NCBI GenBank assembly: GCA_965228895.1
Contig: OZ245842.1
Coordinates: forward strand, 1,536,001-1,600,000
Source: Alphaproteobacteria bacterium
GTDB taxonomy: Bacteria; Pseudomonadota; Alphaproteobacteria; SP197
Direction of reading: 5' to 3'
Length of the DNA: 64,000 nt
Part shown: positions 1-64,000 of the stretch, piece after piece
Layout of the letters: each line of letters begins with the position of its first letter
How positions within the stretch are numbered: position 1 is the stretch's first letter
Position numbers and translations under genes: made by a program
The notes under the pieces: model-generated
The model's database searches: none
Told to the model about the DNA's origin: nothing
What the model saw: only the letters and a program-made list of their open reading frames with translations

Positions 1-483
1 GTGGTGCCGGGGATCATCCTGGGTATCGCGCTGCTGGTGATCTCCAACGCGGTCGGTCTGCCGCTGTCGCTGTTCACGATCGGCCTGGCGCATACGCTTG
101 TGGCGGTGCCGTTCTCGATGCTGGTGTTGATGTCGCGGCTTGAAGGTTTCGACAAGAGCCTGGAGGAAGCCTCTCTTGATCTGGGCGAGAACGCGTTCTC
201 GACGTTCTTCAAGGTGACGTTGCCTCTGGCATGGCCGGGCATTCTGGCCAGCTTCTTGTTGTGCTTCACCATCTCGTTCGACGAGTTCATCCTGGCCTTC
301 TTCCTGGCCGGTAACGAGGTGACGCTGCCGATCTACATCTGGAGCCAGCTGCGCTTCCCCAACAGGCTGCCGATGGTGCTGTCGCTTGGCGCCTGCATCC
401 TGTTGGCATCGTTCTTCATCGTCACCTTCTCCGAGGTCATTCGACGCCGCGGCGTCGGAACCCAGAGCGGCTCGGCGATCTAA
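1..483 (+). CDS. Polyamine-type ABC transporter permease (PotC-like), 5'-truncated by window edge
   Basis: EAA motif (SLEEASLDLG), SFDEF and TLPIYIW motifs, hydrophobic segments; precedes a PotA-like ATPase. Confidence 0.85.
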   Translation: MVPGIILGIALLVISNAVGLPLSLFTIGLAHTLVAVPFSMLVLMSRLEGFDKSLEEASLDLGENAFSTFFKVTLPLAWPGILASFLLCFTISFDEFILAFFLAGNEVTLPIYIWSQLRFPNRLPMVLSLGACILLASFFIVTFSEVIRRRGVGTQSGSAI

Positions 484-551
484 GGGAGACGAAAGCGCTA
501 AGGCGCAACGAACAAAAATGGACTTGGCAACAGCGGGTGGGCGCAAAAGGT

Positions 552-1649
552 ATGCGTGAGGACTATATCGCGATTAAGAGCGTGTCGAAGCACTTCGGCA
601 GTGTGCGAGCCGTCGATGACATCACGTTCAACATCGAGGAAGGCGAGTTCTTTTCCCTTCTCGGTGCATCGGGTTGCGGCAAGACGACGTTGCTCAGAAT
701 GCTGGCTGGTTTCGAGCAGCCGACCCTGGGCAACATCTTCATCGATGCTCAACCTCAGGCCGGCGTGCCGCCCCATCAGCGGCCCGTCAACATGGTGTTT
801 CAGAGCTACGCCATATTTCCGCATCTGAACGTCCACAAGAACATCGCCTACGGCATGCGGAAATCCGGCCTGAACAAGACCGAGATCGACCGCAAGGTCG
901 ACGAGATGCTGGAGCTGATCAAGCTGCCTGGCTATGGCTCTCGTGGCGCCCATCAGTTGTCCGGTGGCCAGCGTCAGCGCATCGCCCTGGCGCGCGCCTT
1001 GATCAAGCAGCCGAAGGTGCTGTTGCTGGATGAGCCGCTAGGCGCGCTCGACAAGAAGCTTCGTGAGCAGATGCAGCTGGAACTGCGTGCGCTGCAACGC
1101 GATGTCGGCATTACCTTCGTGTTCGTGACCCACGATCAGGAAGAAGCCATGACCATGTCCGACCGCATCGCCGTGATGTCGGAAGGCAAGGTGCTGCAAA
1201 TCGACTCGCCGACCCATCTCTATGAGATCCCACAGGTCAAGGAAGTCGCCGACTTCATTGGCACGATCAATTTCTTCGGCGGCAGCATCAAGGGCAAGGA
1301 CGGCGAAGCCACCATCGTTGACACCGAAGGTTTGGGTCAGGTTCGGTCGATGGCCGGCAATGCCGAAACGCCGAGCAGCGGCGACATCACGGTCGCCATC
1401 CGGCCGGAGAAGTTCGGCATCTCGTTCCAGAAACCCAATGTCCTGCACAACGTCGTCGAGGGTTCAATTCAGGCCGCCGCCTATCTGGGCGACCGCAGCC
1501 ATTTCTATGTCCAGGTGGACGGCCGCGATGCGCCGGTAGCCGTCGCCGCACAGAACGCGCAGCGCCAGCTGGAAAGCGTCGACCCGGACAAACACGAGAC
1601 GGTCTGGTTGACGTGGGATGAGAATTCGGCGCTCCTCTTGAGCCGCTAA
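552..1649 (+). CDS. Polyamine ABC transporter ATP-binding protein (PotA/PotG-like)
   Basis: Walker A GASGCGKT, LSGGQRQR signature, LLLDEP, VTHDQEEAM, TOBE-like C-terminus; ATG at 552. Confidence 0.9.
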   Translation: MREDYIAIKSVSKHFGSVRAVDDITFNIEEGEFFSLLGASGCGKTTLLRMLAGFEQPTLGNIFIDAQPQAGVPPHQRPVNMVFQSYAIFPHLNVHKNIAYGMRKSGLNKTEIDRKVDEMLELIKLPGYGSRGAHQLSGGQRQRIALARALIKQPKVLLLDEPLGALDKKLREQMQLELRALQRDVGITFVFVTHDQEEAMTMSDRIAVMSEGKVLQIDSPTHLYEIPQVKEVADFIGTINFFGGSIKGKDGEATIVDTEGLGQVRSMAGNAETPSSGDITVAIRPEKFGISFQKPNVLHNVVEGSIQAAAYLGDRSHFYVQVDGRDAPVAVAAQNAQRQLESVDPDKHETVWLTWDENSALLLSR

Positions 1650-1669
1650 CAGTTCTCTTAACCGTTCGC

Positions 1670-1705
1670 AAAGGGCGCGGTCGTGAGGTCGCGCCCTTTT
1701 TCTTT
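1670..1705 (+). terminator. Rho-independent terminator
   Basis: AAAGGGCGCG...CGCGCCCTTT hairpin followed by a T-rich tract, just after the ATPase stop. Confidence 0.8.
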
Positions 1706-1826
1706 GGCTGCGTGAATCCGTCGGCTGTGCCAAGGCGTAGACACGGCTTGGCTTTCGGCGGGCACTGCGATAAAAGTCGCGCGCCTTTCCAGACCTTTCC
1801 CGATACTGAGGAGTACAAAGCGGTCC

Positions 1827-3005
1827 ATGCGCTACGCACCGATCGTCGATCGCCTTGCCAACGAAGGCGCGCGTGCCTGGGACGTCCACAGCCGCGCTCT
1901 CAAGTACAAGAGCGAAGGGCGCGATGTCATCGTTCTGAGTATCGGCGATCCCGATTTCGATACGCCGGCGCCCATCGTCGAAGCCTGTATCGACGATATG
2001 CGTAGTGGCGATACGCACTATTCCTACATTGATGGGAGCCCGCAATTGCGTGCGGCGGTCGCTGCCTATCATCAACGTAACACCGGTCAAGACGTTGGCG
2101 CTGACAACGTTTCTATGAGCCTGGGCGCCCAGGGCGGTCTTTTTGGCGCGGCGGCTTGCACGGCGGGTCCGGGCGATGAAATCATCGTGCCGCAGCCTGT
2201 TTACGTGACCTATGAGTCGGTTGTCCATGCGACCGGCGCCGAGATGGTCTCCATTCCACTCAGGCCGGAACGGGATTTTCATTTGGATCCGGCTGATGTT
2301 GAGGCGGCGGTGACGCCCCGCACGCGCAGCGTCATGATCAACACGCCTCATAATCCGACGGGCGCCGCCTATGGCCTTAAGGACTTGGAGGGGCTGGCCG
2401 AGGTCTGCCGCACGCACGATCTATGGCTGATCTCCGACGAGGTCTATAGCCGGACGCTTTTTGACGGCCGCCGGCACCTTTGTCCGGCGACACTGGACGG
2501 CATGGCCGAGCGTACGATCGTCGTCGATAGCCTCTCGAAATCCCACGCCATGACCGGGTGGCGGGTCGGTTGGGTGGTCGGCCCACCATCGCTGCGCCAG
2601 CACCTCTATCACCTGGGCCTTGCCCTGCATTATGGCCTGCCGACCTTCATCCAGCAGAGCGTGGAGATCGCGTTCACCGGCGATTTCCCCGAAATCGCCA
2701 CAATGCTCGCCCATTACCAGAAACGGCGAGACTTGGTGCTTGATCGACTGAGGGACGTGCGCGGGATCCGGGTCGTCAAGCCGGAAGGTTCGTGTTTCAT
2801 GATGGTGGATATTCGCGACACCGGCCTGACATCCCAAGCGTTCTCCGACCGTCTGTTGGAGGAAGCCGGCGTATCGCTGTTGGCCGGTGAGGGTTTCGGG
2901 CCCAGTGGCAGTGGATTCCTGCGGTTCTCGCTGACCGCGCCATCGGCCGAGATCGCCGAGGCGTGTGATCGTTTTGCCCGGTTTGTGCGCGGCTTAAACA
3001 GTTAG
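1827..3005 (+). CDS. PLP-dependent aminotransferase class I/II (AruH/aspartate aminotransferase-like)
   Basis: LSIGDPDF, NTPHNPTG, SDEVY, SLSKSHAMTGWRVG (PLP lysine). Confidence 0.9.
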   Translation: MRYAPIVDRLANEGARAWDVHSRALKYKSEGRDVIVLSIGDPDFDTPAPIVEACIDDMRSGDTHYSYIDGSPQLRAAVAAYHQRNTGQDVGADNVSMSLGAQGGLFGAAACTAGPGDEIIVPQPVYVTYESVVHATGAEMVSIPLRPERDFHLDPADVEAAVTPRTRSVMINTPHNPTGAAYGLKDLEGLAEVCRTHDLWLISDEVYSRTLFDGRRHLCPATLDGMAERTIVVDSLSKSHAMTGWRVGWVVGPPSLRQHLYHLGLALHYGLPTFIQQSVEIAFTGDFPEIATMLAHYQKRRDLVLDRLRDVRGIRVVKPEGSCFMMVDIRDTGLTSQAFSDRLLEEAGVSLLAGEGFGPSGSGFLRFSLTAPSAEIAEACDRFARFVRGLNS

Positions 3006-3085
3006 CACGACACGGCAATTCACCTTCGCGTCAGGCCCGTGCAGAAGACTTGCGCCGACATGCAGCAAAGGCCACGTTATCGTCC

Positions 3086-3661
3086 ATGACCGACAACACA
3101 TCATCGGTTGAAGCCGATCAGCCTCGCGCTACGCGTCGTTGGTTGTATGCGTTGCCTGTTGCGTTTTTCGCGATCCTTGTCGTCGCCTTGGCGATCGGCC
3201 TGGGACGCGACCCCAGCGTGCTGCCGTCGGCCCTGGTCGGCAAACCGGCGCCGGAATTTGACCTTCCCGAAGTCCCTGGCTATGGGCCAGGCTTCTCGAA
3301 CGAGACGCTCAAAGGTCAGGTCAGTCTGGTCAATGTCTTTGCCTCGTGGTGTGTCAGTTGCCTGATTGAGCACCCGTTGCTTGTCGAATTGCATGAAGCC
3401 GGCGATGTCGCGGTGTTCGGGTTGAACTATAAGGATTCGCCCGAGGATGCCGCCGCGTGGCTCGGCGAGCATGGCAACCCGTATGATGCGACCGGCGTCG
3501 ATGCGCAGGGCCGCGTGGGAATCGAATGGGGCGTCTACGGCGTACCCGAGACCTTCGTCGTCGATCGCGACGGCCAGATCGTTCACAAGCATATCGGGCC
3601 GATCACGCCGGATGCATGGCAGAACGACATCTTGCCGATCATCCAGGAGCTTCGCTCATGA
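3086..3661 (+). CDS. dsbE: DsbE/CcmG-family periplasmic thiol:disulfide oxidoreductase
   Basis: N-terminal TM, PSALVGKPAPEF, ASWCVSC, GVYGVPETF. Confidence 0.85.
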   Translation: MTDNTSSVEADQPRATRRWLYALPVAFFAILVVALAIGLGRDPSVLPSALVGKPAPEFDLPEVPGYGPGFSNETLKGQVSLVNVFASWCVSCLIEHPLLVELHEAGDVAVFGLNYKDSPEDAAAWLGEHGNPYDATGVDAQGRVGIEWGVYGVPETFVVDRDGQIVHKHIGPITPDAWQNDILPIIQELRS

Positions 3662-4245
3662 GACGCACGATACTCGCCGGCGTGGCGGTACTGCTGCTGG
3701 TAGCTGCCTGGATGCCGACGAACGCGAGTGATACCTTGCCCAACTTTGCCTGGCTCGACGAACCGGAGGCGTCGCCGGACGTGCTGTTCTCGGTCGAAGG
3801 TGGCGACATGCGCACGTTGGAAGCGTACCGCGGCAAGGTGATCGTGCTGAACTTCTGGGCAACGTGGTGCCCACCATGCCGTGAGGAAATGCCTTCTCTT
3901 GATCGGCTCGAGGCCAGCCATGGCGGCGACTATCTGGTTGTCATGGCGATGTCGGTCGATCGCGGGGGTGAGAATCAGATTCGCGAGTTCTACGACGACA
4001 TTGGCGTCAACGACCTGGGCGTCTTCAGCGACCCCACCCAGAAGGTGTCACGCGATTTCCGCGTTCTCGGCCTGCCGACGACGATTGTCATCGATCACCA
4101 AGGCCAGATGGTCGCAAGGCTTGTGGGCACCGCGGAATGGGATAGTCCGGCCGCGTTGAAGGAGCTGCAGCCACTGATCGACGCCGCGCGTCTGGCCGGT
4201 GGTGGAGCCAGTACTGGCCAGGCATCGCTGGCCACCGCGCCCTAG
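3658..4245 (+). CDS. TlpA/ResA-family disulfide reductase
   Basis: Signal/anchor sequence, NFWATWCPPCREEMP, GLPTT; ATGA overlap with dsbE. Confidence 0.85.
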   Translation: MRRTILAGVAVLLLVAAWMPTNASDTLPNFAWLDEPEASPDVLFSVEGGDMRTLEAYRGKVIVLNFWATWCPPCREEMPSLDRLEASHGGDYLVVMAMSVDRGGENQIREFYDDIGVNDLGVFSDPTQKVSRDFRVLGLPTTIVIDHQGQMVARLVGTAEWDSPAALKELQPLIDAARLAGGGASTGQASLATAP

Positions 4246-4269
4246 CGGGTCAACGGCCGGCCCGGCGTC

Positions 4270-5010
4270 ATGCTCGAAATCTCCGGTATCGGCATTGGTG
4301 CGGCATTCGTGGCCGGTTTGGTGTCGTTTCTGTCGCCATGCGTTCTGCCCCTGGTGCCTGCTTACGTCTCATATATCGCCGGTGAGTCGCTTGAAGACCT
4401 GACCGGTAACACCACAAAACGGGCGCGGGCGGCCGCGGTCCTGCTCAGCCTGTTCTTCGTTCTCGGCTTCTCGACGGTCTTTGTCCTGCTCGGTGCTGGC
4501 GCAACGGCCGCCGGTGAACTTCTACTGACCTACCGTTACGAGCTGAGCTATGTGGCCGGCGCGATCGTCATTGTGTTCGGGCTGTTCATGATGGGTGTCT
4601 TTCGCGTCAGTTGGTTCGACCGCGATCTCAGGATACAGATCAACGTGCCGGGCGGACGCCCGGTCGCCGCCTACGGTCTGGGTGCTGCGTTTGCCTTCGG
4701 CTGGACACCGTGTATCGGCCCAATCCTGGGAGCCATCCTCGCTGTCGCCGCAACAACCGCCACGGTCAGTCAGGGCATGGCGCTGCTGGCGATCTATTCG
4801 CTTGGTCTTGGCGTGCCTTTCTTGATCGCTGCGGCATCGACGGGTTTGTTCGTCCAGCGCATGAAGGGATTGGGGCGTTGGGGTCGGCGTATCCAGGTCG
4901 CCGCCGGCGCCGTTCTTGTCATCATGGGCATTGCCATGTTGACGGGCTACCTGGCGGACTTTGCCTTCTGGCTGCTGGCGACGTTCCCGATACTCGCGAC
5001 CATTGGCTAG
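4270..5010 (+). CDS. ccdA: Cytochrome c biogenesis protein CcdA
   Basis: SFLSPCVLPL and GWTPCIGPIL motifs, multiple TM segments. Confidence 0.9.
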   Translation: MLEISGIGIGAAFVAGLVSFLSPCVLPLVPAYVSYIAGESLEDLTGNTTKRARAAAVLLSLFFVLGFSTVFVLLGAGATAAGELLLTYRYELSYVAGAIVIVFGLFMMGVFRVSWFDRDLRIQINVPGGRPVAAYGLGAAFAFGWTPCIGPILGAILAVAATTATVSQGMALLAIYSLGLGVPFLIAAASTGLFVQRMKGLGRWGRRIQVAAGAVLVIMGIAMLTGYLADFAFWLLATFPILATIG

Positions 5011-5070
5011 CAATGCGATAGGGATGCGCACCCATTTTCGCAGCATGGCAAAACACCTTAACATCCTCCC

Positions 5071-5430
5071 ATGACATCCGATGAGTATGCCGGCTACTAC
5101 GCCGTAATCCGACAGATCCCCGAAGGCCGTGTCATGACCTATGGCGATATCGCGATCGCCGCCGGCCATCCCCGGTGGGCCCGGCGTGTCGGTTATGCGC
5201 TGTCATCCCTCAACGACAAGACGGTCCCATGGTGGCGGGTGATCAACGCCCAGGGCCGGATCAGTGTGGGCAAGGGCAGGGGCCATGAAGCGGCCGATAT
5301 GCAGCGTCATCTGCTCGAGGCGGAAGGTGTCTACATCGACCTGGAGGGCGTCGTCGACCTGGAGACCTATCGGTTCGTACCGAAAGCGAAGCGGGCAAAG
5401 AAAAAGGGGAGCCCGAAGGCTCCCCTTTGA
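5071..5430 (+). CDS. Alkyltransferase-like (ATL/YbaZ, MGMT-family) DNA-binding protein
   Basis: IPEGRVMTYGDIA, ARRVG, PWWRVIN (Trp in place of catalytic Cys). Confidence 0.85.
   Translation: MTSDEYAGYYAVIRQIPEGRVMTYGDIAIAAGHPRWARRVGYALSSLNDKTVPWWRVINAQGRISVGKGRGHEAADMQRHLLEAEGVYIDLEGVVDLETYRFVPKAKRAKKKGSPKAPL
5397..5428 (-). terminator. Rho-independent terminator of the convergent solute-binding gene, lying inside the ATL 3' end
   Basis: 11-bp stem with TTCG loop on the - strand, followed by a T tract. Confidence 0.7.
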
Positions 5431-5452
5431 CATGTGCCCAACAAGGGCGCGA

Positions 5453-7093
5453 TCAGGACTCGATCGCGATCTCGTTGCCAAAGATGTACGACGTCGGGTG
5501 CATGGTGAAACCCTTCACCCTGGTGTCGTAGGCGGCATAGATCGCGCGCCAGACCGGCTGAACGATCGGGCCGTCTTCCTGCATGATCGTCTCGACTTCG
5601 CCGACCACCTTGCTTCGCGCCTCGACATCCAGGATGCCTTCGGCCTCGGTCAGCTTGGCGTCAAACTCCGGATTGGCGTAGTGAGATTCGTTCCACGGCA
5701 CGCCGGAGCGATAGGCGAGGCCCAGCACCATGAAGCCCAACGGACGATGGGTCCAACTGGTGAAACCAAACGGCACCTTGTCCCAGACTTCCCAGAACTG
5801 CGCCGACGGCATGATGTTGATGTTGACGTTGATGCCGGCATCGGCCCACTGCTCCACCATGCCCTGAACCGCCAACAACTCCCAGGCCGGCTCCTTCTTG
5901 CAGGCGATCTCGACTTCCAGACCGTCGCCATGTCCGGCTTCGGCGAGCAACGCCTTGGCGCCCTCGACGTCGCGGGTCATGAACGGCAGCTCGAAGTAGT
6001 CGGGATGGATCGGCGCAACGTGATGATGTTCCGCCGGAGCACCCAGGCCGCGATGGGCCAGATCGAGAATTGCCGGCGTGTCGATGGCAAGGCGCAATGC
6101 CTTGCGCACACGCGCGTCGTCGAACGGTGCCGTGTCGACCTGTCCGCGGACCACGGCGGTCTGAGCCGTGTTGGCGGAATGGATCGTGATATGCGGCATC
6201 GCCTGGAAGGCGTCCAACTGCACGATGTCGCCTTCGTACATGCCATGGACCTGTTTCGACGCCAGCGCGCCAATCGCGGCTGACGGATCGTCGCCGAGGT
6301 CATGGAACTCAAGCCGGTCGATGTTGGGTCCATCGCCCCAATAGTCATCGCGGGCTTCCAGCACCGAGATCTGGCCAACGTCATGCTGGACAAGGTTGAA
6401 ACCTTCGTAACCGTTCGAGCCGACGCCAAACACGCCATTCTCGGACGGATCCAGGATCAACAGAGGATAGTGGAAGAGATGCTCGGGCACCGCCACCTGC
6501 GGCACCTTCGTATTCATGCGCACTGTCCGGTCGTCGACAACTTCGATGGCCTTCTCATCCCAGACACCTGTTGCATCGTCGTTCATCATGTAACCCTGCA
6601 TCAGGCCCAGGACAGACGAACCGGTTTCCGGGTCGAGCACGCGCTTCAGGTTCCAGGCAACCTGTTCGGCGTTGAGGTTGCCGCCGTTATGCCATGTCAC
6701 GTCGTCACGCAGAGTCAACGTCCAGGTACGCAGATCGTCGCTCGCTTCCCAGCCTTCCAGGAGATACGGACGGGTCACGTTGTCCGTGCTGGTCTTGGTC
6801 AGATAGCTGACGACCTGGCGGGCCACGTTCGAATCCATAACCCACGAATAGGTATGCGGGTTGCTGATCTCCAGGACTCGCATGGCGATGCGAACCGTGC
6901 CGCCTTGCGGCAGATCCTGCGCTTGGGCCGCCGGAGCGAAGTCGCCGCCGGTCAGCTTGCCGGCGAACGCGTAGGCTGTCGTCGCCGAGACGCCCAAAAG
7001 CGCCGAGTAGCGAACGAACTCACGGCGGTCTAGCCTGCCATCGGCCAACTGCTCCTTGAGCTTTTCATAATACGGGTGTTCACGTTGGGTCAT
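5453..7093 (-). CDS. ABC peptide/nickel-family (SBP family 5) substrate-binding protein, Tat-exported
   Basis: DRREFV Tat motif, TWTLTLRDDVTWHNG, RVRKALRLAID, WNESHYANPEFD; GGAG RBS before ATG at 7093. Confidence 0.88.
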   Translation of the reverse strand: MTQREHPYYEKLKEQLADGRLDRREFVRYSALLGVSATTAYAFAGKLTGGDFAPAAQAQDLPQGGTVRIAMRVLEISNPHTYSWVMDSNVARQVVSYLTKTSTDNVTRPYLLEGWEASDDLRTWTLTLRDDVTWHNGGNLNAEQVAWNLKRVLDPETGSSVLGLMQGYMMNDDATGVWDEKAIEVVDDRTVRMNTKVPQVAVPEHLFHYPLLILDPSENGVFGVGSNGYEGFNLVQHDVGQISVLEARDDYWGDGPNIDRLEFHDLGDDPSAAIGALASKQVHGMYEGDIVQLDAFQAMPHITIHSANTAQTAVVRGQVDTAPFDDARVRKALRLAIDTPAILDLAHRGLGAPAEHHHVAPIHPDYFELPFMTRDVEGAKALLAEAGHGDGLEVEIACKKEPAWELLAVQGMVEQWADAGINVNINIMPSAQFWEVWDKVPFGFTSWTHRPLGFMVLGLAYRSGVPWNESHYANPEFDAKLTEAEGILDVEARSKVVGEVETIMQEDGPIVQPVWRAIYAAYDTRVKGFTMHPTSYIFGNEIAIES

Positions 7094-7351
7094 AACGTCT
7101 CCTTGCTCCCATGGTGGTCTTGTGCCACAGCTGTTTTCGGAGCCTCGGCCAGAGGCCAAAGTTCCACCTGAGGTCATTGTTTTCGCCACTGCGTTGATGT
7201 CAACAGACTTCCCTCATGACCGCCCCCACAACGTCAAACAATGTCCCGTTTGCGACGCAAAGGGCTTGCGGCGTAAGCGAATTGGTGGCTTGAGGGGAGG
7301 CCGGCCAAAGGTGATGATACTCCTTCCGATTTGTAGTGATTGCTTACAGGC

Positions 7352-8410
7352 ATGAGTGTTCTTAGTTTTGCGCTTTATGCGGTGATTGCCGCGCTCAGCT
7401 TTTATCTTCTGATCGTCGGCAAGGCGCTCTTGCTTCCGGTCGTCGTCGCGGTCGTTTTTTGGTACCTCATCGCGACGTTGTCTTCGACTTATCGCCGCAT
7501 TCATGTGGGTGATATCCGCCTGCCGGGTTGGGCCAGTCTGACACTGGCGATCTTGACCTTTGTCGGTTTGCTGACCGGCGTCATCGAAATGGCGCGTGGC
7601 AACATTTCGGATGTCGTTGCGGCCGCGCCGACCTATCAGGCCAATCTCGAGGGTCTGATCGACCGCGTCTACAGCATGATAGGAATCAAGGAGGTGCCAA
7701 CGATTTCGCAGCTCCTGGATTCGATTGATCTCGGCAACATCGCAACGAAGCTGGCGGCATCGCTGACCAGCTTTGCCGGCAATGTCGGCATCATCCTTGT
7801 CTACGTCCTGTTTCTGTTGGTCGAGCAGGGCAGCTTCAACGCGAAACTTGAGGCGATGGTTGCCGACCCCGAGCGGCGCGCGCGTATCAAGCGGATGATC
7901 GGGCGGATCAACGCCGACGTCAGAACCTATATCTGGATCAAGACGCTGATGTCGGTTTTGACAGGCGGCATCAGTTACGTCGTCATGCGGATCGCCGGCG
8001 TTGACTTCGCCGAGTTCTGGGCGGTCATCATTTTTCTGTTGAATTACATCCCGACGATTGGCTCGATCCTTGGCATCGTGTTCCCGGCGGTACTGGCGCT
8101 CGTCCAGTTCAACACATTCGGCCCGTTCCTGATCGTGCTTGTCGGCATCGGTGCGGCCCAGGTGGTGATCGGCAACGTCCTGGAACCACGTCTGATGGGT
8201 CGCACCCTGAACCTCAGCCCATTGGTGATCTTGTTTTCACTTGCTCTTTGGGGTTCGATCTGGGGCATCATCGGCATGTTCTTGAGCGTGCCGATCATGG
8301 TGATCGCCGTGATCATCATGGCGCAGTTTCAGCCTACCCGCCCGGTCGCCATCTTTCTCTCCGCCAGCGGGCAAGTTGCCGAGGTAGACGACCCCAATAG
8401 GCCGGCGTGA
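7352..8410 (+). CDS. AI-2E/PerM-family transporter
   Basis: Multiple TM, LNYIPTIGS, GNVLEPRLMG, LSPLVILFSL. Confidence 0.88.
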   Translation: MSVLSFALYAVIAALSFYLLIVGKALLLPVVVAVVFWYLIATLSSTYRRIHVGDIRLPGWASLTLAILTFVGLLTGVIEMARGNISDVVAAAPTYQANLEGLIDRVYSMIGIKEVPTISQLLDSIDLGNIATKLAASLTSFAGNVGIILVYVLFLLVEQGSFNAKLEAMVADPERRARIKRMIGRINADVRTYIWIKTLMSVLTGGISYVVMRIAGVDFAEFWAVIIFLLNYIPTIGSILGIVFPAVLALVQFNTFGPFLIVLVGIGAAQVVIGNVLEPRLMGRTLNLSPLVILFSLALWGSIWGIIGMFLSVPIMVIAVIIMAQFQPTRPVAIFLSASGQVAEVDDPNRPA

Positions 8411-8465
8411 ACGATGCCCGTGGGGGTCACTGTGGACTGACGGAATTGCTTCGTGGTCGTTGACG

Positions 8466-9920
8466 ATGCTTGAAGCATTCAATCAATTCTGGGCCGAGCT
8501 GTTCGCCGTGGCGACACTGGTGCTGACGATCGTCTTGTCGGTCGGTGTCATCCTGCGAAAGCGTAACGAACGCTCGGCGCTCGGCTGGCTCGGCGTTATC
8601 CTGTTGTCGCCACCCCTGGGTTCAATTGCGTTTCTCCTGCTCGGCATCAACCGCATTCGCCGGCGCGCGCAGAAGACGTTGAGGCATGATCAGATGAGCC
8701 TGCTTGAGGGGCCCGAGAGTTCCGGGCTTCCCATGGCGCCGAGTCACGGTGGTTCGATCAAGGAGGACCGTGAATTGCCACCGCTGGCGCGGCTGGTCGA
8801 CCAAATCGTCGAGCGTCCTTTGGTGGACGGCAATCGTGTCGAGCCGTTGGTCGGCGGTGGTACGGCCTATCCCAGGATGCTTGAAGCGATCGACAAGGCG
8901 GAACGCTTGATTGTGCTCGCCACCTACATCTTTCGCCGCGATGAGGTTGGCTCCGCGTTCATCGCGGCCCTGGGGCGCGCAAAAAGGCGCGGCGTGGTGG
9001 TCAAGGTGCTGATCGATGGCGCGGGTTCGCACTATTCGTGGCCCACGGTCATCCAGGATTTGTTGGACGAAGGCGTTGACGCGGCCCGTTTCCTGCACTC
9101 TTTCTGGCCCTGGCAAATGCCGTATTTGAACCTGCGTACCCACCGCAAGCTGTTGATCGTCGACGGCCGAACGGGCTTTACCGGCGGCATGAACATCACT
9201 GGCAAACACGCACCCAAGGGCGAAGGCGATACCCATCATCGCGACGTCCATTTCGAAGTTGCCGGTCCAATCGTCGGTCAATTGTTGGACGTTTTTGCGG
9301 AAGACTGGCAGTTCACGACGGACGAGGCACCGGATGCCGGACTCTGGGTCAAGGAACTGGCACCGGCCGGTGCCATACATGCGCGGACGATCAGCGACGG
9401 CCCGGACGACCCGACCGATAGCCTTCGCTGGGTGATGCTGGGTGCGCTGACCCAAGCGAACCAGCGGATCTCAATCGCGACACCTTACTTTGTTCCCGAC
9501 CAGCAGCTGGCAACAGCGCTGTGCCTTGCCGCGTTGCGTGGGGTCGAGGTCGATGTCGTGATGCCAGCTAACAACAATCTACCGTTCGTGAAGTGGGCGT
9601 CGATGTCGCGCATGGACGAGCTGATCATGTCCGGTTGCCGATTGTGGATGTCCGAGCCGGACTTCGACCATTCGAAGCTTTTCGCGGTGGATGGCGCATG
9701 GAGTCTGATCGGCTCGGCCAATTGGGATGAGCGCAGCCTGCGTCTGAACTTTGAGCTCAATGTCGAGTGCTACGATGCAGCCCTGGCGGCCGATCTTCAT
9801 GCGATGATCGATGAGCGGCGTCAGACCGCCCAGGCAATAACGCTCGACATGCTGAAAGCGCGTTCGATGCCCGTCAAACTGCGCGACGGTGTTGCCCGGC
9901 TTTTTTCGCCCTACCTCTAG
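8466..9920 (+). CDS. cls: Cardiolipin synthase
   Basis: Two N-terminal TM and two HKD motifs (HRKLLIVD, HSKLFAVD). Confidence 0.88.
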   Translation: MLEAFNQFWAELFAVATLVLTIVLSVGVILRKRNERSALGWLGVILLSPPLGSIAFLLLGINRIRRRAQKTLRHDQMSLLEGPESSGLPMAPSHGGSIKEDRELPPLARLVDQIVERPLVDGNRVEPLVGGGTAYPRMLEAIDKAERLIVLATYIFRRDEVGSAFIAALGRAKRRGVVVKVLIDGAGSHYSWPTVIQDLLDEGVDAARFLHSFWPWQMPYLNLRTHRKLLIVDGRTGFTGGMNITGKHAPKGEGDTHHRDVHFEVAGPIVGQLLDVFAEDWQFTTDEAPDAGLWVKELAPAGAIHARTISDGPDDPTDSLRWVMLGALTQANQRISIATPYFVPDQQLATALCLAALRGVEVDVVMPANNNLPFVKWASMSRMDELIMSGCRLWMSEPDFDHSKLFAVDGAWSLIGSANWDERSLRLNFELNVECYDAALAADLHAMIDERRQTAQAITLDMLKARSMPVKLRDGVARLFSPYL

Positions 9921-11254
9921 AGGTTGCGCCGGTCCGTGTTGGACAAGGTCGAGTTCCAGGGCATGGGCAACAAGCGTGCCATCGCATCGATCAAGTTCTG
10001 ATCGAGGATGCCCGTAACCGGCAGGCCATATTCTTCCTGAAAGGTACGAATGGCTTTGCGGGTGTTGGGGCCGTCAACGCCGTCGACCGGCCCGTCCAGG
10101 CGGTTGTGCTCGCGCAGATAGCGTTGGACGGCGGCTACGTCGTTGCCCATGAGATCGCTTGCGATGGGAACCAGGCGGCGCGTCTGCTGGGCTGGTCGGA
10201 CTTCCAGGGTTTCGCGTAGGATCGTCGCGCGTTCCAGGCCAGCGCGGCGCAGATCTTCGGTCAGGACGCCAAGCAACCGCCTGCGATACTCCGACGCGGT
10301 CGCCGCAGCTTCCGTTTCGTCGCCTGACCGGGCGATCAGGACCCAGGCATAGGCTTCGATGATGTCTTGTTCCAGACCGATACCGTTGGCCAGGGCATAG
10401 GCCAGATTGATCTGGCCCGCCTCGCTGCCGCCGACGGCCGCCGCGTGATAGGCCGCAGCCGCACGGCCGGGGTCATGGGGGACACCGCGGCCAAAGTGAT
10501 ACATGACGCCCAGATTGTTCTGGGCAGTGGCAAAGCCTTGTTCGGCTGCCATACTGTACCAGTGGACGGCCTGCTCATAGTCCTGATCGACGCCGATACC
10601 GCGTTCATACATCAGGCCCAGATTGTTCTGCGCTTCCGCAAGCCCGCCATTGGCCGCTTGACGGTACCAAAAGAGCGCCTGTTCGGGATCGTTGCCGCTG
10701 CCGCCGGAGACGAAAGTGCGGCCCAGATTGTACTGCGCGGCCGCCATGCCCTGACTGGCGGCGCGATGATACCACAGCGACGCCAAATCGTTGTCGACCG
10801 GTACACCGGCACCCTTTTCCAAGGCGACCGCAAGACTGAATTGACCGGGTCCGTAACCGGCCTCGGCGGCTGACTGGTAAAGCTCGAAAGCCTTGCTCAG
10901 GTCCTGATCGAAACCCAGACCTCGGGCGTAAAAATCACCCAGCCGTTGTTGTGCTGCCGGCAGACCACGCGCCGCCGCATAGCCGTACCACGTCGCTGCC
11001 TCCTCATAGTCGGGTTCGCCCAGAAGGCCGGACTCATAAAGGACGCCCAGATTGAACTGGACGTCGACATGACCGGCCTGGCCCAGCTCTCGCCATTGGG
11101 TGACGGCCGACGGATAGTCGCCCTGGTGCACCGCCATCCAGCCATCGCTGAAGTCGGCCTTCGCCATCGGGGCGCCCAGCAGGATAGCGGCCGCCGCCAG
11201 CCAAAGACCGAGGCTTGGGCAATGCCATTTGATCCGCCACACTGCCGACATCAT
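9917..11254 (-). CDS. Exported SEL1-repeat protein with C-terminal peptidoglycan-binding domain
   Basis: Signal peptide, repeated AQxNLG..Y..G.G motifs, GPVDGVDGPNTRKAIRTFQ; start uncertain. Confidence 0.8.
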   Translation of the reverse strand: MMSAVWRIKWHCPSLGLWLAAAAILLGAPMAKADFSDGWMAVHQGDYPSAVTQWRELGQAGHVDVQFNLGVLYESGLLGEPDYEEAATWYGYAAARGLPAAQQRLGDFYARGLGFDQDLSKAFELYQSAAEAGYGPGQFSLAVALEKGAGVPVDNDLASLWYHRAASQGMAAAQYNLGRTFVSGGSGNDPEQALFWYRQAANGGLAEAQNNLGLMYERGIGVDQDYEQAVHWYSMAAEQGFATAQNNLGVMYHFGRGVPHDPGRAAAAYHAAAVGGSEAGQINLAYALANGIGLEQDIIEAYAWVLIARSGDETEAAATASEYRRRLLGVLTEDLRRAGLERATILRETLEVRPAQQTRRLVPIASDLMGNDVAAVQRYLREHNRLDGPVDGVDGPNTRKAIRTFQEEYGLPVTGILDQNLIDAMARLLPMPWNSTLSNTDRRNL

Positions 11255-11894
11255 GCCCGTCAAATCTGTTCCCGCTGCTCCACCCTACTGGTGCTCGGCC
11301 GCCGCTGACCTTGCGCGCCGCGATCCCACCCTTGCTCCTATCATTGCTGCCTACCCGGGTGAAGCCCTTGAACCCCATGGTGACATATTTCGAACGCTTG
11401 CCCGCGCGGTCGTCGGCCAGCAGATTTCGGTTCTGGCGGCCGAGCGCATCTGGAGCCGCCTAATCGCCGTCGCCGGCGATGTATCGCCGCAGAGATTTGT
11501 CCGCCTTTCCGCCGCGCAGTTGCGCGGTTGCGGCCTGACACGCCGGAAAGCCGACTGTCTGATCGCCGCCGCTCATGCGGCGTTGGCTGAGGACCAACAC
11601 TGGCCGTCCTGGCTTTCGCTGAGCGATGAGGAACTGGGCGTCCGGCTGACGCGGTTATCCGGCATCGGTCCTTGGACGGCGCATATGGTGCTGATCTTTG
11701 CGGCCGGGCGCGCCGATATTCTGCCGACCGGTGATATCGGGCTGCGGCGCGTGGCGGGCGAACTTTATGGCACAACGGGGAGGGCGATGGAGGTCGCGGA
11801 ACTGACGGTCTTGGCCGAGGGCTGGCGGCCCTGGCGCTCGGTCGCCGTTTGGTATCTATGGCGGTCGTTGGACCCGGTGCCCGTGGCGTATTGA
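11253..11894 (+). CDS. DNA-3-methyladenine glycosylase II (AlkA/HhH-GPD family)
   Basis: VGQQISV, HhH LSGIGPWTA, DILPTGD, WRPWRS. Confidence 0.85.
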   Translation: MPVKSVPAAPPYWCSAAADLARRDPTLAPIIAAYPGEALEPHGDIFRTLARAVVGQQISVLAAERIWSRLIAVAGDVSPQRFVRLSAAQLRGCGLTRRKADCLIAAAHAALAEDQHWPSWLSLSDEELGVRLTRLSGIGPWTAHMVLIFAAGRADILPTGDIGLRRVAGELYGTTGRAMEVAELTVLAEGWRPWRSVAVWYLWRSLDPVPVAY

Positions 11895-11911
11895 CGCCGC
11901 GGAAATCTGCT

Positions 11912-12208
11912 CTAGTGGTCGCGGGCGTAAAAGGCGAGGCCGACGAGACCCAGAACGGCGATCACGGCGACCGAAATGAACGGATCGACGCTGGTGATGC
12001 CGCTGACAACCCAGTTCACCCAGCCGGACGCCTGTTCGCCGATGTTGGAGCCGCTTTGAACATGCTGGGCGATGAGCAGGGCGACGATGGTCCCGATGGC
12101 GACAACGCCCGTTCCGGTGACAAAGGACATCATGCGCGACCAGAACGATGCCTTGTGCCGCGAGGTCGCGAAGATACGCTTTTTGACTCGGGGTTCAGAT
12201 ACGATCAT
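11912..12208 (-). CDS. Small hypothetical membrane protein (two hydrophobic segments) downstream of the riboswitch
   Basis: AAGGGA SD 7 nt before ATG at 12208; basic N-terminus and two TM stretches. Confidence 0.65.
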   Translation of the reverse strand: MIVSEPRVKKRIFATSRHKASFWSRMMSFVTGTGVVAIGTIVALLIAQHVQSGSNIGEQASGWVNWVVSGITSVDPFISVAVIAVLGLVGLAFYARDH

Positions 12209-12214
12209 CACGTC

Positions 12215-12299
12215 ATCCCTTCGGTAACCCCGCTACCTGACGCGCCCAGGCCGGAGGCTTTGCGTCCCGGCGTCGCCGCCGGTTTGCCGTTTCGGGGAT
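12215..12299 (-). promoter_or_regulatory. Cyclic di-GMP-I (GEMM) riboswitch aptamer
   Basis: - strand reads GGCAAACC-ggcg-GCGA-cgcc-GGGACGCAAAGCCTCCGGCCT...AGGTAGCGGGGTTACCGA, matching the Vibrio Vc2 aptamer core as recalled. Confidence 0.88.
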
Positions 12300-12503
12300 A
12301 GTGGCCCACCTGTTGGGGGACCCAGCGCCCTATGCGCTATCTATCCGCACACTCGATTCAGTAGCGCGAATGCAAGATTGGAGTCGAGTGACAGCGCTCA
12401 CAAAGCTGTGGATTGCCTGCCGGATCGGGCGTTTGACGGACGCTCTTGACGGTATCGCGTGCGGTGAGGATCATCGCCGCGAACCTCTCCTGGAAATGTC
12501 CTC

Positions 12504-13679
12504 ATGTCTCTCGTGACGAATCGGCTGGTCGAACAGGTCCAGCTCCCGCCAATTCCGCAAGCTTGGGCATGGGTCGACGGCGTGATCTTCCCGGCCGACC
12601 GGCCGCTTCTGGATGTCTGCCAGGCGGTGCCGGGCTACCCGCCGCCGTCCGAACTGACCGACCATCTGGCCGAGCGTGTGCGCGATGGTGGAACGGCAGT
12701 CTATACCGACATCGCCGGCCTGCCGGAGCTCAGGCAGACCCTGGCCGCCGATATTACAGAACGCTACCGCGCCGATGTTCGCGCCGATGACATCATGATC
12801 ATGGCCGGCTGCAATCAGGCTTTCTGGAACACCATGGTCGCCTTGGCCGGCAACGGTGACCAGGTGATCCTGCCGTCGCCCTGGTACTTCAATCACGAGA
12901 TGTCGCTGCGCATGCTGGGCATCGAGGTGGCGCCGCTGCCGTTTCGCGCCGACCGGGCCGGCATTCCCGACCCCGAAGACGCCCGAAAACTCATCGGCCC
13001 ACATACCCGCGCGATCGTCTTGGTGACGCCCAACAACCCAACCGGCGCCGTCTATCCGCCGGATGTCCTGAATGCGTTTTTTGATCTGGCAAGGGAGGCC
13101 GACTGCGCGTTGGTCATCGACGAGACATATCGCGACTTTCTGCCGCCCGATGCGGCGCCTCACGACCTCTTCGCCCGCAAGGATTGGGGCGACACACTGG
13201 TGCATCTCTATAGCTTCTCGAAGGTGTTTTGCCTGACCGGCTATCGTGTCGGCGCGGTTGCCACCGGCGCTACTCTGCGCACGGCCCTTACCAAGGTCAC
13301 GGACTGCGTTCAGATCTGCGCGCCGCACATCGGACAAGAGGCGGCGCTCTATGGACTAGGTCATCTGGATGCTTGGCGGACCAGCAATCAAGAGATGATG
13401 GCCGGTCGCGCCGACGCACTGATCCGCGCTTTTCAGCGCAACGACCTGACCTATGACCTGGTCAGCGCCGGTGCCTATTTCGCCTTTGTCCGTCATCCCT
13501 TCGGTGACGAGCCGTCGGAAAGCGTCGCGAAGCGGCTGGCGAGAGACCACGGTGTGTTGTGCCTTCCGGGTAGTTGGTTCGGCCCGGATCAAGACGCCTA
13601 TCTGCGGTTCGCCTTTGCCAACCTCGACCAATCGGTCATGCCCTCCATTGTCGAACGTCTGGTCGACAGCCAGCCTTAA
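12504..13679 (+). CDS. PLP-dependent aminotransferase class I/II
   Basis: VTPNNPTG, IDETY, YSFSKVFCLTGYRVG. Confidence 0.88.
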   Translation: MSLVTNRLVEQVQLPPIPQAWAWVDGVIFPADRPLLDVCQAVPGYPPPSELTDHLAERVRDGGTAVYTDIAGLPELRQTLAADITERYRADVRADDIMIMAGCNQAFWNTMVALAGNGDQVILPSPWYFNHEMSLRMLGIEVAPLPFRADRAGIPDPEDARKLIGPHTRAIVLVTPNNPTGAVYPPDVLNAFFDLAREADCALVIDETYRDFLPPDAAPHDLFARKDWGDTLVHLYSFSKVFCLTGYRVGAVATGATLRTALTKVTDCVQICAPHIGQEAALYGLGHLDAWRTSNQEMMAGRADALIRAFQRNDLTYDLVSAGAYFAFVRHPFGDEPSESVAKRLARDHGVLCLPGSWFGPDQDAYLRFAFANLDQSVMPSIVERLVDSQP

Positions 13680-13702
13680 ACCCATCCCTAGACAAAGGCT
13701 GC

Positions 13703-14992
13703 TCAGCGTTCGCGAAAGGACTCATGGCGCAGCTTTAGAACCGGCTTCAGCAGGTAGCGCAGCACCGTGTCGGTGCCGGTGTGGATATCGAGCGTTGCTT
13801 CCATGCCTGCGGTGATCGGCAGGTCGCCGGGCTCAGTACCCAGATACCCCTGGTCGGTTGCGGCGATGACGCGGAAATAGGTGTTGCCTTCTTCGTCCTG
13901 GTGGGAGTCCGGCGAAACCAGAATAACTTCCGCGTCCAGACCGCCGTAACGGATGTAGTCATAGGTCGAAATCTTGACGATCGCCGACTGCCCCGCTTCG
14001 ACATAACCGATGTCTTGGGGATTAAGGCGCGCCTCGATGACCAGCGTCTCGTTTGACGGCACGATGTCCATCAGCGCGTCACCCGGCCGGACCACCGCGC
14101 CGATTGTATAGTATTTGAGGCTCTTCACGATGCCGTCGATCGGGCTTGTGATCAACGTGCGCTGGCTCATGGCCGAGGCCTTGATCAGTTCCTCGCTGGT
14201 GTGGTCGATCGAGAGTTCGACGCTGGCCAGATCTTCCAGGGCGGCACGGCGAAACGCGATCTCGGTCTCGTGAATGCGCTCGGTTGCCTGAGCCAGCGCG
14301 GCTTCGGCCGCCGGGATACTCTCGGCGAGCGATTCCAACTGGCCGCGGATTTGTTCGACCTCCGATTCGGCGGCCAGATAATCCAATCGTGAGATCAGGC
14401 CGTCGGTGATCAGGTCTTCGGCGATGGCGAAGTTCTCGCGCGCCAGGCGAAACTGATCACGCAGGCTGGCTTGTTCGGCTTTCAACTGGCGGATCTCGAA
14501 GTCTCTCTGATTGACCTCCTGCTGCAGGCCGATCAGGGCGCTTTCCATTTCGTCCTGCCGCGCGTGAAATGCGCTGAGTTCGTTCTCCATAACCGCCTGG
14601 CGGCGTTCGGCGACTTCTGCAGGGAAATCCGGTTCTCCGCCATTGGCCTCGGCTAGCAGTCTCGCGCGCCGCAGCATCAGACCGTCCAGCGTCACCCGAA
14701 GTTCGGACTCCTCGGTGTTCGACGCCGAGAGATCGAGGCGGACGAGGGGGTCGCCGGCCGCGACGATGTCGCCATCGGTGACATACATTTCCTCGATGAT
14801 GCCGCCTTCCAGGTGCTGGATGGTCTTGATCTGGCCCTGGGGCACGACCTCGCCCTGGGCAATGGCGAACTCGTCGATCCTGGCTTGGGCTGCCCATACC
14901 AAGAGGCCGATCAACAGCAGCACGATCAAGATTCCGCTGACCCTGAGACGCGACGCCTTGTGCCGTCCGGCGATGTCGTCGAGTGTGCTCAC
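13703..14992 (-). CDS. Type I secretion periplasmic adaptor (HlyD family)
   Basis: N-terminal TM, IQHLEGGII, coiled coil, SPIDGIV, YDYIRYGGL, YLLKPV. Confidence 0.92.
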   Translation of the reverse strand: MSTLDDIAGRHKASRLRVSGILIVLLLIGLLVWAAQARIDEFAIAQGEVVPQGQIKTIQHLEGGIIEEMYVTDGDIVAAGDPLVRLDLSASNTEESELRVTLDGLMLRRARLLAEANGGEPDFPAEVAERRQAVMENELSAFHARQDEMESALIGLQQEVNQRDFEIRQLKAEQASLRDQFRLARENFAIAEDLITDGLISRLDYLAAESEVEQIRGQLESLAESIPAAEAALAQATERIHETEIAFRRAALEDLASVELSIDHTSEELIKASAMSQRTLITSPIDGIVKSLKYYTIGAVVRPGDALMDIVPSNETLVIEARLNPQDIGYVEAGQSAIVKISTYDYIRYGGLDAEVILVSPDSHQDEEGNTYFRVIAATDQGYLGTEPGDLPITAGMEATLDIHTGTDTVLRYLLKPVLKLRHESFRER

Positions 14993-16752
14993 GCTTTGCG
15001 GGCCTCGGCCAGATGAGGACCAGCTTTGGGTTCCGATGCGTTGGCTGCTTGGCGCGGCAGGTTATCGAATACCTTGGCCAGGACGTCCTTTGTCGGTCCG
15101 GCGATGGCAATGCGCCCTTTCTCCAGGCCGACAATGTGTGTGCAGGCAGCCAGCATGATCGGCGTGTGGGTCGCCATGACGATCGTGTGGTCGCGTGCCC
15201 GTTCGACCAGGATGTCGCGCAGTGTCTTTTCGGCCTCGCGATCCAGATTGGCGGCGACTTCATCCAGCAGCAGGATCGGCGGATCGTTAAGCAGTGCGCG
15301 GGCAACAGCGATGCGCTGGCGCTGGCCGCCCGACAGCCGTCGGCCGGCTTCACCAATATCCGAGCCGTAGCCGTCGGGCAGGTCGGAGATGAACCCGTGT
15401 GCGCCTGCCGCCGTGGCAGCAGCAATGATGTCCTGATCACGCGCGTCCGGGTTCATGCCAGCGATGTTGTCGCGGATCGTGCCGTGGAAGAGGGCGGCTT
15501 CCTGCGGCACATAGCCGACCCAGCGCGCGAGATCCTGGCGCGTGAATTGGTTCAGATCGGCGCCATCGAGCAGCACGCGTCCGTTAGTCGGCTCATAGAG
15601 CCCCTGCATCAGTTTGATTAGTGTCGTCTTGCCGGCGCCGTTCGGACCGACCAGGCCGACGATGCCACCGGGCTTGAAGTGCATGTTGACGCCATTGACC
15701 ACGTTCGGGCCGTTTTCGCCGAAGCTGAAGGAGACGTTCTGCAGAATCAGCTCGCCGCGCGGGCGGGCAAGCTCGATCGTCGCCTCGGTCCGCTCCTCGG
15801 CCAGCTCGAAGGCTTCGCTCAGATGATCGACGGACTGATGGTAGGACGAGAGATTGCGCCACGTGTTGACCAGCTGGTTCATGGGCGCGATCAGCCGGTT
15901 GCTCAGCATATTCGTCGCGATCAGGGCGCCGATGGAAAGCTCCTGGTTCAGAATCGCAATGGCGCCGAAGCTTGTCAGGACGACCGTGGTGATGAACGAC
16001 ATGGTGAGCGACATATTGGCGAAGGTGTCGTTCCAACGGCCGCGCGCGATTGAGTGGGTGATGACTTCGGCGTGTTTTTCTTCCCACTGGTTCCGGAAAC
16101 CCTCTTCCAGGCCCAGCGCCTTCATTGTCGTGCGTCCGGCCAGCATGTCGGCGATCAGCTCATCGCGGCTCAACAGGCCCGTACGCTCCTGGCGGCTTGC
16201 CTTGTCCAGGACGGAACCCGACAGCCAGGCGACGATCATGAAGGCGGGAATGATGATCAAGAGAAGCCAGGCGATCGGGGCCGCGATGACGAAAACCAGG
16301 ACGACGAACAGCGGTACGAAAGGCAGCTCGGTCGCCAGCACCGCGCTGGGGCCGGAATACATGTTGCGGACGTTATCGCCGTCGCGGTAGAGCGAGTGCC
16401 AGTAGCTCGCCGGGCGCTGCTCGAGCACGCGCAGGGGCAGCGCGCTGATCTTGTCGAAGATGCTGCGCCCCAGCTTGACGTCGATTAGCAAGGCGGCGCG
16501 CTGCAGGATGCGGCTTCTGGCTTGGCGCAGGATGAAATCGAAGGCGATGACGACGGCGATGCCGCTGACCAGCGCGATCAGCGTCGTCGTGCCTTGGAAA
16601 AACACCACGCGGTCGTAGACCTGCAGCACGAAGATCGGCAGGCCAAGCGCCAGAATGTTGACGAACAGCGACAGCAGCATCACCTCGCGAAACGCGGGCA
16701 TCAGCGGCTTCAGCAGCTGTTTCAGCCATGTCTTGTTATGGGACATCCCCAT
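14989..16752 (-). CDS. Type I secretion ABC transporter (LapB/HlyB-like, no C39 domain)
   Basis: LQVYDRVV, TM domain, GPNGAGKT, LSGGQRQR, LLLDE; start uncertain. Confidence 0.9.
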   Translation of the reverse strand: MGMSHNKTWLKQLLKPLMPAFREVMLLSLFVNILALGLPIFVLQVYDRVVFFQGTTTLIALVSGIAVVIAFDFILRQARSRILQRAALLIDVKLGRSIFDKISALPLRVLEQRPASYWHSLYRDGDNVRNMYSGPSAVLATELPFVPLFVVLVFVIAAPIAWLLLIIIPAFMIVAWLSGSVLDKASRQERTGLLSRDELIADMLAGRTTMKALGLEEGFRNQWEEKHAEVITHSIARGRWNDTFANMSLTMSFITTVVLTSFGAIAILNQELSIGALIATNMLSNRLIAPMNQLVNTWRNLSSYHQSVDHLSEAFELAEERTEATIELARPRGELILQNVSFSFGENGPNVVNGVNMHFKPGGIVGLVGPNGAGKTTLIKLMQGLYEPTNGRVLLDGADLNQFTRQDLARWVGYVPQEAALFHGTIRDNIAGMNPDARDQDIIAAATAAGAHGFISDLPDGYGSDIGEAGRRLSGGQRQRIAVARALLNDPPILLLDEVAANLDREAEKTLRDILVERARDHTIVMATHTPIMLAACTHIVGLEKGRIAIAGPTKDVLAKVFDNLPRQAANASEPKAGPHLAEARKA

Positions 16753-16871
16753 GCCCGGATTGTGCCACGGCAGAGGCCGTTGCGCCATCACCTCATGACT
16801 TGGGCTTTCTCTTTGTCTCACAACGGGTTAATGGTGTTTCCCTAAAACCACGTTGAAGCAGCGTTGGGGCT

Positions 16872-19097
16872 ATGATTAAGCAGCTGACAAGCTGGAAGGT
16901 GACCTATGGGATCGCGCTGGCGCTGCTCGCGGGCATGATCTGGCTGCGTTTGGCCGATCCGGTGCCGCTGCAGACACTAGAAAACAAAGTCTTTGATGTC
17001 TATCAGCAGTTGCGCCCGCGAGAGCTGCCCGAACAACCTCTACCCGTACGCATCGTCGATTTGGACGAGAAAAGCTTCGGCGAACTCGGCCAATGGCCGT
17101 GGCCGCGCAATCTCTTTGCCCGGCTGGTGTCGAGCCTGGTCGACGATTATCAGGTCGGTGCCGTCGGTTTCGATATCGTGTTCGCCGAACCCGACCGGCT
17201 GACCCCCGAACAGTTGATCGAAAGCCTGGAAGGTCTCGATGCCGAGACCGAGCGCCGCCTGATGGAGTTGACCAACAACGATGCCACCTTGGCCCAAGCC
17301 ATATCCGGAAAACCGGTGGTGCTGGGTCAGGTTGCGTCCAACTTCGGTGAATTGCCGCTTGAGGCCAACAAGCCGTTGAAGACGGGCATCGCCATGGTCG
17401 GCGAAGGCGATGCCGACAGCATCGCCCAGCAAATCCGAAGTTTCAGCGGCATGATCCGTAACCTTCGTATTCTCGAGGACAGCGCAACCGGCATCGGCAG
17501 TTTCAGCGTGGTGCCTGATGCCGATGGCATCATTCGCCGGGTGCCGTTGATCGTTGCCGTTGGCGACCAGATCTATCCGGCGCTCAGCATCGAGACGCTT
17601 CGCGTCGCATCCCAGATCCCGACACTGTTGATCAAGTACGGTCCAACTGGGGCGTCTTCGGTCAATTTCACGCAAGACCTTGGTATTCCGATCGATAGGC
17701 ACGGCGAGGCGACATTTTATCAGGCGCCCTACAGTCAGCATCGCTACGTTTCGGCCGTCGATGTCATCAACGGAGACGTTTCGCCGGAGCTGCTTGCCGG
17801 GCACATTGTCTTTATCGGCACGTCGGCGGCCGGACAGGGTGATATCAGAAGCACGCCGCTCCATCCGGCACTGCCCGGTGTCGAGGTCCACGCGCAGATT
17901 GTCGAGAACATGCTGACGGGCGCTTTGCTGAGCCGGCCTACCGAGGCGACCGTGATCGAAAGCCTCATCATCCTGGTGACCGGACTGATGCTCTTGATCG
18001 GACTGCCCATGGTCGGCGCGATCTGGAGTTTGTTTGCGGTCAGCGTCATCAATGTCGGTGTCGTCGGGACGTCTTGGTACATGTTCACCGACGAGGGCAT
18101 GCTGATCGGCGTCGCCTATCCGCTGATCTGCTCATTCCTGCTCTATATGTTCCTGACCTATATGAGCTATCTGCGCGAGGAGCTGAGCAAGAAGCAGGTC
18201 AGAAGCGCGTTCTCGCAGTATCTCTCGCCGACCATGGTCGAGCAGCTCGCCAAGGACCCCGACAAGCTTCAGCTTGGCGGCGAGATGCGCAACATGACGC
18301 TGCTGTTTTCCGACATCCGCGGCTTCACCGCGATCTCCGAACAGTTCCGCGGCAACCCGGTCGGCCTGGTCAGTCTGATCAACCGCTTTCTGACGCCGAT
18401 GACCGGCATCATCCTGGAGCGCAAGGGTACGATCGACAAATACATGGGCGACTGCATCATGGCGTTCTGGAACGCGCCGATCGAAGACGAAGACCAGATT
18501 GATCACGCCTGCGATGCCGCGCTGACCATGGTCGAGCGCATACGCGATCTGAACGAAGAGATCGAGCGTGAGAGCGAGGCTGAAGGCAGACCGTTTTTCC
18601 CGATCAAGATGGGCGTTGGTATCAACACCGGCGAGGTCTTCGTCGGCAACATGGGGTCGGACCAGCGCTTCGACTATTCGGTGATCGGCGACGACGTCAA
18701 TCTGGCGTCGCGTCTGGAAGGCCAGTCGAAAACCTACGGTGTCTTGATTGTTGTCGGTGAGTCGACTCATCGGGGGGCCGACCGTTTCGCGTCGCTGGAG
18801 CTGGACCTGATCAGGGTCAAGGGCAAGCAGGAAGCCGTCCGTATTTTTACGCTGCTGGGCCGCGAGGACGTGCTGAACTCCGACGCGTTTGCCGAACTTC
18901 GTAAGAACCACGAGGACATGCTGGATGCCTATCGGGCGCAGCGCTGGGACGATGCGGAAGGCCTGATCGCGGCCTGCCGCCAACGCGAGCCATCACTCGG
19001 TGAGTTCTACGATCTCTATCAGGAACGGGTTGACGCGTTCCGTGCCGATCCGCCGGGTGACGCGTGGGACGGTGTCTTTACCGCCGAGTCAAAGTAG
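16872..19097 (+). CDS. CHASE2-domain class III adenylate/guanylate cyclase
   Basis: GQWPWPR, FDIVFAEPD, PGVEVHAQ (CHASE2); three TM; FSDIRGFT, DKYMGD, GDDVNLASRLEG. Confidence 0.92.
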   Translation: MIKQLTSWKVTYGIALALLAGMIWLRLADPVPLQTLENKVFDVYQQLRPRELPEQPLPVRIVDLDEKSFGELGQWPWPRNLFARLVSSLVDDYQVGAVGFDIVFAEPDRLTPEQLIESLEGLDAETERRLMELTNNDATLAQAISGKPVVLGQVASNFGELPLEANKPLKTGIAMVGEGDADSIAQQIRSFSGMIRNLRILEDSATGIGSFSVVPDADGIIRRVPLIVAVGDQIYPALSIETLRVASQIPTLLIKYGPTGASSVNFTQDLGIPIDRHGEATFYQAPYSQHRYVSAVDVINGDVSPELLAGHIVFIGTSAAGQGDIRSTPLHPALPGVEVHAQIVENMLTGALLSRPTEATVIESLIILVTGLMLLIGLPMVGAIWSLFAVSVINVGVVGTSWYMFTDEGMLIGVAYPLICSFLLYMFLTYMSYLREELSKKQVRSAFSQYLSPTMVEQLAKDPDKLQLGGEMRNMTLLFSDIRGFTAISEQFRGNPVGLVSLINRFLTPMTGIILERKGTIDKYMGDCIMAFWNAPIEDEDQIDHACDAALTMVERIRDLNEEIERESEAEGRPFFPIKMGVGINTGEVFVGNMGSDQRFDYSVIGDDVNLASRLEGQSKTYGVLIVVGESTHRGADRFASLELDLIRVKGKQEAVRIFTLLGREDVLNSDAFAELRKNHEDMLDAYRAQRWDDAEGLIAACRQREPSLGEFYDLYQERVDAFRADPPGDAWDGVFTAESK

Positions 19098-19118
19098 GGG
19101 CTGCAACCGCGCTGCGGC

Positions 19119-20822
19119 TTATTCGAAAGCCCAGCCGCGTGTCAGGTTGGGATCGTCCAACGTTTCGATGGCGGTACCGCCGGCCGGATCGGACGGTTGA
19201 CCGTCGGCATCCAGTGACTGGATTGACGGCGCCATCGTGAACATGGCGGGATCGCCGCTGGTTCCATTCGTTTCGCCAGTCGGATTGAGTGTCATCACAT
19301 ACTCATCCGCGGACCAGGCAAAGGGTTCACTGCTGGCAGTGATCTGAACCGATGTTACGCCGACCATCGGCGCGGACTCAGCACGGCTCATGGTGATGTC
19401 CGTCGCTTCGCCGAGCGGCTCGATCACCAGATCGATGGTCTGCTGATCGGACGAGGTCGCAAGTTCAATGTCGCCGCCGTCATAGACACCGATCGACGAC
19501 GTATCCTCAAGGCCGGGAACTAGACGCTCGGGCGTTAGTCGGCCCATCGCCTCCAGCAGGCGGAAAATGCTGAGGTAACCGTCATACTGGGCGCCGACGA
19601 GATTGATCTGGGCGTTGAAAACATCGTTTTCGGCATCCAGCACGTTCAAGACCGTCTCTTGACCGGCTTCGCGCAGGCGACGGCGGGAGTCATGAACCTC
19701 GATCGCAATGTTGACGGCGTTTTCCAGCAGCTCGACACGTTGGCGTGAGGTCAGAAGAACTTCCCAGGCAAGCTCGACATCCTCGACCACCTGCCGATTG
19801 GTCGCCGCACGCTCGTGAATCGCCGCGACGTGCTCATAAGCCGACTGCGCGACATTGGCCTGGTTGGCAAAGCCGGCAAACAACTGCCAGTTCGCCTCAA
19901 CCAGGATCGCCGCGTCACGTCTAACGCCTTCGATTCCGTCGACATCGTCTTCGACGTTCAGGCGGCCGACCAGATCGACACGCGGCCAATAGGCCGATCG
20001 CGCCTGATCCCGTGTCTCATCGGCCAGCAGGACCAAGGCCTGACTGCTTGCCGTTTGAGGATTCTCTGCCAGGCCGATAGCAATGGCATCGTTCAGGCTG
20101 GGCGGCAACTCGTCTTCAGGAATGCGCGGCAGTTCCATGCTCGCAATATCCGGCGGGTGGCCGAACAGGCGATTGTAGCGCGCTATGGCCTGTTGCAGCG
20201 TACCTTCGAAGGCGACACGGCGCTCCTCGGCAAGCTGGAGGCGTGTCTTCGCTTGTAGGACGTCCAACGCCAAACCGGAGCCACGCTCGACGCGCTCGTT
20301 TTCCAGGTTCAGCTGGGTCGCGATGGTATCGACATTGCGGTCGGACAGATCGATCAGGGCAAGCGCGCGCAGCACGTCAAGATAGGCCGCGACACCTTCC
20401 AGGATCAGACGCTGGGTATCATCCTCAAGCGTGAACTCGCTGAGGTCGCGGGTAATCTGGGCGGCGTCATAGGTCGCGTTGGTGTTGTAACCGTCGAAGA
20501 TGTTCTGGCGCAGCGTTGCGGTAGCACGCGCACGTGACAGTTCCAGCGGATCACCGGGATCGGTAATGCGCGATTGCGGGCTGTCGGTCGACTCGTAGCC
20601 ATAATCGGCGGAGACGTCGATGGTCGGCAGGTAGCCGGCAAATGCTTCGTTGATGCCTTCTTCGGCCGCCTCGACCTGATTGCGCAGACTCTTTAGCGTG
20701 GGGTTGTCACGCAGCAGGAACGCAATTTCTTCCTCCAGGCTTTCTGCCTGGACCGAAGTCGCTTGCGCGGCCAGAACCGCAAACACCGCTATTGGTGAGA
20801 TAAAACGCGAACGCCCGTTCAT
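19119..20822 (-). CDS. TolC-family type I secretion outer-membrane protein with acidic C-terminal extension
   Basis: Signal peptide (VQA|ES), GYLPTID, RQNIFDG, VLDAENDVFNA. Confidence 0.85.
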   Translation of the reverse strand: MNGRSRFISPIAVFAVLAAQATSVQAESLEEEIAFLLRDNPTLKSLRNQVEAAEEGINEAFAGYLPTIDVSADYGYESTDSPQSRITDPGDPLELSRARATATLRQNIFDGYNTNATYDAAQITRDLSEFTLEDDTQRLILEGVAAYLDVLRALALIDLSDRNVDTIATQLNLENERVERGSGLALDVLQAKTRLQLAEERRVAFEGTLQQAIARYNRLFGHPPDIASMELPRIPEDELPPSLNDAIAIGLAENPQTASSQALVLLADETRDQARSAYWPRVDLVGRLNVEDDVDGIEGVRRDAAILVEANWQLFAGFANQANVAQSAYEHVAAIHERAATNRQVVEDVELAWEVLLTSRQRVELLENAVNIAIEVHDSRRRLREAGQETVLNVLDAENDVFNAQINLVGAQYDGYLSIFRLLEAMGRLTPERLVPGLEDTSSIGVYDGGDIELATSSDQQTIDLVIEPLGEATDITMSRAESAPMVGVTSVQITASSEPFAWSADEYVMTLNPTGETNGTSGDPAMFTMAPSIQSLDADGQPSDPAGGTAIETLDDPNLTRGWAFE

Positions 20823-21029
20823 TCTTCCCCCTGGCCACACATAAGGCCACGACGACCCGACACCTGGGTGCCCCAGCCAATGCCAGACCACATAAGCTGC
20901 GGCAATATACCACACGAAGCGGTGAGATCAACGCAACGATCCAGCGCAAGTCGTTGACAAGATTATGAGAATCCTATCGGCAGACTCTCAAGATAGGGGA
21001 TAAGAACAGCAATTCTGGAACCGGCCCGA

Positions 21030-22688
21030 TCAAAGCGTGACCTGAAGGGCACCCAGGCGTTCGGTCAACTTGACGTTCTCGCCGTAATCCACGGGAACGG
21101 CAATCAACGCGGGACCGTCTTGGGAAAAGGCCTCGTCGAGCGCCCCGGGAAGTTGTTCTGCGCCGCCGATGGTGCGGCCCCATGCCCCGAAGGAACGGGC
21201 TAGAAGTTCGAAATCCGGGTTGTCGAACGTCAAATTGGAATGGCGCCCGTTGTAGTGATCCTGCTGCTTCCACTTGATCAGACCATACTCGCCGTCCAGC
21301 CAGATCAGCGACACGATGTTCAGCTTGCGGCGCACGGCGGTTTCCAGGTCCTGAATGTTCATCAGAAACCCCGCATCGCCGCAGATCGCCAAGACCCGCT
21401 TGTCGGGATAGGCAATCTTCGCGCCCATGGCGCCGGGAAAGGCAAACCCCATCGAACAGAAGCCGTTGGAGATCAGGCAGGTGTTCGGTTCGTCGCACTG
21501 GTAATAGCGGGCGATCCACATTTTGTGTGCGCCGACATCCGACAGCACGATGTCCTCTGGCCCCATGAAGTTTCTGACGTCGCATAAAATGCGCTGAGGC
21601 TTCACCGGGAACTGGTCGTCGTCGCACTCGCTCCAAAGGTCGGCCGTGATGCGGTCGCGCAGGGGTGCCCGTTCCGCGATGTCGAACAACGGCAAATCGC
21701 CTTCGAAGCGGGCGTTTAGCTCTTCGTTGATCTGCCATAGCGCGTCGGCAATGTCGGAAACGATCTCGACATCGACCGGATAATCCTCGTCGATTTCCGC
21801 CGGCAGGAAGTCGATATGGACGAGGGTCTTGCCGCCCTTCTTATTCCAATGGGTCGGCGCGTACTCGACGAGGTCGTAGCCAACGGCGATGACCAGGTCG
21901 GCCTTGTCCAGTTCCGCGTTGATGTGGTCGCGCTGCTGCAGGCCAATGGTAAAGAGACAATGCGGGTCGTTGCGGGGCACGGCACCCTTGCCCATGAACG
22001 TGTTGACGACGCCAATGCCGGCTTTGCTCGCCAGCCGGCGAAGCTGTTTGGCGGCGCGTTTTCGCAGCGCACCGTTGCCCGACAGGATGATCGGATTCTT
22101 GGCAACGGCAATGGCATCGACCGCGGCCCGCACGGCCTTGTAGTCGGCCGCCGCGCGCCTGGTCTTGCGCGGCATAATCGGTTCTTTCGCGACATCGTGT
22201 TTCGCGATGTCCTCCGGCAGTTCGAGTACGCTGACCCCCGGCTTTTCCTGCTCGGCCGTTTTGAATGCCTTGCGTACGGTCTCAGGAATCGTATCGGCGC
22301 CGGTGATGCTGTGGGCCCATTTGCTGATCGGCTTCAGCATGCCAATCGCATCCATGTTCTGATGGCTTTCCTTGTGCAGCCTGCTGGTGCTCGCCTGACC
22401 GATGATGGCGACCACAGGCGAACGGTCCATGTTGGCATCGGCCAGGCCGGTCACAAGATTGGTCGCGCCTGGCCCGAGCGTCGCCAGACACACGCCGGGC
22501 TTGCCGGTCAACCGGCCATAGGTATCGGCCATAAAGGCGGCGGCCTGCTCGTGACGGCACAGCACAAAGTCGATGGAACTATCCATCAACGAGATCATGA
22601 GGTCGGCGTTTTCCTCACCCGGCAGGCCGAAGATACGCTCGACGCCTTCCGCCTCCAGGCAGCGGACAAACAGATCAGATGCTTTCAT
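21030..22688 (-). CDS. Acetolactate synthase large subunit-like ThDP enzyme
   Basis: FGLPGEEN, RHEQAAAFMA, TLGPGATN, GDAGF ThDP motif. Confidence 0.88.
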   Translation of the reverse strand: MKASDLFVRCLEAEGVERIFGLPGEENADLMISLMDSSIDFVLCRHEQAAAFMADTYGRLTGKPGVCLATLGPGATNLVTGLADANMDRSPVVAIIGQASTSRLHKESHQNMDAIGMLKPISKWAHSITGADTIPETVRKAFKTAEQEKPGVSVLELPEDIAKHDVAKEPIMPRKTRRAAADYKAVRAAVDAIAVAKNPIILSGNGALRKRAAKQLRRLASKAGIGVVNTFMGKGAVPRNDPHCLFTIGLQQRDHINAELDKADLVIAVGYDLVEYAPTHWNKKGGKTLVHIDFLPAEIDEDYPVDVEIVSDIADALWQINEELNARFEGDLPLFDIAERAPLRDRITADLWSECDDDQFPVKPQRILCDVRNFMGPEDIVLSDVGAHKMWIARYYQCDEPNTCLISNGFCSMGFAFPGAMGAKIAYPDKRVLAICGDAGFLMNIQDLETAVRRKLNIVSLIWLDGEYGLIKWKQQDHYNGRHSNLTFDNPDFELLARSFGAWGRTIGGAEQLPGALDEAFSQDGPALIAVPVDYGENVKLTERLGALQVTL

Positions 22689-22835
22689 GACGACCCCAAA
22701 ACGGCGTGATGGCTTACTGCCCTCGACAGACAGCCGGATACGATCCCATCGACTAGGTTGGATCGCGAGGGTTCACCGTCAACCACCGTCAGGACACGCT
22801 TACTTGAAGAGATCTGCCGGCCGACGACCTGGCGA

Positions 22836-24005
22836 TTAGTAGGAGCGGGGCAGGTCGAGCACGTGTTCGGCGAGGTAGGAGAGGATGAGATTGGTCGAGA
22901 TCGGCGCGACGCGGTAGAGCCGGGTCTCCCGGAACTTGCGCTCGATGTCGAATTCCTCGGCGAAGCCGAACCCGCCATGGGTCTGGACACACATGTCGGC
23001 GGCCTGCCACGAGGCGTCGGCCGATAGCAGTTTCGCCATGTTGGCCTCAGGCCCGCAGGGCTGCTCGTGGTCATAGAGGCTGGCGGCCTTGGTGACCATC
23101 AGGTTGGCTGCCTCGGTACGCGCAAAGGCTTCGGCAATCGGGAACTGAATGCCTTGGTTTTGGCCGATCGGCCGATCGAACACCCGGCGTTCGCCGGCAT
23201 AGGCCGTCGCCCGGTCGATGAACCAGCGGGCATCGCCGATACACTCGGCGGCAATCAGGATCCGTTCCGCGTTCATGCCCGAAAGGATGTAGCGGAAACC
23301 CATTCCCTCTTCGCCGATCAACGCGTCCGCCGGTACCTCGAGGTCATCGAAAAAGATCTCCGTTGTCGCGTGGTTCATCATGGTACGGATCGGGCGGATG
23401 GTGACGCCCTTGCCGATGGTTTCGCGCAGGTCGACCAGGAATACCGAGAGACCTTCGGTACGCTTGGCGACCTCCTCGCGCGCTGTCGTACGCGCCAACA
23501 GCACCATGAGATCGGAGTGCTCGGCGCGCGACGTCCAGATCTTCTGGCCGTTGATGATGTAGCGGTCACCGTCGCGTCGTGCGGTGGTCTTCAGCGATGT
23601 CGTATCGGTGCCGCTGCCGGGTTCGGTGACACCGAACGCCTGAAGCCGCAGCTTGCCGGCGGCGATCTCAGGCAGGTAGCGCGCCTTCTGCGCATCCGAC
23701 CCATGCCGCAGCACCGTGCCCATGGTGTACATCTGCGCATGGCACGCCGCGCCGTTGCCGCCGGAATGATGGATCTCGCTCAAGATAGCGACCGCAGCAG
23801 AGAGTGGCAGGCCGCTGCCGCCATAGCTTTCGGGGATCAGGCTGGCAAGATAGCCGGCCTCGGTCAGCGCGGCTACGAACTCGCCGGGATAGGCCCGTGC
23901 GCTGTCTTTCTCGCGCCAATAGGCATCAGGGAACCGCTGGCACAAGGCGCGGACGCCGTCGCGGATCTCCTGCCAATCGTGATCCTGCGGTACGGCGTCC
24001 GGCAT
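22836..24005 (-). CDS. Acyl-CoA dehydrogenase
   Basis: FGVTEPGSGTD, NGQKIW, LIGEEG, GGFGFAEEFDIERKFRE. Confidence 0.9.
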   Translation of the reverse strand: MPDAVPQDHDWQEIRDGVRALCQRFPDAYWREKDSARAYPGEFVAALTEAGYLASLIPESYGGSGLPLSAAVAILSEIHHSGGNGAACHAQMYTMGTVLRHGSDAQKARYLPEIAAGKLRLQAFGVTEPGSGTDTTSLKTTARRDGDRYIINGQKIWTSRAEHSDLMVLLARTTAREEVAKRTEGLSVFLVDLRETIGKGVTIRPIRTMMNHATTEIFFDDLEVPADALIGEEGMGFRYILSGMNAERILIAAECIGDARWFIDRATAYAGERRVFDRPIGQNQGIQFPIAEAFARTEAANLMVTKAASLYDHEQPCGPEANMAKLLSADASWQAADMCVQTHGGFGFAEEFDIERKFRETRLYRVAPISTNLILSYLAEHVLDLPRSY

Positions 24006-24022
24006 GTCGTCGGTCCGATGCC

Positions 24023-25258
24023 CTACGCGGACTTGCCCTGGCCGGGCTCGGTCGCGTTCACCAGGCAGGCCATGTTGCCATAGGGGTGTTTGTTGTCGCG
24101 CATCAGCTGGTGTGCCTTGCCGATTTCGTCGAACGTGTAGGTCGACGACAGACACGGATCGATCTTGCGGTCGATAACCAGCTGGTTGACCGCAGCGGCC
24201 TGCTCATCGTTCGACAGATGGCTGCCCTGCAGTCGCTTCTGACGCATCCAGTGGTAGCGCAGGTCCATGGTGATGTTGTAGCCGGTGGTGCCGGCGCAGA
24301 TCACGATCATGCCGCCGGTCGCGGCGACAAAACCGCTGGTCGGCAGGGTCGCTTCGCCGGGATGCTCAAAGACGATGCGCGGGCTGACCCGCTCGCCGCA
24401 GGCCTCCCAGATCGCCTTGCCGAACGCGCGCGCGCCCTTGGCCCAGGCGCCGTACTCCTTGCTCTCCGTGTTCGGCATCAGGCCCCAGTGGTCGAAGTCG
24501 TTACGGTTGATGACGCCGACCGCGCCGTGATCCAGGCAGAACTGGCGCTTGTCTTCGTCGGATATCACGGCGACGGCGCGTCCGCCTTCGGCCGCGGTGA
24601 TCTGTAGCGCCATGCTGCCCAGGCCGCCGGCCGCGCCCCAGACCAGGACCACGTCGTCCTTTTCGATGACGTTGGGGTGCCAGCCCATCAGCATGCGGTA
24701 GGCCGTCGAGGCACACAGCAGGTAGCAGCCCGCTTCCTCCCAGGAGAGGTGCTTCGGCTTAATCTGCAACTGATGCGCCTGGGCCTTGGCGAACTGGCAA
24801 TAACTGCCGTAGTTCGTCTGGTAGCCCCAGATTCGCGTGGATTCGGCCAGCATGGGATCGCGGCCGCTGAGGACCCAGGGATCGTCCGCCGGCCACCAGC
24901 CGGAATGTACGACGACCTCGTCGCCCGGTTTGACGTTGGTGACCTCGCTGCCGACCTTCCAGACGATGCCCGAGCAGTCGGACCCGCCGGCGTGAAAGTC
25001 TTCGGGTTCGCCCTGTTTTTGACGCACCGCGATAACGTCGACCGGATAGCCCAGCGCCGCCCAGACGTTGTTGTAGTTGATGCCGGTCGCCATGGTGTAG
25101 ACCAACACCTCATCCGGCTTGATCTCTGGCACATCGATGATTTCGCGCTGCCAGGCGCTCTCGGGCTCGCCAAAACGGTCCTGACGGACCAAGAAGGCAT
25201 GCATTTTTTCCGGGACTTCGCCAAGCGGCGGCCGTTCGCCAAGCGCGCAAATTTCCAT
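24023..25258 (-). CDS. ccr: Crotonyl-CoA carboxylase/reductase-family enzyme (variant)
   Basis: [40 protein letters not shown]. Confidence 0.82.
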
Positions 25259-25332
25259 GTCAGATTCCCTGATCCTCGACTGTGTTGCAGTGCACAATGA
25301 TGGCCCTATCTCGCCCGGCTGGGCGCGATCCG

Positions 25333-27123
25333 TCAAGGCGATTTCGGCGCGTAAGCTCTCGCCAGGGCGGTGAGCAGGGGTATCGCATCGTCTATATCGC
25401 GACAGACCTGGGCGCCGGCGGCCTCCAGCTCAGCGGCCACATCGACCGGCAGGCTGGTGTTGGAGCCCGACGGAATCTGGTTGAGGCGGCCGCCGACCAG
25501 CACCGGCACGTCCACGCCGAGCTCCGCCAATTCGCCGACCAACGATTCGACAAATCCAAGGGCGACGCCGTTATAGGTGCTGATGCACACGAGATCGGCA
25601 CCGCTAGACGCGGCCATTTCGGCGAGATCGTCCGGGTCGACGGATATGCCGCCGTCCTCCACCGTGACCGCCAGACCCTGCATGACCGTATCCAGCACGG
25701 ACTTGCCGTGCTCGTGCACATCGGTGGTTGCGGTGAGCACCGTCAGCTTAGCAGCGGCGATCGTGGCGCGCTGGCTATCGTCGATACGGGCCAATCGGCT
25801 TTCGGCCATGCGGGCAATCTCCTTATGGACGGGTGAGGCGACTCGGGGACGGAAACCCGCCGGCGCGTCGGAGTCCGGCTCACCATCGCCGAACAAGCGC
25901 TCCAGCCGCCTGGCACCGAGCCGGCGCAACACCAGCAGCATCTCCAACACATCGCCGGTGTCGATGCCGGCTTCGGTCAGGCCGGCGAGCGTGCGATCGC
26001 GGAAGGCGACCGCGCCGGTGCATAGCTGTTCGGTGTCGGCCTCTACCGCTGCTAGATCGACGGGCGGCAGCCGGTCTGCGGTCAGGTCGATCAATCGGTC
26101 GGCGAACAACTGGGCATCGACGATCTCGTCGATATCGGGAATACGCTCGTGTTCGGAAACCGGGACCGGGTTGATCGCATGGCCGGATGGGCGCATGCGC
26201 TGGCCGGCGATGTCGATCTCCAGATAGGCGGCCAGACTGGCATAGTTGGCGGCCGGGCTGCCGCGATAGCTCGTTGTGTTGCCGTAAACCATGGTGCCGG
26301 GACCGTCGCTCATCTCGGCAAGAGCCAACAGGAAGGCAAGCCGCCCGCCCCCTTCGCCGAAGTGATGGCCATAACAGTGGGCCATTCGGGCGCCAACCAG
26401 GGCATCGACGATATGACGCTCCAACAGCGCAAAGCCGAGAGCTGAGGTGAGGTCCGAAAACGATGCGGCAAAGCCGTCATCAAGGTTGGAGTGGACGAGG
26501 ACCGGCACCGGTTGCGCCGCCATCAAGCCGAGCGCGCGGATCGTCGACGCCGCGGACGTAACATCGTCGTCCCAGTTTGGCAGACGGAAGGTGAACCACT
26601 GACCCAGATTGCCGATCGCGGTCGAGCCTGCGGCAAGTGCCCACTTCGTGTTGTCGAAAGCGCCCGGAAAGCCCAGCACGAAGTCGCCAAAGTGTGGCGC
26701 GACCGGCGCCATCTGGGTCAATGCCGCGAAGGACTCTGGCCCGTCCAGCATGACGCCTGTGCCGCGCGGTCCTTTGCGCCGAAGGTCAAGGGGATAGCCC
26801 ATGGCCCAATCCAGGCACAGGCCGTAGCGGTCGACGGTGACTCCCTGTTCGCCGCAGAGGTCATAGACATCGTGATAGGCGCGACGGTTCTTGTCGGGGT
26901 CGCGAAAGCCGATCTGGGCGTGGCGCATGATGCGTCCGTCGGCGATAGCCGCCGACTTGTAGTCGGCCTCCGAATTGACGTCATGCTCGATAAGAAAAGG
27001 GCAAGACCCGACAGTCCAGTCTCTGGCTGCGGCCGCGCCTTCGTCCAGCGAATCCGCGCCCGACGGCAGATCCAATTCGGGCAACAGCCTCTTGCGGTTG
27101 AGCGGCTCGCGGGTCTCTGTCAT
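25333..27123 (-). CDS. Cobalamin-dependent mutase, 2-methyleneglutarate-mutase-like
   Basis: C-terminal B12 domain (TDVHEHGK = DxHxxG, ISTYNG, VGG); N-terminal [20 protein letters not shown] motifs recalled from Eubacterium barkeri Mgm. Confidence 0.75.
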
Positions 27124-27179
27124 GACGCAGCCATACTAGCGCCATGGGCAACGCCCTGGCGATCAGGTAAACTGAGACC

Positions 27180-27713
27180 ATGTTCCGCGACCGCACGTTA
27201 ATGCCCGCCGAGGCTCTTCGCCTGGCTGCGCTCGGTATTCTGGGCGAACACGGCCACATGAGCTATGCGGCGCTTGCCACCGAGGTGCGGCTGTTCACGG
27301 CGAGTTTCGGTGGGTCGCCGGTTGATGTCATGTCGTCATCGATTGAGCTGTTGCGTTTCGAGGGGCTGATCGCGGTCAAGGACGAGGCCGATGATCCCGG
27401 CGACGTCGTGGTCGAACTGACCGACGGCGGTCGCGCGATGATCGGTGAACTGCTCCAGGCCACGATCAGGCCGGGAAACGCCTATTCGAAGCTGCTGACC
27501 GCGCTCAAAATGCGTTTCCTGCACATGCTGCCGCCCGATCAACAGGCCGAGCAGATCGAGATGCTGACCGAAGCGCGCCGCGCCGAATTGGCGCGTCTGG
27601 TCGACCTGCGCGGCAAACTGGCCGACGGCCATCCCGGTTTCCTCACCTGGCTCGACCACGAAATCGGCCGCATCGAAACCGACCTTTCCTGGCTCAGCGG
27701 TCTGAGCAGTTAG
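27180..27713 (+). CDS. PadR-like winged-helix transcriptional regulator
   Basis: LAALGILGE, wing motif ELTDGGRA, helical C-terminus; divergent from the mutase gene. Confidence 0.6.
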   Translation: MFRDRTLMPAEALRLAALGILGEHGHMSYAALATEVRLFTASFGGSPVDVMSSSIELLRFEGLIAVKDEADDPGDVVVELTDGGRAMIGELLQATIRPGNAYSKLLTALKMRFLHMLPPDQQAEQIEMLTEARRAELARLVDLRGKLADGHPGFLTWLDHEIGRIETDLSWLSGLSS

Positions 27714-27851
27714 GCTGCCGGCGACGTCGCGCATTCGGCTCTGATTGTGACATGACGCAGTTGGTGATATGTGTCCGCAAAACTTGGCGTGGACATCGTG
27801 GGTATCATTGACGTTGGCGCCGGATCGAGGCGGCAATCGGGTGCGCAGGTC

Positions 27852-28001
27852 ATGTCGTTTATTGTCGAGCTGTTTCAGTTCATGCGGGCGCGTAAGAAGC
27901 TCTGGATGGCGCCACTGCTGATCGTGATGCTGCTGTTGGGCGGCCTTATCGTCCTGACCAAGGGCAGCGCTATCGCGCCTTTCATCTACACCATTTTCTA
28001 A
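27852..28001 (+). CDS. DUF5989/SxtK-like small membrane protein
   Basis: ELFQFMRARKKLWMAP...SAIAPFIYTIF signature. Confidence 0.8.
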   Translation: MSFIVELFQFMRARKKLWMAPLLIVMLLLGGLIVLTKGSAIAPFIYTIF

Positions 28002-28013
28002 GACCCAAGGGTC

Positions 28014-29138
28014 TCAGTTTTCGGCAAAGACGCGGGCGAACGTGGCGCTTTCCCGGATCGCGTCGGCCAGAATGCTGTGGCCGGTGGCGTTCCAGTGGTT
28101 GTTGAACGGAAACTCGAACCGCTCGCCGGTCTCGTCATGGTGGGCAATGAAGAGCGGCTGCAGGTTGATGACCTCGAAACCCTGGCTTGCCGCCTGGGTC
28201 CACAGGAAGGTCATCATCTGCGCGGCAAAACTGTCCTGTGCGGCGGCCAGCCGTTCGGGGTCGTAGAGTTCCGGGCGCAGACCGTCGAGCGTGATAAGGA
28301 TCTGCTCGGGCCTCAACCCGCTCTCGATCGGCAACAGCTTTAGGAACTGATCGACGGCCAGGTAGGACCGCGCCAGCCGTTCCTCGCTCGCTTCGGCCGC
28401 CGTGTTGCCGGCGTAGAGCGCGTCGTCCTCATCCGTCGCGGTCGTGCGTTGCGCCAGCATTTGGGGCAAAGCGCCGACTTGGAGATTTCGGTAGAGGTAG
28501 GCGACCAGCGCCGATTGACGCAGGGCTTGGCGCACCAGACTCTCGGTGGGGCGCGGCGTCGGTGTCAGGACCAGCGCGCCGTCGCCGTCCTCGGTGAAGA
28601 ACGTCATGCCCCGCTGGCCTGGTTGCAGGTCGTCGGGCATCAGGCTTTCGTCGAAGTCGTTGCCGACGACGTTCACCACCAGCATGTCCGGTCCAAAGGT
28701 CTGGCCGACATAGCGCGACCATACGAGATACTGGCTAAGCGGCGCGTAGGCGGCGCCGAAACCGTAGACACGCATGTCGTCGCCCAACGCCGCTGATAGC
28801 CGGCCCTGGGCCGTTTCGGACCAATCGACCTGTATAGCTTCAATATAGCTGTCGCCGATGATCGCCAGCAGCGGCAGTGGACTATCGGCCTCGTAGTCAA
28901 TGTCGCTTAGGAAGCCGACGTTGTTGACGTGGCGCTGACGGGCGTTCTTGAAATCCCAGTCTTGGGAGTACGAGAAATCACGGTCGGGGACGAAGCGGTA
29001 GACACTGCCGTCCTCGTTCATCGGCGCGACCACGAGGCCCTCGTTATAGGGCATGAAGCGCAAGACGATTTCAGCCAAAACCAGCGGTACCGCGAAACCG
29101 ATGGCGATGGTGATCAAGGTGAGGGCGAGTTTACGCAC
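28014..29138 (-). CDS. Membrane-anchored SGNH/GDSL hydrolase-like protein
   Basis: N-terminal TM, GDSY block I, GND, NNHWNATGH block V. Confidence 0.75.
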   Translation of the reverse strand: MRKLALTLITIAIGFAVPLVLAEIVLRFMPYNEGLVVAPMNEDGSVYRFVPDRDFSYSQDWDFKNARQRHVNNVGFLSDIDYEADSPLPLLAIIGDSYIEAIQVDWSETAQGRLSAALGDDMRVYGFGAAYAPLSQYLVWSRYVGQTFGPDMLVVNVVGNDFDESLMPDDLQPGQRGMTFFTEDGDGALVLTPTPRPTESLVRQALRQSALVAYLYRNLQVGALPQMLAQRTTATDEDDALYAGNTAAEASEERLARSYLAVDQFLKLLPIESGLRPEQILITLDGLRPELYDPERLAAAQDSFAAQMMTFLWTQAASQGFEVINLQPLFIAHHDETGERFEFPFNNHWNATGHSILADAIRESATFARVFAEN

Positions 29139-29159
29139 GGACGCTGTTCCGGTTGAACG

Positions 29160-29423
29160 TCAGGCCGGCGGTTCAGCCAAAAGGTTGCGCGCGCGGTCCA
29201 GATCGACGGACGACATGGTGGCGGCGACGGCGTCGCGCTCCTGGCTGGCCTTGGTCGCTTGTTGATGGGCTGCGCGCGAGAGCCAGACATAGGCGCTGAC
29301 CGGATCGGCCTCGACGATCTCGCCCCGGGCATAGAGCCGCCCCAGCCTGAGTTGCGCGCTCGCATCGCCGTTCATGGCCTTCTGCCGGGTCGTCGTCAGC
29401 ACCATCATTTGCTTCTTGTTCAC
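29160..29423 (-). CDS. Small SEL1-repeat protein
   Basis: GDASAQLRLGRLYARG...AYVWLSRAA; start uncertain (GTG 29423 or ATG 29408). Confidence 0.65.
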   Translation of the reverse strand: MNKKQMMVLTTTRQKAMNGDASAQLRLGRLYARGEIVEADPVSAYVWLSRAAHQQATKASQERDAVAATMSSVDLDRARNLLAEPPA

Positions 29424-29554
29424 GATCTCGTCCCCGTTTTTGCCGGAACCAGCATAGTCTGCACCTATGCGCTTGCTCGTCAAAATTGCTTTGCCTTGGC
29501 TTCGGGCCGGGGACAGACTTTGCCCCTGTTTCGCGACTTCGGGGAGGGCAAACC

Positions 29555-30955
29555 ATGCTTCGCAACGTTGATTTCGACACCAAGGACCTGTGGGAGAAAG
29601 ACCGCGATCACGTGATCCATCCGTGGACCGACTTTTCCCAGTGGCAGGAAAAGGGCTCGGAGGTCATGGCCCAGGCCGAGGGCGTCTATGTCTTCGACAC
29701 CGAGGGCAACCGGTTCATCGACGGTATCGGCGGGCTGTGGTGCGTCAACATCGGCTATGGCCGCGAGGAGATGGCTGATGCGGTGGCCGAGCAGATCCGC
29801 ATGATCCCCTATTATTCACCGTTCCATCATCTGACCACGCCGCCAGCGGCCCTTCTGGCCGACAAGCTCGCCGAACTGACGCCCGGTACGCTGAACCACA
29901 CGTTTTTCGGCACCGGGGGTTCGATGGCCAACGACACGGCGATTCGCTTCGTCCACTACTACTGGAACATGAAGGGCGAGCCCAAACGCAAGAAGATCAT
30001 CAGCCGGGTCGATGCCTATCATGGCTCGACCTATCTGGCGGCCGCGCTGACCGGCATCGCTGCCGACCGCATCTGTTTCGACCAGGCCGACGAGCTGATG
30101 GAGCACGTGTCCTGCCCCTATCCCTATCGCCGGCCAGAGGGGATGAGCGAGGCAGACTTCTGCGATCATCTGATTGATGAGCTGAAGGAACGCATCGAGA
30201 CGGTCGGGGCCGAGAACATCGCGGCGTTTATCGCCGAACCGATCATGGGCGCGGGCGGTGTCGTCGTGCCGCCCGAGGGCTACCACAAGCGGACCCTCGA
30301 CCTCTGCCACGAGTACGACATCCTCTATATCTCTGACGAGGTGGTGACGGCGTTCGGCCGTCTGGGGCACTTCTTCGCGTCGGAGGATGTCTTCGGCATC
30401 ACGCCCGACATCATTACCTCGGCCAAGGGCATTTCATCCGGCTATCAGCCGCTCTCGGCGACCATCATCAACGAGAAGATGTACGACGTCCTCTCCAAGC
30501 CACAGGAGGAGGGTGCGCTCTTCACCCATGGCTTCACCTATTCCGGCCATCCCGTGTGCTGCGCGGCGGGCCTGAAGAACATCGAGATCATGGAGAACGA
30601 GGACATTCCCGGCCACGTGCGCAAGGTCGGCCCGTACTTCGAGAAGAAGCTGGCGGAGCTCAATGATCTGCCGTTGGTTGGCGAGGTGCGCGGCAAGTGC
30701 TTCATGATGTGCATCGAAAACGTCGCCAACAAAGAGACCAAGGAGTTGCTGCCGCCTGAAGTCGACGTTGGTCATCGGATTGCCGATCATGCGCAAAAGC
30801 GCGGGCTGATCGTGCGGCCGCTGGGCCACCTCAACGTCATGTCGCCGCCGCTGATCCTGACCGAACCCCAGATCGACGAGTTCGCGTCCGTGCTGCGCCA
30901 GGCGATCGAGGCGACCCAGGACGACCTGGTGCGCGAAGGTATCTGGAACGGCTGA
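29555..30955 (+). CDS. Class III (omega-amine) aminotransferase, HinC/SpuC-like
   Basis: GLWCVNIGYGR, YHGST, AEPIMGAGG, DEVVTAFGRLG, SAKG. Confidence 0.9.
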   Translation: MLRNVDFDTKDLWEKDRDHVIHPWTDFSQWQEKGSEVMAQAEGVYVFDTEGNRFIDGIGGLWCVNIGYGREEMADAVAEQIRMIPYYSPFHHLTTPPAALLADKLAELTPGTLNHTFFGTGGSMANDTAIRFVHYYWNMKGEPKRKKIISRVDAYHGSTYLAAALTGIAADRICFDQADELMEHVSCPYPYRRPEGMSEADFCDHLIDELKERIETVGAENIAAFIAEPIMGAGGVVVPPEGYHKRTLDLCHEYDILYISDEVVTAFGRLGHFFASEDVFGITPDIITSAKGISSGYQPLSATIINEKMYDVLSKPQEEGALFTHGFTYSGHPVCCAAGLKNIEIMENEDIPGHVRKVGPYFEKKLAELNDLPLVGEVRGKCFMMCIENVANKETKELLPPEVDVGHRIADHAQKRGLIVRPLGHLNVMSPPLILTEPQIDEFASVLRQAIEATQDDLVREGIWNG

Positions 30956-30989
30956 GCCGATTTCCATCGGGTACGGGAACACCGACGAG

Positions 30990-32585
30990 GTGTGCCGCGT
31001 GAGCGGTGGCCGGCCTTGGCCCGCCGCCGCCGCGCGATTTTGTCGCACGGTCGTCGCAGCGTGGCTCGTCGCCCTGGCGATGTCGCTCGCTGCGAGCCCG
31101 TCCCAGGCGCAAGACAACGAAGCGTGGGCCGCGTTGATCCTGGAAGGCCGCAGCGCCCTCGAAGCCGGTGATCCCGCGTTGGCGCTCGAGCTCTTCGAAC
31201 AAGCTGAGCCGGCGGCCCAGACGCCCGACGATCAAATCGTTTCTCTGACATCGCTTGGCCTTGCCCATGCCGCGCTCGGCAACTTGGACGCCGCGGCCCG
31301 GTTCCACGGGCGCAGCCTTGACCTGCGTGAAGCCGAGTACCCGCCGCCATCGACCGCCGTCGCAACCGGCTTGCGTAATCTCGCGCAGGTGCGCCACCGC
31401 CAGGCCCGATTGGCCGAGACCGCGACCTTGCTGAACCGGGTCCTCACGATCTTGAACGAGATTGCGCCGGGCACGCCGGAGGTCACGGATGTCGAGAGCG
31501 ATCTGGCGGCGGTCTACGTCAACATGGGACGCTATAGAGATGCCGAGGCGCTCTACGAGGCCGTCCTGCCCGCCGTCGAGCATGGGTCACCAGCCAGGCA
31601 TCTGGCGGCGCTGAGTGGACTGGCGGCGGTGAAGGCCGCGTTGGGCGAGGCCGAAACGGCTTCGGCCCTCTATCGCCAGGCGTTGGATATCGCGGGCGCT
31701 GCCTTTGGCGCCGACCATCCGACCATGGCCAGCCTGATGAACGGGCTCGGCGAGGTCTATCGCGCCGAGAACAGAGCGGCGGAAGCCCGCGATCTCTATC
31801 AAGCGGCCATCGACGTTCGTGCCGCCGCGCTGGGGCCTGAGCATCCGGCGTTGGGCCCGCTCTACAACAATCTCGGCCTGGCCTTGCTTGATATGGGCGA
31901 CCTCGAAGGCGCGAGCGAGGCGCTTCAGACCGCGCGCGACATCACCGAAGGCGCGTTGGGTCCCAGCCACCCTTCGGTTGCGACGGTATTGGCCAACCAG
32001 GCGGATCTCGACGAGGCGCGCGCCGATTACCTTTCGGCAATCGAGAACAACCTCATGGCGTTCCGTGTTCTGGCATCGAGCCTGGGCACCGCGCACCCTG
32101 AGGTGCAGCGCCTGCAGGTCAACCTTGGCAGGCGGTTGTCCCTGGCCGGCGACTTCGCGCGCGCGGAGGAGACGCTTGATCAAGCCGAGGCCGGCATCAT
32201 CGCGGATCGCGGTGCCGACCACGTGGACATGATTGCCGTCTATTCGGCCAGGGGTCAGCTCGAACGCCTGCGCGGCGATAACCTGGATGCGCTCAAGAGT
32301 TACGAGAAGGCGCTGGCCATCGTCGAGGCTGCAGGTGGCGATACGACCATGGAGACGGCCGTCCTGATGTCGAACCAGGCGACGATCCTGGTCACGCTGC
32401 GCCGCGACGAGGAGGCCGTCGCGCTCCTCCAACAAAGCCTCGCCATTCGTGAGACGGCCTATGGCAGCGATAGCCCGAACCTGGTTGAGACGCTCAACGA
32501 CTACGCGTTTGCGTTGCGCCGCCTGCGACGGTTTGACGAGGCCGAAGCCGTCGAAGCACGCGCGGCAGCGCTGGCCACGCCTTAA
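30990..32585 (+). CDS. Exported tetratricopeptide-repeat protein (kinesin-light-chain-type repeats)
   Basis: Signal peptide (SQA|QD), repeated GxxHP..A....NL units. Confidence 0.8.
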   Translation: MCRVSGGRPWPAAAARFCRTVVAAWLVALAMSLAASPSQAQDNEAWAALILEGRSALEAGDPALALELFEQAEPAAQTPDDQIVSLTSLGLAHAALGNLDAAARFHGRSLDLREAEYPPPSTAVATGLRNLAQVRHRQARLAETATLLNRVLTILNEIAPGTPEVTDVESDLAAVYVNMGRYRDAEALYEAVLPAVEHGSPARHLAALSGLAAVKAALGEAETASALYRQALDIAGAAFGADHPTMASLMNGLGEVYRAENRAAEARDLYQAAIDVRAAALGPEHPALGPLYNNLGLALLDMGDLEGASEALQTARDITEGALGPSHPSVATVLANQADLDEARADYLSAIENNLMAFRVLASSLGTAHPEVQRLQVNLGRRLSLAGDFARAEETLDQAEAGIIADRGADHVDMIAVYSARGQLERLRGDNLDALKSYEKALAIVEAAGGDTTMETAVLMSNQATILVTLRRDEEAVALLQQSLAIRETAYGSDSPNLVETLNDYAFALRRLRRFDEAEAVEARAAALATP

Positions 32586-32591
32586 GTGAAA

Positions 32592-32624
32592 GAAAGGACG
32601 GACGCCGAAGCGCCCGCCCTCTTG
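32592..32624. terminator. Putative bidirectional terminator between convergent genes
   Basis: Imperfect hairpin GGACGGACGC-CGAA-GCGCCCGCCC flanked by A- and T-rich runs. Confidence 0.5.
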
Positions 32625-32647
32625 CGAGTTGGATCTGCGGTTGTTGT

Positions 32648-33829
32648 CTACATACCGGCCAGGATGTTTTCGTAGAGCGACACGATCTCGCCGTAGCGGT
32701 TCTGGTAGGACGAGAACACGCCGCTGGCCAGGAACGCCTCGATATCGCGGGTCAGGCCGACGGAGGCCAGATACTCGTCGGTCACCTCCGGCATCTCGTA
32801 GACCTTCTTGTTGACGACACCGTAACCCCAGTTCAAGAGCTCATAGACCTGTGATTCCGGATCGACATAGGCATCGATCAGGTCGTGGGCCTGCTCATAG
32901 AGACCCCGCTCTTTGGCGCCGGGATTAAGGGCCAGGCCACAGACCCAGGTCAGCGCGCCTTCCTTCGGGTTCATCCAGATGTACTTGCCTTCGGTACCGC
33001 TGGCGGCCATTTCTTCACTCGCCGTCAGCATCATGCCGTTCCACGCTGCCGAGGCCACAACCTCGCCCGAGAACAACGCCTGGGTCATGGTCGTCACATC
33101 ACTGGTCAACAGCCGCAGGAGCGGTATGCCCTCGCGAACCTTGTTGGCCACCAGTTCGATTTGCTCATCGTTCATGTCGAGGAAATCGATGCCCAGGTAG
33201 ATGGCGATCAGGTTGAAGTGGTCTTCGACCGCGTCGAACATGGCCAGACGACCAGCCAATTCCTCATCGTAGAAGATGCCCCAGGAATGAGTGGCGGGAT
33301 CCTTGTACTTCGGTGCCAATTCGGTGTTCACGATGATGGCCGTCTGACCCCAGTCCTCAGGCACCCACAGCGGCGTGCCGTCTTCGAGTGACGCGCCGGG
33401 CACGTGTTTCATGGGTTCGGCGATGTCGTCCCAGTGGCTGATCAGGCTGACGTCGATCGGCTCGACAACACCGGCGTCGTACCACAGCTTGATCTTCGAC
33501 GAACACGGGAAGGTGACGTCGCACTCAAAGCCAGCGCGCATCTTAGAGAGCGCTTCGGCTTGGTCGGAGAAGAACGAATACTGCGGCGGCGAGCCATACT
33601 TCTCGGTATAGGCCATCGCGAAGTTTTCGTCTTCATAGCCGCCCCAGGTGAACATCATGAGATCGCTGCCCTCAGCGGCATGGGCGGGGCCGGTGAGCGG
33701 CGCTGCCATCGACATAACGCCTGCCGAGGCCAGAACCTTGTGTGCCTGTCTGCGGGTCAGTTTACCCTCGCAGATCTTGTCCTTGAACTCGTTGGCACAC
33801 ATGAGGGGTTTTAGTTTATCCATTCGCAA
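32648..33829 (-). CDS. Polyamine-type ABC substrate-binding protein (PotD/PotF-like), Tat-like signal
   Basis: TRRQ motif, FTWGGY, PEDWG, NPKEGALTW. Confidence 0.82.
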   Translation of the reverse strand: MRMDKLKPLMCANEFKDKICEGKLTRRQAHKVLASAGVMSMAAPLTGPAHAAEGSDLMMFTWGGYEDENFAMAYTEKYGSPPQYSFFSDQAEALSKMRAGFECDVTFPCSSKIKLWYDAGVVEPIDVSLISHWDDIAEPMKHVPGASLEDGTPLWVPEDWGQTAIIVNTELAPKYKDPATHSWGIFYDEELAGRLAMFDAVEDHFNLIAIYLGIDFLDMNDEQIELVANKVREGIPLLRLLTSDVTTMTQALFSGEVVASAAWNGMMLTASEEMAASGTEGKYIWMNPKEGALTWVCGLALNPGAKERGLYEQAHDLIDAYVDPESQVYELLNWGYGVVNKKVYEMPEVTDEYLASVGLTRDIEAFLASGVFSSYQNRYGEIVSLYENILAGM

Positions 33830-34054
33830 AGCTCCCTTGGATTGCGGCTTAAGGCCTGTCTTACAAGTTGAACTTTTCCAGGTTAGCCCAGACGTTTGCT
33901 GGGTGGGAGTCTGTAGTCCACAAAACGCGGTCTCACAGCAGTTGCGCGCAACTGGTGACCGTTTGTGCCTGATTTATCTCGTTATTGGCGAGTGATGGGC
34001 GATTACTTCACGTCTACTGACGTGGCCGCGGCTCAAGCGTGCCTAAGCGTCGGC

Positions 34055-34978
34055 CTAGCGTTCACTCTGCTCGGCCAGCAGGTCGGGCAGGTGGGCGCGG
34101 CAGACATCGGCAAAGGCCAGTGCCATGCGCGTGGGGCGTGATGTGGCGAGCCGGGCAAGGCCCATGCGCATCTCGCGGCGCGGTTCGCGAAGCGGCACGG
34201 ACGCTAGGCTCGATCCGTCGAGCGCGCGGTGATGGGGTGCGCGCGAGTGCAGGAGACTGTAGCCGTAGCCGTTGGCGACCAGGCCGCGCACCATCTCGAA
34301 CGATGTGGTCTCGTAAGCGATGTTGGGTTCGATGCCGGCTTCGGCGAATACCGACAGGAAGTGGCTGCGGCTCTCGGGCAGACCGAGCAGCACCAGGGGC
34401 TCGCCTTCCAATTCCGTCAGCTTGACGGTCTTCTTGTCGGCGATGCGGTGCTCGGCGGGCACGATGACATGGATGGGAACCGTGACCAGCGGTTCGAAGT
34501 CGATGTCCTGGGGCATGTTGAGATCGTAGGTGACGGCGAACTCATAGCGTCCGCGCCTGAGGCCCTCGGGCAGGGCGCGCAGGTCTTCCTCGTGGGGGCG
34601 AACGCGGATCGCCGGGTGTTCGCGGGCGAAGACGCGCAGCACGCCGGGCAGCACGAAGGGCGCGAAGGTCACGAAACAGCCGATATCGAGATCGCCCTCC
34701 AGCGCCTCGCCCAGACCGGCGGCATCCTGGGTCAGCTCTTCCGCATGGGCCAGAAGCTCGCGCGCGGAGGCAAACAGGCGCCGTCCGGCCGGCGTCAGCG
34801 ACAGGCCCTGGGCGTGGTGTCGTATGAAAAGCTGCAGCCCGAACACGTCTTCCAGATGGCTGATCGCCGCCGAAACGGAGGGCTGCGACACATGGGTCGC
34901 TTCGGCCGCACGCGTGATGCTGCCGGCCTCGGCGGCCGCCACGAAGTAACGAAGTTGCTTCAGGGTATAGAGGATCAC
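34055..34978 (-). CDS. LysR-type regulator, HinK-like
   Basis: LKQLRYF HTH, SQPSVS, LFIRHHAQG, IGCF, EMVRGLVANG; divergent from the monooxygenase operon. Confidence 0.9.
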   Translation of the reverse strand: MILYTLKQLRYFVAAAEAGSITRAAEATHVSQPSVSAAISHLEDVFGLQLFIRHHAQGLSLTPAGRRLFASARELLAHAEELTQDAAGLGEALEGDLDIGCFVTFAPFVLPGVLRVFAREHPAIRVRPHEEDLRALPEGLRRGRYEFAVTYDLNMPQDIDFEPLVTVPIHVIVPAEHRIADKKTVKLTELEGEPLVLLGLPESRSHFLSVFAEAGIEPNIAYETTSFEMVRGLVANGYGYSLLHSRAPHHRALDGSSLASVPLREPRREMRMGLARLATSRPTRMALAFADVCRAHLPDLLAEQSER

Positions 34979-35013
34979 GAAAATCTATCCTATACGTCGC
35001 ATAAATATCTTTT
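34974..35013 (+). promoter_or_regulatory. Putative LysR operator/promoter motif, copy A
   Basis: ATCACGAAAATCTAT (T-N11-A) then CCTA-N13-TATCTTTT; near-identical layout at 53713..53752. Confidence 0.6.
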
Positions 35014-35073
35014 GCCATAGAATGGCGCCGAGACAAACTGCGCCACTTTTTTGCCAGGAGAGGACCTGAGCCC

Positions 35074-36525
35074 ATGCTGATGACCGGCGACCAGTACCGT
35101 GAGTCTCTAAAAGACGGCCGCGAGGTCTATATCGACGGCGAGCGCGTCACGAACGTGCCGGAACATCAGGCCTTCAAGCCGATCGTCGATGTGCGCGCGC
35201 GCATCTACGATATGGCGGGCGAAAACGCATTCCGCTCCACCATGGCGTTTTCCAAGGACGGCGAGGACTACGCCGTCGCCTGGCAGCCGCCCTATACCCA
35301 GGACGACTGGTGGGCCAAGCGCGATTGGGTCGACACGGTCATGAAGGAGATCGGCGGTGTCGTAACCCGCATCGGCGACGAGACGGTCGGTGAGATGTGG
35401 TCGCTGGCCGACGGCAAGGACATCTTGAATCAGGTCGATGACTCCTGGTCGAAGAACATCGATCACCACATCGACAATGTGCTGAAGAACGACATCTTCC
35501 ACGTCTCCGCCAACACCGATCCCAAGGGCGACCGCTCAAAGGCGCCGCAGGATCAGGACCCCGACATGCTGCTGCATGTGGTGAAGGAGACCGATGCCGG
35601 CATCGTGGTGCGCGGCGCCAAGTACGAAACCGCGGCCGCCTACGCCCATCAGGCCTTCGTCAAGCCGACCATCGCCAACTGGGGCGATGCCAAGCTCTCC
35701 GACTACGCGCTCGGTTTCATCTGCCCGATGAACGCGGAAGGTCTCAAGCACATCTGCCGCAATGGTTTTGCCGGGGTCAAACCAAAGGCCGACTATCCGC
35801 TCTCCAACGGTTTCGACGAGGTCGACACGCTGCTTGTCTTCGACAACGTGCTGGTGCCTTGGGAGAACGTGTTGTTCTACCGGCACACGGCGGCGGCCAG
35901 TTTCATTCGCGGCACGCTGCATCGCTACAGCGCCTACATGTTCGTCTTGCGCATCATGTACATCGCCGACCTCATGATCGGAACGGCGCTCTTTAATGTG
36001 CGTCAGACCGGCCTCGACAAACAGCAGGCGGTGCAGGAGAAGCTGGCGCAGCTGGCCTGTTACCGCGAAGGCATCAACGCGCATTTATCCGGCGCCATCG
36101 CCTTGGCCGAGAAGAGCCCCGGCGGCTTCCTGATGCCCAACCAGTCGCTGCTCTATACCGGCCGTGTGCTCGCCTGTTCACAATTGCCGGCGATGATGCA
36201 TCTGGCGCGCGAATTGTGCGGCGGTCAGATCTGTGTCACGCCGGACAGCCCATCCTTCTTGTCGGACGACACGAAGGCGTGGATGGAAAAATTCTACAAC
36301 GTCAACGACGATTGGCAGGCTGACGACCGGCGCAAGCTTCTGGCGTTCGGGCGCGACTTGCTGAATTCCGACTATGCCGGCCATAAGGTGACGTTCCAGT
36401 TGTTCGCCCAGTCGCCGCCATTCGCGCATCTGGGCGCCGTCTACCGCAACTTCGACTTCGATCAGTCGCTGGGCTTCGTCAAAACCGCGGCTGGTCTGTC
36501 GGACCGGGTGATGGCCAAGAAGTAG
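35074..36525 (+). CDS. 4-hydroxyphenylacetate 3-hydroxylase (HpaB/PvcC)-family monooxygenase, oxygenase component
   Basis: TGDQYRESLKDGREVYIDGERV, DPKGDRS, GIVVRGAK, FDEVDTLLVFDNVLVPWE. Confidence 0.88.
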   Translation: MLMTGDQYRESLKDGREVYIDGERVTNVPEHQAFKPIVDVRARIYDMAGENAFRSTMAFSKDGEDYAVAWQPPYTQDDWWAKRDWVDTVMKEIGGVVTRIGDETVGEMWSLADGKDILNQVDDSWSKNIDHHIDNVLKNDIFHVSANTDPKGDRSKAPQDQDPDMLLHVVKETDAGIVVRGAKYETAAAYAHQAFVKPTIANWGDAKLSDYALGFICPMNAEGLKHICRNGFAGVKPKADYPLSNGFDEVDTLLVFDNVLVPWENVLFYRHTAAASFIRGTLHRYSAYMFVLRIMYIADLMIGTALFNVRQTGLDKQQAVQEKLAQLACYREGINAHLSGAIALAEKSPGGFLMPNQSLLYTGRVLACSQLPAMMHLARELCGGQICVTPDSPSFLSDDTKAWMEKFYNVNDDWQADDRRKLLAFGRDLLNSDYAGHKVTFQLFAQSPPFAHLGAVYRNFDFDQSLGFVKTAAGLSDRVMAKK

Positions 36526-36562
36526 TTCAAAGACACTCGTTCCAGGGGAAGGAAAGACAACG

Positions 36563-36979
36563 ATGGCGCATCAGCGTTTCCGCAAGTTCAACACCAAGGC
36601 CATGTATCCCGAGCAGTCGCTTGACAACGATCTGTGCATGGTCGTACGCGCCGGCAACATGGTCTTCATGCGCGGCCAGACCGGTTTCGATCTGGACGGA
36701 AATTTTCATGGCGTCGGCGATGGCGCGGCCCAGGCCGAGCAGGCCATGAAGTGCGTCAAGCAGCTTCTTGAGGAGGCCGGCGCCAAGCTGGAGCATATCT
36801 GCAAGGTCACGATCTATCTGACCGACCCGCGTTACCGCGAACCCGTCTACAACGTCATCGGCAAGTGGCTGAAGGGCGTCTATCCGGTATCGACAGGTCT
36901 TGTCGTCCAGGCACTGGCCAAACCGGAAATGGTGATGGAAATCGACGTCGACGCGGTGATCCCGGACGGCGAAGGTTGA
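36563..36979 (+). CDS. RidA/YjgF-family protein (HinL-like)
   Basis: RAGNMVFMRGQ, ICKVTIYL, PVSTGLVVQALA, EIDVDA. Confidence 0.85.
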   Translation: MAHQRFRKFNTKAMYPEQSLDNDLCMVVRAGNMVFMRGQTGFDLDGNFHGVGDGAAQAEQAMKCVKQLLEEAGAKLEHICKVTIYLTDPRYREPVYNVIGKWLKGVYPVSTGLVVQALAKPEMVMEIDVDAVIPDGEG

Positions 36980-36983
36980 CGTC

Positions 36984-37658
36984 ATGACCTTCTCGCTGAC
37001 CGCCCGCTGCGCCCAAACGGGCATGTTCGGTATCGTCGTGACGTCGTCCAGCATTTGCGTCGCGACGCGCTGCGCCTGGGTCAAAGGCCAAGTTGGCGCG
37101 GTCGCCAGCCAGAACATCACCGATCCCGGTCTGGGTCTTATGGGATTGGACTTGTTGGAACAGGGCTATGGCGCGGCGGCGGCCATGGAGATCCTGATCA
37201 AGGCCAGACCGTTCAGTGACTACCGCCAACTCGCCCTGATCGACCGTCTGGGCCACACGGCTCACCACTCGGGATCCGGCGTGCTGGGGACGAACAACAT
37301 CGTGGAGGGGCGGGACTGTATCGCGGCCGGCAACCTGCTGAGCACGCCCGACGTGCCCAATCACATGGTCAAGGCGTTCGAGAGCTCGGTCGGCGAACAT
37401 CTCGCTGAGCGTCTGCTGCAGGGCGTTGAAGCCGGCTTGGCGGCCGGTGGCGAGGAAGGCGACGTCAAATCCGTCGGCATCAAGGTGTGCCACGACCATG
37501 CGTGGCCGATCTGCGAGATGCGCGTCGACTGGCACGACGAGCCGATCGCCGAGCTGCGCCGTGTCTGGCAGGCCTATGAACCGCAGATGGCCGATTACAT
37601 ACAGCGCGCGCTCGACCCCACCGACGCGCCGTCTTACGGCGTACCCGGCGATCCTTGA
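36984..37658 (+). CDS. DUF1028 Ntn-hydrolase-like protein (HinH-like)
   Basis: N-terminal MTFS, GAVASQ, YRQL, AAGNLL, RVDWHDEP. Confidence 0.85.
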   Translation: MTFSLTARCAQTGMFGIVVTSSSICVATRCAWVKGQVGAVASQNITDPGLGLMGLDLLEQGYGAAAAMEILIKARPFSDYRQLALIDRLGHTAHHSGSGVLGTNNIVEGRDCIAAGNLLSTPDVPNHMVKAFESSVGEHLAERLLQGVEAGLAAGGEEGDVKSVGIKVCHDHAWPICEMRVDWHDEPIAELRRVWQAYEPQMADYIQRALDPTDAPSYGVPGDP

Positions 37659-37715
37659 GCTGATTTGCCCGATTTGGTGGCGTCGCAACGCAGTTCCATC
37701 AATACGGTATCTGCT

Positions 37716-38702
37716 CTAAGTGTCGCTGACGACGACGATAGCGAAGAGCGGTCGGTGATCGGAACCGATATCCGAACCGCGCTCGATCGTTTGAAGATCC
37801 AGGCTGCGTGACAGCAGAATATGGTCGATCGCCAAGCCGGCGACGCCGAGCGCGGCCGGCCATGTCGGCATGATGTTGGGGCCTTTCAACCCGGTCCGGT
37901 CGAGGAAACGCCGGAACGTCGGCGACCATGGTGTCGCATTTAGATCGCCAATGGCAATCACGGGTCGTGCTTCGTTTGCGATCATCTGCGCCATAGCGTC
38001 CAGCTGCGCGTTGCGGATGGAATAGAACGACGCGACGAGAGGCGGGTAGGGGTGCAAGCCGACAATGGCGACCGGTCCGGCATCGGTTTCGACCTCGGCG
38101 ATGATCATGACCGGTGGTTCGGTCTGCCAGTCGGACGGAGTAGGCAGCGCGACGACTTGCTGGCTCTCGTCACCGGTCAGCGGTAGTCGGCTGAGCAACA
38201 TCATGCCGAACGCGTGTTCGCGCGGCGCCGTAATCATGTAGGGGTAAAGCGGAGAGAGCTTGGCAAGCGCGTCAGACCACGCCTGCGTCGCCTCGGCCAC
38301 GACCACGATATCGGGATCCACGCGCGCGATTTCGGCGATCAAGGCGCGATGGTCGGCGTTGTCGTGTTTGGCATTGCTGTACATGACCTTGACCGTCACG
38401 TTGTCGTCGTCGGTCACGCCCGTGGCGGTCGCCTGAGCAGAGGCGACCGCGGTGCCGGCGACGTCGCCCAGATTGACCAGAGCGACTAGTGCAAGGCAGG
38501 CGGCCAACCAACGATAGCGACGGATCACCGCCAAGAGTGCGATGAGCACCAGAAGCACCAGAATTTGCAGGCGGAAACTGACAATGAGCTCAAGCGGCCA
38601 AGCTTCAAGGCCGGTCAGGGGAATTGCCGCCACGAGGCCGGCCAGGCCGACCAACATGTAGAAACTCACCTCAAGAACAGATCGGCGTCGTGGCCGGACC
38701 AT
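37716..38702 (-). CDS. Membrane-anchored endonuclease/exonuclease/phosphatase-family protein
   Basis: Three N-terminal TM, GDLNATPW, IDHIL, SDHRP. Confidence 0.85.
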   Translation of the reverse strand: MVRPRRRSVLEVSFYMLVGLAGLVAAIPLTGLEAWPLELIVSFRLQILVLLVLIALLAVIRRYRWLAACLALVALVNLGDVAGTAVASAQATATGVTDDDNVTVKVMYSNAKHDNADHRALIAEIARVDPDIVVVAEATQAWSDALAKLSPLYPYMITAPREHAFGMMLLSRLPLTGDESQQVVALPTPSDWQTEPPVMIIAEVETDAGPVAIVGLHPYPPLVASFYSIRNAQLDAMAQMIANEARPVIAIGDLNATPWSPTFRRFLDRTGLKGPNIMPTWPAALGVAGLAIDHILLSRSLDLQTIERGSDIGSDHRPLFAIVVVSDT

Positions 38703-39129
38703 GCCTCAAAGCCCGAAACGGCTGCTGCGCAAGCACATGGGGCCGTTCAACAGCACAATTGCGGTGATGTCATGACATTTCTTGCCATGACGCATCGCTG
38801 TACTTCATGGCCCCAAGCCCTGAAAGGGGATCCAGAAGGCCGAACCCGACCGCCGGCCATCGACCAACCGGACCACAAGATAGGGGTGGGGTTTGGCCTT
38901 ATCCTTACCCAATTCGATCTATGTCAGGCTCGATGGTAGTACTGACGATGCACCAAAGGCTTACCTAAAAGATAGCGGTCATTTGGCGCAATTCAGCCCC
39001 ATTCTGGCATTTCAAATGACGGTGGCCAGGCTCGACGCCGTCGCGCAACGACGTGACACCTTCTCCAGCGCGTCAGATGCCTGCACCGATGTGCGTGTAA
39101 GGGACCAACAAGACATGGAGAGTGTATCT

Positions 39130-39405
39130 ATGGCAGCAACCAGCATTGCCTACGTCGTTGGGCAGGATCAGGGTCCGCGTAAAAAACTTCGTCAGGCGTT
39201 CGATGAACCCGGGCGGTGTGTCGGCAGACAAGCGACCAGCCTCAGGTCACTGTTGTCGTTGCGTGACGATGATCCCAAGCCCGATGTTGTGTTGATTGAT
39301 ATGACCCACTGGGGGCCGGACGCAGCGCATGATTTCGATCAGCTGCGTGAGACATACCCCGACGCCGAGTTCTTGGTCACCTATCCAAGGGATTGGTATC
39401 ACTAA
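39130..39405 (+). CDS. Small truncated receiver-like protein
   Basis: GGAG upstream of ATG; KPDVVLIDM and LRETYPD segments resemble receiver beta3-alpha3. Confidence 0.5.
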   Translation: MAATSIAYVVGQDQGPRKKLRQAFDEPGRCVGRQATSLRSLLSLRDDDPKPDVVLIDMTHWGPDAAHDFDQLRETYPDAEFLVTYPRDWYH

Positions 39406-39481
39406 GCCGGTTCGCCCCACACCCGGCGGGTGAGGGGCGCCAACTTTTCTGCGGCTTCACGTCTGTTGGCGACACCACGAC

Positions 39482-39514
39482 AACCGCCCTGGACATCGAT
39501 TGTCCGGGGCGGTT
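39482..39514. terminator. Hairpin between convergent genes
   Basis: AACCGCCCTGGACA-TCGAT-TGTCCGGGGCGGTT inverted repeat. Confidence 0.55.
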
Positions 39515-39537
39515 CAGCGATCTCGGCTAACCAGCTT

Positions 39538-40134
39538 CTAAGAAGCATTTTCTGTTGAGTCTTTCCCGGCGTCCTTGGCCGCCTTGCGCATGGCGGCGGC
39601 CAGCATCACGGCGGTCCAGCCGGTGAACAGCAGGCTGATGCCAACCAACAGGCCAATGACCCACATATAGTCTTCGGGCAAGGCGACCCAAAGAACGACG
39701 CCCAGAACCAGATCCAGAACACCGGCAAACAGGATCCACCCCCAGCCGGGCTCGGACTTGTGCTGGAAGGCTGCGATGATCTTCGTGATGCCCTCAACGA
39801 TAAACAGCGCGATGATTATCGCCGTCAGCGCCAAGGCACCGCCGAAGGGATCAAAGAGGATTAGCGCACCGGCAACAATGGCGACCACCGAGGCCACCAA
39901 GTTCCAGGTCAAGCTGCGTCGCGAATGTTCCTTGAAGGCGGTGTAGCCACGGACAATGCCGCCGATCAACAAAAGGATGCCGATCAGAAGTGTGATCGCG
40001 ACGGTGAAGAGAAACGGCAACAAAATCGCCAGGCAGCCTAGCACGATCAACGCCGCACCCTCAAGCATCAAGGTCGACGTGCTTGTTTTCGCGGCGGCCT
40101 GGCTCACCAGGTCCGCAAAGTTCTTATCGGACAT
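39538..40134 (-). CDS. HdeD/DUF308-family membrane protein
   Basis: Six TM segments, GWGWIL, WVIGLLVGISLLFTG. Confidence 0.82.
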   Translation of the reverse strand: MSDKNFADLVSQAAAKTSTSTLMLEGAALIVLGCLAILLPFLFTVAITLLIGILLLIGGIVRGYTAFKEHSRRSLTWNLVASVVAIVAGALILFDPFGGALALTAIIIALFIVEGITKIIAAFQHKSEPGWGWILFAGVLDLVLGVVLWVALPEDYMWVIGLLVGISLLFTGWTAVMLAAAMRKAAKDAGKDSTENAS

Positions 40135-40177
40135 TCAAATCCCTCCTTCGCGGATCCCCATACGCGTGTGGGTCGTG

Positions 40178-40924
40178 TTATATCAAATGTTGACCACCGG
40201 TAATCATAATCTCCGAACCCGTCACGTAACGGGAGTCGTTGCCGCACAGGTAATAGATGGTGCCGGCGACGTCCTCGGGCGTACCCATCTGGCCGAGCGG
40301 AATGCGGGGCACAAGGTCGTCGTACTCCGGTGACAGCATGGCGGTCTCGATTTCGCCCGGCGCCACCGCGTTGACGCGAACGCCCAAGTGGGCGAACTCG
40401 ACCGCCATTTCCCGCGTCAAGGCCGACAAGGCTGCTTTGGAACAGGCGTAGGCGCTGCCGGCAAACGGATGGACGCGATGGCCGACGATCGACGTCACGT
40501 TGACGATGGCGCCCTGTCCGCGATGCAGCGGCGCGGCCAGACCGCGCGCCAAGACGAGAGGCGCAAAGAAGTTGAGCTCGAACACACCGCGCCAATGATC
40601 GAGATCGCCGTTCAGCGTGCCCAGGCGTTCCTTGAAATCGGTCTTGGGCGACATGCCTGCGTTGTTGACCAGCGCATGGACCGGACCATCGCCGATGATC
40701 GCGTTGGCTTCCTCGATAAATGCTGCGATGTCGTCTTGGTCGGAGAGGTCCGTCGGAATATGACGGTGCGGTGAATCCTCCACCTTGCGGCCAAACGGAA
40801 TGTCGTCGCGCGAACAACTGATCACGCGCCAGCCTTCTTTGACGAACCGGATGACGGTCACATGGCCGATGCCGCGGCTGGCGCCGGTGACGACCACGGT
40901 TTTCATGGCGTCGGCGTCAGCCAT
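40178..40924 (-). CDS. Short-chain dehydrogenase/reductase
   Basis: TGASRGIG, NNAG, YACSK, NAVAPG; start uncertain. Confidence 0.9.
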   Translation of the reverse strand: MADADAMKTVVVTGASRGIGHVTVIRFVKEGWRVISCSRDDIPFGRKVEDSPHRHIPTDLSDQDDIAAFIEEANAIIGDGPVHALVNNAGMSPKTDFKERLGTLNGDLDHWRGVFELNFFAPLVLARGLAAPLHRGQGAIVNVTSIVGHRVHPFAGSAYACSKAALSALTREMAVEFAHLGVRVNAVAPGEIETAMLSPEYDDLVPRIPLGQMGTPEDVAGTIYYLCGNDSRYVTGSEIMITGGQHLI

Positions 40925-41399
40925 GCCCGGGCCAGACATAGGTCACGTCGGGTTCGCCTTCGGCCTCGCTGATGCCGTAGCCGATCGGCCGAAAGCCGCG
41001 CTTTTCGTAAAACGCACGGGCTGGGCTGTTGGCCTGAAAGGTGTGCAGCGACAAGCCCTTGGGACAGCGGTTTTTGGCATCGTCCAGCAGTCGACTGCCG
41101 ATCCCCTGCCTTTGGTGACGGGGGGCGACAAACAGTTGGTCGATCAACGTGCCCTCGAGACACAGGAAACCGACAAGCGTTCCCTCGCTGTCTTCAGCCA
41201 CCCTTGCGGTGTCCCATCGGGCCATGGCTTCGTCAACGAAGGCGTCGAAGCTGCGGTCGGTATGGGGCCAAGCCATGAATTGGTAGGCCGCCCGCGTCGC
41301 GTCACGCAGGATTGCGGCAATCGCGGTCTTGTCAGCATCGACCGCATCGCGCAACCGACTTCCGGCGGGTGGCGCGTCAGACTGCGCGTTGTGGGCCAT
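40917..41399 (-). CDS. GNAT-family N-acetyltransferase
   Basis: LFVAPRHQRQGIGSRLL, NSPARAFYEKRGF. Confidence 0.85.
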   Translation of the reverse strand: MAHNAQSDAPPAGSRLRDAVDADKTAIAAILRDATRAAYQFMAWPHTDRSFDAFVDEAMARWDTARVAEDSEGTLVGFLCLEGTLIDQLFVAPRHQRQGIGSRLLDDAKNRCPKGLSLHTFQANSPARAFYEKRGFRPIGYGISEAEGEPDVTYVWPGHG

Positions 41400-41408
41400 G
41401 GGCCGTCC

Positions 41409-42272
41409 TCAATGGGTGAACAGTACCGGTACGTCGGCCTTGTTCAGCATGAAACGCGTGGCGCCGCCCAGAATAAGCTGGCGCAGCTTACCCTGACTGA
41501 ACGCACCCATGACGATGAATGACGCGTTTTCTTCATGTGCGGTGCTCAACAGCGCTTCGCCGATATGGGTCCAATCGCCGGGCAGACGGTGGCTATGGCA
41601 CGTGATGCCATGGAGCGCGAGATAGGCGGTCAGCGCCTCGGCGCTTGGCCCGCGCATGGAGCTTTCCTCTGGGCACATGATGGCGACCGAATCGGCGCCC
41701 AGCAGTAACGGCATGGCGCGATGGACCGCACGTGCCGCTTCAGCGCTGCCGTTCCAGGCAATCGCCGCCGGCCCGTTCAGGTCGCCAGCCTTTCCCGGCG
41801 GCACCAGGAGCAAACCGCTGCCCGATTCCATCAAGACGGATTCCGCGACGACCTCTTCTTTGGCGTCGCCGGCCGCGCCGGGACGCGCCGCGATAACCAG
41901 ATCCGAGAGACGGCCGCGCTCGGCGATGACTTCGTCCTCACGTCCATCCTCGATATGAAAACTTGCCGAGACCTTGCCGGCGACCGGTTCGGTTGTCTGA
42001 TCAATTCCCAGGTCCTTGCACAAGGCCTGAAAGTCCTGTTGTGCGTGGTGCGACCGGTTGTCGATATCCTGTTCGGCGGTCGAGATGATTTCTTCAATCA
42101 CCGCGCCGGTCATGCCTTCGGTCATGAACGCCACCGCGTCGCGAGGATTGCGGCGAACGTTAATGACTTCGATGTGCGCATCATAGCGTTGGCCTAGGCG
42201 AAAGGCGGTTTCCATGGCCGCCCGCGCTTCAGGATCTCCGGACGCCGCCGCCAGGATCTTTGCGATTTTCAT
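41409..42272 (-). CDS. Universal stress protein (tandem USP)
   Basis: IAWNGSAEAARA, IVMGAF, ILGGATR. Confidence 0.88.
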   Translation of the reverse strand: MKIAKILAAASGDPEARAAMETAFRLGQRYDAHIEVINVRRNPRDAVAFMTEGMTGAVIEEIISTAEQDIDNRSHHAQQDFQALCKDLGIDQTTEPVAGKVSASFHIEDGREDEVIAERGRLSDLVIAARPGAAGDAKEEVVAESVLMESGSGLLLVPPGKAGDLNGPAAIAWNGSAEAARAVHRAMPLLLGADSVAIMCPEESSMRGPSAEALTAYLALHGITCHSHRLPGDWTHIGEALLSTAHEENASFIVMGAFSQGKLRQLILGGATRFMLNKADVPVLFTH

Positions 42273-42314
42273 GAGCTGTCGCTCCGCACTGTCTCGTCTG
42301 CCCCACCCGCAATC

Positions 42315-43889
42315 CTAAGGCTCTTGGTCTTGCGTTACCACCTTCGGGTTGCCGCGAAGAACAGCTTTGGCGCGTGTCAGCGTTTCGGCAGGCGAACCGC
42401 CGGCATCGATGCGATGCCAATCAACCGTGCCGACATCATGCTTCGCTTGATGTGCGACAACGGCGGCATCGGCGTCGGAAGCATCGCCGTGGCGCAGGTC
42501 GATCCTTTCGCGCATGGCAGGCAACGGCGCCTCGAGCCAAAGGCCCGCGAACGCGACGGCGTGCTCACGGGCGACACGTTCGATGGCATTGCGTTCGTGG
42601 GCCTTGGCATAGACCGCGTCCGCGATCACCGGCCAACCCGCGGTCAGCAGGTCACCGGCAAACTTCAAGACCCGGTCATAGACCTTGCGTGTGATCTCGC
42701 TTTTGTAGGCCGCTTCGTCCAGCGGCATATCGAACGGCTGATCGAACACCATTTTCCGCAACACGTCGGACCGCAGGACGACGGCTCCGGGAACCGAGCC
42801 TGTTGATGGCGCCAGGCCGACAGCAAGGGTTGATTTGCCTGTGCCAGAGAGACCGCCGACCGCAAGAAGTTGGGGTGGGTCTGATGCCAGCAGTTCGGTC
42901 GCCAAGTGAAGGTAGCGCTGGGCGCGTCGAGCGACGTCCTGTCGTCCGGCCTCGTCGTGTTGCGCGTCGATACTCAGCGCCGACGTCTTGGCCCTGACGG
43001 CGGCGCGGCACGACAGGAAGAGTCTGAAAGCCGGCATGCCCGACCAGTCGCCGGTACGCCACAGATAGCGGTTAAGTGTCCGGTTCGCGTAATTCGGCAG
43101 ATCGCGTGCGATCAGGTCCATGACCAGGAAAGCGAGATCATACAGCACGTCGCAGCACGCGATACGGTCATCAAACTCAATGGCATCGAACAGTGTGGGT
43201 CGATCGTCGCTGAGGCAGATGTTCCGCAAGTGGAGATCGCCGTGGCAGTGCCGTACCTGGCCGCTGCGGCGTCGCGCCTCAATCAAGTCGCGTTGCGCGC
43301 CATATGCGGTCCGCGTCATGGTCGCCAGGCGCTCGACGTCGGCCTCAGAAAAGACATCGGGCGCGAACGAGGCGGTATCGGTTAGATTGCCGTCGATAAT
43401 CCAATCCATGCCCTCAGCGCCGCCCTGATCGGGACGCGGCTGGGCGACCGCATGGAGGCGTGCCACCGCGTCGGCGGCGCCGTCGATCAGGCCGTCTGTC
43501 AGGCGGCCGGTTTCGGCCATGCGATCGAACAGGCTGTCTTGATCGAAACGCCTCATCACGACGACGTAGTCCACCGGCTCGCCGTCGCCATCCATGGCCA
43601 GTCGGCCCGAAGCGTCGCGGGTGATTGCCTGAACGCCGAGATAGAGTTCCGGGGCCGTGCGCCGGTTGATTTCGATCTCTGCTTCGCAGGCTGCTTTGCG
43701 CTTTTCGCGTGTACCGTAGTCAAGGAAGGTAAACGTAACCGCGCGCTTCAGTTTGAGGGCGCGCTCTCCGCACAACGTGACGACGGCGCCATGCGTATCG
43801 ATGCGTTCGACCGCTGTCGAAGGCGGGGCGCCGAACGCCGCCGGCGATGCGATGAAGTCGATGACGTCGGACTGTCTATCCGCTGTTAT
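42315..43889 (-). CDS. Bifunctional aminoglycoside-phosphotransferase-like/AAA kinase protein; probable ATA start
   Basis: ERIDTH, KLKRAV, CHGDLHLRNI, DAIEF, Walker A GLSGTGKS, RSDVLRK; frame stays open to an ATA at 43889 preceded by GAGGG. Confidence 0.8.
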   Translation of the reverse strand: MTADRQSDVIDFIASPAAFGAPPSTAVERIDTHGAVVTLCGERALKLKRAVTFTFLDYGTREKRKAACEAEIEINRRTAPELYLGVQAITRDASGRLAMDGDGEPVDYVVVMRRFDQDSLFDRMAETGRLTDGLIDGAADAVARLHAVAQPRPDQGGAEGMDWIIDGNLTDTASFAPDVFSEADVERLATMTRTAYGAQRDLIEARRRSGQVRHCHGDLHLRNICLSDDRPTLFDAIEFDDRIACCDVLYDLAFLVMDLIARDLPNYANRTLNRYLWRTGDWSGMPAFRLFLSCRAAVRAKTSALSIDAQHDEAGRQDVARRAQRYLHLATELLASDPPQLLAVGGLSGTGKSTLAVGLAPSTGSVPGAVVLRSDVLRKMVFDQPFDMPLDEAAYKSEITRKVYDRVLKFAGDLLTAGWPVIADAVYAKAHERNAIERVAREHAVAFAGLWLEAPLPAMRERIDLRHGDASDADAAVVAHQAKHDVGTVDWHRIDAGGSPAETLTRAKAVLRGNPKVVTQDQEP

Positions 43890-43899
43890 GACGGCACCC

Positions 43900-44853
43900 T
43901 CAGTGGCTGGACGCGACGGGGCTATGGGGTTCTTCGTAACCCTCGGGGTCCTGGTGGATGATCACTTCGGCGCCCTTAAAGGCGTCGACGACCATGGCTT
44001 CGACTTCGTCGGAAAGCTCGTGGGCACGCACCAGCGATAGATGCGGATCCAGTTGCAGGTGAAACTGGATGAACGGTTGAATGCCCGAGCTGCGTGTTCT
44101 GAGGTCGTGTAGACCGCGCACTTCCGGGTGGCTCATGACGATGTCACGGATTTTTTGGCGGTCTTCGTCGGGAAACTCTCGATCCATCAGTAGGTCCAAC
44201 GAACGACGCGCCACCTTCCAAGAGCTCACCGCTATATAGATCGCAATCGCGATGGCGATCGCGGAATCGAGCCAGCGGATCCCCAACTCGCTGGCCGCGA
44301 CGAGCGCGACGATGACGCTGATGTTGATCATGATGTCCATGCGATAGTGCAGGGCATCGGCGGTGATGGCGGTCGATTGTGTGCGCTTGACAACGAAGCT
44401 CTGGAACAACACCAGGCCAATGGTCAGCACAATTGAGAAGACCATGACGGCAATGCCGATTTCGGTGTTTTCGATTGGCCGTCCGTTGCCCAACCGATGG
44501 ACCGCCTCGATGATGATGAAGACGCCGGAGCCGGCGATGAACGCGGCCTGAACCAGGCCGGCCAGGGGCTCTGCCTTGCCATGACCGAACCGATGTTCCT
44601 TGTCGGCCGGCTGCAGGGCGTGGCGAACGGCAAACAGATTGACCAGGGATGTGAACGCATCGAGCAGGGAATCGACGAGCGATGAGAGCAGGCTGACCGA
44701 GCCGGTCATGAACGCGGCGGCCAGTTTGGCGACAATCAAAACGGTCGCAACGGAGACCGAGGCGAACGTGGCCAGGCGCATTAACCGCGCCCCAGCGGCA
44801 TCGATGCGGCCTACGCCAACCGATGGTTTCTTGTCACCCGTTGCGTCCGTCAT
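43900..44853 (-). CDS. fieF: Cation diffusion facilitator (FieF-like)
   Basis: SLVDSLLD, HRFGHGKAE, DALHY, HDLRTR, IHQDP. Confidence 0.85.
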   Translation of the reverse strand: MTDATGDKKPSVGVGRIDAAGARLMRLATFASVSVATVLIVAKLAAAFMTGSVSLLSSLVDSLLDAFTSLVNLFAVRHALQPADKEHRFGHGKAEPLAGLVQAAFIAGSGVFIIIEAVHRLGNGRPIENTEIGIAVMVFSIVLTIGLVLFQSFVVKRTQSTAITADALHYRMDIMINISVIVALVAASELGIRWLDSAIAIAIAIYIAVSSWKVARRSLDLLMDREFPDEDRQKIRDIVMSHPEVRGLHDLRTRSSGIQPFIQFHLQLDPHLSLVRAHELSDEVEAMVVDAFKGAEVIIHQDPEGYEEPHSPVASSH

Positions 44854-44866
44854 CGCGCTTTGTCCG

Positions 44867-45463
44867 CTATGGAAACAGCCGCGACGTCGTCCAGGGCCCG
44901 TCGTCGCCATCACGTTCAAACACAATGCGCTCATGCAGTCGAAACGGTTTTTCCGACCAGAACTCGATCAATCCGGGAACGATTCTAAACCCCGACCAAT
45001 AGGGTGGTCGCGGGATTTCACCGATGGCAAACTTTGCCGCGTACTTGGCGACGTTCTTCTCCAGGTCGTAGCGGCTTGCCATCGCCCGTGACTGTTGCGA
45101 TGCCCAGGCGCCGATTCGACTGTCGCGATGACGGGACTGGTAATAGGTGTCGGCCTCGGCCTCGGTGACGGCCTCAACACGTCCTTGGACGCGAACCTGG
45201 CGGCCCAGCGGCATCCAATAGAAGCACAGGGCCGCCTGTGGGTTTTCCTGGAGTTCACGACCCTTGCGGCTCTCGAGGTTGGTGAAAAAGACGAATCCGT
45301 CCGGGCCGTAGCCCTTTAACAGAACCATTCTAAGTGACGGCGCTCCGTTCTTGTCGGCGCTCGCCAACGCCATCGCGGTTGGTTCCTTCAGGCCGCAATC
45401 TTTGGCTTCGGCGAACCAATCGCCGAACACTTCGATGGGATCGCGCTCCTCAATAGATGGCAT
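44867..45463 (-). CDS. pdxH: Pyridoxamine 5'-phosphate oxidase
   Basis: RMVLLK, FTNLESRKG, GAWASQQS, WSGFR, FRLHER. Confidence 0.93.
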   Translation of the reverse strand: MPSIEERDPIEVFGDWFAEAKDCGLKEPTAMALASADKNGAPSLRMVLLKGYGPDGFVFFTNLESRKGRELQENPQAALCFYWMPLGRQVRVQGRVEAVTEAEADTYYQSRHRDSRIGAWASQQSRAMASRYDLEKNVAKYAAKFAIGEIPRPPYWSGFRIVPGLIEFWSEKPFRLHERIVFERDGDDGPWTTSRLFP

Positions 45464-45679
45464 GCTGAACTCTCCGCCGCCGCACCACGTGATAACCACA
45501 AGAAAACGTAGGATTTCTTGTGGTCAAACGTGATAGATACCGTCGTCGCCGTAGGTGCCTACGGTACGCCCGTGTTATGGTAATGCCTTGTTATGGCCGG
45601 ATTTCATCCGTAAGTCCAAAACGACCTTAGCCATGGGCGCATCGCCACTTCGGCGGAAATCTGAAGCGAGGGATTGGTT

Positions 45680-46147
45680 ATGATGAAATTAAAGCTGGCA
45701 GCGGTTCTGGTGGCGTTTTCGCTGGTCACCGCGTGCGAGGGTGCGGGCGGTAAAGAAACCGCTGGTACGCTTCTGGGTGGCGCCGGCGGCGCCCTTTTGG
45801 GCGCGCAGGTTGGCAGCGGCTCAGGACAGATTCTCGCTGCCGTGGCCGGTGGCCTGGCCGGCGCGTTCCTGGGCAACCAGATCGGCCAGTCGCTGGACCG
45901 GGCCGACAAGGCGTATGCGGAACAGGCGACCCAGCAGGCGCACAACGCGCCTATCGGTCAGACGATCGCATGGAACAACCCGGACTCGGGCAATTCCGGC
46001 ACCTACACGCCGGTTCGCGACGGTTATGACAGCGGTGGCGCCTATTGCCGGGAGTATCAGACCACGGTCACGGTCGGCGGCAAGGTCGAAGAAGCCTATG
46101 GCACGGCCTGCCAGCAGCCAGACGGTTCGTGGAAAGTGGTGAACTAA
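45680..46147 (+). CDS. Glycine-zipper outer-membrane lipoprotein (Rickettsia 17-kDa antigen-like)
   Basis: Lipobox VTAC, glycine zipper, WNNPDSG, CREY, ACQQPDGSW. Confidence 0.88.
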   Translation: MMKLKLAAVLVAFSLVTACEGAGGKETAGTLLGGAGGALLGAQVGSGSGQILAAVAGGLAGAFLGNQIGQSLDRADKAYAEQATQQAHNAPIGQTIAWNNPDSGNSGTYTPVRDGYDSGGAYCREYQTTVTVGGKVEEAYGTACQQPDGSWKVVN

Positions 46148-46169
46148 GCCATCTAACTTCCTACATTAG

Positions 46170-46207
46170 GGGCGGCGTCGGAACCTTCGGCGCCGCCCTT
46201 TCTGTTT
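46170..46207 (+). terminator. Rho-independent terminator
   Basis: GGGCGGCGTCGG...TCGGCGCCGCCC hairpin followed by TTTCTGTTT. Confidence 0.75.
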
Positions 46208-46220
46208 GAGGAACCCCACC

Positions 46221-47180
46221 GTGCGTGATCCCTATGAGGTCCTGGGCGTCGACCGCAAGGCGAGCCAGGACGACATCAAAAAGGCCTATCGCAAGCTGGC
46301 GAAAAGCTCCCATCCCGACCTTCACCCCAACGACAAGGAGGTGGAAAGCCGGTTCAAGGACATTTCGGCGGCTTACGATCTGTTGTCGGACCCCGACAAG
46401 CGCGCGCGTTTCGACCGCGGCGAGATCGACGCCAGCGGTGCCGAGACGCCCCAGGGTTTTTACCGCTCCCAGGCCGGCGGCGATGATTGGAAGTACCGCG
46501 AGCGCTATGCCGGACCGTCTGGCTATGGCGACTTTGACGGCATGAGCCAAGACGAGGTCAACGACATCCTGAACGATCTGTTCGGCGGGCGGGCCCAGGG
46601 CGGTCGTGCACAGTCGGGTGGCGCGCCGCTTAAGATGCGCGGCGCCGACGTGAACTACAGTCTGAGAGTGAGTTTCCTGGAGGCCGCGCGCGGTGGCGCC
46701 AAACGCATCACGATGCCGGAAGGGCGCACCCTGGATGTCACCATTCCCGCCGGCATGGAGGACGGCAAGACCCTGCGTCTGGCGGGGCAGGGTGGTGAGG
46801 GTTTCGGCGGCGGCCCGTCAGGCGACGCCTATGTCACCATCCACATCGATCCCCATGGTTTTTTCGAGCGCAAGGACAACAACATTCATGTCGAACTGCC
46901 GGTGACGCTGCAGGAAGCCATTTTGGGCGCCAAAATCATGGTGCCGACCGTCGATGGTGAGGTGCAGATGACCGTGCCTAAGGCGTCCAACACCGGCAAG
47001 ACGATGCGGCTCAAAGGACGCGGTGTGATTGACCGTCGGTCGGGTCAGCGCGGCGATCAATACGTGAAGCTCAAGGTGGTTTTGCCCGATGAACCGGATG
47101 ATGCCTTGACCTCGTTTATCGACGTCTGGGCGCCCGACCACCCCTACGATCCACGCCAGCACATGGGGGTGAGCTCATGA
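46221..47180 (+). CDS. cbpA: DnaJ-class co-chaperone CbpA-like (no zinc finger)
   Basis: J-domain with HPD, G/F-rich region, DnaJ C-terminal domain; followed by a CbpM-like gene. Confidence 0.82.
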   Translation: MRDPYEVLGVDRKASQDDIKKAYRKLAKSSHPDLHPNDKEVESRFKDISAAYDLLSDPDKRARFDRGEIDASGAETPQGFYRSQAGGDDWKYRERYAGPSGYGDFDGMSQDEVNDILNDLFGGRAQGGRAQSGGAPLKMRGADVNYSLRVSFLEAARGGAKRITMPEGRTLDVTIPAGMEDGKTLRLAGQGGEGFGGGPSGDAYVTIHIDPHGFFERKDNNIHVELPVTLQEAILGAKIMVPTVDGEVQMTVPKASNTGKTMRLKGRGVIDRRSGQRGDQYVKLKVVLPDEPDDALTSFIDVWAPDHPYDPRQHMGVSS

Positions 47181-47503
47181 TGACGTTGGATGAACTGGTG
47201 ATCTCCGTGCGCGTCGAGCGACGCCATGTCACGAGCTGGGTCCAGGCCGGTTGGCTGTTGCCGGAAAGTGTCGAAGGCGACTGGACCTTCACCGATGTAG
47301 ACGTGGCCCGCGCGCGCCTGATCCGCGACCTCATCGACGCGTTCGAGGTGAACGACGCCGCGGTGCCGGTGATCCTGGATCTGATCGATCAGCGCCAGGC
47401 GCTGGAAGGTCGTATGCGCGATTTGTTTGCTGCGCTGGGCGAGGAGCCGGCGGCCGTCAGACGCGGTGTGCTGACCCGCTGTCTTATGCGTCGCGACGGG
47501 TGA
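47177..47503 (+). CDS. cbpM: Chaperone modulator CbpM-like (MerR-like fold)
   Basis: WVQAGWL, DVARARLIRDL, ILDLIDQ; ATGA overlap with cbpA. Confidence 0.78.
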   Translation: MMTLDELVISVRVERRHVTSWVQAGWLLPESVEGDWTFTDVDVARARLIRDLIDAFEVNDAAVPVILDLIDQRQALEGRMRDLFAALGEEPAAVRRGVLTRCLMRRDG

Positions 47504-47618
47504 CGGCGGCGGCACGCTGCTTTGCCGCTATCGGTGTTTCGTGTAGGATCGCCGCGGCAAAGGGGGGCAGCCGCAAGCCGGCGCTACCGTATCTGTAACT
47601 GAAGACGATGAGGGTTTG

Positions 47619-48431
47619 ATGACCGAGCCACGCCCACTCATGGCGGGCAAACGCGGGTTGATCATGGGCGTGGCAAACGACCGCTCGATCGCCTGGGGCA
47701 TCGCGTCGGCGCTGGCTGACCATGGTGCCGAGCTTGCCTTTACCTATCAGGGCGAGGCCCTGGGAAAGCGCGTCATTCCGCTGGCCGAACGGGTGGGCAG
47801 CGATCTGGTCATCGAATGCGATGTCACCGATATGGCCAGTGTCGATGCGACGTTTGCCAAGTTGGAAAAGGCCTGGGACAGCTTGGACTTCGTTGTCCAC
47901 GCGATCGCGTTTTCGGACAAGGAAGAGCTCAAGGGCCGTTATGTCGACACGTCGCGCGACAACTTCCTCAGGACCATGGAAATCTCCTGCTACTCGTTCA
48001 CCGCTGTCGCACAACGCGCCGAAGCGATGATGAACGAGGGCGGCAGCCTGATCACGCTGACCTATTACGGTGCTGAGCGAGTCATGCCCCATTACAACGT
48101 CATGGGCGTGGCCAAGGCGGCGCTTGAGGCAAGCGTGCGATATCTGGCCGCCGATCTCGGCGAAAAGGCAATCCGCGTCAACGCGATCTCGGCCGGACCG
48201 ATCAAGACGCTGGCTGCGTCCGGCATCGGCGACTTCCGCTACATCCTGAAATGGAATCAGTACAACTCGCCGCTGGTTCGTAACGTCACGATCGATGAAG
48301 TCGGCGGCGCGGCGCTCTATCTGGCCTCCGATCTGTCGACGGCGGTGACCGGCGAGGTCCATCACGTCGACTGCGGCTACCATGTAGTCGGCATGAAGAA
48401 CCCGAAGGCGCCGGACATCACGGTCGTCTGA
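47619..48431 (+). CDS. fabI: Enoyl-ACP reductase
   Basis: GVANDRSIAWGIA, YNVMGVAKAALE, ISAGPIKTLA. Confidence 0.95.
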   Translation: MTEPRPLMAGKRGLIMGVANDRSIAWGIASALADHGAELAFTYQGEALGKRVIPLAERVGSDLVIECDVTDMASVDATFAKLEKAWDSLDFVVHAIAFSDKEELKGRYVDTSRDNFLRTMEISCYSFTAVAQRAEAMMNEGGSLITLTYYGAERVMPHYNVMGVAKAALEASVRYLAADLGEKAIRVNAISAGPIKTLAASGIGDFRYILKWNQYNSPLVRNVTIDEVGGAALYLASDLSTAVTGEVHHVDCGYHVVGMKNPKAPDITVV

Positions 48432-48461
48432 TGCTATCTCACTCACGTGGAACCTGCGCCG

Positions 48462-48524
48462 GCCCGCTCCCCCACCCGGCCACCCCGAGGATGCTGCCAT
48501 GGGTGGCCGGGTGGGGGAGCGGGC
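48462..48524 (+). repeat. Intergenic palindromic (REP-like) element, copy 1
   Basis: Perfect 24-bp stem with loop CGAGGATGCTGCCAT. Confidence 0.85.
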
Positions 48525-48559
48525 TGATGATGCCAGCGAAGCGGGCGAGTACCTAAACC

Positions 48560-49630
48560 ATGGCTGGCAATAGCTTTGGTCATCTGTTCCGGTTCACGAC
48601 CTGGGGCGAAAGCCATGGGCCGGAGATCGGCGTTGTGATTGATGGCGTGCCGCCGCGCATTCCGTTGAATGAAGCTGACGTGCAGGCGTGGATGGATCGG
48701 CGCAAGCCCGGCCAGTCGCGTTTCACCACGCAGCGGCGTGAACCCGACGAGGTCAAGATCGTCTCCGGCGTGTTCGAAGGCGTTACGACCGGTACGCCGC
48801 TCGCCATGATCGTCGAGAACATGGACCAACGGTCCAAAGACTACGGTGACATCAAGGACAAATGGCGGCCCGGTCATGCCGACTTCACCTATGACGCCAA
48901 GTACGGCGTGCGCGACTATCGCGGCGGCGGGCGGTCAAGCGCCCGCGAGACCGCCATGCGCGTCGCCGCCGGCGCGGTCGCGCGCAAGGTGTTGGGCGAC
49001 GGCGTCACGATCAAGGGCGCCGTCGTGCAGATCGGCCCCTACAAGATCAACAGGGACCGCTGGGATTGGTCGGCGGTCGAAAAGAACCCGTTCTGGTCGC
49101 CGGATGCCCAGATGGCTGGCGAGTGGGAAGGTTTTCTGGACGGCGTCAGGAAACAAGGTTCATCCGCGGGCGCGGTGATCGAGGTTGTAGCCTCTGGCGT
49201 GCCGGTCGGCCTGGGCAGTCCGGTCTACGACAAGGTGGATGCCGATCTCGCCAAGGCCATGCTCAGCATCAACGCAGTCAAGGGCGTGGAGATCGGAGAC
49301 GGTTTTAAGCTCGCCGCCGAGCCGGGCGAGACCGCTGCTGATGAAATGCGCGTGGAAGGTGACACGCCGGTCTTTCTCTCCAACCACAACGGCGGTGTGC
49401 TCGGCGGCATCTCGACCGGTCAGGATGTCGTCGCGCGGTTCGCGGTCAAGCCGACCAGCTCGATCATGCATGAACGCCAGACAGTCGACCGCAACGGCAA
49501 CGAGACGACGGTGCAGGTCAAGGGCCGCCATGACCCCTGTGTCGGCATCCGTGCCGTACCGGTTGGCGAGGCGATGATGGCCTGCGTGCTCGCCGACCAT
49601 CTGTTGCGCCACAAGGCGCAGTGCGGCTAG
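48560..49630 (+). CDS. aroC: Chorismate synthase
   Basis: [30 protein letters not shown]. Confidence 0.96.
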
Positions 49631-49654
49631 AGATTCTCGCTCGCGCGCATTCGG

Positions 49655-49725
49655 CACCGGCCCGCTCCCCTCCCGGCCACCCATGGCAGCATCCTCGGGG
49701 TGGCCGGGAGGGGAGTGGGCCGGTG
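49655..49725 (-). repeat. Intergenic palindromic element, copy 2 (inverted)
   Basis: 28-bp stem (one G.T); loop is the reverse complement of CGAGGATGCTGCCAT. Confidence 0.85.
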
Positions 49726-49752
49726 ATGCGACTGAGCACGAAGTGCTACTAG

Positions 49753-50688
49753 TCAGAGGTTCCTAGGCGTCGCTTGCGCCATCTGACGCCGGCGTTCGCG
49801 CTCGCCGGTCAGTGTATCGCCGACCACGGCCGCCAGGACGAGGCCGCCACCGATCAGGGTGAACGGTCCGGTCGTCTCGCTGAAAGCGAACCACACCCAC
49901 AGTGGCCCCAGCACCACCTCTACGAGATTGAGCAGCGCGACCTCGGCGGCCGGCACGTAACGGGCGCCTACGGTGATGAAGTAACAGGCCAAGCCAAGCT
50001 GGAAGACGCCCAAGGCGACAGTCAGGCCAAGGTCATGCGCGGATAACGACAAGCCAACGCCGGTCACAACAAAACACATGAAAAGCGCCGCGATCGTGCC
50101 CAGCAGACCGCCAAAGGCGGCAACTGGCAGCATCTCGATGTTTGGTTTGGATCGCAACGCAACCAGAAAGACGGCCAGTCCCAGAGCAGCGGCGGCCGCC
50201 GCGACGTTACCCCACAGATGGCCGAACGAGATATTCTCAGCCACCATCACGGCCACGCCCACCAGCGACACGACAATCGCCAGCCACGTCGCCAGTCTGA
50301 CATGTTCGCCCAAGAACAGACGTCCCAGGATCGCGGCCATGAAGGGTGCGGCCGCCAGCAGGAACATGGCGTTGGCGACCGTTGTCGACTCAATGGCGAT
50401 GATGATGCCGCAGAATGCAACGGCGATGCTGACACCGCCGACAATCGTCGCACCGGCTGCCTGGCGAAACGTATTGAGGATCTGGCCGGGGTTGCGCCAT
50501 GCTATGATGATCAGCAAGAACACCATCATGGAAAAGGAGCGCAGGGCCAGAATCTGCCAGGCCGTCGCGTCCTCCATCATGCGGACGCCTAAACCCATCC
50601 AGGACGACGCCAACGCGCCCAAAAGGACGAGAACGATTCCTCGGCGATAGCCGCCGGAACGGGCCGGTTGGACCGCAACGACACTCAT
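49753..50688 (-). CDS. DMT/EamA-family transporter
   Basis: About ten TM in two EamA repeats, LFLGEHV, EVVLGPLWVW. Confidence 0.88.
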   Translation of the reverse strand: MSVVAVQPARSGGYRRGIVLVLLGALASSWMGLGVRMMEDATAWQILALRSFSMMVFLLIIIAWRNPGQILNTFRQAAGATIVGGVSIAVAFCGIIIAIESTTVANAMFLLAAAPFMAAILGRLFLGEHVRLATWLAIVVSLVGVAVMVAENISFGHLWGNVAAAAAALGLAVFLVALRSKPNIEMLPVAAFGGLLGTIAALFMCFVVTGVGLSLSAHDLGLTVALGVFQLGLACYFITVGARYVPAAEVALLNLVEVVLGPLWVWFAFSETTGPFTLIGGGLVLAAVVGDTLTGERERRRQMAQATPRNL

Positions 50689-50779
50689 GCCGGCATCCTT
50701 TCGGAAAGCTGGGCTGGAACGCGCCCAAATGAGCGAGCGCAGGCTAGCCGCGCTCCGTCAGTCTGTCATGAGTTTCGGT

Positions 50780-51949
50780 TCAGGCGGAAGCCCTGAAAAA
50801 GGCCCGGCACGCATCGGCAAAGGCCGTGGCGATGGAGGAAAGTTCGGTACCTGCCTTGCGCGCCAGGACGATTTTGCTGGCCGCGGCGTTGTCGGCGAGG
50901 GGACGTGCGACCAAAGCACGGCCGTCATAGGTCATGTTCGACGCCGGCTTGGTCGCGAGCAATGCGTAGCCAAGGCCATGACCGACCATGCCGCGGACCA
51001 TTTCGAGAGATCGTGAGCGAAAGCGGATGACCGGATCGTGGCCGCTCTGTTCGAACAGCGACAGAAAGTAGTCCGCGCTGGGTGGCGCATCGAGAAGGAT
51101 CATCGGTTCGCCTGCCAATTGTTCGAGCGACACGCTGGACCGGCCGGCCAGCGGATGGCCCTCGGCGAGCAAGACGTACGGCTTCAGGGCGTCGAGCGCC
51201 TCTTTCTCCAGGTCATCGCCGAGGTCGAGGTCGTAGAGAAGGGCGATTTCGGTCTCGCCCGACTTCAGGCCCTCGACGACCTGGCGCTGGTCGCCGTCGT
51301 GGAGTTGCAGTTGCGCTGCCGGGTGTTCGTCGACGAGGCGCGACAACAGCGCAGGCACGAGGTAGGGGCCGAACGTGTGAAAGCAGCCCAGGCGCAGCGG
51401 TTCCATTACGTTATCGGTCGCGTCGCCGCGCAGGCTGTGGATGCGCGTGGGCGTGCCGTAGGCGCGGTTGGCATAGATCAACGGCGAGCCGTGCGGCGCG
51501 ACGAAGATATCCTCGACCGCGCCCAGAAACACATGATGGGTACCGATACGTTCGCCGCTGACCATGCGGCAGTCGAACGCGACGAGGGGATCGACAACGC
51601 GCGGTGCCCCCGTGGTCTGGACCGTCCAATCGGCGCAAGAAAACTTGTCACCGTCATCGGTCTCGATCCGTCCGGCGAACGTATCGGAAATGAAAGACTG
51701 ATCGTCACGCAGCACGTTGACGCAGAAGACACCGTTTTCCAGGATTGCCGCAGCCGACGCGCTCTTGTGGTGCACACACACCAGCAGTGTCGGCTGCGGC
51801 GTATCCGCCGACACCGATGACATCGCCGAGACCGTTACCCCAGTCCGGCCGGCTGCACCATCGGTGGTCACCACGTTGACGGTGCAGGCGGCATGGCTCA
51901 TGCCGTTGAAGAACTGCTGCTTCAGATCGGCGTCGGTCAGGTCGTTCAT
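50780..51949 (-). CDS. HpaC/RutF-like flavin reductase fused to a LysR substrate-binding domain (no HTH)
   Basis: N-terminus VVTTDG, GVTVSAMSSVS, GTHHVFLG, PLIY; C-terminus LGCFHTFGPY, EPMILLD, LEMVRGMVGHG. Confidence 0.85.
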   Translation of the reverse strand: MNDLTDADLKQQFFNGMSHAACTVNVVTTDGAAGRTGVTVSAMSSVSADTPQPTLLVCVHHKSASAAAILENGVFCVNVLRDDQSFISDTFAGRIETDDGDKFSCADWTVQTTGAPRVVDPLVAFDCRMVSGERIGTHHVFLGAVEDIFVAPHGSPLIYANRAYGTPTRIHSLRGDATDNVMEPLRLGCFHTFGPYLVPALLSRLVDEHPAAQLQLHDGDQRQVVEGLKSGETEIALLYDLDLGDDLEKEALDALKPYVLLAEGHPLAGRSSVSLEQLAGEPMILLDAPPSADYFLSLFEQSGHDPVIRFRSRSLEMVRGMVGHGLGYALLATKPASNMTYDGRALVARPLADNAAASKIVLARKAGTELSSIATAFADACRAFFRASA

Positions 51950-51991
51950 CGTTATCGATCCCTAGTTTGTTTCCGCTCATGCGGAACCGTT

Positions 51992-52062
51992 GCCAGCCCA
52001 CTCCCCCGCCCGGCCACCCCGAGGATGCTGCCATGGGTGGTCGGGCGGGGGAGTGGGCTGGC
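51992..52062 (+). repeat. Intergenic palindromic element, copy 3
   Basis: 28-bp stem (one G.T) with loop CGAGGATGCTGCCAT. Confidence 0.85.
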
Positions 52063-52081
52063 CATGGCCACTAAAGTAACG

Positions 52082-53617
52082 CTACGCCACGTCGTCCAGG
52101 TTCTGAGGCAGCATCGGCGAATGCTCGGCGAACCAGTGGGCGATCGTGCTGTCGCTGGTGCCTGGCGCCTTGTTCTCCAAGGTCTGATCAGACAAGTCTG
52201 CGACTTTGTGCATGAAGCGCATCGGACCGTCCCAATAGAAGTTGCGATAGACCGCGGCCAGATGCGCGAACGGCGGCGATTGCGCGAACAACTGGAAGGT
52301 CAGCCGGTGCCCGGCATAGTCCGAGTTGAAGAGATCGCGGGCGACGGCCAGCAGCTTGCGCCTGTCGTCGGCGGCCCAGTTGTCGTTGATGGTATAGAAC
52401 TTCTGCAGCCACGCGCTGGACTCGCCGTCGCTGAACGAGGCGGCGTCGGGCGTGACGCAGATCTGTCCGCCGCACAGCTCGCGTGCGATATGGACCATCG
52501 CCGGCAGGTTGGAACAGGCGTGCACGCGGCCCGTATAGAGCATCGACTGGTTCGGCATCATGAGGCCGCCCGGGCTCTTCTCGGCCAGCGAAATGGCGGC
52601 GGTCAGATGGGCGTTGATGCCTTCGCGGTAGACCGCGAGCTGAGCCAGTTTCTCCTGCACGGCCTGCTGTTTGTCGAGGCCGGTCTGGCGCACGTTGAAC
52701 ATGGCCGCGCCGATCATCATGTCGGCGAACTTCAGGTTGCGCTGCACGAAGGCGAACGCCGAGTACCGGTGCAGGGTCGCGCGGATGAAGGTCGCCGCCT
52801 TGGTGTGGCGATAGAACAGCACGTCTTCCCAGGGAATCAGCACATTGTCGAAGACGACCAGGGAGTCGACCTCGTCGAATTGGTTGGAGAGCGGGTAGTC
52901 TTCCTTCGGCGCGCGTCCGGCAAAACCGGTGCGGCACAGCATCTTGATGCCGGGCGTGCCGAGATCGCAGATAAAGCCGACGGCGTAGTCCGACAGCGCG
53001 TCCGAACCCCAGTTGGCGATGGTCGGTTTGGTGAACGCCTGGTTGGCGTAGGCTGCCGCGGTTTCATACTTGGCACCGCGCACGACGATGCCGGCGTCGG
53101 TCTCCTTGACCACGTGCAGCAGCATGTCCGGGTCCTGCTCCTGGGGCGGCTTGGAACGGTCGCCCTTGGGATCGGTGTTGGCGGAGACGTGGAACGGGTC
53201 ACCCTTCACCACCTTGTCGATGTGCCGGCGGATGTTCTCGGAGAACTGCGGGTCGACCTCGTTCAAGACGTCTTGACCGTCGAACAGGGACCACATTTCG
53301 CCGACCGTCTCGTCGCCGACGCGGGTGACGACGCCGTTGATGTCTTCGAACACCGCGTCCGTCGAGCGGCGTTTTTCCCACCAGTCCTTCTCGGTCCGCG
53401 GCGGCTTCAGGCCAACGGCGAACTTTTCGCCGTCCTCCTCATAGGTCATGACATCGGCGGTGGCGGGGTCGTGCGCCATGTCATAGATGCGCGCCCGGAT
53501 ATCGACCAGGGGTTTGAACATGGGATGCGACGGCACGTCCTTGACCTTCTCGCCGTTGACGTAGACCTGCCGGTCGTCGCGAATGGAATCGATGTACTCC
53601 TGGCCCGTCCTGATCAT
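52082..53617 (-). CDS. Second HpaB/PvcC-family monooxygenase oxygenase component (paralogue of 35074..36525)
   Basis: Long identical stretches with the first copy (FHVSANTDPKGDRSK, GAKYETAAAYA, QTGLDKQQAVQEKLAQLA). Confidence 0.88.
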   Translation of the reverse strand: MIRTGQEYIDSIRDDRQVYVNGEKVKDVPSHPMFKPLVDIRARIYDMAHDPATADVMTYEEDGEKFAVGLKPPRTEKDWWEKRRSTDAVFEDINGVVTRVGDETVGEMWSLFDGQDVLNEVDPQFSENIRRHIDKVVKGDPFHVSANTDPKGDRSKPPQEQDPDMLLHVVKETDAGIVVRGAKYETAAAYANQAFTKPTIANWGSDALSDYAVGFICDLGTPGIKMLCRTGFAGRAPKEDYPLSNQFDEVDSLVVFDNVLIPWEDVLFYRHTKAATFIRATLHRYSAFAFVQRNLKFADMMIGAAMFNVRQTGLDKQQAVQEKLAQLAVYREGINAHLTAAISLAEKSPGGLMMPNQSMLYTGRVHACSNLPAMVHIARELCGGQICVTPDAASFSDGESSAWLQKFYTINDNWAADDRRKLLAVARDLFNSDYAGHRLTFQLFAQSPPFAHLAAVYRNFYWDGPMRFMHKVADLSDQTLENKAPGTSDSTIAHWFAEHSPMLPQNLDDVA

Positions 53618-53712
53618 CGCCTGCTCCTCGTTTCGGGAATAGATCGGGGAGGGCGGTCCGGCCGGCCCTCACGCTTCGATGCGGGGAACGTGGACGATCA
53701 CGCTGGTTCCGT

Positions 53713-53752
53713 AAAATATAACTTTCCCAAGCGTAGGATAGTTTTTTCTAAT
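53713..53752 (-). promoter_or_regulatory. Putative LysR operator/promoter motif, copy B
   Basis: - strand ATTAGAAAAAACTAT-CCTA-N13-TATATTTT, same spacing as copy A. Confidence 0.6.
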
Positions 53753-53837
53753 GATTTGACATGATGCCGTTCAATGTACGCAGTGGCAGGTCGCGTGACT
53801 GTGCGTATCATGCGGTTGGTTGTGGGGCGCGGTGCTG

Positions 53838-54539
53838 ATGACGGACCTTCTGGTCGTTCTGACTCCGATTGGACTGCTGGACAGTACGTCCATCATCCCC
53901 TTGTGCATTGTCTTGCTCGTCATGCTGCTGGCAGGGCCCAATCCACTGGTCAGGTCATGCGCGCTGATCCTGGGAATTTTCGTCGCCTACCTCGCGTTCG
54001 GCCTCCTCGTTCTCTTCGGTTTGCAGACGATCATTGACGAGGTCGAGGTTTACATCGACCGACTGTGGACCAATCCAAATCTCGAAGAACTGATCCTTCA
54101 GATCATCATCGGGATGGTGCTATGCGTGGTGGCATGGCGCATGATCGCAAAGGACAAGAAAAGAGCCGACAAACCCGCACCGTCTTCCTTGACGGCCGTC
54201 CAGGCCTTCACGTCAGGCGCGGTCTTGACCATTGTCGGGTTGCCGGGCGCCGTGCCGTATTTCGCCGCGATCGAGCTGACGTTGCGTGCGGAACTGGCGA
54301 TGGCGGAAGAGATCATCGCGCTGGTCTTCTACAATGTCGTCTTCGTTCTGCCGATCGCGGCGATCGTCGTCCTGCGCGCTATCCTCGGAGACCGCAGCCA
54401 ACGCCTGTTCGACAGGATCAAGGTGTTTTTCGACACGTGGGGTCAGCGGGTGATCGTCGCCTTGCTGATCGTGCTCGGCGTGATCCTCATACTTGACGGT
54501 ATCGGCTGGCTCGTCGGCTATCCGTTGATCCCGGTCTAG
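53838..54539 (+). CDS. GAP/Sap-family (LysE-superfamily) membrane protein
   Basis: GLLDSTS, PGAVPYFAA, LVFYNVVFVLP; about six TM. Confidence 0.7.
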   Translation: MTDLLVVLTPIGLLDSTSIIPLCIVLLVMLLAGPNPLVRSCALILGIFVAYLAFGLLVLFGLQTIIDEVEVYIDRLWTNPNLEELILQIIIGMVLCVVAWRMIAKDKKRADKPAPSSLTAVQAFTSGAVLTIVGLPGAVPYFAAIELTLRAELAMAEEIIALVFYNVVFVLPIAAIVVLRAILGDRSQRLFDRIKVFFDTWGQRVIVALLIVLGVILILDGIGWLVGYPLIPV

Positions 54540-54557
54540 ATCCGGCGACAGATCGGC

Positions 54558-55298
54558 CTAAGCCGCCCTCTTTAAAGCGCCATCGAAGTCACTGCGCCAG
54601 GCGGCGAAGCCAACGACGTAGTTGTAGCCGCAAACGGTCTTGAGATCGCGACCGTCGACAATGTCGACGATTCGGTCGGCGCATTCCCGCGTGGCGTCCT
54701 TCGGCCCGTGGGGGTTGAGACGCATCTTCGCGCCGGGCGGAAAGGCGTAGTCGCAGGCGAACAGCACGTCACCCAGAATGTACATCGTCCAGCCAGGTGA
54801 ATGGCCGCCGATATGAAAGGCTTCGAGGTCGCCGTGTTTGAAGTCGCCAGTGAACTTGTCGTCGACAGGGAAAGCCGCGACCAGCGGATTGGCGGCGTCC
54901 GCCTCATGCAGGTGGACCTTGCAGTCCCATAGCGCGCGGTACTGGTTCGACGCGCCCAGGAAGTCCTTGTGGGTGAAGAAGATGTGGTCGACCGGCTGAA
55001 GATTTCGGTTGAAGGCGGACGGACAGTCGATCCATAAGGCGCCATTCTTGCCTTCGATACGATAGGCCGCGTGTTCGATGCCCAGGCGCGGCTGGGACAT
55101 CAATTGGGTCACCCGGTCTGTCACCGGCTTGGGCGTCACCGTATAGCCCTGCTCGGTCTCATCCCACGTTTTGAACTTGTCATGGCGTGCGCCGCAGAAC
55201 GGGCAGACATCCGGCATCTCGCCGATCATGTTGTAACCGCAGGTCAGGCACACCCATTGCTGGGTGGGAAAGTTCATGGGTAAGGGTCTGTCGAGCAT
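54558..55298 (-). CDS. Rubredoxin-like domain fused to a metallo-beta-lactamase-fold protein
   Basis: CLTC-x12-CPFC; FFTHKD, LHEAD, GGHSPG. Confidence 0.7.
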   Translation of the reverse strand: MLDRPLPMNFPTQQWVCLTCGYNMIGEMPDVCPFCGARHDKFKTWDETEQGYTVTPKPVTDRVTQLMSQPRLGIEHAAYRIEGKNGALWIDCPSAFNRNLQPVDHIFFTHKDFLGASNQYRALWDCKVHLHEADAANPLVAAFPVDDKFTGDFKHGDLEAFHIGGHSPGWTMYILGDVLFACDYAFPPGAKMRLNPHGPKDATRECADRIVDIVDGRDLKTVCGYNYVVGFAAWRSDFDGALKRAA

Positions 55299-55327
55299 GG
55301 TGTGCTCCCCATATCTGTCAGAGCAGG

Positions 55328-56848
55328 TCAGCGGTCGAAGCGCAGGACGTCGCGCGCTTCGGCTTCGTGCCAGTTGCCACGATAATAACGCACGGCGGCG
55401 TCGTCGAACGGCTGGAAATCGACGGGCGTGCGCTTGCCGGTCATCAAAGCCTTGTTGACCAAGGCGTTGCGGCGCTGCTTGGTCAGGATGCGTTCAGTCA
55501 GCGCCTTGAGCGGCCAGCGCTGGCGCACCTCCGACTCGAAGCCCTCGACCTCCGCCTTACAGTCTAGATCGTGCACCAAATTGTCCCGTTCATCGGGGTC
55601 GTCGGCGAGGTCGAAGAGAGAGCAGGGGCCGCCCTCCCAATGCACGAACTTCCTGGTGCCCCGCCGGATCATGACGCCAGGCGCCCTTACGCCTTCGAAA
55701 AAGATCTCCGATGCCGTTTCGTCCCGCCAGGCCGCGCCGTCGCCGGTGATCAGCGGCATCAGGCTGCGCCCTTCGACCGGCTCGACCAACGCGTCGGTGC
55801 CGCCGTCGAGTGCCATGTCGAGCAGGGTCGGCATCAGATCGATCAGCGATGTTGCCTGGGCAACACGGCGCGTACCCGTCATGCCGGGGATGTGCACCAT
55901 CAGCGGCACGCGCGCTGAGCGTTCGTAGAAGCTCATCTTGTACCAGCAGCCGCGCTCGCCCAGCATGTCGCCGTGATCGGCGGTGAAGATGATGATCGTG
56001 TTGTCGTTCAGACGCGCGGCTTGCAGCGCGTCCAGCACCCGGCCAATCAGATCGTCGACCAGGGCAATCGAGCCGTAGTAGCCGTGGCGCGCGGTGCGGA
56101 TGTGCTCGTCTGTCACGTCAAATTCGCCGCGATCATAGTGGCGGTAGAGCCACTGACCGTGGGCGTCGCGTGCTTCCGGCGCGATAAACGGCACGGTGGG
56201 CATGTCGATATCATCGGCGCGGTAGCGATCCCAATAGGCGGGCGGCGTGACGTAGGGATCGTGAGGGTGGGTGAACGACACCTTCAGGCAGAACGGCCGC
56301 TCGTCGCCGCTTCGGGCGTAGTCATAGATCCAGCGCACAGCAAGGTGCGCGGTATCGTCGTCGTGATCGAGTTGTGTGCCGCGTTCGACGATACCCGCCT
56401 CGACGACATTCTTGAGGTCGTGGAACCAGGGCAGAATGCGGTCGGGCTCGTCCCAGATACCATACCAGTGATTGTCGGCCGGACAGATGTCGGTGGTCAG
56501 CCGCGTCTCCAACCCGTGCAACTGGTCGGGGCCGATGTAATGCGCCTTGCCGCTCAACACCGTCGCATAGCCGCCGGCGCGCAGATAGTGCGCGAAGGTC
56601 GGCGTCGACCACGGGTAATCGCAGCCGCTGTCGAAGACGTCGACCGCGGACGGCAGACGCCCGGTCATCAACCCCGCCCGCGCAGGCACACAGAGCGGCG
56701 CGTTCGAGTAGTGCGCATCGAAGATGACACTGTCGGCGGCGATAGCGTCCAGCCGCGGTGTCTTCACAATCTTGTGCCCATAGGCCGGCAGGAAGTGCGG
56801 CGCGAGCTGGTCGGCCATCAAGAACAGGATGTTGGGCTGGGTCGTCAT
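55328..56848 (-). CDS. betC: Choline-sulfatase-like sulfatase
   Basis: PNILFLMADQ, CVPAR (CxPxR), GPDQLHG, HPHDPY, DHGDMLGERG. Confidence 0.75.
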   Translation of the reverse strand: MTTQPNILFLMADQLAPHFLPAYGHKIVKTPRLDAIAADSVIFDAHYSNAPLCVPARAGLMTGRLPSAVDVFDSGCDYPWSTPTFAHYLRAGGYATVLSGKAHYIGPDQLHGLETRLTTDICPADNHWYGIWDEPDRILPWFHDLKNVVEAGIVERGTQLDHDDDTAHLAVRWIYDYARSGDERPFCLKVSFTHPHDPYVTPPAYWDRYRADDIDMPTVPFIAPEARDAHGQWLYRHYDRGEFDVTDEHIRTARHGYYGSIALVDDLIGRVLDALQAARLNDNTIIIFTADHGDMLGERGCWYKMSFYERSARVPLMVHIPGMTGTRRVAQATSLIDLMPTLLDMALDGGTDALVEPVEGRSLMPLITGDGAAWRDETASEIFFEGVRAPGVMIRRGTRKFVHWEGGPCSLFDLADDPDERDNLVHDLDCKAEVEGFESEVRQRWPLKALTERILTKQRRNALVNKALMTGKRTPVDFQPFDDAAVRYYRGNWHEAEARDVLRFDR

Positions 56849-56879
56849 AGCGGCGTCTCCCGAGATCCGGTCGATGCTA

Positions 56880-57620
56880 TCAGCCGTCCTTTCGGGCTGC
56901 GATCAGGAACTCCTTGTTGCCGTCGGCGCCGGTGACCGGGCTGTCGGTAATGCCGAGCACCTGCCAACCCGGCTGATCGGCGAGCCACGTTTCGATGTCG
57001 CGACAGACGGCGTCGTGTACGGCGGGGTCGGTGACGATACCGCCTTTGCCGACCTCGCTGCGGCCGGCTTCGAATTGCGGTTTGATCAGCGCGACGAGTG
57101 CAGCACCCGGTGCTGCCAGGGCAAGGGCTGCGGGCAGGGCGGTTTTCAGGCTGATGAAACTGAGGTCGGCGGTGATGATGTCGACGGGCTGGGGGATCAG
57201 CGTCTTGTCGAGATCGCGGACATTGGTCTTTTCCAGCACGGTGACGCGGGTGTCCTCGCGCAGTTTCCAGGCAAGCTGGCCGTGGCCGACGTCGACGGCA
57301 TAGACGCTGGACGCGCCTCTGACGAGCAGCACGTCGGTGAAGCCGCCGGTTGAGGCGCCCAGATCGAGCGCCGTCTTGCCCGCGACATCCAGACCGAAAT
57401 GGGTGAGCGCGTGATCGAGCTTCAGGCCACCGCGGCCGACCCAGGGGTGGTCCTTGCCGCGCAGTTCCAAATCCGTGTCGTCGGCAAGCTGGTGGCCGGG
57501 TTTATCGAGGCGTTTGTCGGCGGAAAACACCAAGCCGGCCATGATCAGGGCCTGGGCGCGGGTGCGGTTTTCGGCGAGGCCCCGTTCGACCAGAAGTTGG
57601 TCGAGGCGCCGCTTGGTCAC
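56880..57620 (-). CDS. tlyA: TlyA-family rRNA methyltransferase
   Basis: S4 domain RLDQLL, GRGGLKL, DLGASTGGFT, LIKPQFE; GTG start overlapping the upstream stop. Confidence 0.92.
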   Translation of the reverse strand: MTKRRLDQLLVERGLAENRTRAQALIMAGLVFSADKRLDKPGHQLADDTDLELRGKDHPWVGRGGLKLDHALTHFGLDVAGKTALDLGASTGGFTDVLLVRGASSVYAVDVGHGQLAWKLREDTRVTVLEKTNVRDLDKTLIPQPVDIITADLSFISLKTALPAALALAAPGAALVALIKPQFEAGRSEVGKGGIVTDPAVHDAVCRDIETWLADQPGWQVLGITDSPVTGADGNKEFLIAARKDG

Positions 57621-58093
57621 CGGTAGAAGATGTGCGGGCCGATCTGAACGGTGCGCTCCAGCTTCGACGCCCAGGACGGCTCGACCTGGGTGTTGTGGAA
57701 ATAGAGCGCACCGTCGGTCGGGTCGGGGTCGTCGCCGGCCATGACAAGCTGGGCGACCTCGACCGCCTCGTCCCATTTTGTACTGTTTGTCGGTTCGTCG
57801 CTCTTGCCGTCGCACCACCAGTGGAACTGGCAGCCATAGAGCGCCCCTTCAGGCCCCTGATGCACGACGTCACAGACGGTGTCTGGAAACTGGGGGTTGG
57901 CCATGCGGTTCATGGTGACGTGACCGACGGCCCGCTGACCTTCGGTATCGCCGGCGGGCGCTTCAAAATAGATGTTGAGCGCCATGCACTCCAGCGAGTG
58001 GTACTCGGTGGGGCTGGCGACCGTGTCATCGCTTGGGGCGCAAGCAAGCAGCACCAGCCCGGCCATCATCACGACAAATGCAAAACGCTTCAT
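57617..58093 (-). CDS. SleB/CwlJ-like cell wall hydrolase, lipoprotein
   Basis: Lipobox LLAC, CMALNIYFEA, FPDTVCDVV, CQFHWWCDG, IGPHIFYR. Confidence 0.85.
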   Translation of the reverse strand: MKRFAFVVMMAGLVLLACAPSDDTVASPTEYHSLECMALNIYFEAPAGDTEGQRAVGHVTMNRMANPQFPDTVCDVVHQGPEGALYGCQFHWWCDGKSDEPTNSTKWDEAVEVAQLVMAGDDPDPTDGALYFHNTQVEPSWASKLERTVQIGPHIFYR

Positions 58094-58111
58094 GACTAAC
58101 AGGCCGCCGCG

Positions 58112-60034
58112 TCAGGCGCGGACGGGCGCCTCGCTGGCATCCTGACCCAGAGCCGTCAGGACGGTGGCCACGATATCGGACGCGTTAAGGCCGGCCTCGT
58201 CGTACATTTCGACCGGCTTGGCCTGGTCGATGAACTTGGGCGGCAGCATCATCGGGCGAACCTTGAGCCCCGAATCCAACAAGCCGTCATGAGCCATGAA
58301 GTTGAAGACGTGAGCGGCAAAACCGCCAACCGAGCCTTCTTCGATCGTGACCAGCACCTCGTGCTCGCGCGCCAGCCGCCGCACGAGATCCTCATCCAGT
58401 GGCGTGCAGAAGCGCGCATCGGCGACCGTGGTCGACAGGCCCCGGGCGGCAAGAACATCGGCGGCCTTGTTGCATTCGGCCAGGCGCGCGCCGAATGACA
58501 GCAGGGCGACGGCACTGCCTTCGCGCATGATCCGGCCCTTGCCCAGGTCCAGCACCGTGCCGCGGTCGGGCAGGTCGACGCCGATGCCTTCGCCGCGCGG
58601 ATAGCGGAACGCCGATGGCCGGTCGTCGATCGCCGCGGCGGTCGCGACCATGTGCATGAGGTCCGCCTCGTCGGCGGCCGCCATCACAACGAATCCCGGC
58701 AGAGTAGCGAGATAGGCGACATCGAAGGCGCCGGCATGGGTCGGGCCGTCGGCACCGACGAGGCCAGCGCGGTCGATCGCGAAACGCACGGGCAGGCTCT
58801 GAATCGCAACGTCATGCACAACCTGGTCATAGGCGCGTTGCAGGAATGTCGAATAGATCGTCGCGAACGGTTTGAACCCTTCGCACGCCAAGCCGGCGGC
58901 AAAGGTGACGCCATGCTGTTCGGCGATGCCGACATCAAACGAGCGGTCGGGGAAACGTTCGGCGAACTTGTCGATGCCGGTGCCCGACGGCATCGCAGCG
59001 GTAATCGCGCAAATCCGGTCGTCGGCTTCGGCCTCGGCGATCAATCCCTTGGCGAACACGGACGTGTAGCTCGGCGCCTTCGGTTTGGCCTTCGCCTGGG
59101 CTCCGGTGATGACATCGAACTGGGAGACGCCGTGGTAGCGATCGGCGGATTTCTCCGCGGGTTCGTAACCTTTGCCCTTGTGCGTGACACAGTGGACGAG
59201 CACCGGCCCGTTCTCACGTGTATCGCGCAGGTTTTTCAGGATCGGCAACAGGTGATCGAGGTTATGGCCGTCGATCGGGCCGATGTAATAGAAGCCGAGT
59301 TCTTCGAACAACGTGCCGCCAGTGGCGATACCGCGGGCGTACTCCTCGAAGCGTTTGGCCGCGACTTCCAGAGAGCGCGGAAAACGTGCGGCCAAGCCCT
59401 TGGCCATGCTGCGCGCCGAGCGGTAGGTGCCCGAGGAGAGCGCGCGCGCCAGATAGGCGCTCATGGCGCCGACGGGCGGCGCGATCGACATATCGTTGTC
59501 GTTCAAGATGACGATCAGGCGGGTGTCGCGGGCGCCGGCATTGTTCATGGCCTCATAAGCCATGCCCGCCGACATCGCGCCGTCGCCGATGACGCAGATG
59601 ACGTCGCGCTCCTCGCCCTTCAGTTCGCTGGCGACCGCCATGCCCAGGCCGGACGAAATCGACGTCGAGCTGTGCGCGGCGCCAAACGGGTCGTATTCGC
59701 TTTCGGCCCGTTTGGTGAAACCCGACAGCCCATCCTTTTGACGCAACGTACGGATTCGGTCGCGCCGGCCAGTCAGGATCTTGTGGGGATAACACTGATG
59801 GCCGACATCCCAGATCAGGCGATCATCGGGCGTGTTGAAAATGTGATGGATGGCCACCGTCAGTTCGACGACGCCCAGGCCGGCACCCAGATGTCCGCCT
59901 GTCTCGGCGACGGCGTTGATCATGTCGTGGCGTACTTCGTCGGCCAGCTGGCGCAATTCCTGCGGTGTCATATCGCGGATGTCGACTGGCCAAGTGACGC
60001 CGTCGAGGAGGGGAGTCTCGTTGGAGATCGTCAA
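58112..60034 (-). CDS. dxs: 1-deoxy-D-xylulose-5-phosphate synthase
   Basis: [34 protein letters not shown]. Confidence 0.97.
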
Positions 60035-60078
60035 TCCACCATCCCTATGTCTGTCGCTGTGCTGCCATGCTGCGGTCT

Positions 60079-60990
60079 TCAGGTGCGACGGTTCACGACA
60101 AAGCGGGCGACGTCGCGCAGCGTTTCGGCAGGTTGACCGAATCCGTCAAGACTTTCAATGGCCCGCAGGGCAAGTTGTTCAGCGCGTTTTCGCGCGGATT
60201 CCGGTCCTGCCACAGCCACCATGGTCGCCTTGCCGGCGGCCGCATCCTTGCCAACCGTCTTGCCCATTTCCGCCTGGTCGCCTTCTGCATCCAGCAGATC
60301 GTCGATGATCTGAAACGCAAAACCCACATCTCTGCCATAGGCCTTGATCGCGGTGCGCTCCCTGTCGCTTGCCTCGCCGAGAATAGCGCCGCTTTCGGCC
60401 GAAAATGTGATCAATGCGCCTGTTTTGAGGGCCTGAAGGTGCTCAATTGTGGCGACGTCGACGTTTCTGTGCTCGACCGCCAGGTCGATCATTTGGCCCG
60501 CCACCATGCCGTGCGCGCCCGCGGCACCGGACAGACCGCGCACCAGGTCAATGCGCACGGCGGGGCTGTCATGGGTCGCGGGGTCGGCCAGAACGTCGAA
60601 CGCCAGGGTCAGCAGGGCGTCACCTGCCAGGATTGCCGTGGCCTCGTCGAACGCCACATGACAGGTCGGCTGGCCGCGCCTCAAGTCGTCATCATCCATA
60701 GCCGGCAGATCATCGTGGACCAGGGAGTAACAGTGCAGCATTTCGACCGCGCCGGCGACGCGCAGCGCCCGTTCCTCGGCCGCGCCGAACAGATCGCTTA
60801 CCGCGAGCGACAGATAGGGACGCAGACGTTTCCCACCATTCAACGTCGCGTAGCGCATCGCGTCGAAAAGCGGTTTGTCCAGGCCGCGGCTGCTCGGCAA
60901 CAGCTCGTCAAGAACTGATTCAACCCGATGTGCCGTCGCGGCTAGGTTTGCCACCAGACTTTCGGGAGCTTGTGCAGGTGCTACGCTCAT
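60079..60990 (-). CDS. ispA: Farnesyl-diphosphate synthase (polyprenyl synthetase)
   Basis: [25 protein letters not shown]. Confidence 0.93.
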
Positions 60991-61238
60991 GCGATCTCGG
61001 TCGCCTCGGCGCTCACGCTGCCGTCGGCCGCCAGCTTGATCTTTTCGACCTTGTCCTGCGCCTCGCGCAGCTTGGTTTCGCAATGCAGCTTCAAGGCCGC
61101 GCCTCGCTCGTAAGACGTGATGGCGTCGTCGAGCTTGCTGTCGCCGCTCTCCAACCCTTCGACGATCGTTTCCAGTTCGGCCAGAGCCTGTTCGAAGCTC
61201 ATGGCTTTGATGTCGTCATTCGTCTCTTTTTTCGCCAT
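60987..61238 (-). CDS. xseB: Exodeoxyribonuclease VII small subunit
   Basis: SFEQALAELETIV, YERG; xseB-ispA-dxs synteny. Confidence 0.93.
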   Translation of the reverse strand: MAKKETNDDIKAMSFEQALAELETIVEGLESGDSKLDDAITSYERGAALKLHCETKLREAQDKVEKIKLAADGSVSAEATEIA

Positions 61239-61249
61239 TTCCCCGTTCC

Positions 61250-62182
61250 TTACGTCGCGGCCATCAATCGGATCACATGTGTCGCGACGCTGGCGGCAAG
61301 TGCATCCAGGTCATAGCCGCCTTCCAGCGATGATACCAACCGTCCATGGGCGTGCAGGTCGGCCATCGCGATCAGTTGGTCGGTCGCCCAGGCGAAGTCT
61401 TCTTCTACCAGATTGAGGTTGGCAAGCGGATCGCGCTGATGGGCGTCGAAGCCGGCGGATATCAAAATGATCTCCGGCTTGAAAGCGTCTAGCGCCGGCA
61501 GAATGCGGTTTTCCATAGCGGCGCGGAACGCTTCCCCGCCTGTGCCGGCGGCCAGCGGTGCGTTGACGATGTTGTTGTAGGCGCCCGTCTCATCGGCTGC
61601 GCCGGTACCAGGATAGTGCGGATACTGATGGGTCGATCCATAAAACAGGCCCTCGCGGCCCCAAAACAGCGCCTGGGTGCCGTTGCCGTGATGGACGTCA
61701 AAGTCGATGACGGCGGCGCGCGCCAGGCCGTGGGCCTGACGTGCGTGCTCCGCCGCGATCGCGACCGAGTTGAACAGGCAGAAACCCATGGCCTGGCCGG
61801 CTTCGGCGTGGTGCCCAGGTGGGCGAACAGCGCAGAACGCATTCTTTGCCTTGCCGTCGATCACCGCGTCGACGGCGGCGCACACGGCACCGGTCGCACG
61901 CAGAGCAGCCTCACCGGAACCCGGTGACATCACGGTGTCGGGGTCCAGATGGATCAAGCCCTGATTGGGTTCCGATGACAAGACACGGTCAACCTGCGCA
62001 CGTGGATGCATCAACATCACCAACGCGTCGTCGGCCCGGGGCGCATCGATCCGTATCAGATCGTCGAAAAGGTTCTGGGCCAGCGCGTGCTGGATAGCCT
62101 CCAGCCGTTGCGGGCATTCAGGGTGATGTGGCCCGGTCTTGTGATCCAGAAAAGATGGATGGACGTAAAGCTGTGTTGTCAT
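61250..62182 (-). CDS. Histone deacetylase-family amidohydrolase
   Basis: HPECPQRL, RPPGHHA, DFDVHHGNGTQ, SAGFDAH, LEGGY. Confidence 0.92.
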   Translation of the reverse strand: MTTQLYVHPSFLDHKTGPHHPECPQRLEAIQHALAQNLFDDLIRIDAPRADDALVMLMHPRAQVDRVLSSEPNQGLIHLDPDTVMSPGSGEAALRATGAVCAAVDAVIDGKAKNAFCAVRPPGHHAEAGQAMGFCLFNSVAIAAEHARQAHGLARAAVIDFDVHHGNGTQALFWGREGLFYGSTHQYPHYPGTGAADETGAYNNIVNAPLAAGTGGEAFRAAMENRILPALDAFKPEIILISAGFDAHQRDPLANLNLVEEDFAWATDQLIAMADLHAHGRLVSSLEGGYDLDALAASVATHVIRLMAAT

Positions 62183-62310
62183 TGATTTTTTCGCCTATAT
62201 GGCGTACCAGATCCGCGCGTTGCCCTTCACCCAGGCGTGATCACAATGCGCCGACCTCGTTGCTTGCCGAACGTGACCCCTATGAACCCGGATAGTACAC
62301 TCCCGCTCCC

Positions 62311-63402
62311 ATGATTCCACGGATTCTCTTAGGCCTTGTCGCCGTGCTCGGCATCGGTTCGTCCGCCTTGGCGCAGGACGACGCCGTGCTTGTGGGTGTC
62401 GACGAAGTCATCGTGGAGCAGGTGAACGAGACGGCCAATGTTATCGGCCGGTTTGTGTCGCGCCAGTCCGGTTCCGTTGCGACCGAGGTCGAGGGATCGG
62501 TCGAGAGCGTCTTCGTCGAGGTTGGCGACCGCGTTGTCGCCGGTGATAAACTCGTGCAGATCAGTTCGGATCGCATGGAACTGCGCCGCGATCTCCTGGC
62601 GGCCGAAGTCGAGCAGGCGCGCGCGCAATTGGCCGCGGCAGAAGCCGATCTCTCCCTTCAGCGTCAGGCATTGGCGCGGTTTGAGGATCTCTCTGAGTCC
62701 GCCGCCTATTCACAAGCCCGCCATGACGACCAGATACAGGAAGTCGCCATGACCTTGGCTCAGGTCTCGGTCGCCAACGCGTCGCTGATCCGTGCCGAGG
62801 CAAACCTGGCATTGGCGCAGGATGAAGTCGACAATGCGGTGATTCGCGCTCCGTATGACGGTGTCATCGTACTGCGCCATACCGAGGTCGGGTCCTATGT
62901 CGATGTTGGCAGTGCCATCGTTGACATGGTGAATGACGGCACGATCGAGATCGAAGCCGACGTACCCTATGACGCAATTGGCGGCCTGATACCGGGTGTC
63001 ACCGTCAGCGTCGACTATGTCGGTGACAGCGGTGAACCGCAACAGGCCCAGGTGCGCGCCGTTGGTGTTGCCGAAAATGCCCAGGCGCGAACCCGGCCGG
63101 TCCGCTTCTCGCCAAGCTGGCAGGTGCTGCCGGGCACGGTTGCCGACGGTCAGACCGTCCTGGTCGAGATCCCGGTCGGTGAGTTGCGTGATGCCGTCAC
63201 CGTGCACAAGGATGCGATCAACCGGAGCGCGGCCGGCGCGACGGTCTTTGTCGTCGTTGATGGCGCAGCTCAGCCCCGCCCGGTGTTTTTGGGCTCGGCG
63301 GTCGGTGTGCGTTTCATCGTGCTGAGTGGCCTTGAACCCGGCGAACTCGTCGTCGTGCGCGGTAACGAGAGACTGTTTCCCGGACAGGCGGTAGCCTTTT
63401 AG
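62311..63402 (+). CDS. RND efflux periplasmic adaptor
   Basis: VEVGDRVVAG, IRAPYDG, SGLEPGELVVVRG. Confidence 0.88.
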   Translation: MIPRILLGLVAVLGIGSSALAQDDAVLVGVDEVIVEQVNETANVIGRFVSRQSGSVATEVEGSVESVFVEVGDRVVAGDKLVQISSDRMELRRDLLAAEVEQARAQLAAAEADLSLQRQALARFEDLSESAAYSQARHDDQIQEVAMTLAQVSVANASLIRAEANLALAQDEVDNAVIRAPYDGVIVLRHTEVGSYVDVGSAIVDMVNDGTIEIEADVPYDAIGGLIPGVTVSVDYVGDSGEPQQAQVRAVGVAENAQARTRPVRFSPSWQVLPGTVADGQTVLVEIPVGELRDAVTVHKDAINRSAAGATVFVVVDGAAQPRPVFLGSAVGVRFIVLSGLEPGELVVVRGNERLFPGQAVAF

Positions 63403-63404
63403 CC

Positions 63405-64000
63405 ATGAATCTGATTCGTCTGGCCATCGAACGACCCATCGCCGTTGTGGCGGCGGTCTTGATGGTCATCATGTTCGGTCTGCTGGCGCTGCAGACGATC
63501 CCGATTCAGCTGACGCCGGATGTCCGCCGGCCGGTGATCACGATCACGACCTATTGGGCCGGTGCTGCGCCGGCCGAGGTCGAACGTGAAATCATCATCC
63601 GCCAGGAGGAAGTGCTGACCGGCATTACCGGTCTGGAAGAAATGCTGTCGCAAGCCCAGTTTGGTCAGGGCGAGATCACGATGGAATTCGCCATCGGCCA
63701 GAACATGGACCGAGCGCTGCTCCTGGTCTCGAACCGTCTCAACCGGGTCGAAGGCTACCCCGAAGAAGCCGACGAGCCGACCTTGGATACGGCGAGTGCC
63801 GAGGACAAGGCGATCGCCTGGTTCACCATCGTCCGCACGCCCGACAATGAACGGGACATGCACGAATACGGCGACTTCTTTGAGGATGTCGTCAAGGAAC
63901 GCATGGAACGGGTCGCCGGCGTCTCGCGCGTCAATATGTATGGCGGCAGTGAGCGCGAGATCCGCGTCACCATCGTGCCGGAGAATCTGGCGCGCTACCG
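63405..64000 (+). CDS. RND efflux permease (AcrB family), 3'-truncated by window edge
   Basis: MNLIRLAIERPIAV..., IPIQLTPDV, GAAPAEVEREI; frame open to the window end. Confidence 0.88.
   Translation, partial: MNLIRLAIERPIAVVAAVLMVIMFGLLALQTIPIQLTPDVRRPVITITTYWAGAAPAEVEREIIIRQEEVLTGITGLEEMLSQAQFGQGEITMEFAIGQNMDRALLLVSNRLNRVEGYPEEADEPTLDTASAEDKAIAWFTIVRTPDNERDMHEYGDFFEDVVKERMERVAGVSRVNMYGGSEREIRVTIVPENLARY

Follow-up and report, generated by a model that had tools for sequence, protein, structure and literature searches.

The mutase, Ccr2 and acyl-CoA dehydrogenase (ACAD) genes in the analysed window, a stretch of 64,000 nucleotides, are best explained overall as a mosaic that is specific to the lineage and comprises at least two units (the mutase; Ccr2, ACAD and an acetolactate-synthase-like gene, ALS) and not as a pathway of the Ccr-Ecm-Mcd kind. 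A probability of roughly 0.6 is assigned to this reading, which is adopted because the mutase appears to have been inserted once, Ccr2 seems to be separately promoted, and ACAD and ALS were probably added at the level of the genus. The gene mosaic was shown by comparison of loci; the chemistry and the substrate of the mutase are predicted.

Organization of the locus

The following genes are present at the locus:

19119-20915, minus strand: TolC-family outer membrane protein (TIGR01844, 271.9 bits)
21030-22688, minus strand: acetolactate-synthase-like TPP enzyme, 552 aa (NF006187, 747.9 bits)
22836-24005, minus strand: ACAD, 389 aa, true ATG at 24005, 17 bp past the Ccr2 stop
24023-25258, minus strand: Ccr2, 411 aa, true ATG at 25258, 74 bp past the mutase stop
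25333-27123, minus strand: mutase, 596 aa, from the open reading frame and its translation
27180-27713, plus strand: AphA-like/PadR-type regulator, divergent, 56 bp from the mutase start

The first-pass annotation had described three close, co-oriented genes with a divergent PadR-like regulator, and this layout was confirmed: the three minus-strand genes are separated by 74 and 17 bp, and the regulator matches PF14557 (AphA_like, 123.6 bits), a PadR-type family. The motifs quoted there from the N-terminus of the mutase and the C-terminus of ACAD (APISTNLILSY) were all found in the translations. The ALS gene, which it had left out, is a fourth co-oriented gene, 147 bp past ACAD.

The trio resembles the Ecm-Ccr-Mcd core of the ethylmalonyl-CoA pathway in that genes for a B12 mutase, an enzyme of the Ccr family and an ACAD are adjacent, and it had been taken to mirror that three-step logic. 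This proposal did not hold: the mutase-Ccr-ACAD adjacency is not conserved across genomes, and a separate canonical ecm-ccr-mcd cluster was found in the genome at 4.716-4.721 Mb. The two true PF01642 genes also lie elsewhere in the genome.

Ccr2 and ACAD

Ccr2 is a separate, widespread enoyl-CoA carboxylase/reductase paralog (TIGR01751, 541.9 bits; cut-off 378.55) with 52% identity to the genome's canonical Ccr, so distinct from the Ccr of the ethylmalonyl-CoA core, and its top PDB matches were AntE, 9KVA and 4GI2. Gln147 occupies the position of the CO2-pocket Glu of canonical Ccr, and Y-Q-H was observed in 115/115 Ccr2-type sequences versus Y-E-H in 4/4 canonical ones. For the E171A variant, the published results on crotonyl-CoA include a 25-fold increase in Km (PMC6628652). 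The ECR of Mesorhizobium metallidurans (9KVA) shares with Ccr2 an insertion around RQKQG and also lacks the Glu of the GYE position (Asn in 9KVA, Gln in Ccr2), but the two belong to different orthologue groups, as indicated by 491 bits over 405 residues; the oligomeric state of the 9KVA enzyme is among the subjects of a preprint (PMC12632816). In metagenomes, the mutase was absent from 68 of the 70 informative Ccr2 loci (those with >600 nt of upstream sequence), and these mutase-free loci range in GC from 0.37 to 0.72 and have varying neighbours.

ACAD carries the Pfam ACAD N, M and C domains and is of a common alphaproteobacterial type, not Mcd. It scores 154.7 bits to 6ES9 versus 611 bits for the canonical gene, and, unlike Mcd, it has neither the N-terminal extension nor Mcd similarity. 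Relatives at E<=1e-80 were present in 150 of 401 genomes of the class; a family III CoA-transferase adjoined the relative in 6/19 loci, and a Ccr or a mutase in 0/19.

Distribution and history within the order

Thirty-three genomes of the order were compared, 29 of them with Ccr2. A mutase orthologue was present in 11/33, in every case directly upstream of Ccr2, between the regulator and Ccr2, while Ccr2 occurred without the mutase in 18/29 genomes and the regulator directly adjoined Ccr2, with no mutase between, in 13/29 loci. Across genera, the genes of the whole neighbourhood block (HlyD-ABC-cyclase-TolC-Ccr2-[mutase]-AphA-aminotransferase-TPR) follow one another in the same sequence, so gene order here reflects descent. 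The placement of the mutase between the regulator and Ccr2 has a single origin.

Only the window's genus has ACAD after Ccr2 (3/3 loci). It was not found at the other 8 mutase-bearing loci of the order, 6 of which have TolC directly after Ccr2; for the remaining 2, nothing matched in the 1.5 kb downstream, and one of these is cut off by a contig end. At this site the ALS gene is likewise confined to the genus: G409 and G410 carry it, and the G413 and G406 loci lack it. In the proposed history, a single insertion in the order's ancestor would have placed the mutase between the PadR/AphA-like regulator and a pre-existing, separately promoted Ccr2, and a common ACAD and the ALS-like TPP enzyme would have been gained later downstream of Ccr2, in the window's genus only.

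Among the observations counted against the mosaic, all 11 orthologues of the order lie at one place, and the arrangement has persisted even though mutase identity has fallen to about 60% over three genera. In a possible but rather improbable alternative, the mutase and Ccr2, joined by ACAD in the genus, form a lineage-restricted pathway, one regulated route by which a branched C5/C6 acid is processed. Here the mutase would catalyse the skeletal rearrangement, with the Gln-type ECR and ACAD acting on the CoA ester. The 11/11 placement directly upstream of Ccr2 and the insertion exactly between the regulator and its target are consistent with such a route, as is the replacement in Ccr2 of the Glu that contributes to positioning crotonyl-CoA, which may mean a different, possibly charged, substrate. 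However, the mutase-Ccr2 linkage is one evolutionary event, so the adjacency counts once, and Ccr2 is kept without the mutase both in the order and in nearly all informative metagenome loci. The restriction of ACAD at this locus to the genus also argues against it, as does the window itself, where no CoA ligase or transferase was found.

Elements in the gap between the mutase and Ccr2

Two elements were located upstream of Ccr2:

25331-25336, minus strand: TTGACG, -35-like hexamer of a putative Ccr2 promoter, from the sequence
25283-25296, minus strand: TGT-N8-ACA dyad (TGTGCACTGCAACA), candidate operator of the PadR type, 38 nt before the Ccr2 ATG

The mutase stop TGA (25335-25333) falls within the hexamer. 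In 26/29 loci of the order (11/11 with the mutase, 15/18 without), a TTGAC precedes the Ccr2 ATG by 55-95 nt, suggesting that the 74-bp gap contains a conserved promoter-like element belonging to Ccr2 itself. The dyad TGTGCACTGCAACA has a single exact copy in the window, and a TGT-N8-ACA dyad was present in 8/11 mutase-bearing and 0/18 mutase-free loci of the order; the canonical PadR site is described as ATGT/ACAT with a spacer of 8-10 nt (PMC3506622). A generic promoter scan flagged neither element. The upstream elements of the mutase differ from those of Ccr2, which argues against a single regulated route. In favour of that route, the genes share a strand with short gaps, and no terminator-like site was found in the gaps; with the same orientation and a mutase-Ccr2 spacing of 74-95 bp at the mutase-bearing loci, read-through transcription is therefore possible.

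Family and fold of the mutase

The mutase is an intact single-chain B12 enzyme of an unnamed family. Its Pfam content is PF02310 alone (43.4 bits, residues 459-547), and its N-terminal 440 residues gave no match in Pfam, NCBIfam or PDB sequences. Relatives numbered 1488 at E<=0.001 among 8000 scored candidates, and a specific name was absent among the 120 of them that were listed. Its earlier separation from the MCM/Ecm-type acyl-CoA mutases stood, since PF01642 gives no match, and the mutase thus lies outside the MCM family, unlike Ecm. The following parts were recognized:

25801-27072, minus strand: N-terminal substrate barrel (residues 18-441), GlmE/aminomutase-like by fold only
25336-25791, minus strand: C-terminal Rossmann-type B12-binding domain (about residues 445-596), from PF02310 and PDB B12-domain matches
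25705-25722, minus strand: DxHxxG (D468-V-H470-E-H-G473), His-on cobalamin ligand motif, from the translation

That the DxHxxG B12 domain is intact, as previously noted, agrees with the PF02310 match and with D468, H470 and G473 being invariant across a 32-sequence alignment of the family, in which the lysines K56 and K474 are invariant as well. In the AF2 model (pLDDT 91.3), the barrel aligned best by VIA-align with GlmE (6h9e_B; Z 28.6, 369 residues, rmsd 3.5), followed by lysine 5,6-aminomutase alpha (Z 26.3, 25.7 and 24.1), ornithine aminomutase (Z 22) and, lower, the MCM acyl-CoA mutases (Z 19-21); the B12 domain reached VIA Z 15-16 to the MeaB-bound MCM B12 domain and GlmS. The model thus supports a barrel plus C-terminal B12 domain of the glutamate-mutase kind in a single chain, and the predicted closeness of the barrel to free-acid and amino-acid mutases rather than CoA mutases speaks against the lineage-restricted pathway.

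Glutamate mutase GlmE/GlmS (1CB7, 6H9E; PF06368) also combines a TIM barrel with a Rossmann B12 domain carrying DxHxxG, but in two subunits in place of one fused chain, and at the sequence level no relation was detected: PF06368 matched 0/32 family members and no gene of the window's genome, and hhalign of the barrel against two GlmE sequences gave a probability of 0.2%. A further likeness is provided by a second family member in the same genome, a 34% identical paralog that has a GlmL-family accessory gene (TIGR01319, 229.4 bits) as its neighbour; a GlmL-type accessory gene nearby is typical of free-acid mutases.

Relatives of the mutase and predicted chemistry

A P5C-reductase-like (P5CR-like) gene adjoins the mutase in at least 41/80 genome-contig loci, often with overlapping stop and start, and Ccr is not the usual neighbour. 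Relatives outside the window's order pair with this gene, and Pfam revealed two more, divergent, partners of the same kind. Other neighbours of family members include ornithine cyclodeaminase, M20 amidohydrolases, DAO-type oxidases, aminotransferases and dimethylglycine-dehydrogenase-like proteins. No P5CR-like partner turned up in the genome of the window (best match 30% identity) or in five other Ccr2-linked genomes (best 27-28%), so the mutase must work with something else here; its absence from 6/6 Ccr2-linked genomes tested is in line with the lineage-restricted pathway.

The most likely mechanism is suggested by the modelled fold class. Homolysis of adenosylcobalamin would generate a 5'-deoxyadenosyl radical, which would take H from the substrate, allow a 1,2-shift and give H back. 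A small free acid that derives from an amino or imino acid, and not a CoA thioester, is the probable substrate. In most genomes the mutase is coupled with the P5CR-like NAD(P)H enzyme.

A PLP-assisted 1,2-amino shift, like that of lysine 5,6- and ornithine 4,5-aminomutase (1XRS, 8T0V, 3KP1), with a product that cyclises to an imine and is then reduced by the P5CR-like partner, is unlikely. The modelled barrel scores nearly as high against lysine 5,6-aminomutase alpha as against GlmE, with ornithine aminomutase at Z 22, and the invariant lysines and the amino-acid-type neighbourhoods in other genomes are compatible with it. However, PF09043 matched 0/32 members, the subunit layout differs, no PLP-binding site was mapped, and GlmE scores about 2 Z units higher with more of the barrel covered.

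Orthology with 2-methyleneglutarate mutase (Mgm), with interconversion of 2-methyleneglutarate and 3-methylitaconate as the reaction, is very improbable. Mgm of Eubacterium barkeri is a single chain of about 600 aa with an N-terminal catalytic part, a C-terminal DxHxxG domain and a free-acid substrate, an architecture shared with the mutase here, and the paralog adjoining a GlmL-family gene would suit such a role. The name Mgm, however, occurred neither among the 120 relatives listed nor among the listed members of 10 distant clusters, 53 relatives of a member from Clostridia or the Atlas clusters. No nicotinate-catabolism family appeared in the Pfam-scanned ORFs of the window, which has no nicotinate-fermentation genes, as the first-pass annotation had reported; the hosts are for the most part aerobic marine and soil Alphaproteobacteria, and the commonest partner is an imine-type reductase. 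No MGM was detected among the prokaryote genome sequences covered by a 2009 survey (PMC2667541).

Returning to the mosaic, the Ccr2-linked mutases (n=10) form one clade (SH-aLRT 99) nested among the P5CR-linked ones. Of 102 columns conserved at >=95% in the other 88 sequences, 94 were retained by all 10, and 2 were fully replaced, with 0-2 in seven control clades, suggesting that the Ccr2-linked mutases keep the chemistry of their P5CR-linked kin; this lack of excess change at conserved positions argues against the lineage-restricted pathway.

A SucCD-like CoA ligase is the immediate upstream neighbour of the mutase at one Roseovarius locus; this hint of CoA chemistry near some members of the family counts against the preferred reading.

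Gene organisation of the locus

On re-reading the sequence, the genes of the locus were placed as follows.

25333-27123, minus strand: B12 mutase, 596 aa
24023-25258, minus strand: Ccr2, the second Ccr-family protein of this genome, 411 aa, true ATG at 25258
22836-24005, minus strand: acyl-CoA dehydrogenase (ACAD), 389 aa, true ATG at 24005
21030-22688, minus strand: acetolactate-synthase-like (ALS-like) TPP enzyme, a co-oriented fourth gene
27180-27713, plus strand: divergent AphA-like/PadR-type regulator (PF14557, 123.6 bits, full length)

The intergenic gaps from the mutase through Ccr2 and ACAD to the ALS-like gene are 74, 17 and 147 bp, so the closely spaced, co-oriented trio described in the first-pass annotation was recovered, as was the PadR-like regulator on the opposite strand. 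All of the protein motifs it quoted were found in the translations, and none of the nicotinate-fermentation families was present among the window ORFs scanned, in agreement with its remark on missing nicotinate genes. The further proposal that mutase, Ccr and ACAD together mirror the Ccr-Ecm-Mcd series of the ethylmalonyl-CoA pathway was not supported: the mutase was inserted once, Ccr2 stands on its own, and the ACAD and ALS-like genes are additions specific to the genus.

A 374-aa ORF (28014-29138, minus strand) without a Pfam or NCBIfam match separates the regulator from a small Sel1-repeat gene; it is 87% conserved in one relative of the genus and was not found in the corresponding locus of genome G413.

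Ccr2 and the canonical pathway genes

Ccr2 passes the TIGR01751 model (541.9 bits, cut-off 378.55) and is only 52% identical to the other Ccr of the genome (618 bits). The latter, at 4.718 Mb, is flanked by a mutase of the MCM family on one side and, on the other, by an ACAD with 611 bits against 6ES9 (Mcd) and 246 bits against the named (2S)-methylsuccinyl-CoA dehydrogenase 8CIW; this set is the canonical ecm-ccr-mcd cluster, present elsewhere in the genome. Adjacent ecm and mcd, the mark of an ethylmalonyl-CoA pathway Ccr, are present beside the canonical Ccr and absent beside Ccr2. These two Ccr genes were also observed together in four of five related mutase-bearing genomes, the fifth, a fragmented MAG, showing Ccr2 only.

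Judged by sequence, Ccr2 is a distinct, very conserved and widespread second type of Ccr, which the window sets apart by a Gln in place of a pocket Glu and by 75-91% identity across GC contents of 0.37-0.72 among the matches listed, in at least 80 metagenome loci. The motif Tyr-Gln-His was found in 115/115 Ccr2-type sequences versus Tyr-Glu-His in 4/4 canonical Ccr sequences, and the same pocket position holds Glu in AntE and 4GI2, Asn in 9KVA and Gln147 in Ccr2. In the KsCcr study (PMC6628652), the CO2-pocket residues are given as Asn81, Phe/Tyr170, Glu171 and His365, with loss of Glu171 lowering kcat 17-fold and raising Km for crotonyl-CoA 25-fold. Ccr2 keeps the Asn, Tyr and His and has Gln147 for the Glu, leaving the set of four incomplete; Gln147 was equated with Glu171 through the GYE motif of AntE, 4GI2 and Ccr1 (the canonical Ccr), not through an alignment with KsCcr.

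Among the matches listed, the mutase was present in only 2 of the 70 Ccr2 metagenome loci with more than 600 nt of upstream sequence, and the neighbours vary, comprising PrpE-like synthetases, GntR regulators, binding proteins, luciferase-like oxidoreductases and enoyl-CoA hydratases. Across the contigs of the metagenome loci L166-L243 (GC 0.37-0.72), the identity of the Ccr2 type is 75-83%. In 24 metagenome loci examined individually, a PrpE-like synthetase, a luciferase-like oxidoreductase and a creatinase-like M24 protein were each seen three times. No physiological role for the Ccr2 type was found in the papers searched.

The ACAD

Of 401 genomes of the class, 150 contain relatives of the window ACAD at E<=1e-80, a tally that takes in one unpublished genome (G240), which contributes to no other result. 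In 19 loci examined, no Ccr, mutase or ALS-like gene was found within 1.5 kb of these relatives, and a family III CoA-transferase was adjacent in six. The best PDB matches of the window protein are generic short- and medium-chain ACADs. Mcd proteins carry some 170 additional residues at the N-terminus and are most similar to 6ES9/8CIW; an identity as Mcd was rejected, as the window ACAD has 389 aa and a low-ranked score of 154.7 bits to 6ES9 versus 611 bits for the canonical gene.

A B12 mutase of an uncharacterised family

The B12 mutase is real and intact, comes from an uncharacterised family and is the interesting part of the locus. Its B12 domain (PF02310, residues 459-547, 43.4 bits) is intact, as the first-pass annotation had stated, with D468, H470 and G473 of the DxHxxG motif as well as G544 and G545 invariant in an alignment of 32 sequences. 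The AlphaFold (AF2) model (pLDDT 91.3, pTM 0.91) shows a TIM barrel packed on this domain, and the predicted combination of the barrel with a Rossmann B12 domain carrying DxHxxG places the protein in the general class of cobalamin-dependent isomerases. In the structural ranking of the barrel, GlmE came first (Z 28.6, 369 residues aligned), followed by lysine 5,6-aminomutase (Z 24-26), ornithine aminomutase (Z 22) and the acyl-CoA mutases (Z 17-21). Since GlmE and the aminomutases score above the acyl-CoA mutases, the mutase is assigned to the small-substrate mutase fold class. In the glutamate mutase E subunit, glutamate is bound by an arginine triad and Glu171.

No such kinship was detected at the level of sequence. 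Residues 1-440 match no Pfam or NCBIfam family, the Pfam matches of the 32 family members are limited to PF02310, and a profile of the family searched against all PDB sequences returned B12 domains only. PF06368 (glutamate mutase E subunit) was matched by 0/32 members at E<=5; PF09043 (the barrel of lysine/ornithine aminomutases, which have a PLP-binding lysine) gave no match among the members, the predicted fold nonetheless scoring Z 22-26. Alignment of the family by hhalign to two proteobacterial GlmE sequences, picked via PF06368 and a 353-357-bit match to 1CB7/6H9E, gave a probability of 0.2% and no reliable residue-by-residue correspondence, the GlmE alignment being shallow. Sequence-level kinship to GlmE, LAM or MCM was thus discarded. 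An identity as Ecm or MCM was likewise rejected, in keeping with the first-pass annotation: PF01642, the catalytic domain of MCM/Ecm/Icm, is unmatched in the mutase and its family members, two real PF01642 genes sit elsewhere in the genome, and the acyl-CoA mutases rank below GlmE and the aminomutases.

Of 8000 candidates scored, 1488 belong to the family at E<=0.001. It has 571, 336 and 133 representative clusters at E 1e-3, 1e-10 and 1e-30 and carries only generic names in the source databases. Within the class it is patchy (15/401 genomes, including the window's own), and its cultured hosts include Tistlia consotensis, Ruegeria, Roseovarius albus and Leisingera. A resemblance to Eubacterium barkeri 2-methyleneglutarate mutase (Mgm) had been suggested in the first-pass annotation; no relative of that name was found among the close relatives listed, members of 10 distant clusters, relatives of a Clostridia member or the Atlas, but such searches need shared words or large clusters, so the two may still be kin. 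A 2009 survey (PMC2667541) reported finding no MGM among the sequenced prokaryotes that it covered. The literature search found no paper linking Mgm with Ccr, or the E. barkeri nicotinate genes with the mutase family.

A 34%-identical paralog is encoded in the same genome (G000:C1:2064921-2068048, L042), where it immediately follows an accessory gene of the GlmL family (TIGR01319 229.4 bits, PF13941), with IclR and DAO genes next to the pair; paralogs of this type were also seen in 13 other genomes of the order. In two genomes the mutase occurs in two close same-strand copies (L033 on G164:C19, 4940-8471; L118, 8001-12220), 47-52% identical to the query.

Neighbours of the mutase in other genomes

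Among the 15 foreign loci of the class sample, no Ccr was found within 8 kb of the mutase, and an ACAD was near it in one, as a weak match of 29% identity. The recurring partner is a gene resembling P5C reductase (P5CR-like), which lies beside the mutase in at least 41 of 80 genome_contigs loci by one tblastn query, a lower bound because Pfam found two further divergent partners among loci labelled 'other'. This partner is often translationally coupled to the mutase and falls below the ProC cut-offs (128.5 versus 254 bits). The other neighbours are enzymes of amino-acid and betaine type, namely dimethylglycine-dehydrogenase-like proteins, ornithine cyclodeaminase, M20 amidohydrolases, DAO oxidases, PhyH and Rieske oxygenases, and aminotransferases. 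No relevant literature was found on a gene cluster of adenosylcobalamin mutase and pyrroline-5-carboxylate reductase. In seven of the 80 loci the gene after the mutase is a Ccr of 87-91% identity, and in an eighth an unrelated Ccr (52%) lies 6 kb away; the seven add no support, since they come largely from the same genomes as the search of the order.

In Roseovarius albus (L112, 5782-7868), the mutase is immediately preceded by genes for the beta and alpha subunits of a SucCD-like CoA ligase; at no other locus seen was a CoA-activating enzyme its direct neighbour.

Assembly of the locus within the order

The history of the locus was followed in 33 genomes of the order, all of one family. Ccr2 is present in 29 of them and a mutase orthologue (59-87% identical) in 11, namely 3/3 of the window's genus, 2/3 of genus g309 and 6/23 of genus g2. 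In all 11 the mutase is directly upstream of Ccr2. In 13 genomes the regulator is immediately beside Ccr2 with no mutase between, and in five both regulator and mutase are missing within 1.5 kb. The order HlyD-ABC-cyclase-TolC-Ccr2-[mutase]-AphA-aminotransferase-TPR is kept as a block, TolC directly following Ccr2 outside the window's genus; the ACAD and ALS-like genes stand downstream of Ccr2 only within that genus (3/3). The synteny expected of the trio is therefore not general. Extra DNA was observed between Ccr2 and ACAD in G409 (about 1.4 kb, L278) and between the ACAD and ALS-like genes in G410 (about 3.4 kb, L279), indicating that the Ccr2-ACAD-ALS-like stretch is still being rearranged.

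In a quick IQ-TREE phylogeny of 100 mutases (LG+G4, after removal of one row of insufficient length), the 10 Ccr2-linked mutases formed one clade (SH-aLRT 99) nested among P5CR-linked mutases, indicating that the mutase-Ccr2 adjacency arose once. The trio is thus a mosaic in which this mutase, inserted once, joined a Ccr paralog that is older, stands on its own and has its own regulator, together with additions found only in the genus.

Alternatively, the mutase may have become tied locally to its Ccr2 neighbourhood. Its position has not changed although its sequence has diverged to about 60% identity, and no P5CR-like partner turned up in the genome of the window (best match 30% identity) or in five other Ccr2-linked genomes (two weak matches of 27-28%, three none). 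Yet of 102 strongly conserved columns, all 10 Ccr2-linked mutases retain 94, which speaks against a change of function. Only two columns, E157 and T191, are replaced throughout the clade, but seven control clades show 0-2 such columns, so these replacements were dropped as evidence and a functional shift of the clade was not adopted.

Transcription signals

Comparison of the loci, rather than a generic promoter scan, brought out the element TTGAC: 26 of 29 loci (11/11 with the mutase, 15/18 without) carry it 55-95 nt ahead of the Ccr2 start codon. In the window the TTGACG (25336-25331) encloses the mutase stop codon (25335-25333), and in g309 the sequence upstream of Ccr2 is nearly the same with or without the mutase. 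A TGT-N8-ACA dyad at 25283-25296, the sole exact copy in the window, occurs in 8/11 mutase-bearing and 0/18 mutase-free loci. The canonical PadR site is described (PMC3506622) as ATGT/ACAT with a spacer of 8-10 nt, which the dyad fits, making it a candidate operator. The dyad is absent from the regulator-mutase intergenic regions, which hold other conserved motifs. We infer that TTGAC and the dyad may serve as transcription signals of Ccr2. A generic promoter and terminator scan of the two gaps gave no terminator-like or consensus promoter site, and Rfam gave no cobalamin riboswitch or other family near the genes.

Six loci (L045, L046, L048, L051, L052, L165) from genera other than the window's share a conserved GGCA(A/C)AG-like repeat pair (CTGGCAA ... 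GGCA[AC]AGT) some 70 nt before the mutase start codon; the window's genus has a different sequence there.

Predicted chemistry of the mutase and its implications

The mutase would catalyse an AdoCbl radical 1,2-rearrangement of a small amino- or imino-acid-derived acid, and the overall picture, this predicted reaction together with the mosaic locus, is held at a probability of roughly 0.6. More tentatively, and at somewhat less than even odds, the family may carry out an undescribed B12 radical rearrangement, distinct from the glutamate, methyleneglutarate, acyl-CoA and known aminomutase reactions. Examples would be a 2-imino/2-oxo dicarboxylate undergoing a skeletal shift or a cyclic imino acid whose ring contracts or expands, and the P5C-reductase-like enzyme would normally fix the product. 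A bolder extension, in which the mutase of the window's lineage has been rewired to feed the Gln-type enoyl-CoA carboxylase/reductase, is considered quite improbable.

To our knowledge, few families of adenosylcobalamin isomerases are known, and the recent additions are relatives of methylmalonyl-CoA mutase. The present family is sizeable, fused and GlmE-like, has neither a name nor a solved structure, and is repeatedly accompanied by a reductase, which, with cultured hosts at hand, makes it a concrete target for new B12 chemistry. For annotation, the lesson of the mutase-Ccr2-ACAD locus is that the close packing of co-oriented genes in a single genome was here no guide to a pathway.

Other features of the window

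A c-di-GMP-I-GGC riboswitch aptamer (RF03167, 62.6 bits, gathering score 59) was found at 12219-12297 on the minus strand, just upstream of a 99-aa ORF (11912-12211, minus strand) without a Pfam match. Two HpaB-family flavin monooxygenase genes are present, at 35074-36525 (plus strand) and 52082-53617 (minus strand), and the latter adjoins an ORF (50780-51949, minus strand) that fuses a flavin-reductase domain with a LysR substrate-binding domain.

Follow-up and report, generated by a model that had tools for sequence, protein, structure and literature searches.

Results

Genes and features at the locus

In the 64,000-nucleotide stretch of DNA that we analysed (hereafter the window), a single gene of 389 codons encodes a flavin reductase, a linker and the effector-binding domain of a LysR-type transcriptional regulator (LTTR) that lacks its helix-turn-helix (HTH) (Table 1). 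The minus strand is open in one frame from 51949 to 50780, and the plus-strand frame over the same interval contains two stops. An earlier note, made from the sequence of this DNA, had described the uninterrupted frame of 389 aa correctly, whereas its strand has to be corrected to minus. In Pfam, PF01613 (Flavin_Reduct) matched residues 17-166 (E 2.3e-32; 112.7 bits against a cut-off of 27) over profile positions 1-151 of 153, which places this part within the family. Further along, PF03466 (LysR_substrate) matched residues 184-384 (E 9.9e-41; 139.9 bits against a cut-off of 28) over profile positions 7-207 of 209, i.e., across the two-lobed LTTR effector domain. The LTTR DNA-binding domain, HTH_1 (PF00126), found no Pfam match in the 389 residues. 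The HpaC-like reductase at about residues 1-165 and the complete LysR substrate-binding domain without HTH that the earlier note had proposed are both borne out, and the HpaB-family oxygenase that it had seen next to them is encoded directly upstream on the same strand by a gene with HpaB_N and HpaB domains. The fusion is thus confirmed: one gene combines a flavin reductase with the part of a LysR-type regulator that senses small molecules.

Table 1 Features of the fusion locus and of the second operon, in window coordinates.
Feature	Coordinates	Strand	Basis
Class-III (omega) aminotransferase	29486..30955	+	
Polyamine-type periplasmic binding protein	32648..33829	-	SBP_bac_8
Full-length HinK-like LysR regulator	34055..34978	-	HTH_1 + LysR_substrate
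Box AATCTATCCTATAC, LysR/HpaB483 divergent intergenic region	34982..34995	+	
HpaB483, second HpaB-family oxygenase, 69% identical to HpaB511	35074..36525	+	Pfam
RidA/L-PSP family protein, enamine/imine deaminase type	36563..36979	+	PF01042
DUF1028 protein	36984..37658	+	PF06267, E 3.5e-60
EamA/DMT transporter, 91 nt downstream of the fusion, possibly co-transcribed	49753..50688	-	PF00892
Fusion gene, 389 aa: flavin reductase, linker, HTH-less LysR effector-binding domain	50780..51949	-	ORF, translation, Pfam
LysR effector-binding domain, residues 184-384, HinK-like	50798..51400	-	PF03466
Variable linker, about residues 160-179, predicted disordered	51413..51472	-	AlphaFold pLDDT, alignment
Reductase domain, residues 17-166, short-chain HpaC/RutF/CobR class	51452..51901	-	PF01613
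HpaB511, HpaB-family oxygenase component, 511 aa, first gene of the operon	52082..53617	-	HpaB_N + HpaB
14-nt box AAACTATCCTACGC, upstream of HpaB511, candidate shared operator	53731..53744	-	

The N-terminal part of the fusion is nearest to RutF and HpaC among the NCBIfam models, at scores below the equivalog cut-offs of both (TIGR03615, RutF: E 5.6e-39, 133.7 bits against 254.75; TIGR02296, HpaC: E 6.6e-33, 113.9 bits against 205.95). Its matches in the PDB include CobR (3cb0, E 8.5e-31, 40% identity) and TftC (3k86). In an alignment of 143 fusions, 20 columns are invariant and every one of them, including S41, M43 and H138, falls within the reductase domain. The conserved core of the reductase family is kept in the fusion, and NAD(P)H:flavin reductase activity is predicted.

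The oxygenase gene HpaB511 ends 132 nt upstream of the fusion. It scored below the cut-offs of TIGR02309 (237.6 bits against 480.2) and of the other 4-HPA hydroxylase equivalog of the HpaB-1/HpaB-2 pair (165 against 885.2). In an alignment to its best PDB match, Thermus HpaB (E 5e-53), Arg100 is kept, Tyr104 is replaced by Glu and His142 by Ser. We take Tyr104 and His142 of the Thermus enzyme to be the residues that bind the phenol hydroxyl, and their replacement hints at a non-phenolic substrate for HpaB511. On the other side of the fusion, synteny of the EamA transporter extends to three close relatives only. These same three relatives, whose fusions are 92-93% identical to the one in the window, lack HpaB511. 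The alignment of their DNA to the window runs over positions 54547-53599, a stretch that takes in the neighbouring gene and the promoter together with the initial ~19 nt of HpaB511, and it resumes at 51974, 25 nt before the fusion start. As aligned, this is a deletion of ~1.6 kb in the three relatives, which would leave the promoter driving the fusion directly, with the reductase retained though the adjacent oxygenase is lost. The opposite polarity, i.e., HpaB511 as an insertion in the source genome, was rejected on the grounds that the relatives keep the promoter and the ~19 nt of HpaB511.

Conservation and distribution of the fusion

The search for homologues covered a set of 5.8 billion proteins, from which the best 120 were taken. 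Both Pfam domains were found in 120 of the 120 homologues listed (59-92% identity, 375-473 aa), which appear in the databases as "LysR substrate-binding domain-containing protein" or "flavin reductase ... RutF", names that give no function. Among species genomes (one per species), a relative was encoded in at least 440 of 599 candidate stretches, and the counts of loci given hereafter rest on the best 80 of these at least 440 relatives. Each of the best 80 loci encodes a full-length relative (57-93% identity), with alignments that start at query residues 1-9 and end at 370-389 (79 of the 80 reach residue 382 or beyond). They include both Alphaproteobacteria (Methylobacterium, Microvirga, Hwanghaeella, Terrihabitans, Roseobacter, Paracoccaceae) and Gammaproteobacteria (Arenicellales, Steroidobacteraceae). 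The 120 two-domain homologues and the 80 full-length loci rule out an assembly artefact or two genes joined by a frameshift, and together with the at least 440 relatives they dispose of the objection, raised in the earlier note against its own idea, that the fusion might be unique to this assembly. The survey of architectures and neighbourhoods that the note had suggested finds the fusion widespread, and its linkage to HpaB, RidA and DUF1028 recurrent.

At greater distance, 24 full-length fusions occur among the best 150 representatives of 50%-identity clusters, and sensor identity falls to ~24% among those 24. The spread is patchy: in the genomes of 41 relatives, the full fusion is present in only 3, all of the window's own genus. 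A search with a distant fusion (P0163) in 401 sampled Pseudomonadota genomes recovered both domains in 3 and no orthologue of P0163 in any of the 401; the sole matches were G000 plus two further fusions at 33-36% identity. The source genome itself (5.53 Mb, a single contig) encodes a single fusion alongside three paralogues of HpaB. A tree was built of 142 effector domains, 81 from fusions and 61 from full-length LysRs, the latter selected by likeness to the query. One branch separates the two sets, with weak support for the split (SH-aLRT 49), and the HTH region of the LysR regulator in the window is matched by none of 81 fusions. The topology is compatible with a single origin of the fused sensor. 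Our literature search, mostly outside subscription journals, found nothing about either the fusion or an imidazole-acetate oxygenase of the HpaB type.

Operon context in other genomes

The flanks of the best 80 loci, up to 8 kb per side, were searched with the proteins of the window, and neighbour families were named by Pfam and NCBIfam scans of cluster representatives. An HpaB orthologue (at least 50% identity) was found at 37 of the best 80 loci and lies directly upstream of the fusion on the same strand at 26 of them; at one additional locus (L051), HpaB overlaps the fusion start. The other recurrent neighbours among the best 80 were DUF1028 (36), RidA/L-PSP (34), a HinK-like full-length LysR (28), an ArgE-type M20 hydrolase (22), a Rieske oxygenase (8), an OYE/Pyr_redox_2 enzyme (8) and a class-III aminotransferase (6). 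For example, orthologues of the aminotransferase in the window (64-65% identity) sit inside the fusion operon at L043 and L055. HpaB, fusion, RidA, DUF1028 and LysR usually follow one another in this order, and then comes an M20 gene in divergent orientation; a polyamine-type ABC transporter is often encoded with them. At 23 of the best 80 loci, the flanks held none of the partner genes that were searched for. Among five such partner-less genomes, an HpaB orthologue (68-69%) lies elsewhere in three, and no HpaB was detected at E 1e-20 in the other two, both of them MAGs whose completeness was not established. The partner-less loci and the two genomes without an HpaB match imply that the oxygenase partner is not fixed.

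HinK, to which the full-length regulators at these loci are similar, is the regulator of the histamine (Hin) pathway. For Pseudomonas putida, PMC6467879 lists the aminotransferase HinC, the aldehyde dehydrogenase HinD, the FAD-monooxygenase HinF (EC 1.14.13.5), the enamine deaminase HinL and the amidases HinH and HinG as members of this pathway. Compared by enzyme type only, the operon of HpaB, RidA, DUF1028, M20 hydrolase and LysR parallels hinFLHG/hinK.

A second, reductase-less operon in the window

A second copy of the operon lies 14 kb from the fusion, with the LysR gene on the minus strand followed by HpaB483, RidA and DUF1028 on the plus strand, and it contains no reductase gene. The aminotransferase, which has orthologues in fusion operons elsewhere, and the periplasmic binding protein are encoded close to this copy. 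The lone fusion therefore probably serves both HpaB paralogues of the window, one adjacent and the other 14 kb away. The earlier note had pointed to a local LysR that resembles the fused domain; the resemblance holds, and the protein is the regulator of this second, reductase-less copy rather than a stray paralogue. Upstream of HpaB511 and in the divergent region between LysR and HpaB483, the boxes AAACTATCCTACGC and AATCTATCCTATAC are identical at 12 of 14 positions. With one mismatch or fewer, the 14-nt box has three matches in the 5.5-Mb genome, the third of which lies beside phage-tail-like genes; the pattern was derived post hoc from its two HpaB-upstream sites. Its core 8-mer is kept with one mismatch at L013 and L024, and at one mismatch or fewer it occurs upstream of HpaB at 8 of 35 other loci. 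The two sites weakly suggest an operator shared by both HpaB genes; found post hoc and unconserved outside the genus, the box is a lead to co-regulation only.

The sensor domain and its arrangement

Among solved structures, the sensor is closest to HinK (3fzv and 6m5f, the latter entered under the name HinK of P. aeruginosa); the sequence match has E 1.3e-48, and the fold alignment gives 41-43% identity across about 210 columns. The fold search also matched the domains of BenM, CatM and CysB. The review PMC8231116 reports that HinK responds to imidazole-4-acetate and not to histamine, and that mutants locate the ligand between both lobes. An identity of ~42% to HinK leaves the ligand of the fused domain unfixed by likeness. 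Within the window, the fused domain is 39% identical to the effector domain of the local LysR over 199 residues and without gaps (E 8e-48), and the peptide resemblances listed in the earlier note are present as described, with GCFHTF and EMVRG in the fusion and GCFVTF and EMVRG in the full-length LysR. Five sensor residues (T192, S291, S314, E316 and R319) reach at least 90% conservation in 43 fusions, and HinK and the local LysR have the same residue at each of the five; in the AlphaFold model, T192, S291 and S314 directly precede the helices 194-208, 291-301 and 315-323. By these alignments, the sensor retains the conserved loops of its own LysR subfamily, and the conservation of the five residues would suit an intact ligand site. 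OxyR models and structures match the sensor as well (NF008361, E 3.1e-17; 1i69 and 1i6a), the structures at E 1e-16 as against 1e-48 for HinK. A cysteine, C381, is invariant in 43 fusions and at least 90% conserved in 143, and a cysteine is also found at the equivalent place in HinK and in the local LysR.

AlphaFold2 models built from 43 and 143 sequences are confident for both domains (mean pLDDT 84 and 87, respectively), whereas the linker at residues ~159-179 stays below a pLDDT of 50 in both models, and most of this stretch has no consensus residue in the alignments. Given pTM values of 0.54 (43 sequences) and 0.60 (143 sequences) and the disordered linker, the relative position of the two domains is not predicted, and neither model packs the sensor confidently against the reductase active site. 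Docking of residues 1-168 against 180-389, each with a 43-row alignment and run without controls, gave a score of 0.00, which speaks neither for nor against contact between the domains.

Discussion

Reduced flavin that is left free is wasteful and forms peroxide, which raises a real question of how two-component monooxygenases keep reduction from running idle. We know of essentially one worked example of gated supply, namely the reductase C1 of Acinetobacter baumannii 4-HPA hydroxylase (HPAH). The fusion described herein is real and widespread, and it is a further form of a principle that is already known. In the mechanism that we propose, it would be the NAD(P)H:flavin reductase in a two-component flavin monooxygenase system of the HpaB type, having gained the effector-binding domain of the pathway's HinK-like LysR family minus the DNA-binding domain. 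The sensor would bind the pathway substrate, for which a small carboxylate, either heterocyclic or derived from an amine, is the likeliest identity. The leading candidate is imidazole-4-acetate, the ligand named in the earlier note, which gains indirect support from the kinship of the sensor to HinK and from the likeness of the conserved operon to the hin genes. Ligand binding would turn the reductase on, and free reduced flavin, along with the H2O2 that arises from O2, would be made only when the substrate of the oxygenase is present. That a substrate-like ligand on the LysR domain sets reductase activity is the explanation we favour, by analogy with C1, and we regard it as nearly, though not quite, probable. 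The broader picture, in which LysR effector domains in hundreds of Proteobacteria serve as allosteric switches of an enzyme instead of DNA binding, the fusion arose by capture of the sensor from the regulator of its own pathway, one metabolite controls both transcription (by way of the HinK-like LysR) and flavin supply (by way of the fusion), and an undescribed two-component HpaB-type imidazole-4-acetate pathway replaces the HinF of Pseudomonas, is a possible one that we put forward more guardedly.

The most serious competitor holds that the LysR domain is structural only, serving dimerisation, scaffolding or docking, with a constitutive reductase and purely transcriptional control. LysR effector domains are indeed dimerisation modules, no interdomain contact is predicted for the fusion, and 23 of the best 80 loci have none of the searched partner genes in their flanks. 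However, HpaC-type reductases form dimers on their own, and the at least 90% conservation of T192, S291, S314, E316 and R319, which lie at cleft-facing helix starts and are common to the ligand-sensing relatives, exceeds what a scaffold requires, so we think a purely structural role unlikely, if by no means negligible. The sensor could instead answer another signal, either a downstream product as a feedback brake or a redox or peroxide signal in the manner of OxyR, and would then adjust flavin reduction to demand or stress and not to the presence of substrate. Matches of OxyR models and structures to the sensor and the strongly conserved C381 speak for such a role; yet the OxyR matches are far weaker than those to HinK (1e-16 against 1e-48), and C381 has its counterpart in HinK, a non-redox sensor, and is therefore probably structural. 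A signal of this type seems to us rather improbable.

There is also a slight chance that the HTH-less sensor pairs with the full-length HinK-like LysR, as an anti-activator or as a co-sensor of transcription, and so ties gene expression to the reductase or to the state of the flavin. A paralogous full-length LysR is encoded at 28 of the best 80 loci and in the window, and the fused and LysR domains have the conserved surface positions of the subfamily in common; but no such LysR lies nearby at 52 of the best 80 loci, and the fused domains occupy their own side of the tree, being 31-40% identical to the co-located regulators, which is far apart for domains that maintain a hetero-interface. Returning to ligand gating of the reductase, if it holds, the problem of idle flavin reduction would have been solved in evolution at least twice, by sensors of unrelated fold. 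The LysR effector domain, to our knowledge the commonest small-molecule sensor of bacteria, would gain a direct role in enzyme control, and the fusions would offer natural modular "sensor + reductase" parts for switchable biocatalysis. If the assignment of the pathway is true as well, marine and soil Proteobacteria would harbour an unstudied HpaB-type route for imidazole-acetate-like compounds. The loss of the oxygenase in sister genomes and the reductase-less operon would provide a handy setting in which to learn which oxygenase the fusion serves.

Comparison with known systems

RutF, HpaC, CobR and TftC have their fold and conserved core in common with residues 10-166 of the fusion, and they are suppliers of free flavin to two-component oxygenases, the role we propose here. 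These stand-alone reductases are single-domain proteins of ~150-185 aa without a sensor, whereas the fusion adds one. On the oxygenase side, HinF of Pseudomonas is described as a single-component FAD monooxygenase (PMC6467879), and the fusion operon has a two-component HpaB-type system instead. HinK (PA0218 of P. aeruginosa) is a LysR-type regulator of histamine catabolism with a sensor domain related to that of the fusion; it carries an HTH and binds DNA, and in the fusion the reductase takes that place. According to PMC8231116, HinK governs an operon of monooxygenase, enamine deaminase and amidase and senses imidazole-4-acetate, the substrate of the monooxygenase.

The closest precedent in design is C1 (PDB 5zc2), which the earlier note had invoked with good reason: according to PMC11618861, its C-terminal NadR/MarR-like domain binds HPA, the substrate of the oxygenase, and controls the reductase allosterically, releasing its activity. 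Both proteins place a short-chain flavin reductase at the N-terminus and, beyond a flexible loop in C1 and the linker in the fusion, a domain from a transcription-factor family at the C-terminus. The sequence match is confined to the reductase: 5zc2_B aligns with the fusion over query residues 13-169 only (E 3.1e-08), and NF045919, the model for C1-type HPAH reductases, scores 51.4 bits against a cut-off of 340 over model positions 10-164 of 309. The sensor folds differ, with an all-helical NadR/MarR-like domain in C1 and a two-lobed LysR effector domain in the fusion. So do the partner oxygenases, as C1 works with C2, which has an acyl-CoA-dehydrogenase fold, and the fusion is paired with an HpaB-type enzyme. 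Since its homology to C1 is confined to the reductase, the fusion would be an independent invention, alike in that each sensor is drawn from the regulator family of its own pathway.

Sensor domain and gene context of the fusion

Cysteine 381 of the fusion of flavin reductase and LysR effector-binding domains, which lies in the last helix of the sensor, is invariant in 43 fusions and at least 90% conserved in 143, and a matching cysteine was found in HinK, the Pseudomonas LysR-type regulator that is the closest solved relative of the sensor, as well as in the full-length HinK-like LysR of the window. In three close relatives (L013, L014, L024), the gene of the upstream HpaB-family oxygenase (HpaB511) has been removed by a clean deletion of ~1.6 kb, and its promoter and initial ~19 nt remain, now abutting the fusion gene. 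The RUBY_RBDX protein of the window and the adjoining sulfatase are both syntenic in the close relatives.

In several Rhodobacterales (L058, L059, L067, L073, L103), a Rieske oxygenase alpha subunit is encoded 14–48 nt upstream of the fusion, and in three of these loci it is flanked by HpaB and the fusion. The Rieske enzyme might be an additional client, for which the fusion feeds or senses.

Further genomic copies

Outside the window, the genome encodes one more HpaB paralogue, its third, with 484 aa and 64% identity. The genes next to it encode a 2-hydroxyacid dehydrogenase, a Rieske oxygenase, a non-Pyl MttB methyltransferase, a Pyr_redox_2/OYE-second-domain protein, a PALP enzyme and an M24 creatinase-like peptidase; no reductase was seen near the paralogue. 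This neighbourhood looks like a catabolic island for a quaternary amine or osmolyte. The 14-nt box found upstream of both HpaB genes in the window occurs at a third site in the genome; this copy is intergenic, and the genes beside it encode T4 gp19 tail-tube domains, i.e., a contractile tail-like element.

Coordinates of the features (C1 positions refer to the window's own genome unless prefixed G069; positions with no prefix refer to the window)
Feature	Position	Strand	Remark
C381 codon	window, about 50807-50809		
HpaB511 deletion	window 53598-51975		vs L013, L014, L024
RUBY_RBDX protein	54558-55298	-	246 aa; N-terminal rubredoxin-like zinc ribbon; no other family match
Sulfatase	55328-56848	-	choline-sulfatase C-terminal motif
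Third HpaB paralogue	C1:1834649-1836103 (L012:5649-7103)		
Third 14-nt box	C1:3284572 (L113:5572)		
L118 flavin reductase domain	G069:C1:3993885-3994367		

Other reductases with additional domains

In another alphaproteobacterium (L118), a homologous flavin reductase domain, with 53% identity to residues 10–170 of the distant fusion representative P0163, forms part of an open frame of 855 aa, which may represent a different reductase fusion. Among solved structures, the match to the 321-aa 'putative oxidoreductase' SMa0793 of Sinorhizobium meliloti (PDB 3rh7) is confined to the flavin reductase part (chain residues 29–176); a further domain is therefore present, and 3rh7 is another two-domain reductase.
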